A program made the translations under genes and the position numbers. A model generated the notes under the pieces. The model was given only the letters and a program-made list of their open reading frames with translations. It ran no database searches and had not been told where the DNA came from. From Carcharhinus longimanus (lineage: Eukaryota), in NCBI GenBank assembly GCA_030264375.1, contig JASCQW010000139.1, positions 28,598,692 to 28,662,691 of the forward strand: a stretch of 64,000 bases of DNA, read 5' to 3'. This document shows positions 1 to 64,000 of the stretch, one piece after another. Every line of letters begins with the position of its first letter. The first letter of the stretch is position 1.

Positions 1-906
1 AAATGAATATTTTAGGATTAGTTCATGAATAATGCCAATAGTGGTTTTCTGGCCACATGATTCAGAACAATGCACTGAGTCATACTGCAAAGTTCCAAGT
101 TCGTTTATGCACATTTAAAAATAAACATTTTTTCACATTGCGCTATAATACAAGCACAATTGCTTTGTAAGCTTAATTTGCGTCAGTTTTGTTTCAGTTC
201 ATGAATTCTTATAGGCTGCTTAACTGAGTTCTCAGTACTTTGAGTAATGCAATCTCCATGATTTCTCCCGTGTAATTTTTTTTCAGTCCACGTAGCTTTC
301 ACATTTGATGTATTCCTTTCTGCAGACCACGCTATACATTGGTGTGGATGTTCCATAAAAGTTCCTTGTAAAACGGATGATACATTCCATACAATTGCCC
401 TTGTAATGGTTTGTTCTTTAAAGCTTTCTCATGTAATGTAATGCTACACTGTGATTGCCACAAGCCAACACTGTACTTCAGACATCTGAGGTCACTGATG
501 TGGAAAAGTCAAAAGAGACTTAAAAGTGCCTCTGCGAAAATGCCGGAAGGATCTGAGAGTGTTTAAGAGCACTTTCATGAACTCAAGACATAAATGGATC
601 TTTAATCTCTGCATCTACAAACTGAATGAGCAATAAAACTCAGTCTGAACTAAGCACGCTACATCACTCAGATCAATATGACCTTTGTAGAAAAGAGGCC
701 TATTTCTAAATATATTTTATGTCAGTCATAGCAGATATAGATAGCCTTGAAAACACGTAGGATAAAACTCTCATTTTCTATTCTCTATTTTCATATTTCT
801 TAAACAATGATAATAATAACCAGATTTGATCTGTAAAACTACTGTCGGTAAATTCCACCTTTGTCTTTGCGACTAAAGATATCACCATAGGGCCACGCAC
901 ACTTAC

Positions 907-1136
907 CTTCTGCTGATACTCTGGGTTGAATGTTCGCTTTGTGCGCAGGAAACAGGAGCCAGGACTGTTTCCGGGGTCTTGAGGCCATTCCAGGAGGATG
1001 GAAAAATGCTCGTTAGGATTTTGACTGGGGCACGGCTCCCTTAATTGGCAGATTCCTTGTCCAGTTAAGAGTGGCTGGCCAGCTCTCAAAGCTAGAGGGC
1101 CAATCGGAGGCCTTCCAACTTCAGAAGCGCTCTGGC
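907..1136 (-). CDS. Candidate spliced exon of an unidentified host gene (230 nt)
   Basis: Minus strand has acceptor tcctctcatttacttacactttacaccAG and perfect donor AAG|GTAAGT, in non-repetitive, GC-richer sequence. One frame is fully open (GQSASEVGRPPIG...FLRTKRTFNPEYQQK). Alternatively an ATG in good Kozak context (ggaATGG, 988-986) gives MASRPRKQSWLLFPAHKANIQPRVSAE ending in phase 1. Protein not recognised. Confidence 0.45.
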
Positions 1137-1773
1137 CTGGTGTAAAGTGTAAGTAAATGAGAGGATACTTCAATGTGAATGTGCCCTCTCCTCAACTTAC
1201 AAAAACAGGAAAAGCAACCATGCTGCTATTGTGAGGTTAAGGGGCAGGGGGGAGTATTTCTGGTCGCAAATACTGCTAAAGGATGGCCTTTGGCTGCACC
1301 CATGGACTGGCAGAGAGGCAGGGTCTGTGGACCTGCCTGGATTGTTGGCACCCCAGCACTTGACCTGCCCCCAACCCCATCTTATTGGGAAGCCTGTGGT
1401 CAACTGAAAAATCCCAGACAGCATCCTTTACTTACAGTTAAAAAGGCTGTCAATGAGCTCAATCAGCTACCCACTGGGCCCCACTGGAAATGAGCATTGC
1501 AGCTGGTGCGGGTAATTTCAGAACTTACCCGCCCTCACTCCCAACTGAGTCCAGAAACCTGGCCTTCTGTCTATATTGGGTCAGAACAATGCTATGTTAT
1601 TGGCTCACATTATTCCAAATCCCATCATGATCCACTGCTTGTGACCGTAAAAAGACTTTTATGGTGACAGTTGGAGGAGAAATAATGTAACAATTTCATT
1701 GCAAATTCTTGTTCTACCTACTTTCCACAGCAGACAGGAACAGAGTAATTTTAACACAACATATCTAGTACAT

Positions 1774-1890
1774 TGTAACAATTTTAATCAGGCAATTGAG
1801 GTTGGCCTGCTTGAATATGAGCTCCCCGATTAAGAGCCAAATTGATGGTTCTGTACTGAAACAGGAGTGTCAGTTCCTCTGGCACTCCGG
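1774..1890 (+). mobile_element. Partial solo-LTR-like element (family shared with 33087-33316 and 58424-58659)
   Basis: Starts TGTAA; aligns by eye (tttaatcaggc..ttgaggttgg..tatgagctc..ggagtgtcagttcctctggcac) with the two other copies. Confidence 0.6.
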
Positions 1891-2374
1891 ATGGTGACTG
1901 CCTTCCAAGAGCACTCTTGTATACACATCCAGGAAAGGTTTAAGTTGAACATCAATCTCACACTTGTCTGATCATCTTCTTCATTGAAATCAATGCAGTG
2001 TAAAATCGGGGTCATGGTAAACTGGACCTCTGACTCGAATACAAACCTGCTCCCTTCCATTGAGCACTTTAGGCTAAAATTAATTTCCAAGCAGCTTTGG
2101 AGCCCACACTGTTCTTGTTCTTGTATATATATGTTTTATTTATATAAACTATACATCAGCATTCAAAAATTAATCATTACAGTCTTGCATGAAAAGTGGT
2201 GCCTGTAGGTGTCTTATTAATCTTGTAGGTCATTTCTGACCAGTGGAATTGCTGTAATATTAAAAATAAATTAGCATCACAGTTCGTCCATAGAAAGGAT
2301 TGAGTACTCAGATAACTGAGCTCCAATTTAAGAGCTTCTGGAGAATTTTAACTTTTTGACCAGTCGGGAGTGGG

Positions 2375-2453
2375 GTTGCCTCGTAACGTGTGGGATGCCT
2401 CCAAGTGCATGCGTGATGTCACTGACGGATTCACCATCCGTTACCATGGATGC
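2375..2453. promoter_or_regulatory. Promoter-like motif cluster: two RFX X-box-like sites, CRE-like sites, MYB site, NRF1-like site
   Basis: GTTGCCTCGTAAC 2375-2387; TGCATGCG 2406-2413; TGATGTCA 2414-2421; TGACG 2423-2427; CCGTTA 2438-2443; GTTACCATGGATGC 2440-2453; locally CpG-rich. Confidence 0.4.
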
Positions 2454-2532
2454 AGGAAACCTGAAATAAAAATGGGAAAAGCTGGAAATACTCGGCAGAT
2501 CTGGCAGCGTATGTGAATAGAGAACCAAAGTT
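2448..2532 (-). mobile_element. Penelope-like terminal-repeat fragment (shark 'cagatgctgccagacctgctgag...atttcagatttccagcatc' family)
   Basis: Reverse complement matches the copies at 16452-16530, 25015-25130, 27555-27715, 41100-41195 and 44860-44980. Confidence 0.6.
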
Positions 2533-3060
2533 TCTGGGAGAAATCTTACAGCTGTTCACACTGATAGGATTTTCTGGTCCCACTGCAGTGAATGAAGATT
2601 TGGCTGGGCACCAAATTCTCTGCCCTGACTGCAGCAGCAGGGGGTGGGAGGAGCATGAATGGCTGGTAATATTGCATCCAACATGTCCAACCCATATGGC
2701 TCTTCTTCAGAGCAACACCCAGACACCCGCCTGATTGACAGATTTGGCTTTCTTTGGGAAGGAAAATAGGCCACAGGACCAGGTAGGTGCTGGAGTGCCT
2801 TCAATCCGAGGAGGAAAGTGGAGGAGCCAATCTTTGAGGGTGGGGTGGGGGGAATGGGAGGAGTTAGTGTGTTCAGAGGTCTGAGGAGATGAACTGGAGG
2901 CACCAGCTCGCGGCTTCAGGGTGAGGGCCAGTTAGGTGGGGAGACCAGAGGTGTCTGAGGATTGGAATGTTTGTAAAATCATGATGGATGAGGAAGTAAG
3001 CATGGTCAATCCAGCAGACAAACAGAAAGACATTTACCTCAACAGTCTTCATCTCTCTGT

Positions 3061-3365
3061 AGAATCATAGAATCATACAGTGCAAAGGGTGGCCAATCAG
3101 CCTATCAAGTCTGCACTGACCACAGTCCCAGCCAGGCCCTGTCCCTGTAACCCAGGCTAGTCCCCTGACACTCAGGGGCAATTTAACATGGCCAACCCAC
3201 ACATCTTTGGACTGTGGGAGGAAATCAGAGCACCTGGAGGGAACCCATGCAGACACGGGGAGAATGTGCAAACTCCACACAACCAGTGACCCGAGCCAGG
3301 AATCGAACACAGGTCGCTGGTGCTGTGAGGCAGCGGTGCTAACCATTGTGCCACCATGCTGCCCC
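3061..3365 (-). mobile_element. HE1 (V-SINE), HER1/CR1-type tail
   Basis: tRNA-like head ggcagcatggtggcacaatggttagcac, V-core gtggagtttgcacattctccccgtgtctgc, tail gcactgtatgattctatgattct. Confidence 0.9.
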
Positions 3366-4125
3366 TGTAGCTGCTAACTTTCCTGAGACTTGGGAAACCT
3401 GTCCATCTTGAATTATGGAACCTCATTACAATAATTAAATTGCCAGCCCATTTTCAGGGAGTGGATTGGCTACCACCCTGTCTCTATTAAAATCAGAAGT
3501 TGGCAACTCAGGGTTAGAATTCCAAATTTGATCACTTTAATTTCTTACCAAACCCAGCCAACATTTTGGGATTAAAATTCTCTTCTTTCAGTACAAAGCA
3601 AACAACATATTACGTGCTGGAGCTAGACATTTCAGTAATTAATTAGCCTATGATCTCCAGTTATTACCTTGGCGTTTCAGTATGTGATATGTTATCCAGT
3701 AGCTCAGATTCCTTTTAAAGTCACATTTCTAGAGCTCATCAGTGTTAACCGGGAAGAATTCATTAGTGTTGCGAATGTAACATTTGTTACAAATAGCATT
3801 GTATCTCAAACATGCACAAGGTCAAGTATAACACGGATCACTGACAATGCTGACAACACATTTCAACCCTTATCTCAGAGTGGGCTCATGTTTCCATACT
3901 GCCATAATATTTACATCCTCAGCACATTTAGTCACAGGTCCTTAGGCCAGGCGAGGTTTAGCAAGCTAAGAAATTACTGTTGAATTTTGTCATCAGACTG
4001 TGCTGCCAATTTACTGAAACTGCCAGGGCTCCATTTTGTTGAATGCAGGAAATTATATTTGGCGGATCTAACAGCACAAAGAGGTGGTGGAAAATATACC
4101 AATGATGCATTAAGTAGCCAATTAT

Positions 4126-4478
4126 GGGGAAGTGATAGCCTAGTGGTATTATCGCTAAGCTATTAATCCAGCAACTCAGCTAATGTTCTGGGGACTCGAG
4201 TTTGAATCCTACCATGACAGATGGTGGAAAAAAAATTATCTAGAATTAAGAATCTACTGATGACCATGAAATCTTTGCCGATTGTCAGAAAAACCCATCT
4301 GGTTCACTAATGTCCTTTAGTGAAGGAAATCTGCCGTCCTTAGCTGGTCTGGCCTCCATGTGACTCCAGAGCCACAGCAACGTGGTTGACTCTCAGTTCC
4401 CCGAAGGCAACTAGGGATGGGTGATAAATGCTGGCCCAGCCAGCAACGCACCATGTCCCTCAAATGAATTAAAAAAAA
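4126..4478 (+). mobile_element. tRNA-derived SINE with CR1-clade LINE tail (ggcaactagggatggg..ataaatgctggc)
   Basis: A/B-box-like head, core gaaaaacccatctggttcactaatgtcctttag, A-rich end; homologous to 21608-21955 and 25805-26152. Confidence 0.85.
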
Positions 4479-4599
4479 TCTCTGCATACATAGGTTGGGA
4501 AAGTCTCCACATGTTGTCCGCTAATAAAATTCACTTAATAGCTGCAGAGAAAAGGTGCCTCTTTATCTCCCCGTATTGAAGCTGAACTCCAAATTCTAC

Positions 4600-4725
4600 T
4601 TAGCGACTGCCACTTTCCCTTTTATTCCAACAGTGATTACACTTCAGGAGTACTTAATTGGCCATGAAGCTCTTTGGGAAGTCCCGAGGATGTGAAAGAC
4701 ATTAAATAAAGTAAGCTATTCTTTC
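4600..4725 (+). mobile_element. DeuSINE/SacSINE1-like 3' fragment
   Basis: caacagtgattacacttcaggagtacttaattggccatgaagctctttgggaagtcccgagg..gtgaaagac tail. Confidence 0.6.
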
Positions 4726-5559
4726 GTATTCTTAACCTTCTTGGATATAAACTGAGCCTATTATCTACCCACTGAATTAATGGCAAAAAGGTTTTTAGAA
4801 AAGAAATATATATGTATATATATATTATAGCTATAACAATCAGATTAACCCAATTCCAAAGCTACAACCACCATTCTGACAAATTGGGATAAAATCCAAA
4901 GATCTGGATAATAAGCACAGGCTTTGGCATCAGATTTAGTAACAACGTACCTGATTATACATATGGGGAAGTGGGGAAGGGTTGGCTTGACAGGAAGCGA
5001 CCACAGGAACTGTTGTGCTACTGAAACGTGAGAAGCCAGATTTTAGATTCAAAACAACATGAAGAGCCTCCGCTGTGACCTCGTAACAGCTTTACTCAGG
5101 CAATACCTTCATCAATTTTCCATTAGCAGTATTATCAGTAATAGAATATTCTATTAGTAGCACTTTGAGAAGTAGGATAATTTATTTTTGCTATTTTTGT
5201 TGTACAGACTTATTCCTATCCTGTTACTATTTTTAAGTGATTATATGGACTGACATTTATATTTAGTAACGAAAATGTAAAGAAAACCTCCTTTTAAATG
5301 TCGCACCACCAGCAAAAATTCACAAATGATTGTGTGGTCTGCAATTTTATATTTATTGCTCTGTACAACCTTTTGCCCCAGCAATTGGCCCTTCCTCCTC
5401 CTGATTATGTCATAAAGTGTCCTAGCCACATGTGCAGATCAGATCCAGATTTGGGTTAATCTCATATGAATGGGTTTTTTTGCATTTGTTCCACTTATAA
5501 ATGTTTTGTGGGTTTGTACTGTCAGTAGAAATGATGAAATGAGTACATTTTTGTTTGTT

Positions 5560-5825
5560 TATTTATTTATTAGTCACAGGTAGGCTTACACTAACAATGC
5601 AATGAAATTACTGTGAAAATCCCGCACTTGCTACACTGTTCGGATACACTGAGGGAGAATTTAGCATGGCTGAGGCATCTAATCAGCATGCCTTTCAGAC
5701 TGTGGGAGGAAACCCACACCAGCGCAAGGAGAACACGCAGACGCCACACAGGTAGTGACCAAAGACAGAAATTGAACCCGGATCCCTGGTGCTGTGAGGC
5801 AGTAGTGCTGACCACTGTGCCGCAC
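5560..5825 (-). mobile_element. HE1-like V-SINE, alternative tail (cacagtaacttcattgcagtg type)
   Basis: HE1 head and core; tail gggattttcacagtaatttcattgc..gtaagcctac..ctaataaataaa. Confidence 0.85.
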
Positions 5826-6936
5826 TAAGTTGCTCATTCTCAAAATTCTTTAGAATGCCAGAGCCCATGAATGCATTGTTTAGCTTCTGCTAAAAGTATG
5901 CAGCATTCGTGCCGAATGCTGACTTCTTGTTGTGACCACCTTGTGAAATGAGATAGCCTTGAGATAAAGAAATGGGACAATCAGCTCAGTTACATCTCAC
6001 CCATGCAGCAACATTACCCTTAGCCAAAGTAAGGAATATTTTAGACAGGATCTAAAGAGACCTTATTGTTGGAGTTTGGTAGCTTTTAACATCGACAATC
6101 AGCATAACGTCATCGGCATCCACCGCTGTTAAAGGTAGGCACTTGCCAATCTGCAATAACTCTCACAACATTGGCAAGCGAGGAATTCAACATTGTCACT
6201 GCAAATCAGGAAGATGTCTTTCTTCACATAAACCACTATGCGAATCCCAGAAGCTGTGTGACTGCTGCAACTTGTACAGAACATAATGGATTAGAGACAA
6301 ATTCCACATCTCGGTGTCAGCCTGAGAATGTAGGTCAAGGAGACATCCAGTCATGATTTATTCAGTATCCTTGTTAGCAACTGCAATGACATAAACAGTG
6401 AGAAAACTAGAAACTTCCAGCCAGTCTAACAAGGTGGTGCCGGCTGTATTACATTAAAACTCGTGTTCAATCAGATGTTTCGAATATGACTGGCAAGCTG
6501 GAAGTTAGTTATGAACACAAATCATACTCTGGGCAGCCTTATTGCTCCTGACTTGACAGAGCACCATCGTGAAATCGGAACAGATAATTTACCTGTAGGA
6601 GTTACCAACTGCTCACAGCATGCGATAATTGTAAACGATTTTCAACCCAACATAAATACCCATTAAATAAAATAATATTATGCAAATGCTGCCACTTTAT
6701 TAATTTTCTGTCAATCAATGAAAATAATGGCACAATGCCTCTCAGTGCAATGTGCCTACAACAGGTTGGAGCTGCTCAGCTAATAAGTAAACAGTAGAAC
6801 CATAATACTTTGTGCTGTACTGATACTGATTTTGTTTCATACTGTGTCTCTGCATGAACGTCCATTTATGTTCTGAGGACACAGGAAATGTATTTTCCTT
6901 GTACTGAAAACTGCTTTTGAATAATAAGTTGTAAGC

Positions 6937-7238
6937 TTTTTTATTAGTGTCACAAGTAGGCTTACATTAACACTACAATGAACTTACTGTGAAAATTCCC
7001 AAGTCACCACACTCCGGCGCCCGTTGAGGTTACACTGAGGAAGAATTAAGCACGGCCAATGCACCCAACCAGCACGTCTTTCAGACTGAAAGAGGAAACT
7101 GGGGCACCTGGAGGAAACCCATGCAGACACAGAAAGAACATGCAAACACCGCACAGACAGTGACCCAAGCCAGGAATTGAACCCAATTCTCTGGCGATGT
7201 GAGACAGCAGTGCTAACCGTTGTGCCACAGTACCACCC
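6937..7238 (-). mobile_element. HE1-like V-SINE, alternative tail
   Basis: Full head/core plus ggcgccggagtgtggtgact..ttttcacagtaagttcattgtagtgttaatgtaagcctacttgtgacactaataaa. Confidence 0.9.
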
Positions 7239-10079
7239 AGCTTTACTCATGACAGTGCAGGCAACTCAAATGTCATCACTTCCAAATATCTTGTAAGCTG
7301 TAGAATCATATGGACAATGTTATGCCAATGTTATTGACAACTGAGTTCAGTTATCTCATCCACATCAGCACAGGAATCTTGTATTTGAACTCTAGGTAAA
7401 AGTGACATTTTTGATGAGTCCCCATCCAAGAAAAGTGGCCAAGTCAGGGTTACAACAGCAAGTCAATAACTTGGCTGAAGAAAGAAGGTAAACAACCACA
7501 TCTTGGTCATTGTAAGCCCACTCAGGGGCCCAGGCCTGTAATCTTAAGATTTAAGAGGCAGTTTTCTTTTAAGTAAATGTTTGAAGCATCCAACTGCACA
7601 GAAGGGCAGCATTATAATGTCTTCTAGAGGAGCGCAGGCATTGATCTCTGCATCTCCAACAGACTTGATTTATATCTCAGCCGCATAGCTGCATTCCCTA
7701 TTAATGCAAGCACCCACTGCTGGTAGAATCATTAAGGGGCTTCCATCTGATGCCTGTAATTTCTTCAGGGAGAGAGACAGAGGATCCCTGACAGCTTTGA
7801 TCCTAGCACTAGTGCCAGGTTAACAGCCACATGGGTTCCTAGAGTCCCTGCCTTTGGTATGGGTTTTAAATCATGTCCCTTTCTCTTCCTACTGGAAACA
7901 TTAGCAAGTCAGCAATGGCACTGTGGACTGGGTATCTTCCAGCCAGTTGTGTCAAGCCCTCTTTACAGATACTAAGATCCCAGCAAATGTAGGCGCTAAG
8001 TTTGAGAAAGATAGAGCGGGTGCATTACAAATCAGATATGGAAAGAAGCAAGGTAGACATTATTGTGTATTGGAAAATTGATCTAAGAAGCACAGAGTTA
8101 AAAATAATGGAGCTTTATTTACAGGGCGGTGATCACTATGTGGCTACTTCTTCACTTTGGTAGTTTTCCGTGCCAGCGACGTGCGACGCCACCTCCAGTG
8201 AATAAATAAACATATTAATACACAATGCTAAGTGCAGCTACCAAGAATCAATATTAATACAAGACAGACATGACAAGAAAGGATGCAGAAAGTGTGGAAT
8301 GGTTATGGTGATGGTTATGTATACCATGATGCAACACTGACTGATTGGCAGTCATGTGCTTGAGACTAAGAGAAGACGGAATAGTCTGTACAAGAGCGAG
8401 ATGTACTTACTTAAGAGTTTAGAATGTTGAATAGTGTAAATAAAGGAGTTTTTGAACAAACTTACTGGAGTTAGACCAAAGTCAATGGTACAAAACTTTT
8501 CCAATCCAGACCACAAGTTACCCAAAGAGAGATCCTAAATGGCAACCAAACTACAAACCAAAAAATCTGGCCAACATATATGGACAAGGAATAGGCATGC
8601 TGTGGGGTTTCCGTCAAACAGGGGAGGTCACGAACAGAAAACATTTGCCCATCTTCAGTTTCCAATGTTGAAAAAACGACTAGCGGAGAATTTGCTGTTG
8701 TGCTTCAATGACATCATTACAATCATCTCTGAAAGATGTACTCAAATGTTTTTGGGTATTTCCAACTTTTTTGGGGGGGGGGGGGAGAATATATATCTGC
8801 GTAAACCAATTATTTATTAGTGTTGGGTTTGTATTTCTAAATTTCTCCCTCCACACCCCCCAACCTAGCCTACACTCTCATGTGATGTGGAGGAGGCTAG
8901 AGGGAGATTGACTTGCCTGAAACCCATACGCATCCAATAAACAACTGGTGAGGGTGTACAAAGTATGCATGACGGACTGATTGAGTAGTCCATGTTTTTA
9001 ACAGTAGTCAGCTAGGCTTATGGTTCGGAATAAGTTTACCTCAACTGTGACCTGTGCTCAGAACTCTTTGATCGTGCATGGGAATGTTTTCCAGCCAGTT
9101 GAAGGGAACAGACTATCTATTCTCTCTTAGGCACAGTAATTGAGGCATCGCTGAATTTTGAGGATATCCTGCATCCAAACTGTGACATCTCTTCAGCAAA
9201 TACTTCTAAGTTAGAAATGAGATATATGTAAAATTTCCTCACTGGGATACTATTGATAAATATGCATAATTTTTGCTCCGCAGTTTTGTCCTTGCAAACC
9301 CAGTTCCTCTTTGATCCTCAGAAGTCTTCAGTTTAAATGGCCTTTAATATGCCGAATGCTGGTCGACTTTTAAATATGGCACCAGCTCCAGCACTCATGC
9401 CAGCTGATGCATGGCACTCCTGCCTCCAGCACATGATTGGTTGGCATACCCACATCACTGCTGCTAATTGCCCACCTGATATGTGATCTTGTTTGGTAGG
9501 CAGATGGAAGCTGACACGACATTGCCTCCACACTCCTGATCCAACATCATGAGCTGCGACACTATAACCAAATTCAGCAGGCAGCTGTGAAGCCTGTAGC
9601 TCCAGCAGTTAAGATGGGTTGGAAAGCTGTTGGTTGGCAAAAGGTCCACTAGAGTTGAAGTCACAAATCTGCAAAGAGGTTTGTATGTTAGAATGAGTTT
9701 GCTAAGCTAAAATCTCAAAGGACATCATGAGTCAAGAGACCAGGTTCATGGAACCAAGAAGAAAAGACTCCAAAAGTCCTGAGGTCTTTGGGAAAGGCAA
9801 ACAAATACACATAGAGCTCATGTATCATGCCACACTTTGAATAAATGTTAACTTTCTTTTATTGTCCAATAAATCTTTGCAGTTTGCTTCTAAATTAGTG
9901 ATTGCGTTTTTGTCAATATGGTTATTGGCAAAGCTTTCTTCCTCTGGTGCTTAGTATGGAGTTCAAATCCTTACATTATGATGATCAGCACTGTCTCTTC
10001 CATGGTGGGTTAAAACAAACATATGTGCTTATCCTCTTCCAGTTCACTGCTGTTGCCTATCAGTTTGGAGACCAGGACC

Positions 10080-11100
10080 AAATGAGATGCATCCGAGAAT
10101 ACTGAGAGAAGTAAGGGAGAAAATTGCGGAAACACTGGTCATAGCCCTCCAATCCTCCTTCGATACCAGGCTGGCGTCGGAGGACTTGAGAATCACAAAG
10201 ATCACACCCATGTTTGAACAGCTGTTTAAAGATAAACTTAGCAACAACAAACAAGTGATATTAACCACATTGGGAGAATGTATATAAATGAGAGTCTAGG
10301 ACAAAAATTAGCTGTCACTTTGACACAGGTATGGTCTAATTAAGAAAAGCCAGCACAAATTTCTTGAGGACAAATTGTGTTTAACTAAGTTGATTGAGTT
10401 TTTGATAAGGTAACGTTAAGATAAGGTAAGGTAAGGTTAATGAGGTGTGCATGGACTTCCAAAATTTGATCAAGTACCACATAACAGGCTTGCCAGCTAT
10501 GTTGAAGTTCTTGGAATGAAAGGAACAGTGGTAGTTTAGTTATGAAGTTGGCTGAGTGACAGATAGCAGTAGAGGATGACTGTTTCTCAGAATTGAGGAA
10601 GGTATAGGTTACCCTAGAACTGGAGCCACTTTGCTTATATTGACATATATCAATCACCTAGATTTGGGTGCACAAGGCACATTTTCAAAATTTGCAGGTG
10701 ACATGAAACTTGGAAGTATGTTGAGTTGTGACAAGGTTAATGATAGTCTTCAAGAGAATCTAGACAGGGCATGTTGAATAGGCTGATGAAATTGAAGTGG
10801 AGATGCCGGTGTTGGATTGGGGTAAACACAGTAAGAAGTTGGCATCTTGTCTGTTTCCTTTCATCTTTGTGGAAACTTGATGTCTGTGTCAATATGCGCG
10901 ACTGATGAAATTGAATGCAGAGAAATGTGAAGTGACACATATTGGTAGGAAGAATGAAGGGACACAGCATACAATAAAAGGTGTAATTTTAATGGGGATG
11001 CAGTAACAGTGGGAGTAGTAGGTGCACATATCATTCAAGGAGGCAGGGAAGGTTGAGCAAGCACTTAGCAAGGCATACAGGATTCTGGCCATTAGTAGTA
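10080..11100 (+). mobile_element. Decayed CR1 (HER1-type) LINE ORF2/RT fragment
   Basis: MHPRILREVREKIAETL, SQHKFL..KLCLT..FFDKVT and FSKFAGDMKLG motifs with frameshifts and stops. Confidence 0.85.
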
Positions 11101-11954
11101 AAGGCTCATGGCACAGTTGGATGGATGTGACATATGAAGATTAATTCATTCACCTTGACTACTCATGACAGATCTTTAAACCCCTTCCTGCACCATATTC
11201 ATGTTCATTGAACATCGCATTGACTCTTGCCTGGGTAATTGGGGATCGTCTAGTCCCTGCAGACTTTTCACTTCTTCCACTAAAGCCTCCAGCACAACGT
11301 CTGAAATACTTGTCTAGACACTCTCGCATTTTCAGCTCTCGCGTTTTCAGATGCCTCCTGCCAGTTCCTATGGTTCCAAAGCACCTTTCCTTTAAGAGAT
11401 GCCGGCTGCCTTAGCACTAGCCACTAGTGTTATCAAAGCTCCCTGCTGATTCCTGCAACCTACCATGGTCTCTGCTCCTGTTTTTTTTTTAGCTTTAGCC
11501 AATTTCTTTCCCAGCAAATTAATAATCAATGACAGTAATTACAGGCTTAATTATCCTTCCTCAGAAAGAACAGTCATTCTGCTACATTAAGCTTCTAAAG
11601 TGAACTGAAACGTGGTTTTGTTGAAGTCGTCTCTGTGTAGCAATGTCATTTTAGTCAACACTTCTCAACAATCGATATTTCCTAAAAATCATAAAATGCT
11701 TACATGATTGTATCAATAAAAATGAATCTATCTTGTAAGTCACAGCAGTTTCACAAATTATATCTGACAGATCTATGACTAAGCTGTTTTCTGGCAAAGG
11801 GAGGCATCAGAATGATTTCAGATGTTGCTCTCAGCAGACAGGCTTAAGTGAAATTTTGACCTTCAAGGACTGGGGGACAGTTAGGAGGTAAAAAGGTAAA
11901 GGTTCTTAAACTCAATCATCACCTGCCTTCAACCTGCCCAATTTTGCTTCTGCA

Positions 11955-12240
11955 GTGTATCACTGCTGCTTCACAGCGCCAGGGACCCGGGTTTGATTCT
12001 CGGCTTGGGTCATTGCCTGTGTGGAGTTTGCACATTCTTTCCGCGTCTGTGTGTGTTTCATCCGATGCTCCAGTGTCTTCCCACATTATGGAAGACATGC
12101 TAGTTAGGTGCATTGACCCAAACAAGTGCCGAACTGTGGCGACTAGGAGAATTTCACTGTAACTTCATTGCAATACATAAGTTTTGCAATACATATGCAT
12201 TATAAGTCATAAGCTTTACTTATGACTTATAAATAAACTT
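11955..12240 (+). mobile_element. HE1-like V-SINE, alternative tail with rearranged end
   Basis: Head/core recognisable; tail gtggcgactaggagaatttcactgtaacttcattgc followed by local duplication and hairpin. Confidence 0.85.
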
Positions 12241-13024
12241 GAACTTTATTCAAGTGGCAAGTCAGGGGCGGGGGGGTGTTGAGAATGTGACCAGCTTTCT
12301 CTCAGGATGTGAGCAAGCCAGTGAAATCTTTTAAGGAGTTCTTAACACTGTACTCTGAAGTAACTTTATTGTTTCAAAATGTCAGTTATTGCTAGGTTGG
12401 TGGCACTCTCATCTTAGAATGAGAAAGTTGTGGATTAAGTCCTACACCAGCACATGAGCACAAAAATCAAGGTTGACAGTTTGCTGTGTGCAAATTAGCT
12501 GCTATTTTTTCAACATTACAACATGCCTATGGGCAGAATCTTGGGCTTCCACCTGTGGCTTCCACCTGTGGCAAGCTTGGAGATAGAAAGGGCATGTACT
12601 TAGGTATCTGAATCTGGCCACCCTCTCACTTCCTTTCTAATTAAGTTCTGGATACAAAAGGCTCCTAGTCGATCTTTCCACCCCACCACCAACTGAGGTC
12701 TGTAAATGGCCAACTTAGGATCATTTAAGGGCCTCATCCTGATTTAACTGGGATGAACTTAGCCGTTACTGGGTCTGTTGCCCTGTACAATAGTTACTAC
12801 CTTGTGGGCAGCTTGTCCCCTTTGAGCTTACAAGATGTTTGGGTGTGACGACATTCCTGTGTAGCCTGCGCTGTAATGAGTAAAGCTGGGCAGCACAGTG
12901 ATTAGCCTCACAGCACCAAGTGAAGCTAGCTAATTATTCCTGGGATGGATCACTATCCTATTGCCAGGGGCTTACAATTCGAGGGGCACAACACCACATG
13001 AAACATAGCCACACTCACACACAA

Positions 13025-13228
13025 ACTAAGGGACTATTTAGCACGGCCAATCCACCTAACCCGTACATTTTTGAAGTGTGGGAGGAAACCGGAGCACTCA
13101 ACAAAAACTCATGCAGACACAGGGAGAACCTGCAAACTCCAGACAGACTGACACCCAAGGCCGAAATTGAAACCCGGCCCCTGGTGCTATGAGGCAGCAA
13201 TGCTAACCATTGTGTCATCATGCTGCCC
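13025..13228 (-). mobile_element. V-SINE/HE1 head and core
   Basis: ggggcagcatgatgacacaatggttagcattg..ggttaggtggattggccgtgctaaat. Confidence 0.85.
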
Positions 13229-13260
13229 CAAACTATCTCTACTTGGCTTGCCTCAAATTT

Positions 13261-13862
13261 ATCATAGGATCTCTACAGTGCAGAAGAAGCCCATTCAGCC
13301 CATCAAGTCTGCACTGACTATCTGACAGAGTGTCTTACCTAGTTCCTCACCCATGCCATACCCCTTTAAGCCCACACACGTACTACAGCTAATCCATCTA
13401 ACTTATACATCTTGGGGCACTAAGAGGCAACTTAGCATGGCCAATCCACCTAATCTGAACACCTTTGGACTGTGGGAGGAAATCGGAACGCGTGGAGGAA
13501 ACCCAGTCGGATACTAGTGAGAACATGCAAACGCCACACTGGATAGGATTTTCCCACCCGAGGTCAAGGGANNNNNNNNNNNNNNNNNNNNNNNNNNNNN
13601 NNNNNNNNNNNNNNNNNNNNNNNNNNNNNNNNNNNNNNNNNNNNNNNNNNNNNNNNNNNNNNNNNNNNNNNGAACATGCAAACGCCACACTGGATAGGAT
13701 TTTCCCACCCGAGGTCAAGGGATCTTTCCATGGTCTGCCCCTCACTTGATTCCTGTGCCGGGCAGAACGGAAAAATTTGCACCAGATAGTCAGTTACCTG
13801 AGGCTGGAATCAAATCTGGTACCTTGGCATTGTGAGGCAGCAATGCTAACCACTGTGCCACT
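13261..13862 (-). mobile_element. HE1 SINE interrupted by a short TIR element and a 100-N gap
   Basis: HER1-type tail at 13261, core to ~13539, insertion to ~13783, head 13784-13862. Confidence 0.85.
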
Positions 13863-14226
13863 GAGTGTTTATTCAGTGCAGTTAATTGATTGAAAGTGTA
13901 CTGCATTGCAGCTCAGGAAGTAAATCCCCAGGTAAACCAATTATTATGGAATGAACCTAATCAAAGAAATCCAATCAGCAATTTTACCCATTTAGGGATC
14001 ATTTTTATCCAGCCTACGCATCTTAAAATTGATGAGATTGGATCAACCCCCACTTACCCTCTGCTCCATTTCACTTTTGATCCAATCTTATGAATTTCCC
14101 TTCAGCTGGTTATGCTATTGCTGTCCCTTCAGTTCAAATTAGTTTTAAAATGTTATAATCAAAAATGTGTTACATATTTAGTTGGAAACGAGTGTGAATT
14201 GCTGAGAATTTCCAAGGGCTACTCCT

Positions 14227-14530
14227 GGGTGGTGGCATGGTGTCACGTTGGTTAGCACTGTTGCCTCACAGTGCCAGGGAACCAGGTTTGATTCCCAGCT
14301 TGGGCCACTGTCTGTATGGAGTTTACACATTCTCCCCGTGTCTGCGAGGGTTTCCTCCGGGTGTTCCGGTTTCCTCCTACAGCCTGAAAGACGTGCGGGT
14401 AGGTGCATTAACCAGGCTAAATTCTCCCTCCGTGTACCTAAACAAGCGCCAGAGTGACTAGGGGATTTTCACAGTAACTTCATTGCAGTGTTAATGTAAG
14501 CCCACTTGTGACACTGATAAATATACTTTA
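14227..14530 (+). mobile_element. HE1-like V-SINE, alternative tail
   Basis: Complete head, core and ggggattttcacagtaacttcattgcagtgttaatgtaagcc tail. Confidence 0.9.
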
Positions 14531-15448
14531 AACTTGATTTCTTGTTGGAACTTTGGCAGAACGTGTAAGGAAATAGTTAAAATTTGTCATTCATACAATT
14601 TCTCCAGTTAACTGCCAAAAGTTAATGCAAGAGATGGGAAGAAAAACCATCCTGATTGATCTACTGTAGCTTCTTGAACTGACAGAGGGGTAGAAATTGC
14701 TTAGTAGCAAGAGGTTGGGACAAAATCAGCTGAGCAAAAGGACTAGTTCCTGCACTGGAATAATTAGGCCTGAATCCCAAGTCAAATTTGGCTGTTTGCC
14801 TCCTTTAATTAAAACAATTTTAAAAATGGCCACACAAATTTAGAAATGGGACCAAAGCCAGTGCAGACTGGGCAAAATCCCTTTGTTTTTGGTATGCCTA
14901 ACCAGTATTTTACACATGAAAAGTGGACACAACGCATGCCAATTTCTGTGCCAACTTGTTTTTATACGCAGACATCTTGGAAAAGAGTAGATGTGCGACC
15001 ATTAACAAGTACAAGGCTGCTCTCAATTCGATTGAAGTGAGTCAACCGTGTGAGTTAACGCTTTGATCACAGTGTCATTAGATTGTGCCAATGGCCCAGA
15101 GAGACTGCATATTTTACAGTAGGCCTTTAGTGCTGTGTGTTTCTGTTGTCAGTCTTCAATTAGTTTATAAAGGTCCCATAGATTTCAGACGTCGTCAGTC
15201 ATCTTGTCTGCCTGGGTGCTCAATAAATTTGTGGCTCAACGGGGAAAGACCAGGCTGGAAATCCCATTGAAACCTCACTAACTGATTAAAAGCAAAACAC
15301 TGGATGTTGGAAATTTGACATAAAAACAGAATATGCACTGCTAAAGAGAAGACATGATGTGGAGATGCTGGCATTGGACTGGGGTAAATACAGTAATAAG
15401 TCTCACAACACCAGGTTAAAGTCCAATAGGTTTATTTGGTAGCACAAG

Positions 15449-15485
15449 CCACTCGCTTTCAGAACGCTGCTCCTTCATCAGGTGG
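15449..15485 (-). ncRNA. Minimal type I hammerhead ribozyme motif (U16.1 mutated, probably inactive)
   Basis: Minus strand reads CCAC-CTGATGA-aGGAGCagcGTTCT-GAAA-GC-GA-GTGG. Confidence 0.5.
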
Positions 15486-15690
15486 GTGGGAGATCTGTTC
15501 ACAAACAGGGCATAGAGATACAAACTCAATTTACAACATAATGGTTAGAATGCGAGTCCTTACAGGTAATCAAGTCTTAAAAGTACAGTATCTTTAAGAC
15601 TTGATTACCTATAAAGACTCACATTCCAACCATTATTTTGTAAATTGAGTTTATGTCTATATAGGCCCTGTTTGTGAACAGAACTCCCAC

Positions 15691-15727
15691 CCACCTGATG
15701 AAGGGGCAGCGCTCTGAAAGCTTGTGG
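15691..15727 (+). ncRNA. Minimal type I hammerhead ribozyme motif
   Basis: CCAC-CTGATGA-aGGGGCagcGCTCT-GAAA-GC-TT-GTGG: stem I CCAC/GTGG, stem II, palindromic AAGCTT in place of stem III. Confidence 0.6.
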
Positions 15728-15984
15728 CTTGTGCTACCAAATAAACCTATTGGACTTTAACCTGGTGTTGTGTGACTTCTTTCTGTGAAGAGAAGTTACA
15801 CAGACTAGTGATGTTAGCTCTGTTTCTGTCTCCACACTTGCTGTAAGAAGTCTGACAAAACCAGATTCAAGTCCAACCGATTTATTCGATAGTAAACTCA
15901 CCGGCAACCAACGTAAACCAACGCTGGCATCTCCACATCCACACTTGCTGCCAGACTCTGTTCTGAAGAAGAGATCGAAACATT

Positions 15985-16451
15985 TGCTGGGATTTTCCTT
16001 GGGCACAAATGGCGAATGGGGTGCAAAATCCAACGAGAAACCAGAAATGAGAATCTCGCTGATGAGATCTCGTGATGCAATTGTCCCCACCCCAGTCAGC
16101 AATGACACAATGAGGTTCCCAGAGGTAGTTTGAGAACCTCAGTTAAATACAATTAAATGTCATTATCGGGTATTCCCCGCAGTATCATCCCCCCACTTTA
16201 GGATTTCCTGTCAGCNNNNNNNNNNNNNNNNNNNNNNNNNNNNNNNNNNNNNNNNNNNNNNNNNNNNNNNNNNNNNNNNNNNNNNNNNNNNNNNNNNNNN
16301 NNNNNNNNNNNNNNNCCAACATTGCTGGCAGGGGGCACTCTACATGGGATGCGCCTCGAGCATATTTTTTCTAAACTGTGCAGCCAGCATGCTACACATC
16401 GCTTTTCTCATCCAAGCCAGCACATAGAAAGAAAGAACAGAAAATTCTGTC
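15985..16451. mobile_element. Harbinger-like TIR element inserted in a Penelope-type repeat (contains gap)
   Basis: Ends tgctgggattttc / gaaaattctgtc; the host repeat resumes at cattaactctgtttctctc after the insertion. Confidence 0.55.
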
Positions 16452-16607
16452 CATTAACTCTGTTTCTCTCTGCACAGATGCTGCTAGACCTGCTGAGTTT
16501 ATCTCCAGTACACTTTATGTCCAGTACCATTATCTGTTGAATTTTATGCCTATTTTTGTTGTCACACAATTATTACATGTCTGCACATTTTTAACCAAAT
16601 TACTTAT

Positions 16608-17536
16608 AGGGGTGATTATCCAGCCCTGTTAAACCCAGATGCAGCAGCCTCTCAGGACGTGCCTCCCCCTCCCCACAATGGGACATCAACCAGCCGCCAA
16701 TCACGACAGGTCTCTAAAAGTAGGGACCAGGCGCCATGGGCTCTGAGGGGGAGCAAGAAAGTAAGTACCACTTTCCACTTATCTCCAAGATTCCCAAGAG
16801 CAAACATCTGCTGCCAAGGTGCAGAAAGGCCTCCTTTAGGGGATTAGGATCTGGATGGGGGGAACTCGGGCTTGCTGGAGGGTTCAGGTTGGGGCTCTCC
16901 CCCGGGATTGGGGGGGGGGGCGGTGGTGAGGCGGTCATGTGGCTAATCCTCCCTCTGTTGCTTTTAAAAGCTTTGAACTATTTCTCAGCATGTCAATTTC
17001 AAAGAGGTCTGAGGTTGCAGGGGCCAGTCTTCTCCCTGATGCTTTTAAAAGCTTTGAAGTGCTTTGCTATTATTCCATTTCACACCCCATCAACCTTTAC
17101 AGCCTGCTTTAGCGAGGAAGGGGTAGTGTCTGTAGCACTATTCTGAAATCAGGGCGCCATTTTAAAAGAGTGCCCCAATCTCTGAGGAGCCAGGCTTGCC
17201 GACAATTTGAAGTCCCACACATCTCGTTCACTGTACAAAGAACAAACAACAGTACAGCACAGGAACAGGCCCTTCGGCCCTCCAAGCCCGTGCCGCTCAT
17301 GCGCCCAACTAGACCATTCGTTTATATCCCTCTATTCCCAGTCTGTTCATGTGACTATCTAGATAAGTCTTAAACGATCCCAGAGTCTCCGCTCAACCAC
17401 AAATCACCCCAGGCTCCAAAAACGTCTGAGTGCAGGTGGATTGTTATCGGGATCATCCCAGCCCACCCAGCAGGAATCGCATTGTGTTTCCCGCCAGAGA
17501 TCACACTTCGAAACCTCTCGGGAGAATTGCACCCTC
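16608..17536. mobile_element. Harbinger-like non-autonomous TIR element with a nested CR1 3' end (17228-17400, minus)
   Basis: Ends ggggtgattatcc / ggagaattgcaccc; nested aacaaacaacagtacagcacaggaacaggcccttcggccc is a CR1 3' terminus. Confidence 0.55.
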
Positions 17537-18110
17537 AGTCTTTTCCTGATTTAAGTTAGACTGAAATTCAGCCTTCAGGCAGCAAGCATATTTCTTGAAT
17601 AAAATACCATTTAATTTTTTTTTTGCTTCACTGCCCTCACTGAGTGCCACGTACAATAATGAAAGATAGATTGAATTTCATGGAATATCAAATCTGAACT
17701 ATTATGTAATGTACTTTTACAAATTTTATGAACACTTTGGGGGAAGAAAGCCTCTTTGGATAAGGTACTGCCATCAAAGCTGCAAACACTCTATTCTGTA
17801 CTTCACTAAGCAGTCAAATTGTTTTATTCCAAAAATATTTGTTTTTCTCAAGGCAAAGATTGTTTCAAATGATGCCATCTAATGAGGAGGAACAGTTGTC
17901 TCATTAACACAGCTCGAATTGCCTCTCGGTTGCCATTTCAGAACCAAATTCAAGAGGCTATGTTTTCCTCCACTATCTCCAAATTTGGGATGGGATCACA
18001 TGGGAAAATCTAGCCCAATATCTCAGTTGCTTTCCTGATTTCTAAATAACTCTAATATGAGTCAGTTGATTTAATTGTTTGGTTTGTCACAAAAAAAAAT
18101 TGTCCACAAA

Positions 18111-18417
18111 AGGCGGCACGGTAGCACAGTGGTTAGCACTGCTGCTTCACAGCGCCAAGGACCTGGGTTCAATTCCTGGCTTGGGTCACTTTCTGTGTGG
18201 ATTTTGCACTTTTTCCCCATGTCTGCATGGGTTTCCTCCGGGTGCTCCGGTTTCCTCCCACAGTCCAAAGATATCCGGGTTAGGTTAGTTGGCCAAGCTG
18301 AATTAACCCTAGTGTCACAGGATTAAGCAGGGTACATGGGTGGGGTTACGGGAATGGGCCTGGCTGGGATTGTGGTTGATGCAGATTCGATGGGCTGTAG
18401 GGATTCTATGATTTTAT
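18111..18417 (+). mobile_element. HE1 SINE, HER1-type tail
   Basis: ggcggcacggtagcacagtggttagcac..gtagggattctatgatt. Confidence 0.9.
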
Positions 18418-18597
18418 GGAGGTAACATTAACCACCTTCTAAGACATGAGGCAGTGTGATATTCCTCTGTGCTACCCGGTAGCAATAATGGGTTCATTGT
18501 TCACCTGTGACATGCTATCGACGATCAATCCTTAAGGTCTCGGAGAGTGAGTGCTCTCCCGTGACCACCTGAGGGCTACAATATCCTCTGGCCCCTC

Positions 18598-18905
18598 TGG
18601 CGGCATGGTGGCAGAGTGATTAGCACTGCTGTCTCACAGGGCCAGGGACCTGGGTTTGATTCCCTGCTTGAATCACTGTGTGTGGAGTTTGCATGTTCTC
18701 TGTGTCTTTGTGGGTTTCTTCTGGATTTCCTGCCACAGTCCAAAGATGTGCGGGTTAGGTTGACTGGCCAGTGCTAACTTACCCCTTCGCATCAGGGGGA
18801 CTAGCAGGGTAAATACATGAAGCTAAGGGGCTAGGGCCTGGGTGGAATTGTTGGTGTAAGTTCGATGGGTCTAATGCCCTCCGTCAGCACTGTAGGGATT
18901 CCATG
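18598..18905 (+). mobile_element. HE1 SINE, HER1-type tail
   Basis: Full head, core and gcactgtagggattccatga tail. Confidence 0.9.
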
Positions 18906-19759
18906 AAAAGATACTTGGTTGTGTTAAACATGAAGGGAATATTTCTAGCTTGGACTCAAATTGTGATGATAGCAACTACAGCACTAAGGAAGTCATAGGT
19001 CCATTACCCAACAGTCAAGCCATGAAAGAATTTAGTGACTTCACAACACTTACACTACAGGCATAGACTAATTATTCTAGAAGATTTAAGAAAAGTGTAT
19101 CTGCATCACAGTAATCTTTTCAACAACATTAATCTCGTGCCAAGAAGCAAAAATCCCTGCATATCCACATATTGTATTTAATAAAGATCTCCTATCAGAA
19201 TTACACTGCCAGAAACATCAGAGGATTCTGTGCAAATCTGAATTAATCTTTATGGTGACAAACATGACCTATGTAGCATTTCAATTACAACATTCTAAGA
19301 CTGATGCAATAAGACGTGGAATGGAGCAGAAGATATCACTTCATTTTATACAATTCTCACAGCCCTCCTGAACAGGACGAAGAATATCTTAGCTAAATAA
19401 ATTCAAAGATAGTGGCAACGTATGATATTTCAAAAAAAAGTTATAATCATTTTCTAAAGCATCCATCTTCCAATATCTAAAATCTTAATAACATTCAAAT
19501 GGGATGCATGATGCGACAATAATCTTTCATTAAATTAAACGAATAATTCCTGTCTTTCAATGTTCCCCTGATGTAAATGTAGGTCACTTCATTCTCTCCA
19601 GTGTATTTCTTAATTACTTATTTTTAAAATAAGATTGGACCACAATGGGACTCTTGGGGATAATGCGAGATTGGGTTTGTAATATGTTTCTGTATCCATT
19701 GTACTCTGAAAGAGATGTCTTATACTGTGGGAGAGTTTCACAGAAATAGTACCTTTTAT

Positions 19760-20170
19760 TTATTAACTTATGGGATATGGCCATTGCAGGCTAGGCTAGC
19801 ACTTATTGCCCATCTCTTGTTGCCCTTCAGAAGGTGGTGATGAGCTGTCTTCTTGAGCCAATTCAGTCCCTGAGGTGTACGAACACTCAGTGCTATTTCA
19901 GAGGGAATGCCAAGATCGCGACTCAGTGGCAATGAAGGAATAGCAATATACTTTCAAGTCAGGATGATGAATAACTTGGAGGGCAATCTCCAGGTGGTAG
20001 TGTTCCCACATACGTACTGCTCTTGTCCTTCTAAATGGTAGAGGATATGGTTTTGGAAGATGTTGCCTGAGGAATCTTGGTGCGTTGCATCTTACAGATG
20101 GTACACATGACTACCACTGTTCATGAGTAGTGGAGGGACTGAATGTTTGTGGAAGGGGTTACAAGTGATC
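19760..20170 (-). mobile_element. CR1-clade LINE 3' fragment (family of 30060-31760)
   Basis: ttattgcccatctcttgttgcccttcagaaggtggtgatgagctg.. matches the 3' end of the other copies. Confidence 0.8.
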
Positions 20171-21607
20171 AGTTGTGCAAAGCCAGTGTCCAACTATTGA
20201 AGGTCACGTGCGTGTTTTGTAGAGAACTACAGCTATCTCTCCATGTAACAGTGGATTGGAAATATGAGGGTTCCTCCATTCCTATTTCACTGCTGCTTCA
20301 CAATGTGTTGGCACAGCTTTGCTGAAGCTTTTATAATGATGTTGGTGCACTCCAAAAACAATTAGTGTAAAACTAAAGGCCATATTTTCATTTGCAAATA
20401 AAGTGTTGACTACTCTTACGAACATTAATTATAATGGGCCTAAATGCCAGTGGCAGGTGCAGATAGTTTCAGCAATATGAATCTATTATTGCAGACAAAA
20501 GAAAACTGGTCAATCAAAATGCACCTATAATAACTGTCCTTTCACACTTCTCAAGCAGCCAAATTGCCACTTGATAAGTAAAGCTGGCTGTAGGCCACAG
20601 TAGAATTTTCCCACAATTGTTGCATGAAATATTTAAAAAAAAAACAGATTAACCACAAGCCTCAGTGTTTATAAAAAAAAAGAATTAGAGGCTCAAGATC
20701 CCTGTAAAGAAAGAGAAATCTATACCTTGGGCAGGAGGTTACATTGCACTTGTCAAAACCTGCAGACTCCAAAGATCCTGTGATGCACAAGCCACACTCG
20801 TTTAATAACTTTTAAGTCTACAGTGGCAAATGTCATGATTTCATTATATAATGATTAATGGCACTGGGATTCTTAAATGGCTATATTGTAGAACAGATTC
20901 CAGCAGTTAAGTTACAAGAAGATTAAACGTTACAAGGTGATTGGAAATTAATTTTCAAATTAAATCTGACCAAAGCTCCCATGGAATTGCAGGAGAGACA
21001 TTTTATTTGACTGGATTTCCGTATGTAATGTATGGGAATACAATGTCGGGTGGGCTGAATTCCCTCTGGTGGCTGTGGGTTCAAGCCCCATTTCAGAATT
21101 TGAGCGCACAATCTAGACTGATACTTCACATTAATATTGCAGCAAAGTCCATTGACACAGGAGCCTGAGCTGCTCACCTACGCCTCTATCTGCCTTCCCA
21201 ATTGGCTATTAAAGGTCCAGAGCTATTATTTGAAGGATTTCAGTGGAGCTCTCCAACGCCATCAGAAACAGATGATCCTGGTTATCTTCCGGTTAGACAT
21301 TTCACAGTCTCCTGGACTCAACACTGAGTTCAGCAATTTCAAATCACGAACTCAGTCTCACATTTTAATTTTTGTTTTTCTTTGCCATGTCATTTTCTCA
21401 CCTTCTTGTTTTTTTAGACAGATCTGTTTGTTATGGTGCTATTCACACTCTGGACAAATGCTTTGGTCAGGATTTTTCAGCCTCATTTGCAGCAGTGTTG
21501 AATTGAGATTAATGGTCATTCACATGTTTGCAATGTTCCCCCCACTGTCCCTTTATAAAACAGACATTCCGACAGGCTCATGTGGAAAATATAGGGAGGA
21601 GGACAAA

Positions 21608-21955
21608 AATTTTTTTTTTTCATTCATTCATGGGGCATGGCCATCACTGGCTCATCAATATTTATTGCCCATCTCTAGTTGCCCAAGTGCAGTTGAGTGT
21701 CAACCACATTGCTGTGGCTCTGGAGTCACATATAGACCAGACCAGGTAAAAACAGCAGATTTCCTTCCCTAAAGGGCATTAGTGAACCAGAATGAGTTTT
21801 TCCAACAATCGACAGATTTTTAATTCCAGGTTTTTTTTTATTGAATTCAAATTCGACAATCTGCTGCATTGGGATTCGAACCCAGTCCCCAGAACATTAG
21901 TTGAGTTTTTGGATTAATAGTCTACCTATAATGTCACAAGGCCATTGCCTCCCCT
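21608..21955 (-). mobile_element. tRNA-derived SINE (family of 4126-4478)
   Basis: Reverse complement of the head/core/tail seen at 4126. Confidence 0.85.
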
Positions 21956-22349
21956 TGCTGTTGTAAAACCAGTTTGCAATCGTCCGCTCCACCCATCAAT
22001 GGTGGGCCTCATTTACTGCTTCAGCACATCGGGAATGTCACTTCAATATATTTGCATCTTATTATAAGAACTGGAATCATTCCCCATGCTGGATTGTCCA
22101 GGTAATTTAATGTTCAATTAGAACAACTTGTTTCACAATGGTAAATAAGTGATGTGCTGATGTGCACTTCACTCACGACTTTGAGGCTCATTCACACGCC
22201 TTGCATCATGCAGCGCTCATTGGATTTGGTTCCAGGCAGCACTAAGTCCCCTACAGGAGATTGGCACAGGCTACCAGCCAGACTGGTGGCAAGGCAGTTA
22301 TGGCCTTTCAGGAGTTGCAGGGTTAAGGTTATCCTGGGCAAGCGAGCCT

Positions 22350-22465
22350 CAGTAAGAAGTCTCACCACACCAGGTTAAAGTCCAACAAGTTTATTTGATA
22401 GTAAACCCACAAGATGAGTGGAAAGTTTTGATCAGGACATATAAAGGTGCACACAGTTTACAGAA
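22350..22465 (-). mobile_element. Penelope-like terminal repeat fragment next to a gap
   Basis: cagtaagaagtctcaccacaccaggttaaagtccaacaagtttattt matches the arm of 15391-15440. Confidence 0.7.
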
Positions 22466-23002
22466 NNNNNNNNNNNNNNNNNNNNNNNNNNNNNNNNNNN
22501 NNNNNNNNNNNNNNNNNNNNNNNNNNNNNNNNNNNNNNNNNNNNNNNNNNNNNNNNNNNNNNNNNNNNNNNNNNNNNNNNNNNNNNNNNNNNNNNNNNNN
22601 NNNNNNNNNNNNNNNNNNNNNNNNNNNNNNNNNNNNNNNNNNNNNNNNNNNNNNNNNNNNNNNNNNNNNNNNNNNNNNNNNNNNNNNNNNNNNNNNNNNN
22701 NNNNNNNNNNNNNNNNNNNNNNNNNNNNNNNNNNNNNNNNNNNNNNNNNNNNNNNNNNNNNNNNNNNNNNNNNNNNNNNNNNNNNNNNNNNNNNNNNNNN
22801 NNNNNNNNNNNNNNNNNNNNNNNNNNNNNNNNNNNNNNNNNNNNNNNNNNNNNNNNNNNNNNNNNNNNNNNNNNNNNNNNNNNNNNNNNNNNNNNNNNNN
22901 NNNNNNNNNNNNNNNNNNNNNNNNNNNNNNNNNNNNNNNNNNNNNNNNNNNNNNNNNNNNNNNNNNNNNNNNNNNNNNNNNNNNNNNNNNNNNNNNNNNN
23001 NT

Positions 23003-23760
23003 AGGTTCAACCCATTTCTCACACCACTGCTTTCACCTCTTACCCTCCCCTCCAGAACCATGACAGAATCCTCCTTGTCCTCACTTCCACCCATCAGCCT
23101 CCGCATTCCAGGGATTATCCTTTTCCATTTTCGCCAACTCCAGGCACAATGCCACCACGAAACACATTTTCCCCTCACCCACCCTGTCAGCATTCTGCAG
23201 GGACCACCCTCTCCATGACACCCTATTCCACTCTTCCATCATCACCCAACTCCCCAACCCTTTCCCGTGGCACCCTCCTTTGCAACCACAGAAGATGAAA
23301 CACCTGCCCTTTTACCTCCTCCTCCCTAACCATTCAAGGCCCTAAACACTCCTTTTGGGTTAAGCAGCATTTCACTTGCACCCCCCTCAATTTGGTTTAT
23401 TGTATTTATTACTTTCAATGCGGTCTCCTCTACAATGGGGAGACTAAATGACACTTTGCGAAACACTTCCGCTCGGTCCGCCATCATGATCTCAACTTTC
23501 CTGTTGCTTGCTATTTTAACTCAACATCTTGCTGTCCTGCCCACATGTCTGTTCTTGGCCTACTGCAATGTGCTAGTGAAGCCCAACACAGATTGAAGGA
23601 GCAACATTTCATCTTGCTGTTTAGGCAAGCTGCAGCTCTCAGGACCCAATGAGTTCAACAACTTTAGACCGCAACCATTCTCCTCCATCTTAACTCCTTT
23701 TATTATCCCAAACATTTTTTGTCTCAGTGCATAAACCTTCCCTTCCCCCCTCTCCCACCC
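23003..23760 (+). pseudogene. Penelope-like element ORF 3' end, GIY-YIG endonuclease (decayed)
   Basis: Translates to IQGPKHSFWVKQHFTCTPLNLVYCIYYFQCGLLYNGETK..KHFRSVR..PVACYFNS..HMSVLGLLQC..EAQHRLKEQHFI..G..NEFNNFR, with stops and frameshifts. Confidence 0.85.
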
Positions 23761-23774
23761 GGCTATCTGGCCTT

Positions 23775-24390
23775 TTTTTCATTCATTCATGGAACATGGC
23801 TGGCCAGCATTTATTGCCCATCCCTCATTGCCCTTGAGAAGGTGGTGGTGAGCTGCCTTCTTGAATTGCTGCAGTCCATGTTCTGTGGGCTGACCCACAA
23901 CACCGTTAGGGAGGGAATTCCAGGATTTTGACCCAGCGACTGCGAAGGAACGGTGATATATTTCCAAGTCAGNNNNNNNNNNATGTATCTGCTGGCATTG
24001 TCCTGCGAGATGGAAATGCTTGTGGGTTTGGAAGGTGCTGTCTAAGGATCTTTGGTGAATTACTGCAGTGCATCTTGTAGGTAGTACACACTGCTGCTAC
24101 TGAGCACCTGTGGCGGAGGGAGTGGGTGTTTGTGGATATGGTGCCATTTAAACAGGCTGCTTCTTGAGTAAAGCTTCTTGAGTGTTGCTGGAACTCTATG
24201 CATCCAGACAAGTGAGGAGTATTCCTTCGCATGCCTGACTTGTGTGTTTCACATGGTGGATAGGTTTTAGGGAGTCAGAAGGTGAGTTACTCGCTGCAGT
24301 ATTCCTATCCCCCATTGTGTTTATGTGGTGAGTCCAGTTGAGTTTCTGGTCAATCGTAACAGAGGATTTTGACAGGGGGGGATTCAATGA
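23775..24390 (-). mobile_element. CR1-clade LINE 3' fragment
   Basis: Same 3' UTR as 19760 and 45205; remnants VTIDQKLNWTHHINT and TYKMHCSNSPKILRQHLPNP. Confidence 0.85.
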
Positions 24391-25804
24391 TAGCAACACT
24401 GCCCATACCAGCTCCTCCCCTCCAATTGGTGCCCCCACTGATCAACATCCTCTCTGTCGAGTTCCCCCTTACCCTCCTCCCCACGGAGATTCCCCCTACC
24501 TCGCAATCAGGCTCCACCCCTTCTTAGGCACCTCACCAGGCTCCACCCCTTCGAGCCCCACCCTCTAAGGCCCTGTCCCACTGGCATTGCCAGGGTGCCT
24601 GATAGGCACTTACAGGGTGTTCAGTGCGCAATGCCAGGGTACCAGGCTGGCTGTGCTCTGTTGGTGCTGACCCATGGGCACTGCCTGGCCCTTCTCCTGA
24701 CCATCCAGGGGGGCTTCAATGGCCTCCACACCCACCGAAGTCATCATGTCTGGTCCCTGTTGGTGAGGACCATCTGTGATGCTCACAGGTGAGGACCTTG
24801 ACCGGCGAGGGGGTTAGGATGGTAGCATCTGGGGCTCGTCAATGGCTTATTAATCATGATTTTAATATTGTAATTATTAAGGGTGCAACTCTGATTTTAC
24901 CAGCAAAATAATGGTGTCAAGATCCCAAGAAACCAAGCGCCCACACAATTTTCTGCCTCTCACCCTACCTTACTGGCTCACCACGCCGGTAGACCAGTAA
25001 GACCATACCCCATTGGCTCTGTTTCTTCCTCCACAGATGCTGCCTGGCCTGCCGGCATACCCACATCATGACTGCTGTGTATTTCCAGCACTTTCTATTT
25101 CTATTTCAGATTTCCATGCAATGTTTTGTTTTAATCTCATCATCCATTCACTTGACGTTGGTGGCATTTTGCTAAGGCTTAAACAGACTGCTGCATTTTT
25201 CTACAACCAAGAAATCATGACAAGCTGTAGCTGTGACATACAGTGGGATGTCGTGAAGTGGTGAAAAGCGCCAGACAAATGGGAGCTTTATCTTTAAAAT
25301 GTTGGCCTGACTTGTGGTTTCATCTTGAGTTGAAAAACACAGCGAACAAATTGGGAAGCAGAGCTGACAGTGCAGATTCCTACAGCTATGGTAATCCTAT
25401 ATTGATATATTCATCAGCAGTAACATTAGCAAGAGAAAAATAGAAGGATCCAATATTTTTAAGAATATGTGAAGAGAATCGTTAAAATAATAAAATCAAA
25501 ATAAAATACTTGGTCATCCAACATATGATCCAGATAAATTGTCAGTGTCAAATTAGGTACCAGCAGTTTTTTGAATCAATACATGTTTTGTTTCTTTGTT
25601 GATTTGCTTTAATTCAGGGTAGTAATCATTTAATGTTCCCAGTACAAAGCAATAATGAACACAGAAATCAATGCTGAAATGTATTATATCTGTGGTATAG
25701 GAATTAAGTAAAATTGGAGAAAATAAATAAAAGATATAATGTCAATAAAACATTTTAACAATGATGCAGAATGCAAATTGTGTGTATTGAATAGGCTATA
25801 TTTC

Positions 25805-26152
25805 TGGGAAATGATGGCCTAGTGTTATTATTGCTAGACTATTAATCCAGAAACTCAGCTATTGTCCTGGGGGCCTGGGTTCGAATCCTGCCATTGCAGA
25901 TGGTGGATTATGAATTCAATAACCTGGAAACAAGGACCTACTGATGATCATGAAACCATTGCTGATTGTCGTAAAAACCCATCTGGTTCACTAATGTCCT
26001 TTAGGGAAGGCAATGCCGTCCTTACCTGGCTTACATGTGACTCCAGAGCCACAGCAAGTGGTTAACCCTCCACTAACCTTGGGCAACCAAGGACGGGCAA
26101 TAAATGCCAGCCAGCCAGCGATGCCCAAGTCCCACGAATGGATAAAAAAAAA
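25805..26152 (+). mobile_element. tRNA-derived SINE (family of 4126-4478)
   Basis: B-box gggttcgaatcc, shared core, tail gggcaataaatgccagcc..cccacgaatggataaaaaaa. Confidence 0.85.
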
Positions 26153-26725
26153 TTGTTCCCACGGAGTAAAATGAAGTGAAAACCCATAAAGCATTGAAAT
26201 TATTGAATGGTGTGTGATTGCCCCTTTTTAGCATTAATCTACAGAGGATGGGTCACATGACCACAGGAAACCAACTAGGGATTAGGTGGGTGATCACTCT
26301 GGTAAACCTGGGCTTCTGTACTCAGTCATCTCAGGAGCTGATTGCAGCCACAAAGCTACAAGTCCCTATATAGTTTTAACCTGTAAATAAATAAGTTGTG
26401 TCTTCCCTACACTGATGAACGAGCAACTTCACAAATGGCTTTTTCATTTTAGAAGAATATTTCCCCATCCTAACAGAATTGTGATTTTTGGACAGCATTA
26501 CCCAACCTCTGTACTTCCAATGGGAGGAGGAGGATTTGGATACTGTAGATTAATTCCAACAAACCAATCATTTATCGAGGGAGGGATTCTTCGGACTTCT
26601 CATGGTTGGGGGTGGGGCTGCAGAGAGCCATTCAAAACCCAATTGACTTTGGTGAGACTGTAAAGTCCCACTGGGACAAAATTCCACCGTTAAATTCCAT
26701 TCAGTTATATAGTGAAAGTCATTAC

Positions 26726-26851
26726 GGGCAGGATATTCCGGTCATGCTCGCTCCAAGATGGGAAAATGCTGCCTCAGGTCAACAGACCTTTGCATGGTTT
26801 TGTCCCACCCGCTCCGATTCCCATGGTGGATGGGATGGGAAAATTCTGCCC
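26726..26851. mobile_element. ~125-bp MITE (Harbinger-like TIR GGGCAGGAT/AATTCTGCCC)
   Basis: Inverted ends gggcaggatattcc / ggaaaattctgccc; homologous copies at 13690-13783, 29749-29878, 40870-41025 and 62342-62469. Confidence 0.7.
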
Positions 26852-28929
26852 GATGACTCAGTGTACAAAAACCAAGAAAAAGTACTTTGTCTTTCTACTG
26901 GACTCATTCATCAATTAGGCAAATGTAGTGTTCAGTTAACATTTACACTCCAAGGAAATTACGGCTCTAAGTGCCATCCAATACTAAATTTAAAATAGAG
27001 TGTGATGTACAATATGACTGCTGTACTCCTAAGGTATGCTGTTTGAAATTTTGAACCCGTCAGTTAGAAATTTTCTAATCAATAATTTTTCATTTGGGCC
27101 CGGCATTGCAGCGATTAAATTACTTCCTTATATCTTTGGAAGATGATATCCAAATGTAGGTCGTTCCCTGTTAGGTGTTGACTGTAATTCAGTGGTTGCA
27201 CTGCTCCACCCAAGTCAGAGGTCATGGGTTCAAGACTCCAGAGACTTGAGTACATCATCTGAGCGATTGTTTTTTTTAAGGTCCCATCTGTTTTCTCAGC
27301 TTGGTTGTTAAAGAAAATGGTATTTTTTGAAGAGCTGGAAGTTTCCCCGGTCTCCTGAACGCTATTAATCATTCAACAAACTTGACTGAAACTAAAGGCT
27401 GAATCTTCCATTTGGGAGTTTGAGTTGGAAAGCGGGAGCAGAAGTGAGGGCGATTTCTGCTCGGGGGTGGGAAGGCTGGCCATCTCCAGCTGGTTTACAT
27501 TCCTATCAGTGTGTAAAGTGTACGGCAAATCTTACAATGGGATGGGCCAGACGCCACTCTGAAGTGGGGTCAGACAGACTTGAAGCATTCATTCTGTTTC
27601 TCTCTCCACAGATGCTACCAGACCTGCTGAGTTTTTATTGCATTTTCTGTTTTTATTTCAGATTTGACAGTACCCTTTTATTTCAGATTTACAGTATCTG
27701 CAGAATTTTGCTTTCATTATTTAACTATTCTCATGTGCCTAGTCTTAATAAATAAACCCACAGTACATTTACCCAATCCTTTGAGTGATTGGTGCCTTGT
27801 GTCTTAGACAACAAATAAGCTCAAGGATTTATATCACTGTAAGAACACAGCACCACATGCCTCATTATTAGCTATGACCATCTACTCAAGACTCCTGAGG
27901 TTTTAAACTGGCACATTGTTATTGCCCCCAACCCCAGGTCCCCTGCCCTTATCTCTCTCCTCCAACCCTCCGTCCATTTCCACCTTCCCCAATATATTGG
28001 CCAACTGAATTGCCCTTCAGCACAGATTTTACTGAAACTTGGACATTTACTGGAATTGCAGTGTTATGAAACCCATGAGTCAGGGAGAAAACCTAGTCCA
28101 GTGTGGGCTACCATAGGAAGGAGAACACACCTGTGCATTGTTCTCATGCAGTTTACTCATAATTAATAGAGTGTCGCTTTGGTCAGTAATTGGGTTCACC
28201 TTTAGCTTCACTGCCCAAAATTATCCTCTAAGGATTTGTGTCAATTTCCTTATCTCTCGACTTTGAAATTATAATTTCTATAACTCATTGCTTTCTCTAG
28301 TCACATACATAAAATACTTGTTTTTCACTGTTGGACTAATTTGCATCTTATCATTTCTCCAACCATCTGCCTCTAATGAAGTCCCTGTTTTGCTTTGTTT
28401 TCTTTTCAAATCTTAACCTTCCTCAATTATAATACAAGCACAAAGAGATGGTAAATGATGACCAGCTTATGTCTCAAAATCACTCAGGAAGACAGGAAAA
28501 AGATATAGTACAATTGAGAAAGGAGGATTGACAACAACATGGGTGTGCAAGAAGTTCTCAGACTATGTGATGGGACTGTAGTTTAAAATTCAAACACACC
28601 ATAAGCCATTCGTCACTCTTGTGAACATGAAGGAGATTGAAAAGGTTCTGCCTCATATTCAACATTTCAGTCTGAACCTAATGATGAATGATTCAGTGAC
28701 TGAGTAGGTTCAAGGGAAGTATGGGGTAACAGCATTGAAAAGCAGCCAAATAAAAGGATTTGAATTTCATTGAGGAGGTGAGAATGCATCTAAAAATAAT
28801 TGCCAAACACCTACTGGCTACTGCAAAAAAAAAAGCTGTAGGAGATAAAACAAGCACAACAACAAGATCATGAATGTGTTCAGAAAAAGGAATTCTGTCT
28901 GGAAAGATGGCCAGACTATATTCTTACCA

Positions 28930-29700
28930 ACCCAGTAAAAATAGAGAAAGCACCTCACAACCATTGATGATCTCTTATTTTTAATGGCAGAATATTCACT
29001 CTTAGAACATATTAGTTTGATATTTTCCAAAAAATTCATCAAAGTCACTTGGGAATAGCAAACGTTGAGCAAGAGCCCAGCAATGGTCTGGTGGCCAGAT
29101 ATTACCCGTTTTATTGAAGAACTAATTTTGAATTGCCTTATATGTGCAGCGATCAGCCAAGAGCAAAGAGAACCTCTGATACCCTTCACTTTTTCATCAA
29201 GGCCATGGCAGTGCTTGGGAATGGATTTATATGATTTTAAAGGCAAGATATTTCTTACTGTCACTTATTACTACTCCAGATGGATTGATGTGATCAAATT
29301 TTATAACATTATGATGGAAGCAGGCATTTATTCATTCATTCTCTGAAAAGTAGCTACAAAATACACAGCATCCCAGATCTTGTAGTATCAGACAATGGAC
29401 CATAATTTACTAATGAATTATTTTGCAACTTTGAGAAAGGAATAGGGATCCATTCACTTATCCAGCTCACCATCTCAAGCAAATGGAGAAGCTGAGAGAA
29501 ATGCTCAAACCAAAGATTTGAAGAATGAAGTTCTTCACATAGCCCTTCTTAGTTATTAGACCTCAGCGCGACAAAATGGATTCTCACCATGAGGCTTGTT
29601 CATGGGAAGATGACTGTGAACACAATCTTCAGTGCTGCAATAAAAACTAGAATAAAATACTATCTTGAATGACCATGAGAGAATTGAAAAGCGTGAGGAG
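28930..29700 (+). pseudogene. Ty3/Gypsy integrase relic
   Basis: KIHQSHLGI..VWWPDITRFIEELILNCLICA (HHCC zinc finger), REPLIP..SRPWQCLGMDLYDFKGKIFLTVTYYYSRW, SDNGP, SQANGEAER; frameshifted. Confidence 0.9.
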
Positions 29701-30059
29701 AAACAAACACAAAAATGGCTCATAACTTCAACTTCAGGTGCAGACCATGGGCAAAAAAAAACTTTCCCATCCAGCTCACCACAGGAATTGTATCAAGTGG
29801 GGTCAAGACCATGCAAAGGTCTGTTGACCTCAGGTGGGATTTTCCAGTCTTGGGCCAACAACTGGAAAATCTTGTCCCATGAGTTTTATTGGTACTGCAT
29901 CCCAGGGAGAGAGTATGGATATCAGACCAACAGTAAGGTGGCATAATAATAGAAAGATCTCTACAACCAATTCAATTCAGTCCACGTGATATCAAGAAAC
30001 AGCTGAAGGCACCGGATACTGCAAATGTTATGTATCTTGACAATATTTCAATCGTACTG

Positions 30060-31760
30060 GAAAGACTTGTCCTACTGAACTAGCTGAGTCAAGCTGGTCT
30101 AGAATAATTACAACACGGGCAACTACTGAGGAAAATGGCTCAGGTACATTCTATCCACAAAAAGCAGAACAAATCCAAGCTGGACAATTACAGCTCATTC
30201 GTCCACCCTCGATCATCAGCAAAGCAACAAGAGTATGTGGGAAACTGTCCATTAACTGGAGTCATACCTGGCACAAAAGAAGATGTGGTTGTTGAATGTC
30301 AATCATCTCAGCTCCAGGACATCACTGCAGGAGTTCCTCAGGGTAGGGTCCTAGACCCAATCACCTCACCTGCTTTATCAATGATCTTCCTTCCATCGTA
30401 AGGTCAGAAGTAGAGACATCTGCTGATGATTGAACAATATCCAGCACCATTTGTGACTGCTCAGATATTGAAATAGTCCATGTCCATTGGCAGCAAGATC
30501 TAGATAATATCCAGGCTTCGATTTATAAATGGCAAGTAACACTCATGAAATGCAATATCAGACAATGATCATCTCCAGCAAGACAGAATTTAATCATTGC
30601 CCCTTGACATTCAATGTTAACACATTGCTAAATTCTCCACTATTATCACCCTGGGGATTAATATTAACCAGAAGTTGAACTGGACTAGTCAGATAAATAT
30701 TGTGGCTTCAAGAGCAGGTCAGAGGCTGTGAGTTCTGTGGCAATTTACCTCCTGACTTCCCAAAGCCTGTCTACCACCTACAAGGCACAAATCTGGAAAA
30801 TGATGGAATACTCCCCGTCTATCTGGATGCATGAACTCTAACAACACTTGAGAAACTCAACAACATCTAGGACAAAGCAGCCCACTTGACTGGTAACCAT
30901 TGCACCACCTTCAACATTCATTCCCTCCACCACCGACGCACATTGACAGTAGTGTGTATCGTCTACAAGATGCACTGCAGGAACTCAACAAGTCTCCTTC
31001 AGCAGCATTTTCCAAACTCATGATCTCTACCACCTAGAAGCACAAGGGCAGTAGATACATGGGGACACCACCGCCTGCAAGTTCTTCTAATACCAGGAAT
31101 GGGCAAGTTGCCTTTCGAGAGAATGTTGGAGGGTTAGGTTTTTATCCATTTGAGGTTAGAAGAGTAAGAGGCAACTTGATTAGAACCTTTAAGATCCTGA
31201 AGGGTATTAACAGGGTGGATGTGAAGATGCTTCCTCTTGTCGGAGAATCTAGGATGAGCGGGTTTAAACATAAGGGGCCACTCATTTAAGTGGCGATGAG
31301 AAGAATTATTTTTTCTCAGAGGGTTGAGAGTCTCTGGAACTCTCTTCCGGAAAAGGCAGTGGCAGTGAATAGGTTTAAAGGTATAGCTAGATAGATTCTT
31401 GATGGAGTTGAAAGATTATTGGGGGAAGCAGGAATGTGGGGTTCAAGTTACAAACAAATCAGCCATGATCTTACTGAATGGCAGAGAAGACTTAAGGGGC
31501 GGAATGGCCCACGTCTGTTCTTAATTTGTCTGTTCATACGTCCTCCAGATCACACTGCAGCCAAACTATATCGCTGTCCTTTGCGGTTGCCGGGTCAAAG
31601 TCCTGGAACTTCCTCCCTAACAGCACTGTACATACACCACATTGACTGTAGTAGCTCAAGGAGGCGACTCACTACCAGCTTCTCAAGGGCAATTACGGAT
31701 GGGCAAGAAACGCTGGCTAGGCTAGCAGCGCCAACATCCTGTGAAATAAACATGGAAAAA
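30060..31760 (+). mobile_element. CR1-clade LINE RT/3' end, interrupted by an HER1-type CR1 3' fragment at ~31110-31545
   Basis: AQVHSIHKKQNKSKLDNY, DITAGVPQGRVLDP and SADD motifs; 3' end gggcaattacggatgggcaagaaacgctggc. Confidence 0.85.
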
Positions 31761-31764
31761 TATG

Positions 31765-32326
31765 AGATCTTGCAGGAGTGAGATCGGCCAAAGAGATATA
31801 AAAAAGAGAGCGCAGCAGTTTAATATCTTTGGAAAGAAAGCTATTAGAAACTTCGGCTTGTTTTCCGATCCAGACAAGATAGGGAACAAGGAACAAAGAT
31901 CTTCAGCCCACCAGGATAAGGACACTCATTCCAAACAAAGAAAGAGTGCAGAATGCCCTGGACTTTAGAAAGAGATCAGAACAAGATCCATAGGATTGAT
32001 CAAGGCACCTCACAGACAAACTCTTTGAAGTCTGAGACTTTGAGGAGAGGTGTAGAAGAATGTATATAATTGGGATAAAGCCTTGGCGGAGGAGATGTAA
32101 AGGTTTAACATCAGAAGCATCTGATGCTGATGTAAAGATACATGACTTTGTCACAAGAATAGGGAGGGAGAAGTCCAACCTCATATAGAGTTCCTAAGAT
32201 ATACATAGAACTGTAAATAGATAATGTTTTTTAACAAATACAGCCCAGAGTGTCTACTTAGAGAAAGCAGACAAACTGATGAATCTCTTCTCTACCGTAA
32301 ACACGCAATAAAATAGTGCCTTCACA
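31765..32326 (+). mobile_element. Possible solo LTR
   Basis: Purine-rich segment with TATATAA (~32062), AATAAA (32307) and a ..ccttcaCA end; single copy here. Confidence 0.3.
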
Positions 32327-32339
32327 GCCTAAGCCCAAT

Positions 32340-32550
32340 GTTCCTAAATTCCCGCCTATACTACTCTGTCTCTCACCCTCCCTCTTGCTTAAAAGGTAGA
32401 TCTTAAAATCTGCCTCTTTGATCAAGGTGTCGATTATCTATGCTGACTCTTTACATGGGTCTGTGTCAAGTATTGTTTATTAATGCTCTTGTACAATATT
32501 TTGAGATGTTTTACAATGTTAAAGGGATAAATGCAAATTTTTGTTCTTGC
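32340..32550 (+). mobile_element. L2-like LINE 3' end
   Basis: tcttaaaatctgcctctttgatcaag..gatgttttacaatgttaaagggataaatgcaa tail. Confidence 0.55.
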
Positions 32551-32672
32551 TCTGAAGTGATGAAATTCACTATATAGACAGAAGTTATCTTAATACACAT
32601 TGGAGAGAAGGAAAGGTTGAGCAAGGAGTCAGTGTTACATTTCTCAGCTTTCAGCAATGAATTCTCATTTTA

Positions 32673-33416
32673 CAGGTCAAGTATCTGTTATCTGAAGCCC
32701 TTGGGACTGATTGCATTTTGGATTTTTAGACAATTTAGTTTTTTGGATACTGCACACAGGCCTAGGCCTACTAACAGTGGACAAAGTCAAGGCCAGCTAC
32801 TGTCTAAAAGTAAGTAAAATGGCTAGAAAGTTCTGATATACCGCTGAAAAATAAATATAGAGTACCTATAATAAGTTCCCACCTCTGGTGCAATCTATGA
32901 TGCTGCTTATAGAAGAGGGTTTACAAGGTCAACAGTTTAGACAAGCAACTAGACTTTCCAGTCTAAAAGTTGAAGAGGTTTGTACTGACTCAGCTCACGT
33001 TAGCTCGAGTCAGAGACTTGCCACACTAAAGATCAGGTGCAGTTGGTAAGGTCCATGTCAGCTCAGGTTGTGTTGGTAAGGGTCACTAATAAGTCTGAGA
33101 CAAAAAGTCCCTTCATCAAGACCCCTTTAATTTACAATTCCAACAGTAGTACATAGAGTGCTATCAGTCAGCAGTCTACTTTAAGGAGTGCCAGAGGAAC
33201 TGACACCCCCTGTTAAATATGAGGGAAAGACTCCCTGATTGGCCCATCAATTGACTCCTTAAATCGGAGTTCATATTCCAAAAGGACAACCTCAATGGCC
33301 TGATTGAAGTCATTAAAGTCACAGATCCCTGCACTAAAGATTGATGACAATAAAGAAAAAGTGTTTTTTTGGACGTGATCAGTTTTCATATTTACAGGTA
33401 AAGATTAGTCAACCTG
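32673..33416. mobile_element. Tc1/mariner Pogo-type (Tigger4/MER46-like) non-autonomous DNA transposon
   Basis: TA|CAGGTCAAGTATCTGTTATCTGAAGCCCTTGGGAC ... GATTAGTCAACCTG|TA; TA target duplication on both sides. Confidence 0.7.
33087..33316 (-). mobile_element. Solo-LTR-like element nested in the Tigger-like element
   Basis: Reverse complement aligns over its length with 58424-58659. Confidence 0.7.
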
Positions 33417-34554
33417 TATCATTAAATCTGATAAATAAACCTAAGCATTGACCAACCCAATTTCCATATATTAGCCATCATGGACTGGTGTAATTTTAAC
33501 ACTTCTGCAGCTATGGACGGGTGTCTATCTTCTTGTATTCTAACACTATCTTATTGCTTTTAATTTAGCAGAGCTATTTTCTCTGGACTAAATTAAGGAA
33601 GAGTACCCTGATGCTGATTACATAACTTTCCAATTAAATATAATGACTGAGCTGTGAGTCAAGGGTACCTTGAAGCAAATTATCAAAAGCTAATTGGTGC
33701 CATCTAAGTCTAACTGTAGTTGCATATAGATTTGCAGTTTTAATATTCTACATGTATCAATTGATAGTGTACAGTTCAGCAGCTGCACGTTGCAGATTGG
33801 TGTGATGTTCAGATTCAGATACCCAACGCGTGTCAAAATATCTGTCAGAGTTGCTTCCAGTAATGAGAGCCTGGGTACGTGCTTCTTTGTGTTGCCTCAG
33901 AGCTCTGATCTCCTTTCGGTTCAAGCCTGGGTATGTGTTGTGAATCAGGCTCATTAAGGGGCTAAAACATTGCAGCAAACTTTCAATGCGTCTCGAGCAC
34001 CTGAACTGTACTCCAGGTGCTTTGTGCCTCAATAAAACAAGTGTTTAGAAGGAGGCTTCATTTTTTTGTGTGTGTTGGACATTAGTGTTTGCTGTATTTG
34101 GACACTTTTTATCTACTTCAGTATGCATTTGTTTAGCTATTTTGCTACTTTTTGTAACTGTCCAGCTTCATTGCTGCATTACCATGCTGATTTCTTGATG
34201 GAGGCCCACTCTGAACAAATAAGATCACCTCCGTCACATTTTCAGTGCACACTGATTGTTTTTAGCATAACCCATGAGGCCTTATTTGTTTCTTTGAAAT
34301 GTTACCAGCAGCAGTAAAGAGGCCTTTCACGTATCAGGATTCCCCAAAGCTTAGATACATCCCACCCCTTGGTAGCCCACGGAGTGTTGTAGTACAATTC
34401 AACCAGGACATCAAAGATTCCTGCTGAGTCCCACATGATGGAGATCAGCCTGATTTCCAGTGCTACCACCAAGATTCAAGATAGCAGCTCTTTTTCAGTG
34501 AAACAATTTAATAAGTGGAATCTCACAGCAGCAAACCTTAAAAGATTTTTATGT

Positions 34555-34833
34555 TAAGGTTCAGTTCCAGCCTCAGGTGACTGCCTATGTGGAGTTTGTA
34601 CGTTCTCCCCGTGTCTGCGTGGGTTTCCTCAGGATACTCCAGTTTTCTCCCACAGTCCAAAACTTGCAGGTTAGATTGATTAGCCATGCTAAATTGCTCC
34701 TTAGTGTCAGGCGGACTAGCAGGGTAAATACATGGGGTCAAGGGGATACGACCTGGCTGGGGTTGTTGTCAGTGCAGGCTGGATAAGCTGAAAGGCCTCC
34801 TTCCACACTGTAGGGATTCTATTCTTCTTCTAT
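34555..34833 (+). mobile_element. 5'-truncated HE1 SINE
   Basis: Core gtggagtttgtacgttctccccgtgtctgcgtgggtttcctc and HER1-type tail. Confidence 0.85.
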
Positions 34834-35785
34834 GAAATCTTCTGTAACTTATTTTCTTCCCAAGCACCAGATAGTGATAGTACTTTGTTCCCAAATTATT
34901 TCATGTTGAGATTCCATTTCAGAGAATCCGATTGCCTTCTCCATAAACTCTAAGCTCCTTCATTTGCGTGCGGAGGCAGATGGTGCGACAACGTGCCTGT
35001 GCCTTGGCAGATAACAAGAGGGCACAGACTGCTGGCAGTTCGACAATGGCTTGGCCAACATATCGTATGGTGTTTTCATAGGCAAACTGGGAAACTGATT
35101 AAAAAATACACATCAATGCATATAAACGTTGGTTATTAAATTTTTTTTTGAAACATTCAGAATGATTTATATTTCTGTTGTAGGAAAGGCCGTAAAATCT
35201 TTGATAAAAAAATTCCATTAGTCCTTTCGTCCTCTTAACAGTGCAGCTGCGTTTATATAGGCAGTAAATGAGCGATCTGCAGCTAGCAAAAAAAAAAGAA
35301 TTAAACTGTGCAGTACATCTGGGAATTACCATGAGCCAATGTTGTTCATGCAAATTTAATGAGTTTTTATTACAGATCTGAAATCCAGTTTCCTTCACGG
35401 TGTTTATATGGTTATTAAATTTGCTACATGATGTTTTGGCAACATTCCTGACCCAGATTGTTAGGGATTTAGTCACAATCTTGGCAAGCCTGCAACATGC
35501 CAGCTTTGGGCACACTGCAATCATACTTTCCCATCCATCTTCCTCTGAATTATTTTCTGACCACTTTCGGTGGCGCATTCTGAAACCACAATGTGTCGTG
35601 TGTTTATCGGTGTTTCATTAAGTTCACTCAAGTGATTGATGCCAATTTATCTAAGGGATGGGTTTAAATTAAAATGGTCTAATTTAAAGAAGATGGATAA
35701 ATCAAGGCCCAGAAATCCACATGAAAGCATTTTCAAGTTGTAAGGGTGCACTGGGGCACTGGGACAGGCCTGCCTGTGCTCTATA

Positions 35786-36315
35786 ACAATCTCTCTGCAT
35801 ATAGTGCAACTCTATTTACGTCCCACAACAGTCTCTCTGGATGCAGTCTGTGCCCCACAACAATCTCCCGGTGAGCAATAAAACCCTATCTGTGCCACAC
35901 AGTCTCTCTGGACACAGTGCAACTCTGTGCCCCACAGCAATCTCTCTGGGTACAGTACAACCCTGTCTGTGCCCCTCAACAGTCTGAGTACAGTGCAACT
36001 CTGTGCCCCACAACAGTCACTCTGGATACAGTGCAAGCCTATTTGTGGCCCACAACAGTCTCTCCGGATATAGTACAACACTGTGCCCCGCAACAGCCTC
36101 TCCTGGTACGGTAGAACCTTGTCTGTGGCTCACAAAAGTCTCTCCAGATACAGTGCAACACTCTTTGCCCCATAACAGTCTCCCCTGGTATGGTACAACC
36201 CTGTCTATGCCCCGCGCCAGTCTCTCCGTGTACATCAGCCCTGTTTATGGCCCACCATTGCCTCGTCTGTTACAGTGCAACCCTGCCTGTGTCCCAAACA
36301 GTCTCTCTGTGCACT
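35786..36315. repeat. Degenerate minisatellite, ~13-14 units of ~38-42 bp
   Basis: Repeated acagtctctctggatacagtgcaac(cctgt)ctgtgccccaca. Confidence 0.9.
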
Positions 36316-36591
36316 GCCTTCTGTCTTCACAAAGGAGGACACAAATAATGTGTCAGAAATGTTGGGGAACACAAGGTTTAGTGAGAGGGAGGAACTGAAG
36401 GAAATCTGTATTAATAGGGAAAAGGTGTTGGGAAAATTGATGGAATTGAAACCCCTAGGGCCTGATAATCTATATCCCAGTGTTCTTAAGGCAGTGCCCC
36501 AAGAAATAGTGGAATATTGGTGATCATCTTCCAAGATCCTCTAGACTCTGGAACAGTTCCTACAGAGAGGGAAGCTAATCTAACCCCACTA
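36316..36591 (+). mobile_element. HER1-type CR1 ORF2 fragment (upstream of RT)
   Basis: SVFTKEDTNNVSEMLG..REKVLGKLMELK.PGPDNLYPSVLK..IIFQDPLDSGTVP..ANLTPL. Confidence 0.9.
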
Positions 36592-37520
36592 AGGACAGCA
36601 TCTTCACTAGTCGGGGTGGCACAGTGGTTAGCACTGCTGCTTCACAGCTCCAGGGACGTGGGTTCGATTCCCAGCTTGGGTCACTATCTGTATGGAGTTT
36701 GCACATTCTCGTTGTGTCTGCATGGGTTTCGTCTGGGGTGCTCTGGTTTCTTCCCACAGCCTAAAGATATGCGGGTTAGGTTGATTGGCCATGCTAAAAT
36801 TGCCCCTTAGTGTCCTGAGATACATAGGTTAGAGGGATTAGCCAGTAAATGTGTAGATATATGGGGGTAGGGCCTGGGTGGGATTGTGGTTGGTGCAGAC
36901 TCGATGGGCCAGATGCACTGTAGGGTTTCTATGATTCTAAGTTCGATCGTCTGTTCCACCAACACACGTGAACCTAATAGGACTGAGTCTTCGCTCGTAT
37001 TTGTGGTCTCTGCACTGGCATCATCGGCCACTTCCTGAGTGGGTACCCCTTGTCCCAGAGGAGCCATCCCTCCAGCCGCCACTCTCCTCAAAAACAACTA
37101 GGATTCGTGAGTGGCCAACGATCTAATTGTCATGTGCTGGGAAACAGGCACACGCCAGTAGGAAGCATGTTGGTGTGGCCTCAGACAAGTTGGACATTGG
37201 GGTTCCTGAATGGTGTCACATGCCCCCATGGTAATTAAAAGCCAGGTTGGTGTAGACTATCAGACCTTGACCTGGGGCATACCTGTTAGGTGGATGAAGA
37301 CCATAGCCCTGGCTCACCTGGCCCTGGTTAAAGCTGATATATCTTTCAGTTCTGACATAAAGGATANNNNNNNNNNTAAAAGCTCAGAGCAGCTGTAACT
37401 TTAAGGATCACAGGCATCAGGTTCCACGTGGTGTTAGCATGTGCAGTATGTGTCACAGGTGGTCCACTGTCTCCCGGCACAGACAGGAGTCTTCTGCGGC
37501 TCAGACGACTGAAGGTGGGA
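36592..37520 (-). pseudogene. PIF/Harbinger DDE transposase (HARBI1-like) pseudogene, interrupted by an HE1 SINE and a 10-N gap
   Basis: RRRL..RETVDHL*HILH..PVILKVTAALSF; TGMPQV; EGWLLWDKGYPLRKWPMMPVQRPQ; VEQTIEL[SINE]VKML. Confidence 0.85.
36613..36939 (+). mobile_element. HE1 SINE
   Basis: Full head, core and tail gcactgtagggtttctatgattcta. Confidence 0.9.
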
Positions 37521-38727
37521 ACTTCGACACTAGAAGATTCTTGGCTGCCACTGTTTGACGTTGATCCTCCATGTATGGTCCTGCTCTGAGCAGCTGTAGG
37601 CCACTGGTCCTGGCCATGAGCAATAGCACGTCGTTGTCTCTACTTCTGGTCAATTTCCATCAATGGAAAGGCCAACTCAACAAGTTCCATAATCCTGATG
37701 CATCATGCACTGAAAGCACCACCATGAGCTGAGAAGTTGTCACAGAGCCCTGACCCTCAGTGCTCCATAAATCTATGACTTCCATCACAGTGCTTCCCAC
37801 TACCAGTGCGAATTTCTGCTCTGCTTCACACCAACCTCTCTGACAGTGCAGCCATATCCCCACATAGCTTCCTCTGCAAGTCCAGCAGGATGAACAATGT
37901 TGAGTCCCCATTGCTTCACAGCATTTGACCCTCCATCCCACACTGTCAAAGAACCTAAGTTCCAACGCTGCATTGCACTAAAGTGCATCCAAGGGAATGC
38001 ATGACAACAAGGTGTGCATCCTGGTGGACACCTAAGAAATGGTGCCAGGCGTGATGTTGAACAGGGGGAGTGGTGTTCCGAAATGTTAATCTTGGTCCCC
38101 TGACTGTGCAACTAAATGTAGCTCTGGATATTAAACTGGCTGGACTCCTCAAAGATTCATCAATTATTTGCTCTGGCAACAATATTCGTCTTGCCAAGGC
38201 ACAGCTGATTCTTGAGGTTTGCAATTAGCTTTTCAAACAATTCCCAAGAGGGCAGCTTTAGTCTGCAGGGTCTTCAATTCTGTGAAGTCAAGCAGCTTTG
38301 CACGTGAGCAATCAATGCACTCTTACTGCTGGATCGGAGAGTCAGAGTTCACAGAGAAGTGGATTTGAACTTCCTGTTCAGTCAGCCCCTCTGGTCTCGC
38401 ATCATTGACCGGGTGAGGGGTGTAGGTTTCACTGCATTTGCATCCCCCCAACCCACCTTAAATGAGAGAGTCTTTATGCCTCATGAGGCAGGGTAGCTCA
38501 TCACTGGGAGCTCCACACTGCCCTTGCCCCTCCCAAAGCAGGGTCCCAGGGCCTCATGGTCGCACCCAGACCTGGCCCTCCGTTGTGGCCATCTCCCTCC
38601 CAGTTTGCAGCTCCAACAAGGACACCCTCTTAGCGACTGTGTGAACACTAACCTAGCACGGAGGAATTGGGAAGCAACGCCTGTTTGGCAGCCAGCACAT
38701 CCCCTCAGAGCCAGAAGTGTCCCGATA

Positions 38728-40125
38728 TAGAACATACATTGAAAATAGGTGCAGGACTAGGCCTTTTGGCCCTTTGAGCCTGCACCAACATTCAATATGA
38801 TCATGGTTGATCATGCACTTTCAATATCCCACTGCTGCTTTCTCTCCATACCCTTTGATCCCTTTAGCCACAAGCTAAATAGCTGGGGTCCAGCTCCCAC
38901 TTAAACATATCTAACAAACGGGCTCTAACAGCTTTCTGTGGTAGAGAATTCCATAGGTTCATAACTCTGACTGAAGTTCTTCCTCATCTCAGTCCTGAAT
39001 GGGTTACATCTTATTTTTAAAGATTGTGACCACGGGTTCTGCACTTCCCCATCAGGAACATTCTTCTCGCATCTGGCCTGTCCAGTCCCAACAGGATTTT
39101 ATATGCTTCTGAGATCCTCTCTAATTCTAAATTCCAATGAGTACAAGTCCAGTTGATCCAGTGTCTCTTCATGTGTCAGTCTTGTCATTCTGGGCATCAA
39201 TCTGGTGAACTTTCACTGGATTCCCTCAGTAGCAAGAATGACCTTCCTCAGACCAGGAGACCAAACCTGCATACAATACTCAAGATGTGGCCTCACCAAG
39301 GCCTTGTATAACTGTCATCCTTCCTCCTATACTCAAATCCACTTGCTATGAAGGCCAGCATGGCATTAGCTTTCCTCATCACTTGGACCTGCATGCCAAC
39401 TGGGTTGGTTGGCAACTTCCACCATGACACCCAGGTCATGTTGCACTTCCCCTTTTCCTAAACTGCTACCGTTCGGGTAATAATCTTCCTTCCTATTTTT
39501 GCCACCAAAGTGGATAACCTCACATCTTTCCACATTATATCGTATTTGCCAACTACTCCAACCTGTCCAAGTCACCCTGCAGCCTCTTAGGATCTTCCTC
39601 ACTGCCACCCAACTTAGTGTCATTTGCAAATTTGAAGATATTTTATTGAGTTCCTTCGTCCAAATTTATTAATGTTGTAAATAGCTGGGGGTCACAGCAC
39701 TGAACTCTGCAGTATCCACAAGTCATTCACTGCCTGCCACTCTGAAAAGGACCCGTTTATTTCCACTCTCTGCTTCCTGTCCGCCACCAAGTTCTCTATG
39801 CAGGTCAATGCATTACCATGAGCTTTAATTTTGCTCACTAATATCTTGTGTGGGACCTTGTCAAAAGACTTTTGACAATACAGATAAACAACATCCACTG
39901 GTTCACTCTTGTCCACGATACTGCTCATATTCTCAAAAACTTCCAGAAGATTTGTCAATCATGATTTCCCTTTAGTGAATCCATGCCAACCTGGACTGAT
40001 CCTGTCACTGCTTTCCAAATGCTCAATTATTATGTCCTTAATAATTGACTCCAGCATTTTCCCCATCACAGATGTCAGGCTAACCAGTCTATAGTTCTAT
40101 GATTTCTCTCTCCCTTCTTCTATAT
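38728..40125 (-). mobile_element. HER1-type CR1 LINE RT and 3' end (decayed)
   Basis: NYRLVSLTSV, TNLLEVFE..VDVVYLYCQKSFDKVPH, KFANDTKLGG, YNVERCEVIHFGGKN; 3' end at 38728. Confidence 0.92.
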
Positions 40126-40615
40126 GCAGGGAAGGTAAGGCCTCGAAGAGCACCCACTAAAACCCCCAAACGCTGTCCCCCGATGGAGACTGTGGCCCTC
40201 AGCCCCAGCCCCAAGCTGTGCTTGCCTGTGTCCACAGCAATCTTCCTGGTGCTCCTTGAGTGTTGGGTTGCCCGGAAGTAACACCCACCTGAATGTTCAC
40301 CTCCACTATCCCCCTCAGAAGTGATAGCACCAGGTTCACGCTTTTATAGAGCTGTTGTAAATGGCGTTATTGTGACGTCACACCGGTGCTGGCTGAATAT
40401 TCAATAGGGGCTCAGTACTGGGAGTGAGTGCCCACTAATGACACAATGATGCATTTAAATTGGGTTTGCACCCTTCCCCAGCATGGTCCATTGAGGTCAG
40501 CTCAAAATGGGAAACTGATCTCACCAGCAAGCATCACACTTTTCTGAACTCTCTGCATCTTGAGCTTTCATCGCCATTCCCATGGACGGCGAACACGGGC
40601 TCAAGATTCTGCCCC
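40126..40615. mobile_element. Harbinger-like element right end
   Basis: Ends caagattctgcccc|TTA (TIR-like end followed by a TWA trinucleotide). Confidence 0.5.
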
Positions 40616-42104
40616 TTATCTTCGAAAAAGTCCTCAGACCAAGTGGTTAATCTTTCAATCGGAGTTGGGGTGCACTCAGGTGTGTGTGTAGCAGGAAATT
40701 CCGAGTTAAGAGACTAAGATTAGATTATAAGTAACCCTGTTCATTATACTTCCAATTGCCGGAATTTTCTAGGCATTCACATTGGATTTTCTGCTCCTGC
40801 TTCAGTGAACAGAGATTTCGATGAGCGCCACATTCTCTGTCCTCGCTTGCAGTGATGACAGGTGGGTGGGACATGAACGTTTGGAAGATTCCAGCCAATC
40901 ACCGCTGCTCTACCACCTCGCCTGCCACAGAATTGGAGCAGGCGAGGGGCGGACAACGGAAACGTCTGTTGACCTCAGGCGGAAATTTCTGGTCTCACTC
41001 GAGTGAGGCTGTAAAATCCCGTCCAGAATCTTTAGCATAACAGTTCACAATGCAGCATACTTTGATTTTGGTGTAATAAAAATTATTCTGATTTGGACAG
41101 TGTTCTCTCTCCACAGATGCTGTCGGGCCTGCTGAGATTTTCCAGCATTCTCTCTTTTCATTTCGGATTCCAGCATCCGCAGTATTTTGCTTTTGTGCAG
41201 CCAACTCTGAAGGTGTAGCAGCCTGTTGGAGTTTAGTTATATGTGATCTCACATCAGTGAAGCTTCAGGAATGATTTGATGCTCTGGAACACTCTTGTGT
41301 TGCATATATTTTATTAAATACTGCACCAGCACAAATGAAACACAGCAGGACTATGGTGAGTGCTGGAGAATGTCAGAGACAAAATTATATAAACCTTGCT
41401 GATTAGCTATTAGCTAAAGCAAATGATATCATTTTCTTTTTGGAATATCGTCTGGTCTTTTTCAAATCCATTGCATGCCAACTCCTGCTAATAATCTCTA
41501 TGGAGCTTTTCAGTGATGCTACCACCAAGCGGGAGCCTGCTTAATTATAGTGAATCATTATGGAACCATCACCTCAATTAAGTCTACTGAGTAAAATTAA
41601 TTTGGCGCTTTGAAAGATGAGCACGGAAAAAATTAGCGAGCCCATTTTTATTTTTAAACAGAATTGGGTAAAAGCAATCCATTTAAGACATGTTATGCTA
41701 TCTGCTGTGGTCATAATGTAAAGTCCCACTTCATCTCCTATAGTGTTCAACGCTCTCACCGCACTTTGGCTGAGCGGCAGAAAGACCTCTGAAGGTCAAG
41801 GTAAACGTACAAGTATGGGGAGTCAAGTGGCACAAGTGTCTCAATTTCTCTTGACCTTTCACCTTGAGCAGCCATTAGCAAGCCTATTATGAATATTGGC
41901 GAATTAACAATTTGCTCAATTATATCAGATAACCTGCATTTCGGAATAGGGTCAGAAAAGTTGCGTTCCTTACTGAGAAACAATGGTGGTAATTTTGCCT
42001 TCCTAAAGTTGATCTGATGGCAACATTTATAGTGCCACATGGGGTCAAGTGGTGGCTGGTGGCAGGAATTAATATGCCAGTCTTTTAACGTTAACCTCAG
42101 CAGT

Positions 42105-42455
42105 TCATAGAGTTATAGAGCCATAGCCCTTCAGTCCAATTTGTCCAAGCTACCCTTTTTTTTAAACCACGAAGCTAGCCCCAATTGCCTGTATTTGGCC
42201 CATATCCCTCTACAACCATCTTACCCATGTAACTGTCTAAATGCTTTTTAAAAAGCCAAATTGTACCTGCCTCTACTGCTATCTCTGGCAGCTTACTCCA
42301 GTTACTCATCACCCTATGTGTGAAAGATTTGTCCCTCTGGACCCTTTTGTATCTCTCCCCTCTCACCTTAAACCTACGCCTTCTAGTTTTAGACACCCCT
42401 ATCTTTGGGAAAATACTTGACTATCTAGTTGATCTGTGCACCTCATTATTTTATA
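42105..42455 (-). mobile_element. HER1-type CR1 3' end
   Basis: SKTRRRRFKVRGERYK..FTHRVMSNWSKLPEIAVEAGTI..FKKHLDSYM. Confidence 0.9.
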
Positions 42456-42464
42456 GAGGGATAA

Positions 42465-42680
42465 AACAATGATTTGCATTCATATAGCAGCTTTAACAAT
42501 CTCAGGACATCCCAAAATTCATTACAGCCAATCAGATACTTCTGATATGTAGTCACTGTAATGCAGGAAGTGTGGCAACCAATTTGTACACAGCAAGTTC
42601 CTATGAGTAGCCAAATGCTAACAACCAGATAGAATGATATTGGCCAGCCCACTAGGCATGAACCCTTGCTCTTATTTTTT
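42465..42680 (-). mobile_element. DeuSINE/SacSINE1-like fragment
   Basis: ttgctgtgtacaaattggttgcc..cattacagtgactac..ttggctgtaatg..gggatgtcctgag tail. Confidence 0.7.
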
Positions 42681-42703
42681 TCCTTAAAGTTCTGTCTTCA
42701 CGG

Positions 42704-43042
42704 AACCATAGAACAGAGAATCCCTACAGTGCAGAAGGAGGCCTTTCAGACCATCAAGTCTGCACCAACTCTCAAACAGCATCTTACCCAGACTCATCAC
42801 CCCTCCGATCCCTGTAATCCCATAATCCCACATATATACCATGGCTAACCCACCAATGTGTATATTGTTGGACACTAAGGAACAATTTAGTGTGGCCAAT
42901 CCACCTAACCTTAACAGCTTTAAATTGTGGGAGAAAATTGGAGCACCCAGAGGAAACCCACACAGACATGGGGAGAATGTGCAACTTCCCAAGCTGGGAA
43001 TCGAACTAGTGTCACTGGCACTATGAGGCAGGAATGCTAACC
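42704..43042 (-). mobile_element. HE1 SINE
   Basis: Head ggcaacatggtggcacagtggttagc, core and HER1-type tail. Confidence 0.9.
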
Positions 43043-43699
43043 ACTGTGCCACCATGTTGCCTTCTTTGAAATNNNNNNNNNNACTTGGTTTGCTGTCTCA
43101 TTTGAGAGACAGCTCCTTTGACAGTGCATTACTGCATTGGACTGTCAGTCTTGATCTTTATGCAGAAGTCTTGAAACTGAGTCCACAACCTTCCAATTCA
43201 GACACAAGAGTGTGGCCAGAGTGACCGACACACAAATGTCATGATCTGATGTAATTGGGGCAAAAATTAGTTTGAGCCTCGACACAAGAGGACTGCTGCC
43301 CAGCAACAGCAACAGTAAATGGCCAGAAGAGGTGAGGATAAATGCCTGAATTCTCCCTCGTATCAAGCTGTTTGTGGGTGGTGAAGAACAGAAGTGTTTA
43401 CCCAAACCCCACAAGGAAATCTACAGTCTTCCTGCTTCCTCATTGCAAGGTTTCCACCTCCCAGTTACAGTATGGATCCTTCTTCCGACCTCCTTCCAAT
43501 CACAACTGCTCCCTTTCCCCACCCCACTGACTGTCGGGGAAAAGTTCCCAAGCATTTCTGACCACTTCCCGCCCTGTTGCTGAGTTTCTCAGGTTGACAG
43601 TCTAGTTGGCTGTCAGGCAGGGGCTTGCACAGAATTATTCAGGATCAGTGTACTCTCAAAAGTGATAACTACCTGGTGATCTTGTCACCTTGTGCAAGA

Positions 43700-44160
43700 C
43701 TTATTTATTAGTGTCACAAGTTGGCTTACTTTAACACTGCAAAGAAATTACTGTGAAAATCCACTAGTCACCACTCTCCGGCACCTGTTCGGGTACAATG
43801 AGGGTGAATTTAGCACAGCCAATTCATCTAATCAGCATACCTTGTGGACTGTGGGAGGAAACCGGAGCACCCAGAGGAAACCCATGCAGACATGGGGAGA
43901 ATGTGCAAGCTCCACACAGACAGTGACCCNNNNNNNNNNNNNNNNNNNNNNNNNNNNNNNNNNNNNNNNNNNNNNNNNNNNNNNNNNNNNNNNNNNNNNN
44001 NNNNNNNNNNNNNNNNNNNNNNNNNNNNNGAAACCGGAGCACCCAGAGGAAACCCATGCAGACATGGGGAGAATGTGCAAACTCCACACAGACAGTGACC
44101 CAAGCCAAGGATTAAACCCCGATCCCTGGTGCAGTGAGGCAACAGTGCTACCACGCTGCC
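43700..44160 (-). mobile_element. HE1-like SINE, alternative tail, spanning a 100-N gap
   Basis: Tail at 43700; core duplicated on both sides of the gap. Confidence 0.85.
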
Positions 44161-45204
44161 TGTTCTGGACGACTGCTCACCTCGAGTTTTTAAATTTGTT
44201 AATTTTAATACTTGCAAGCAGGGGGAAGAATCTTTAAAGGTTTGCTTGAAGTTCAGTGATCATTCCTCATTTTATGTTAAAGAGGCCAAACTCAAACAGA
44301 TCCTGGTAATAACGATAATTTTTGTTTTGTGCAACATTTCATAAAAAAAGCCATTGAAAGAATAAATGTTTCAAATTAGAATGAGAAAAAAAAGGAACAA
44401 ATTAAATCGTTCTGAAAACCCAGAGCACAAGAACTTCTTTGAAAAGGAAATATAATCTAAATCTGATAAGATATATTGGCTTAATATCAATTTACTTTGC
44501 TTCACAAATGTAAAACAGGGCTTTTTTTTCTTACTCATTTGGTACAATGGAGGAAAGAACAACAAATTGATTTAAAACACGATGTCATCTTGCCCCAAGG
44601 ATGTGATTTTACAAGCCATCCAGATTTGTCAAACTTGTCAGTAGACTGTAAAGGATACTCCAGGGAGAATATCAAACTTGATCATTTATTTTAGTCAGCT
44701 CCCCAAAGGAGGGAGGGTCGCTGCTCTGAGTTAAAAGCAGCGATCATCCCTTCCCTCAAACATATCACAGGCCTCCCTTTTCTCCCTTCCTCTCGTCTTT
44801 CCCCCTCCTGCCCCTCCATGCCTCTTAAAACTGTTACATCTCAAACTTCTTCCAGATCTGTTGGAAGTTTACCAGTCTGAAACATTAATTGTTCTGTTCC
44901 CTCCATGGCTGCTGCCAGGCCTGCTGATAACGTTCTGCTTTCATTTCCAATTTCTAACATCTGCAGCATTTTGTTGCCACATGTTTCGCATTTTTCTCAG
45001 AATCATGTATTCCCCTCATTTTCACCACATTTGATGTTCTTATCTAGAGCTCCCAGTTATTTCTCCATGAGGGTAACTTGTGAATACAGTCTCAGCTGAA
45101 ATATTCAAAAAGGGAAAACGGTTAGATTACTACTCACAAGTGGTGTGGGCCTTTGGAGAAAAGAAGGTGAAATGATTTGAATGGATCGTAAGCACTACTT
45201 TTTA

Positions 45205-45885
45205 AAAATTCATTTATGATATGTGAGAGTCACTGGCTAGACCTGCATTTATTGCCCATTCCTAATTGCCCTTCAGAAAGTAGTGGTGAATTGTTTCTTA
45301 AACCACTGCAGTCCATATGGAGTAGGTACATCCACAGTGCAGTTAGAGAAGGGGTTCCAAGATTTTGACCCAATGACAGTGAAGGAACGGGGATACGTTT
45401 CCAGAGCAGGATGGTGTGTGGCTTGGAGGGCAAATTCCAGGGGATGGCATTCCCTTGTCTCTGCTGACCTTGATGATAGCAGTTATAGATTTGGAAGGAG
45501 ATTTGGTGAGTTCCTGCAGTGCACCTTGTAGATGGTACAAACTGCTACCACTGTGCATCATTGGTGGAAGGAATGATTTTATGGAAGGGGTGCCAATTGA
45601 GCAGATTGCTTTGTTCTAGATGGTATTAAGCTTCTTGAGTGTTGTTGGAGCTGCACTCATCCAGGCAGGGAGAGATTATTCCACCACACTCCTAACTTTG
45701 CTCTGTAGATGGTGGACAGGCTTTGGGTTACTCACCACAGGATTCCTAGCCTCCGACCCGCCTGTTGTATTTATATGGCTAGTCAAGTTGAGTTTCTGGT
45801 CCATGGTGACTTGCAGGATGTTACTGCTGGGGGGTTCAGTAATGCTACTGCTATTGAATGTCAAGGGGTGATGGTTAGATTGTCT
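45205..45885 (-). mobile_element. CR1-clade LINE 3' fragment
   Basis: TFNSSSITEPPSSNILQVTMDQKLNLTSHINT; shared 3' UTR. Confidence 0.85.
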
Positions 45886-46184
45886 GCAGATTCTCTACTA
45901 TCAGAAAAGTCTGTGCATGCTGCAGTCTTTTCTGCAGAGAAAGGAAAGACCCAACTGAGGTCTTTAAAATTATAAAAGGTGTGATAGGATAAGCATAGAG
46001 AAGATGTTTTCATTTGGTATACAAACCAAAACTAGGGTCCATAAATATATGATAGTCTCCAGTTAATAATTCAGAAGCAAGTTCTTGACACTGTGGAACT
46101 GACTGCTAGATAGAGAGTTGAAGTGAATAGTATAAATGCGTGAGGTAGAAAGGAACAGAAATATATGATAGGATTTAATGAAGC

Positions 46185-46480
46185 ATCATAGAATCCCTAC
46201 ACTGCGGAAAGAGGCCATTCGGGCCATCTAGTCTGCATTAACAACAATCCCATCCAGGCCCTCTCCCAAAACCCCACAATTTAACCTGCTCATCCCTCTG
46301 ACACTAAGGGGTAATTAAGCATGGCTTATCCACCTAACTCACTCATCTTTGGTCTGTTGGAGGAAACCCATGCAGACACATGGAGAACATGCAAACTCCA
46401 CACAAACAGTTGCCCGGAGGCTGCAATTGAACCTGGGTCCCTGGCGCTGTGAAAAGGAGCGCTAACCACCGTGCCGCCCC
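46185..46480 (-). mobile_element. HE1 SINE
   Basis: ggggcggcacggtggttagcgc head, core and tail. Confidence 0.9.
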
Positions 46481-48210
46481 AAGTAGATGGGAGGCTTATG
46501 ATGAACATTAAAGTCAGCATAGACTTGGAGGGTCATATAGCCCCTTTGAGTACAGTAACTAATAAATTCTATGTAATGAGTATCCCAATATAAGGCTTGT
46601 TATTTGTGATAAACTGCAAGGGTTGCATTTGACTATTATGGACAGGATCCAGACTCTGCTAACAAAATGAGAAGACAGATCCTTGTTTACCATGACCAAA
46701 CATTCTGTATTCATACACTTCTGAACCTTGATGGCCTTTGTTTCAGCACTTCTAAAAAGACAAGTACCTGAGAAAAACACATACACTGTTCTTGAACAGT
46801 GATTCTCTCCATTGGAAAAAACTTTCACTAAAAATTACTCTGATTAGAATGTATTATATAAAGTACAGATAATAGGGGAAGCAATTTGCGTCTGGAAACC
46901 ATACAACATTTGCTATCATTTATAACGTCATGAGCTTGGTCAGATGTGCATAGAGAAAATAAAGGCCTTCTGGACCTGTTCTGCACAACAGCAATGCAAT
47001 AAATTCTGATGAGTGAACGAACAGCTCAAGCAAAGCTCCAGCTGTTTATAATTATTAGAACCCAGTGATGCATCACAGTCGGCCACACCAAGGTTTTTAG
47101 CTTAAATAAATACTGTGAACACTTTCTAAACCATGAAACCTTCAGTTAAATCAAAGGCAAAGCCACGGTGTAAGCAACATATTCATTTCAAAAGGTTAGC
47201 ATCCCTTTATTCTACTTTTTTCCAAAGTGCAACCCGGCCAATCTGATCTGATTGCTATCTAAGCTGCTTTGTTCAAGTCAAGAAAGAATTGGGGTTTTTT
47301 CCTGAAATGGAGATAGAGAGTGTGATCCAAATTGTGGACATCATTACCCCTACTTATAAATATTCAGACATGCAATTATGGTGGGGACTTTTACCAAAAA
47401 AGTGTTGGTTCTGGTGAGAAAAGTGCTGTGTCTTTCTTCAGATTTTACCACACACTGTCACATCAAAAGCGGCTGGGCATGTTTCACACCATTATGTAGG
47501 GGGGCCTGAAAATACTGGCAAAGCCTGGTTGCACTGAGATCAGGGCGCCATGTTTAAAGTGCACCCAATCAAANNNNNNNNNNNNNNNNNNNNNNNNNNN
47601 NNNNNNNNNNNNNNNNNNNNNNNNNNNNNNNNNNNNNNNNNNNNNNNNNNNNNNNNNNNNNNNNNNNNNNNNNNNNNNNNNNNNNNNNNNNNNNNNNNNN
47701 NNNNNNNNNNNNNNNNNNNNNNNNNNNNNNNNNNNNNNNNNNNNNNNNNNNNNNNNNNNNNNNNNNNNNNNNNNNNNNNNNNNNNNNNNNNNNNNNNNNN
47801 NNNNNNNNNNNNNNNNNNNNNNNNNNNNNNNNNNNNNNNNNNNNNNNNNNNNNNNNNNNNNNNNNNNNNNNNNNNNNNNNNNNNNNNNNNNNNNNNNNNN
47901 NNNNNNNGGAGAAAGGAAAGACAGTGAACTCGAGAGAGAGAGAGATAGAGAGAGAGAGCGCAAGATGAATTGTGATTAACATGCCCTCAATTCTCCCTTT
48001 GTTGTGCAGTCTCTCTGTTGCACAGAGCCATTCCTATAAGCTTGCTGTGTGCCTGCTCTCGCACATGTTAAATGGAATGTCAGTTGTGTGTGACCTGTAC
48101 ATTTCACTGCAAAGTAGGGTTGCCAACTGCGGTTAAAGGTAGCCCTGAAGGTTTCATCACACGACTTGTCCACCACAGTCCAGTCATTATTCACCAACAT
48201 ACTTAAAGCT

Positions 48211-48515
48211 TAGAATCATGGAATCCTTACAGAGCAGTAGGAGGCCACTCAGCCCATCAAGCCTGCACCAACAACAATCCCACCCTGGCCCTATCCTGTA
48301 GCCCCACTGTACTAGTCCCCCTGATACTAAGGGGCAATTTAGCATGGCCAATCCACCTAACTTGCACATCTTTGGAGTGTGTGAAGAAACCTGAGCACCT
48401 AGAGGAAACCCACGCACATACGGGGAGAACGTGCAGCCTCCACACAGACAGTCACCCAAAACTGAACCGAGGTCCCTGAGGCAGTAGTGCTAATCACTGT
48501 GCCGCTGTGCCACCC
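48211..48515 (-). mobile_element. HE1 SINE
   Basis: Head, core and HER1-type tail. Confidence 0.9.
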
Positions 48516-49944
48516 CAATCACACAGTCCAGTCAAACTGCCAGCAGTCCTTTGGGAACCACTGATATGTCCCTGGACCCTGTGAAACTGTGCGCTCCTGG
48601 TGTAGCATGAACAGTATGGTGTGAGCAACATTTAAATATTGAGATTAGCTGACTGGAATCATCTTATCAAAATCTGCAGAGACCTTTTCTTTCAAAACAG
48701 TTGACAACCATGTTAAAATTGTATGATGTCGGTGCAGCACCATCAGGCATGCTGTCCCTGTGACATGACAGTGGTGCATTTGTCACAGTTGGAAGCCCAG
48801 TTGAAGTCCTCACGCTGGAGTGAAGAGTGCTTGCACTTGAATTAAGGAACTCTGGCAAGAGGAGCACCAGTTTGAAAAGCCAATAACATTCAGCATTATC
48901 ACAATTGCCAACTCTTGTTAAAGGGGAAAAGCATTGGCAAACCTTTTCTTCCATTTGTTTGCAAACACGCAATTTAATAATGAACCATGTCAAAATTGAT
49001 CATCGCATAATGTCACAAAATAGCACACAGCTCTTCTGGCTCCTGAGCTGAAAACATTTGTCATTAAGTCAGAAGCCCCCTTTAAATGTAGGAAAACATC
49101 TCACTTTCATTCTGCCCGTTAGGATTTACGAGGAGCAAAGAGCAGTGTAATTTATTTTTCCTCATGTGCTGTGTGGAGTTTAATGTCTGCACTGCTGAGA
49201 TGGTGCAGAAACATTCAACCGCTTCAAAGAAAACTTTTAAAAGGTTCCCCATGCAAAAAAGAATAAAGAAGTTACAACATGGTGGTTCAAATTCACCTCC
49301 ATCTTCACAGCATTGGAAGTTTAAACAAACCTCGACTGCATGTTTCCATTCTTGCATTAGGAGGTTATAATCCAAATTTTCATTTTAATATCGCAAGTCA
49401 GCCAAACAAAATAGCAGGAAGTCATACTTTGACAACATCCTTGAACACTTCAAATGAAAGAAAAATATCCCTGGCCATGTTTACATTTATTTTTGTTCTC
49501 CTTGTCTCTCTTTGAAGCTTGCTATTTTCTGATGAGATTAGTCAAACTAATTGCTTCCAGACCCCTGACAACGTTACACGTCAGCCTCTCTCTAAGATTG
49601 GGCAAACTTGATCAACCTTCCCATTTTACTCATCCTTTCCCCTTTCTCCTGCAGGCAGCCTGACTGAGACCAGAAAGTGCCCCATGTGATTTTGGCACCG
49701 ATATATAAAAGACTGATGTCACAATTTTCTAAGAACTGCCAAGAAGGGTATCTGGAAAACTGTGAGAAAGAAGGCAGCAAGATAACAGAGTGGATAAATA
49801 GGTGGCAGATGCAGCTCAACATAGAGAAAGTTGAAACAGAAAAAAATTGGGGAAAAGAGTAGGAAAAGGAAGTGTACCTTAAATGCCCAGACATCTAACA
49901 GAATTGGGGAGCTTAAGGGAGTAAATTTAACATTTGGCAATAGT

Positions 49945-50220
49945 GGGCAACACAGTAGCACAAGTGGTTAGCACTGCTATCTCACAGCGCCAGGGACCCG
50001 CGTTCAATTTACGACTTGGGTCAGTGTCTGTGTGGAGTCTGCATGTTCTCCCTGTGTCAGTGTGGGTTTCTTCTAGTTTCCTCCAAAAGACGTGCATTGG
50101 CCACCTTCAGGTACACCAAGAGAACTTAACAGGTCCCAGAGTGTGGCGACTTGGGAATTTTCACAGTAACTTCATTGCAGTGCTAATGTAAGCCTATTTG
50201 TGAGGCTAATAAATAAACTA
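49945..50220 (+). mobile_element. HE1-like SINE, alternative tail
   Basis: Tail gtgtggcgacttgggaattttcacagtaacttcattgcagtgctaatgtaagcc. Confidence 0.9.
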
Positions 50221-50394
50221 AAACTTAGCGTAAAATTACCTGCATGCCTTGTCAGATTTTGGCAATGGGCTTCAATGGATGTACCTGATAATACTCTTTA
50301 GTTAATTATCAATAGTTAAAATAATCCTGCAGCAGTACAGTGACTTTTTGAACTGCATTTTATCATTGAAGTTACTATGATTTTATTTGACAAC

Positions 50395-50520
50395 AGGCAG
50401 GATGAGGTGGCAGGCATCAAGTCTACAGCAGCCAGAAAGGGGATTGAACCCTGTGCTGTTGGAGTTAAGATGATCCAGTCAGCAGTCATCTAGCCAAATG
50501 AGCTAATCAGCCTCCTCCAC
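50395..50520 (-). mobile_element. tRNA-derived SINE head
   Basis: A-box tagctcatttggctaga and B-box gggttcaatcccc; no cloverleaf. Confidence 0.5.
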
Positions 50521-51024
50521 TGTAGCTACATCTGTCAATAAAGGTCGATGCTCAGGTGTTAGTAAGCATAGCAATTACAATTCCATGGTTTCTATATAAT
50601 AAATAATAATTGAAAAATATCACCAAGGTGGTAATGTTGAATTTTCAGAAAACATTGGACACAGTTGGAGCATTTTGTGCAAATCTTGGCATTAATTAAA
50701 TGTAGGATGTGTTTGTCATAGAATAGGTCCAGTAAATGAAACCAAGAGTGAGAGTGAGTGTTGGAATTGGAACACTGTAACAAAGCAAAATCATTATCTG
50801 GGCTCAGTTCTGAATTTTGGATAATTATTCGTACCAAAACAATGTTGGTTGTTATGAAGACAGATGTGAAAATGTGCACTCAGTTGGAAGGTTTGGGAGA
50901 CTTAATGAAGTCTTTCAAAAGGAATGAAAGATTGTGAGAGAGGATAACTTTGAAGAAAGTATTGTGCCAGTGCTTAGGAAATGAAGAGCACTGTGCATAT
51001 TACAAGAGGAATGAACATAGACCT

Positions 51025-51228
51025 TGGGTGGTATTTTCCATCTCTCCGCTTGCCCTAATGTTTGACAGAGACAGCCTGCCCTTGGCTGATGATCGGATCT
51101 TCGAGTCCGGCCAGTGTTGACAGGTTTTCCCGTTGTTCGTGCCCTTTGCTACTGGATGTGACAGGGAGAGCCGATGGGGGGGTTCACCGTTAGTGGGAAG
51201 ATTCTGCTGGCTGGAAAATTTTGACCCA
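51025..51228. mobile_element. Harbinger-like MITE
   Basis: Ends gggtggtattttcca / tggaaaattttgaccc. Confidence 0.6.
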
Positions 51229-51404
51229 TGTGTTTTCCCACATGGTAAAGGGAGCTGGATATCAAGACACAGACTGTAATAATATGTATCATTACTGTTT
51301 CTCTTCCTGCACCCAGTGGTATACAAGGCAGATTTTTTTCCTCTTGTATCTTGCTAGTCTGTTACCAGGGGGTAATAGCTTGAAGGGTGTCACTCTGCAT
51401 TAAG

Positions 51405-51590
51405 CGTGGCTGGCCAGGAGTCTCTTACAGCCCATCATTGCATGTTGGAAGGATTATGCAGGATGATGCTAATCTTGTTTGGTCGTTTTATAAACACACC
51501 TTCCTTGGTCATCAAGTGCTGGGGTGGGATTCGAACCCGGAGCTTCTGGATTAGAGGCAGGGAAAGTACCCATTGCACCACAAGACCTCA
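51405..51590 (-). mobile_element. tRNA-derived SINE (homologous to ~55205-55355, plus strand)
   Basis: B-box gggttcgaatccc; shared ccagaag..gggttc..ttgatg..ccaaacaag/ccaaacagg. Confidence 0.55.
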
Positions 51591-52520
51591 GCAATAGTGT
51601 GCATAGACATTGGCAAATGAAACAAAAAAAGAAGTGGTTCAGGAAACTGTGATAATACTATATCGAAAAACTAGCACCAGACCAGATACAATGGGGAAAA
51701 TGACCTCCTGTGCTGTAAATGCTAGGAAACTGGTGTCTTAAGGTACTATTGCATCTCTCATTAGTCTAGCAACGCATGGTCCTATAACATTAATCATCCA
51801 AGATAGAAAGAAAAGACTAGATGATAGATTATTTTCCCTTGCTACAGTGCTTTAATTCAACACAACAGTCCCCCATGTGACATTTTTTTGACACCCTCTT
51901 GCATTTTCTTACACTGAAGTTATGAAGACACAGCAATTGCAGATGCTATATGCTTTATCTAGCATTGTAATGGATTTATCAAGCTAAAATGTTTTGGCAT
52001 GCTTTATGAAATATGTCAAATTACATATACAACTAGGCAGATCAGTCTGTGGCGAGGGAGCAATTGCACTGATATGAAACGACAGTGATATTGCTCCAGA
52101 TCCGTTTTTATATTTCATATCTCATTTTACTTCAGTGCAAAAGCCCCTCATTGTCCACGGATCTCCCAGCAAGCTGAACATGCTGCATAATCAGCCCTGC
52201 TACCTTCCATCAAGGGTAACTTAGCATGAATGAACACAATGTCCTGTTCCCCCACCCCCACCCCCCCCAAAGCTTGCAGCCTGCATTGAGTGATTTGAAG
52301 GTAGGCTCTCTTCTGTGTCCCTTGAATGCTGGAATTCTTTGGGATTGCTTTGGCATCTGAGAGTAGTTTTATTTTGTTGTGGGCTTACGCTCCATGTCAG
52401 ACATGGTGGGGTAATGGTTGTGTCCCTGGACTTGTAATTCTGAGGAGAGGACTTCAGACCCCATCCCAGCAGCTTGAGAATTCAAATTTTGCTTTAATGA
52501 ATCTTCAAATAAAAAGCTTT

Positions 52521-52830
52521 TATCATAGGATCCTTTCAGTGCAGAAGGGTGCTATTTGGCCCATTGAGCCTGCATTGACAACAATCCCACCCAGGCCCTA
52601 TCTCTGTAACCCCATGTATTTACCATGCTCATCCCCACTGATGCTAAGAGCAATTTAGCACGCCCAATCCACCTAACCCACACATTTTTGGACTCTGGGA
52701 GGAAACCAGAGCACCCAGAGGAAACCCACGCAGACCTGGGGGAACACGCAAACTCCACACAGGCAGTCACCCGGAATTGAACCCAGCTCTTAGGTGCTGT
52801 GAGGCAGCAGCACTATCCACTGTGCCACCC
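52521..52830 (-). mobile_element. HE1 SINE
   Basis: Head, core and HER1-type tail. Confidence 0.9.
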
Positions 52831-53050
52831 CACAGTGACATGAATTTTTTTAAAATGCTCCCAACTGTTTAATTTTGCCCTTATCTTTAAATCTAGTTAT
52901 CCAATTAATGTTAGCCGGTTTTCCCCTAACACCTACACATTGGGGAGGCAATGGCATAGTCGTATAGTCACTGTACCAGTAATCCAGGAACCCAGGGCAA
53001 GATCTAGGAACACAGATTTGAATTATTACTGAATCTTCGATATATATGAA

Positions 53051-53275
53051 ACAGTGGTTAGCACTGCTCCTCACAGCGCCAAGGACCCGGGTTCGATTCC
53101 CAGCTTGTGTTACTATCTGTGTGGAGTTTGCACTTCTCTCCATGTCGATGTGGGTTTCCTCCGGCTGTTCTGATTTCCTCCCACAGTCTGAAAGACGTGC
53201 TGGTTAGGTGCATTGACCCAAACAGGTGCTGAAGTGTGGCAACTAGGGGAATTGCACAGTAACTTCATTGCAGTG
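53051..53275 (+). mobile_element. HE1-like SINE, alternative tail
   Basis: Head/core and tail cacagtaacttcattgcagtg. Confidence 0.9.
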
Positions 53276-54027
53276 ATAAGGTACTTGTGCTGTGAGGCAG
53301 CAGTGCTAACACTGTGCCACCCATGTCATATTATGTGACATAATATATACCATGAGGTGACTCCAGTCCCACATTAATGGGTTGATTTTTTGCGGCCATC
53401 TGAAGTCGTTCAGTTTTATCAAGAACAAGGTACCACCAGTTCAAGAGATAGGCCCACCACCTTTTCAGGGCAATTATGTATAGATAATAAATATCAGTGA
53501 CATCCAGCTTGTGACAATATATTTTCCTGAATCCGTAGGGAGCCAAACTCAAACCTTGTACCATGAATGAATGGAAATCTCACTCCCTCTGACCAGACTA
53601 GCATAGGTCCCAAAGAAGAGATTAAAGTATTCCATCGCATTATCTCTATTCTGGTACTTAAAGTTTGGGAAATCCCAGAAGCAATTATTCACCGATTTAA
53701 ACTTTTAGTAAATTATATGAAGCATGTAAATGTTTAGTTATGACCTCATTATATTAGTCAATAAACATTTAATTAGATTTTCTGGCAATGTTTAACATGT
53801 GTGCAAAAATTGCTAACAGCGTTTTCCAGGTAATTACATTCAAGGAACAGCACATTGAACTGTGTCGGTAAATGTATCAGGACAATAAAAGCCCCCGGAA
53901 GAAGTGAATGCTGGTTCACAATTCCATATTGCTTTTTGAGAACATTTTCTGACATGTCTTAAAATTATAGGATCATAGAGTAACAACGCATGATGAGGCC
54001 ATTCAGCCCATTGTGGCAGATACTGGA

Positions 54028-54350
54028 AGGCATGGTGGCACAGTCGTTAGCACTGCTGCATCACAGCACCAGGGACCCGAGTTCAATTCCAGCCTTGGGT
54101 CACTATCTATGTTAAGTTTGCATGTTCTCCCCATGTCTGTGTGGGTTTCCTACAAATGCTCTGGTTTCCTCCCACAGTCCAAAGATGTGCAGGTTAGGCT
54201 GCTTGGCCATGCTAAATTGCCCCTTAGTGTCAGGGGGATTAGCAAGTTAAGTATGAGGGGTTATGGGAATATGACCTGGGTGGGATTGTGATCGATACAG
54301 ACTCAATGGGGTGAACAGCCTCCTTCTATACTGTAGGGATCCTATGATTC
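54028..54350 (+). mobile_element. HE1 SINE
   Basis: Full-length with HER1-type tail. Confidence 0.9.
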
Positions 54351-55360
54351 TTTGAAAGTGTGGTCCAATTTGTCCCTGTCAGATGTCCTTCCAGCCCTGC
54401 TCTACAAATCTATCATTTAAGTTCATACACAATTATCTTTTGAAAGCTATCATTGAATCTGCTTTCACGTCCTTTCAGACAGTCCATTTCAGACCGCAAC
54501 TTACCAAATAAAAGATTGCCCTTCCAGAGCCTTTTGCCAATTACCTTTGGCAACAATACTTTGTACACTTTGATATTTCACACAGGAGATTCCAGGACCA
54601 AACAGAAATCTCAGCTGACAACATTGTAAAATGTGAGAACAATACAAAACTATCACCAAATCTGGTAGATGAAATTATAATGTTGAACCCACTACCATAA
54701 CACCCATTACTTATAATAACACAGAAGGCATTGCTTTCAATTTTGTGTCCATCTTGACCAGCTGCGGATATGTGAATTGACACGAGCTGTCATCACCTTC
54801 CACCTGATCGATCTGTCACGACATTGATACCAAAGGATTAGTGATTGTGACAACCACTCCAAGTGTAAATGGGAGTCAATAGAGTCAAATCTGCCAGATT
54901 GCAATGGAGCAGTTTCACCGAGATGTCCAGATGATAATTACCAAATTTAGAATAAACCTTCAGCAATTAACATCTATCGCCTCAAGCCCAAGACTAGGTT
55001 ACCTTGAAATCCTTCCTTGTATTTTCAACTACATCTTGCCACTTTATTCGGCTTGTATACCTTTAGCAGCTGTCAAGCTGCCACCAACTGTCAGCATGGT
55101 CATGCTGCGAATCCATGGTGCGGTTCAATAATTGCCGGTCATTATGGAAGTTTGTGAAGCTAATTCCTCTTGCTGCTTCAGTGAGTTAATGTACTATGTA
55201 ATACGGTGCTGTGGAAATGTTATGATGCAGTCCCTACCTCTGGGCCAGAAGGACTGGGTTCAAGGCCCAGTGTAGGAACTGATGGTTACAAAACGTTCAT
55301 GATGTGGCCAAACAGGTTGATCATCAGCACGTAAATCCTTCCAGTATTCCTGATGATAGG

Positions 55361-55545
55361 TAGAAGTCATAGAAGCCCTACAGTATAGAAAGAAGACATT
55401 CGGCCCATCGAGTCTGCACCAACCGCAATCCCACCCAGGCCCTACCACCATATCCCTACATATTTACCCACTAATCCCTCTAACCTACGCATCTCAGGAC
55501 ACTAAGGGGCAATTTTAGCATAGCCAATCATAACCCACACATCTA
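55361..55545 (-). mobile_element. HE1 SINE 3' half
   Basis: Tail tagaagtcatagaagccctacagt..ggcccatcgagtctgcacc. Confidence 0.85.
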
Positions 55546-56931
55546 TGTCATATATTAATATATACTATCCGTTAAGGCTTTACTCTGCACTTGAGAACCC
55601 AGCCAACAGAAGAGAACTGTTGACCAAACGGCTCAAACTTTTAAATGCATTGAGTAGATTGACATCAAATGTTTGCACAACAACAGGGAGCATGGAGGAG
55701 TGTAGCTCCAACTTAGTAGGATCTTTGTGTACAGCATCTGTGTACATTCAACCATGGAGTGAGTGGCCATCTCAATGAATACTGAATTGGAATTTATAAT
55801 GATGGAATCTCTCGTGGCAGTTTGCACATCTTCACTAATAGCTGAGATTGCTGCCATCTTGGCTGAGCCCCAGCAGGTCCTCCATCTTGCAAAACATGAA
55901 AAACAGCATGGATAGGGGCTTTAAGGTTATTTCTTCTGGCACAGAACAGTGAGGGGGCTGAGTTACATGTTCACAATGGTGGCACTGGCTCCAGAAGAAA
56001 AGATATTCTTTCTGTGATGGTTGCAATTGGTTTTTGAGCAACTCAGCAATTGGGAACAAACACCTAATGCTTATGTTAATTGGACAATGGTATTCTGTTT
56101 GCTGAAGCCGTTGTGTGCCAGACTTAAAAGGATGCACATTTTATTGTGAATGATAAAAAAATCTGCTTTGAAAAGATGAAATACAAAGATTAAAAGATAT
56201 TGGCTATCTCATCTTTTTGTATCACATTCCATTGATATTTATAATGAAATCTAATAGGCTTGAAGTTTATTACAAGTGCATCCTTGCTTTTATAAAGAGG
56301 TGCTTTTGATATGAAGATCACATAACACTGTATAAAATGTAAAGTTTACAACAGAAGTCCAGAAGTTTCACAACACAAGTAAGTATTACATAGAGACTTG
56401 AAAATTGGATGGTTCACCTAGATTGATGAACTTGAGTGATGCAGTAAAAATTGGATTTGAGAGCTGTTAGGGAATTGTAAGACCGTGGGGTTTGCATAAA
56501 AGGTGGGAGATGAAAAATGTGAGCAGGTTCCAATGGGAGGCAAGTTGCCCATTTAACATATGCTTATCTCCCAGAACAACATTTAAACTGCTTTTCAAAT
56601 TTGATAGTATATCTGCGAGTTTCCTGGGTTTCTTGAAACTCTCCAGTGAAAGCAAAGCATGAGCACAAGAGTCTTTGCATAAGAACATTATATAATTACA
56701 GGGTGAAAACAAATTCATGGAAGTACTGCGATTAGATGGAACAGACAACACAAAAACAGATCATTCAGCTAAATCTATTCTGGTCTAAATACTCCACTTG
56801 AGCCTCCTGCCATTTATCCTCATTTAACTATATCAGCTGTTGCTCACTTGGTCATAGCTTGCCTCAGAAGGAGAAGGCTGTGGGTTCAAGTAGGACTTAA
56901 ACACCAAGTTAAAGACTGACAGTGAAGTCAG

Positions 56932-57228
56932 TGGGTGGCAAGGCGGCACAATGCCAGGGACCTGGGTTTGATTCCTGGCTTGGGTCACGATCTGTGTGGA
57001 GTTTGCCCCACGTCTGCCAGTGTTTCCTCCCTCAGTAAAAAGATGTGCAGGCTAGGTTGATTGGCCATGCTACATTGACCCTTCATGTCAGGGGATTAGC
57101 AGGTAAATATGTGGCGTTACGGGAATGGGGGCTGGGTGGGATTTTGGTCAGTGCAGACTCGATGGGCCAAATGGCCTCCTTCTGCACTGTAGGGATTCTA
57201 TGATTCTACGATTCTACGATTCTATGAT
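56932..57228 (+). mobile_element. HE1 SINE nested in a DeuSINE-like element (~56850-57625)
   Basis: Tail ends in four ATTCTAYG octamers; the flanks form a DeuSINE-like head and gcttgctgtgtgcaaattggct core. Confidence 0.85.
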
Positions 57229-57914
57229 ACTGAGGAAGTGAAGGAATTGACATTAAATTGAGATACTCGTTCTTGTCAACAGTAGGACTTAAACCTTTCC
57301 CTTTCTGAGGCAAGTGAGATTCTCTGGTCCTCCCGGCAGTGCATCCCCTGCCGTTGGTTTCCTGGAGGCATGGGATGGCTTTAATGGGATTCCCATTGAC
57401 AGGACCAGAGATCTACCAAGAGAAACACAGGGGAGGCCAGAGAATTTTGCTCACTATTTATCCTTTCAAATGGACATATTGTCAAGCGTGGTCTCCTGAG
57501 TAATCAACAGACATCACAAATACAGACTATCTAACGTTGTATCATTGTGAGAGCTTGCTGTGTGCAAATTGGCTATCCATTACCTTCATTACAACAGCGC
57601 CTGCACTTCAAAAGTACTTCTTTGTAAATTTGTAATTTTAATTTCACTTGGTTTTCCATACAGAAATTCAATTTGGGCATATTTATAGTTAAATGTAAAT
57701 GAATAACAAACAAATGAAAAGAAAATCAACCTATCACAGAGATCTAATTTTAATTAAAATGTCTGTTAAAAAGTATTCCATTATATTAAAATAATCAGTG
57801 AGTCCGCCCTGAGTTCATGTCCTCATCCATTATCAAACTGATGTTAAAAGTTAATCTAGAAAAGAGCGTAAACGAATTTAGGAACTGATTTCTCCTGCAT
57901 CTGAAGAATTAAAA

Positions 57915-58120
57915 TAGAACATAGAACATAGGAAAGCTACAGCACAAACAGGCCCTTTGGCCCAAAAATTGCACCGATGATATCCCTACCTACTAGGCTT
58001 ACCTATAACCCTCAATTCTATTAAGTCCCATGTGCTCATCCAGAAGTCTCTTAAAAGACCCTATCGAGTTTGCCTCCATCACTCACCCACCACCCTCTGA
58101 GTGAAAAACTTACCCCTGAT
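57915..58120 (-). mobile_element. CR1 3' end
   Basis: atagaacatagaacatag tail; caccaccctctgagtgaaaaacttacccctga. Confidence 0.8.
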
Positions 58121-58423
58121 TTTGTGCCATGTCGAGGAAGGGATGTATGTTTGTGGAGTGTTGTTTTACTTGGTATCTGATAGTTAGATGTTAAGGTTCA
58201 TATTATATCATAGTTGAATCTTGTATGTGGTAAAAGTTGTGCTAATTTTTCTTGTTACATATTAACTATGTTCTTAAATAAAGTTTGTTTGATAAAGCTC
58301 TCTAGTGGTCACCAGAATCGTACCTGGAGTGAAACATTTTATGCTCACCTATGCCAAAATCAAATGTAAAACTTAGAGTCTAGGCTAACTTTGCAAAACA
58401 CCTCAGAGTTTCTGGCCTGAGTA

Positions 58424-58659
58424 AATAATGACTTTAATCAAGGCCATTGAAGTTGGCTTATTGGAGTATGAACTCTCTAATTAAGGATCCAATTGATAGG
58501 CCAATCAGGGAGTCTTTGCCTTGTACTTAACTGGGAGTGTCAGTCCCTCTGACATCTCTGGAGATAGACTGCTAACTGATAGCACTCTGTGTATTGCTGT
58601 TAGAGTTGTAAATAAAGAGATTTTGGTGAAGGGACTTCTGCCTCCAAAGACTTATTACA
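58424..58659 (+). mobile_element. Solo-LTR-like element
   Basis: CCAAT boxes, AATAAA at 58611 and a TTACA end (the family starts TGTAA at 1774). Confidence 0.7.
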
Positions 58660-58680
58660 GTAATAGCAAGGGTTACAGGA

Positions 58681-58860
58681 TGGCATGGTGGCACAGTGGT
58701 TAGCACTGTTGCCTCACAGTGCCAAGGACCCTGGATTAATTCCAGCTTTGGATGGCTATCTGTGTGGGGTTTGCATGTTCTCCTGAGTCTGTGTGGTTTC
58801 CTCCCTCACTCCAAACAAGGACAGGTTAGGTGGATTGGCCATACTAAATTACCCTTTAGT
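58681..58860 (+). mobile_element. HE1 SINE head/core, tail missing
   Basis: ggcatggtggcacagtggttagcac..ggttaggtggattggccatactaaatt. Confidence 0.85.
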
Positions 58861-58871
58861 TTTCCATTCCC

Positions 58872-58914
58872 GCCCCCTGCCCCCTGCCCCCTGCCCCCTG
58901 CCCCCTGCCCCCTC
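58872..58914. repeat. (CCCCCTG)n heptamer repeat, ~6 units
   Basis: Directly visible. Confidence 0.9.
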
Positions 58915-61359
58915 TCTCTCCATATCCTGAAGTTTTAATTGGAGAAGGCTGAGGGGACACGGGGACCATGGCCCCATAACACTGCCTGGAACAAACTATT
59001 GAGGTCACACTGAAGAATCCATTGGTGTTTGTGGTGTTGGAATTGAATGGATTTTAAGCTTGTACTTGGCAACATTTCACTGTCTATCTGACAAAGTGAA
59101 AAATATCAACCATTCCTGTACCCCTGATATCATTTTCATTTTGTACACTGCAGATTATAATAAGTAGTGAACAAATTACAAGTGCATATGAAACAGAAAA
59201 AAAATTGAAAAAAAATCAAGATTTGTTTGTTTTGTTTCTTATAACACACTGTTGATAAGCAATTGTTGCAGCCAAGTTTTTTGAAGATAACTGATAATTT
59301 GGACAGAAAAAAATATATTAACATGACCACAAAATGTTTTAAAACTCATGATAGATCAGGTTTAGTTTGAAGCCCCTCAGAAAGCTACATAATATTTCCT
59401 TTCTACTGGTACTATAATCAGAAATATAATAACATATCAATATTTAATTAAGTAGTTAATGATTTATATAAATTTATAATCTCATGATTATAATCTCTGT
59501 ATTAGGGCTTTCTATGAGAGCTCCATTAAATTGTTGGTAGATTATTTTTTTCATCTTCACATGGCTCCTGCGATCTGTCCCTGTTGCATGTTGAATTAGT
59601 TAGACGAGCCTTTATTGCCCATCTCTAATTGCACTTGAGAAGGTGATGGTGAGCTCGAACTGTTACACTCCATGTGCTGTGGGAACACCCACAGTAGTGT
59701 TGTGCTGTTTATATGCAGTTTAACCATTAACTTAAACCGTATCTATTTACATGATACTGTAAATAGTGAAAGCCAGCTGTGGAAGGTAGATATTTGATGG
59801 GCCTCAGACCTATTACCTTTGGATTAGCAAAGTGCTATTGTTCTCTAACTAGGTGAAGATCTCCACCTTTTTTCTATTATTTAATCCAAATTAAGCATCA
59901 CCTGAATTTTCACTTCTGACTCTGTAAACGGATTTATTTCCCTTTCTGTACAGCCTTATGTGGTTGCAGGTTATGCTCTTCCACAATCTATTTGACTGTC
60001 CAGCCAAAATTTAATTGCATTTTGATGAGAGAGAAATTGATGTTGTAGCTTCGAGTCCGATATGACTCTCCTTTCGAACAGTATTATTTATTATCTCACC
60101 CATCACAATCCAACATTAATAACCTTTTCTCATCACATGGTGTATGCCTGGTGTCATAAGAAAGGACTTAGTTTCAGCTCAAAACCATTTCAGCTCTTCA
60201 GCTAAAATGGAAAATGATTTTTAGTCAGCACTCTCACACTGTGGAAGTGGAGGATTTCGTACCAAAGAGATGCGTTGACAGATAAGTTACTTTGCTTATA
60301 ACAATAATGAGAGGATTTATTTTTCTTGTTTCTGGTTCAACAGAAGCAAGGAAAACTTTTTTTTAGCTGACTTTCAAAATGAAGAGGCTGTAGAATTAGT
60401 GCTAATGATCTGAGAATTGTTTTGCTTTTGTGGTCCAGTACTGTTCACTCTCAGCCTTTATATTTTTGCTCATTTTGCAGTACAAAGAAACAGAGGGAAC
60501 TTTACAAACTTATTGGTAAAGAGTGAAAGATCTAGGTTGAGACTTGCCTAACAGTTTCCTTTGGCAGGATTTAATCCAGATGAAAAATAAAGACACCTGC
60601 TCAAGAAAGCAAATGTGCTGACTTTGATATTCCAGTTCCGTTTTAAACCTAGCCGCACAAGGCTCCATTTCAGTAACGTGCAGTCAAACTGCAAATTTTA
60701 ATTTTTGCACAAAGTGGGCTAACTGAATCTCCTCAATGATCGAACCTGTCACCTTCCCTGGTCTGGCTAGTGTGCACCTCCAGGCAATAAATGTATACTG
60801 TTGCTCACAACCCACAAAAAATAAAGAAGTACACTGCGGAAATTCAGTCACTTGATGGTTACCTGGCTACGGAAGTCTGTTACTGTGAGAGATTCTCTTC
60901 AGCAGTCTTCATAAAAATGTGAGGGGGGGTTGGTTGGTGGACAAAAAAGACACAGTTGCTGGGTTTTTGAAACAAACAAGAAAGATTTTTGCACCTCGTA
61001 GCCATGGTGACAACAGTTTGGTCAACTTGGTGAACGTAACAGGAGTGCTTGATTTGCCTCATTCCCATTAACCAGCCTCTGAGGAAAGAAAATGAGAACA
61101 ACTCACCAATGGAACACCAACGTTTAACAATTCCTCTGATTACTGTTGTCAACTTATCACCACTTGATGTTGTTTAGTGGCCAGAGGGCCCTGCAGCCAG
61201 GAGCAAGCGAGGCTACAAATCTCATTGACCCAAAGTTAGCCAAGAGACCACACTGATAGATGTAGCCAAAGGCACCTGAGTTGCTCTTCTCAAACCCTTT
61301 CCTTCCTTCATGTATTTAGTGTGCCTACTATTAGCTGTTAAATATCAGCATTTAATATT

Positions 61360-61655
61360 CTCAGGGTAGAAATGTCAATTACTGGAGGACACAGGTTTAA
61401 GATACAAAGGGGAAAGTTTAAAGTGATGTGAGAATCAGGGATTTTACACAGAGGGTAGTAAGTGCCTGGAATGCACTGCCAGTGGAATACAATAGCAACG
61501 TTTAAGAGGCATCATGACAGATACACGAATAGTGAGGAAATAGAGGGATATGGACCACATAGAGGCAAAAGGTCTTTAGGTTTGAAAGGCATCATATGTC
61601 GGCGCAGGCTTGGTCGGCTGAAGAGCTTGTTCCTGTGCCTTACTGTTCTTTGTTC
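61360..61655 (+). mobile_element. HER1-type CR1 3' end
   Basis: ggacacaggtttaag..ttttacacagagggtagtaagtgcctggaatgcactgcca..tgttcctgtgcct tail. Confidence 0.85.
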
Positions 61656-62014
61656 TAAAATGCTACTGACCAGGTTAAAATGCAAAATGTGATCTGGAAA
61701 CACAGACCATGTCGTTGTGGATCACATGTTTTCAGAGGTGCATCTTCAATAGCTTTCCTGTAGTCTTTGATGCAATTGGCAAAAGTAAGATTAATATATA
61801 ATGATGATGATTATTCCTCAGGTTGCATTAATATTTAGGCAGAAGTGCAGCCTTTCAACTTGGAGGGATAATACAAGTCTTAAAAAATTGATCTGTAAAT
61901 TAAGAACAGTGCAAACTCGCTGTGAGTTTTCTTGTCCGGTGTAATGTTGACAATATAACCCAATATGTTATTAGGATGAAAACATTCCAGCAGACCAATT
62001 AGAATTCAATTGTA

Positions 62015-62560
62015 TAAAAGCAAAATACCGCAAATGCTGGAAATCTAAACTAAAAGGTGAGGTTCTCCAGCCTCCCAGCTGCATGTTTCCCGGTGGCAGG
62101 TGGTGGCTGGCTGTTTGCTAGCAGCGGATTCTCCAGTCCTGCTGCTGTGAATGGGATTTCCCATGTCACCCCATGCCATCATGAAAGCCATGGCAGGGAC
62201 CAAAGAATCCTACTAGTGTGAACAGTAGAAGAATTCCAGCCACAATATAGGAAATCCTGGAAAAACTCAGCATCTGTGGAGAGAGAAACAGAGTTAATAT
62301 TTTGAGCCTGTATGATTGTGCGCACTGAGGAAGAGTCATGTGGGAGGGAATTTTCTCGTCCTACCGGCCGTGGGAATTGTAGCAGGCCATTGATGGACCG
62401 TGCAGAGGTCCATTGACCTTGGGTGGAAATTTCCAGTCTGGGGGCAGCACGGCTGAAAAATCCTGCCCCTGGTTTCAAAACATTAACTCTCCTCCCTACA
62501 TACTTGCTGCCAAACCTTCTGAATTTTTTCAGCATTTCCAGTTTTTAGTTTAGAATTCAG
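62015..62560. mobile_element. Palindromic Penelope-type terminal-repeat element with two nested MITEs
   Basis: The left arm (aaaagcaaaataccgcaaatgctggaaatc..cagcatctgtggagagagaaacagagttaa) is inverted relative to the right arm; MITEs at ~62056-62241 and 62342-62469. Confidence 0.65.
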
Positions 62561-63683
62561 TTGAAGATTGAAAAATTATCGGGTGGGACTTTTCATTCCC
62601 TCTTGCAGCAGATGTCATGGCAAGTGGAAATGGAAGATATCACGGGATCGAAGAAATCAGGTACCTGTTGGAGAAAAAAGAGTTTGAGATTGTCTGCTCT
62701 AGAACTTAATGGCAGCATTAATTTTTCCACCACACCATCTTGTCAAAGCCGTTTAAATACACTTGAATGTCATGAATACTCATTGTAGAGAAGGCTCACC
62801 AGAATCAATACCCCCCTCACTCTGCCACTACTATCACAATGGGATTAAGGATTCTTGGGGAGGACTGAGAGTTAGTACAAGGAGGGAAACCTGAACATTA
62901 TGTTCTTCTAGGACAATGGGAGGAATTTCCATAGTCACATAAGGAGTGTCAAAGTTGGGCTGGTTGTAAAACCTCAGCACCACCAACTTGAAAACTGAAG
63001 CGATGGCGCAGTAAAGAATAACATTCAGAAAATCTCTGACAGGGAAGTGCTCTGAGGGTCTCAGGGAGGAGTGCCATACTGCACTGGGGGGCCAATTAAA
63101 AGGTCACACAAACTATGTTTCATGAAATAAGGAGAGGTGCGTATCTGAAAGATGGAAGCCTTTCAATGAAACTGTAGGGAATCAGGAGAGCTAAGCAATC
63201 AAGTTAATTGGTACTTGATGACTCTTGAATCCTGCCAGTGATCATTCTCATTGTAATGATGGTATGGAAATTTCCAAGGCATAATAAAGTCAAGAGCAAG
63301 TGGGTGAATAGAAAAGCTACACATCCTTGGTGAAAGGAGGAGCTCAGAATCTTGACACTGGCATGTTTGCATGTGGGAACCCTTAGCACTCCTGAAATAA
63401 TCTCACTCCCTCCCAAAACATTTACCCTCACCTGTTTTCAAAAGAGTGTCACCTTATAAGTTGCTTACCCAACTGTGCGGCCAAAGCAATCTCATTGTAA
63501 TCAGGAAGAGAGGGGAAGCATAGTGAAATTCTTCAAATGGACATTGTACTGGTTAAGATTTCATAGCAAGTAGGTATCAACACTAGCTCCAAGAGCTTAA
63601 ACCTACAGTTACTGACTTAGTATCAAGCGAAATAAGGAATTTCGGAGGCTGATGCTTATTCTTGTCTTCTGCAGAGAGGAGAC

Positions 63684-64000
63684 TACCAGGAAAATGGAAG
63701 CTGCATTTATTGCAACATGCATAATTGCACACAGGCAGGAAGGAGGGTAGAGAAGTTTGCATTGCTGGTGCCAGGCTCACCAAATAGTGGAGCTTTATCC
63801 TGATGAGGAAAGGGTAACAGAGCTCATCCAGGGTGCAGACAATGAGCCTTACTGAATATTGCGATTAAGTGGTTTCCAAGGCTGAGGGTCGACAGAACAT
63901 GCATGTTTTTTCTGCGGATGGGTGAGAGACAGTGTCACTGATGCCTTGACATGTCCAAGGATCTGGTGAGTCACGTCTGCAAAATTCTCCAGGAGTTGAC
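63684..64000 (+). pseudogene. PIF/Harbinger transposase N-terminal remnant (runs off the window)
   Basis: PRLRVDRTCMFFLRMGERQCH*CLDMSKDLVSHVCKILQEL resembles the Harbinger 'QCRRRLRLSRETV.HIC..L' region. Confidence 0.65.

Follow-up and report, generated by a model that had tools for sequence, protein, structure and literature searches.

A hairpin with opposed hammerhead motifs in Carcharhinus longimanus as a probable head-to-head insertion of Penelope-like element ends

Penelope-like elements (PLEs) that carry an endonuclease (EN+) leave behind a characteristic insertion unit, comprising a pLTR, an adjacent inverted and 5′-truncated copy, a tail of 30-40 bp at one end and a target-site duplication (TSD) (PMC8557442; PMC3846280), with published duplications measuring 8-10 bp (PMC3846280). 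Pairs of minimal hammerheads on opposite strands, 100-700 bp apart, have likewise been reported (PMC4209133). Neither the head-to-head layout nor the presence of small hammerhead motifs is new for such elements. Published minimal PLE hammerheads do not cleave as monomers and do so weakly as dimers (PMC4209133), or depend on the element's protein (PMC11167929); further background on hammerhead dimers and retrozymes is available elsewhere (PMC6155905; bioRxiv 10.64898/2026.07.22.740005). In vitro, a purified PLE protein cuts both strands of the target and extends each of them, with reverse transcription beginning at two sites, one at either boundary of the tail (PMC11167929), and an origin from antisense RNA or by self-priming has been proposed for head-to-head PLE palindromes (PMC3846280). 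The ends and junctions of the family considered below allow a statistical test of how PLEs integrate and of whether their hammerheads act in vivo (PMC4209133; PMC8557442; PMC11167929).

Here we analyse a hairpin within a window of 64,000 nucleotides of the C. longimanus genome (contig JASCQW010000139.1, assembly GCA_030264375.1). We read it as two 5′-truncated 3′ ends of an endonuclease-bearing Penelope-like retrotransposon that lie head to head between the copies of an 8-bp direct repeat, likely arrived in one insertion event and have probably been inert since; on the sequence evidence, we put the probability of this reading at about nine in ten. With the EN+ insertion unit, the locus shares head-to-head inverted pLTRs, a tail on one arm, an 8-bp TSD and a parent with reverse transcriptase (RT) and GIY-YIG endonuclease. 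It differs in the shortness of both arms, which at about 200 nt retain no ORF, and in belonging to a shark family of which a search of openly available papers found no description. Like the published minimal PLE hammerheads (PMC4209133), its motifs are of type I, with a 4-bp helix I, an extra base between A9 and 10.1, a palindromic 15.2-16.2 and no real helix III; unlike them, helix II measures 5 bp, as against 7-8 in Schistosoma, G10.1-U11.1 is present in both copies, and U16.1>G in one. The non-LTR retrozymes of animals (bioRxiv 10.64898/2026.07.22.740005; PMC7229834) are similarly non-coding, PLE-derived and equipped with a type I hammerhead, but are built of head-to-tail tandem units with a hammerhead in each, whereas the locus is head-to-head and unique.

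Layout of the insertion

The hairpin is an inverted repeat at 15390-15786, the arms of which (15390-15586 and 15588-15786) are reverse-complementary at 89.7% over 399 nt, one 2-nt gap included, and it lies within an insert spanning 15354-15787 (Table 1). An earlier note on this DNA had recognized the arms as reverse complements, and in this it was right; its wording 'near-perfect' stands here for arms that diverge by about 9% (8.9%). The predicted RNA is one hairpin of -293 kcal/mol (z -42.7), matched by none of 100 shuffles, which supports the long duplex that the same note expected of a read-through transcript. The loop of about 11 nt that it placed at the centre has not survived alignment to a long copy: the supposed loop bases are element sequence, both arms reach and share G15588, and nothing foreign lies between them. 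Three features are new with respect to that account, namely the 8-bp TSD, the 36-nt tail, which consists of element bases without a partner on the right arm, and a U at position 11.1 of both hammerhead motifs.

Table 1. Features of the insertion, in window coordinates.
Feature	Position	Strand	Basis
Target-site duplication, left copy, AAGAGAAG	15344..15351	+	Exact 8-bp repeat; 2 further bases precede the tail
PLE 'tail' of 36 nt, left arm only	15354..15389	-	Alignment to long copy; one-tail rule in the family
Left arm: 5′-truncated 3′ end (pLTR) of a Penelope-like element, inverted	15390..15588	-	87.5% to 3′ end of ORF-bearing copy L189
Damaged minimal hammerhead motif of type I (U16.1>G at 15454; C11.1>U)	15449..15485	-	
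Head-to-head junction	15583..15592	.	Arms meet at G15588 with 1-nt overlap; spacer absent
Right arm: 5′-truncated 3′ end (pLTR) of the same element, tailless	15588..15787	+	88.5% to L189
Minimal hammerhead motif of type I; core complete (11 bases), triplet CUU; stem II with G10.1-U11.1 and one further G-U	15691..15727	+	
Target-site duplication, right copy, AAGAGAAG	15788..15795	+	Exact 8-bp repeat

Inverted PLE structures are known to trouble assemblies (PMC8557442), and gaps are frequent beside such copies, so that a fold-back chimera introduced during assembly has to be weighed. Against this stand the 8.9% difference between the arms, the direct repeat at the ends and the contigs of public runs. 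One contig, of run X2, bridges the insert's right end with 33 letters inside and 100 outside; others, of runs X1, X6 and X7, enter the tail from the left flank by 22-28 letters, short of the 31-letter threshold. Such entry from the left flank is found in three organisms that are up to about 3% divergent, which suggests that the insertion predates the splits of those organisms. Contigs that enter the element, together with arms that differ by 9%, make an artefact very unlikely, indeed close to negligible.

The two arms are also typical members of their family. From the family majority, the right arm diverges by 6.2% and the left arm by 7.8%, where the median over 35 arms is 7.3%. They are nonetheless closer to one another (8.9%) than random pairs of arms are (13.2%), and share a base at 15691 that is seen in none of 35 other arms, an affinity that would fit a single template or later conversion and is accommodated by fold-back copying as well as by two primings.

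Host co-option of the hairpin, as a source of siRNAs or miRNAs or as an ADAR target, could draw on the very stable predicted duplex and on an insertion that seems common to related organisms. Indeed, siRNAs arise from inverted Penelope copies in Drosophila (PMC3681739), for which reason siRNAs from this locus would not be new. The divergence of the arms, however, is that of ordinary copies; pair-preserving changes are not in excess, neither arm has an A>G excess (1 A>G among 28 differences), and the miRNA matches in Rfam stay far below gathering scores. Accordingly, we consider co-option very improbable.

Parent element and family

The right arm returned 4,709 first-look candidates in the 2.68-Gb genome, and among the best 40 scored, 39 other places match it at 91-94% identity. 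Copies of the arm have a common 3′ end, while their upstream extent differs from copy to copy; in the longer ones, the upstream sequence consists of broken frames of RT and endonuclease. Where a copy is long (e.g., L189, L195, L198, and L199), ORF and arm share a strand, and about 107 nt separate the ORF stop from the arm that follows it. Arm sequence is present at 17 of the 20 best ORF-bearing loci of the genome, at least eight of which have an inverted copy on the 5′ side. No intact ORF was seen, and none of these 20 loci was found to be a full-length copy with a 5′ partial-tandem pLTR, all being apparently 5′-truncated or inverted.

Four broken frames from L012 and L020 gave nothing in Pfam, and the identity of the family came from relatives. 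A protein search with one broken frame returned 14 matches, sharks being best, with 82% to a protein of Mustelus asterias. In the three relatives examined, Pfam finds RT (PF00078; E 5e-9, 4e-6, and 3e-10), above the cut-off in two of them, and GIY-YIG in one (E 8e-4, below the cut-off), while DKG, YIDD (YIND in one), a CX4CX2C linker and a GIY-YIG-type motif are visible in all three. The linker occurs in the L012 frame and in P0002, P0005 and P0007, and matches the CX2-5CxxC linker between RT and EN that is described for the Neptune clade and is common to Nematis too (PMC8557442); this motif, the one character used, points to Neptune or Nematis as the parent clade. By its sequence hallmarks, which are an ORF linking RT to a C-terminal GIY-YIG, a terminal-repeat hammerhead, a tail at one end and a duplication, the locus is a fragment of an EN+ PLE.

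Two subfamilies can be distinguished (L043-L288), differing by a 7-nt indel just 3′ of the cleavage site; the short one has a stem I of only 3 bp, and its 5′ ends fall nearly always at the hammerhead's 5′ edge. Pieces of the element ORF occur within shark proteins annotated as septin 5a, PPP1R12A-like, USP8, follistatin-related 5 and NOXP20-like, which suggests exonisation in the annotations. In most copies, the antisense of the hammerhead's 5′ half (window 15473-15486, plus strand) reads as a consensus splice donor; the arm at this locus has G for A at +3.

Hammerhead motifs at the locus and across copies

The two opposed hammerhead motifs that the earlier note reported are present where it placed them, the minus one running from 15485 down to 15449. 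The plus motif consists of stem I (15691-15694), CTGATGA (15695-15701), stem II (15703-15715), GAAA (15716-15719), U16.1 (15722), H17 (15723, a U) and the 3′ strand of stem I (15724-15727). It thus keeps U16.1 and H17, and the minus copy has lost U16.1, both as claimed. Their assignment to the minimal type I hammerheads of Penelope-like terminal repeats, with a palindromic AGCU as stem III, is supported by the layout of the motifs, by the ORF-linked copies and by published examples (PMC4209133). An intact core together with G10.1-C11.1, a pair conserved in hammerheads (PMC4209133), is found in neither: C11.1>U turns the pair into G-U in both motifs, and the minus motif also lacks a complete core. 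In isolation, the plus motif is not predicted to adopt a hammerhead fold, and the folding of neither motif surpasses that of shuffled sequences. The covariance-model check came out negative as well, no hammerhead model in Rfam having matched in the window at E<=1. From these sequence changes, both motifs at the locus are probably dead. Two Rfam matches at the hairpin centre, MIR2275 (36 vs 60.5 bits) and mir-590 (29 vs 65), were set aside as generic hairpin matches.

The proposal of a hammerhead on either transcribed strand stands for the sequence but not for function as a dimer, because the RNA of each strand would hold one sense motif, preceded by its own antisense, and a cis dimer would consequently be impossible. 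In the predicted fold, read-through RNA pairs the sense motif with the antisense arm, so that self-cleavage is not expected; the single sense hammerhead would be hidden inside a duplex of about 195 bp.

In each of the two subfamilies, the base most common among copies agrees with the hammerhead core at all 11 positions. T stands for U16.1 in 218 of the 227 motifs compared across the family, and H17 in motifs that keep U16.1 is A in 101, U in 81 and C in 33 (215 of 227), with G in three; N7 is variable. In stem II, pair 3 is A-U in 102, G-U in 73 and G-C in 6 of 192 motifs, which is one recurrent change with pairing kept by G-U; only one-sided changes recur in stem II, and no recurrent two-sided, compensatory change was found. 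On these sequence counts, the parent motif looks constrained.

Of the two conditions that the earlier note named together as refuting its interpretation, the second, a catalytic core no better conserved than its flanks, is what the copies show. Mismatches amount to 30/361 (8.3%) in the core versus 334/3914 (8.5%) in the flanks for 33 arms of the long subfamily (p 1.0), and to 33/385 (8.6%) versus 181/1691 (10.7%) for 35 arms of the short one (p 0.23). The core has been kept intact in 11 of 32 long and 17 of 35 short arms. As a comparison among inserted copies, this parity shows neutral decay after insertion and is silent on the activity of the parent's motif.

The 5′ ends of arms are not spread evenly. 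In the long subfamily, 15 of 75 lie at the 5′ edge of the hammerhead, in a zone 37-51 nt upstream of the anchor, which is about four times the per-base rate further upstream (a ratio derived by hand from the table), and 64 of 78 short-subfamily arms end within 48 nt. In public contigs, too, the top joints among related copies lie within this zone. Most simply, the zone would be a frequent start of template RNA that had not been cleaved; micro-homology, or pausing at structure in the RNA, could also account for it. The arms at the locus run about 100 nt past this zone, which makes the cluster irrelevant to the locus itself. An apparent pile-up at the cleavage site (7 of 74 at 8-9 nt) was discarded as the reference is mismatched there; among 100 long-subfamily arms (75 uncensored), none ends at the site, four end one base upstream and one two bases upstream, all of them inverted junctions. 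Another, smaller cluster is weak (5 of 75); it sits where stem II has its 3′ foot, 18-20 nt upstream of the anchor, as pausing of RT at the folded stem would predict.

Palindromes across the genome and their formation

An exact 15-mer conserved in the arm occurs 26,193 times in the genome and is paired head to head, at a distance within 500 nt, in 1,939 cases (controls 0-1), so that at least about 15% of such arms sit in palindromes. The comparison of palindromic with tandem copies that the earlier note proposed was made on an unselected sample, the first 100 arms on contig C1, of which 82 have a readable 5′ end and 18 were dropped at assembly gaps: an inverted partner adjoins the 5′ end in 35 of 82, a direct (tandem) partner in one of 82. 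The arm 3′ ends in this sample are bimodal. Spans among the first 50 head-to-head pairs listed range from 44 to 497 nt, and junction positions are heterogeneous across the family. Twelve loci, this one included, fold back at the same site, and the junctions differ in all 12. Copies with an ORF show this kind of inversion too, on a scale of kilobases.

These counts bear directly on the non-autonomous palindromic element that the earlier note had proposed, a retrozyme-like ribozyme element that would be transcribed, self-cleaved and re-inserted whole. Its numbers (about 1,900 head-to-head pairs), the duplications that bound the whole unit and a parent motif that looks constrained at H17 are in its favour. 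However, the 12 same-site junctions all differ, spans vary widely, tandem partners are nearly absent, the kilobase-scale inversions on ORF-bearing copies are of the same kind, and one motif at the locus is without U16.1. Moreover, with one sense motif in the RNA of each strand, no unit could be excised. The palindrome is not copied as a unit, and a retrozyme-like element of this kind, already largely refuted, is highly improbable. Two related candidates were discarded, a family of palindromes of MITE or fold-back type (12 of 12 centres differ, ends are unequal, and duplication length varies from 7 to 15) and a non-LTR retrozyme (head-to-head locus, direct partner in one of 82 arms).

Of 73 palindromes examined, 54 are complete in the sense that both ends are readable. 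Exactly one arm carries a tail in 51 of these 54, both in one and neither in two. An exact duplication of >=7 nt flanks 28 of the 54 (shuffled flank pairs: mean 0.9, max 3) and none of that length was found in the other 26; across palindromes, duplications measure 7-15 nt. The tailless arm is longer in 26, the tailed arm in 19, and the two are equal in six. Junction gaps are short, most being -11 to 25 nt. In 46 of 49 pairs, both arms belong to one subfamily; of the three pairs that deviate, one is a filter artefact, and the pair at L148 appears to mix subfamilies. A same-template test on single variable bases gave p 0.16-1 with 6-7 pairs and is underpowered.

A mechanism of two nicks and two primings seems to us reasonably probable for this insertion. 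The element's protein would nick both target strands about 8 bp apart, and reverse transcription would be primed at each nick, once at the start site at the tail end and once at a start site 36 nt inside. Both cDNAs would stop about 200 nt into the pLTR and be joined by micro-homology or end-joining, with the hammerheads as passengers of the pLTR. That the tail is almost always confined to one arm, and that either arm may be the longer, would fit two primings, one per nick, joined mid-way. The 5′ inversions that LINE-1 produces by twin priming are comparable, in that one insertion with an inverted part lies inside one TSD, as at the locus. The two parts of such a LINE-1 insertion, however, derive from different RNA stretches; here, one stretch is copied in both arms.

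The same single insertion might instead have received its second arm by fold-back, one cDNA (or antisense RNA) having primed and copied itself; this alternative concerns the mechanism only. It accords with the published reading of head-to-head palindromes as products of self-priming (PMC3846280), with the subfamily shared in nearly all pairs, with the rare base common to both arms of the locus and with the short junction gaps. Yet fold-back in a fixed order predicts that one type of arm is always the longer, which the counts of 26 and 19 contradict; it must also account for one arm ending exactly 36 nt short, and for at least one pair, at L148, that is apparently of mixed subfamilies. We regard fold-back as a substantial possibility, if one somewhat short of even odds, and retain two primings as the preferred account.

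On a larger scale, we offer the tentative and rather doubtful idea that the thousands of short palindromes are a fossil record of Penelope integration, in which two primings would take place on opposite strands at the RT start sites that bound the tail, and the cluster of 5′ ends, which lies at the hammerhead's 5′ edge rather than at its cleavage site, would mark the start of uncleaved template RNA. If true, the in vitro picture from the anole element would extend to a vertebrate genome, and self-cleavage would not shape most insertions. The locus itself is of little weight, as one of roughly two thousand or more such stubs, and only the family-wide junction statistics carry mechanistic interest. 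The family nevertheless fills the shark genome with long, perfect-looking hairpins, which can mislead searches for ribozymes, miRNAs and MITEs and could feed dsRNA pathways when inside transcripts.

The surroundings of the locus add minor observations. Pfam found no host domain in 150 of 415 non-repeat open frames, a scan that can miss short exons, and returned one weak integrase match (Integrase_H2C2, window 29059-29343, plus strand, E 6e-4, below the cut-off), probably a decayed fragment of an LTR element. A second, smaller insertion lies 57 nt to the right, at window 15831-15950, between 13-bp direct repeats (15831-15843 and 15938-15950), and comprises part of a related PLE end in inverted orientation (15843-15901) together with a tail (15918-15939). 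Both insertions went into an older repeat (15284-15353 and 15796-15848), which is similar to 25050-25136, 16452-16500 and 62268-62300 and is possibly an older PLE end; sites of this kind may be preferred by PLE stubs or may accumulate them. On the minus strand, the window holds two further short ends that belong to the family, at 10793-10840 and 22350-22413.
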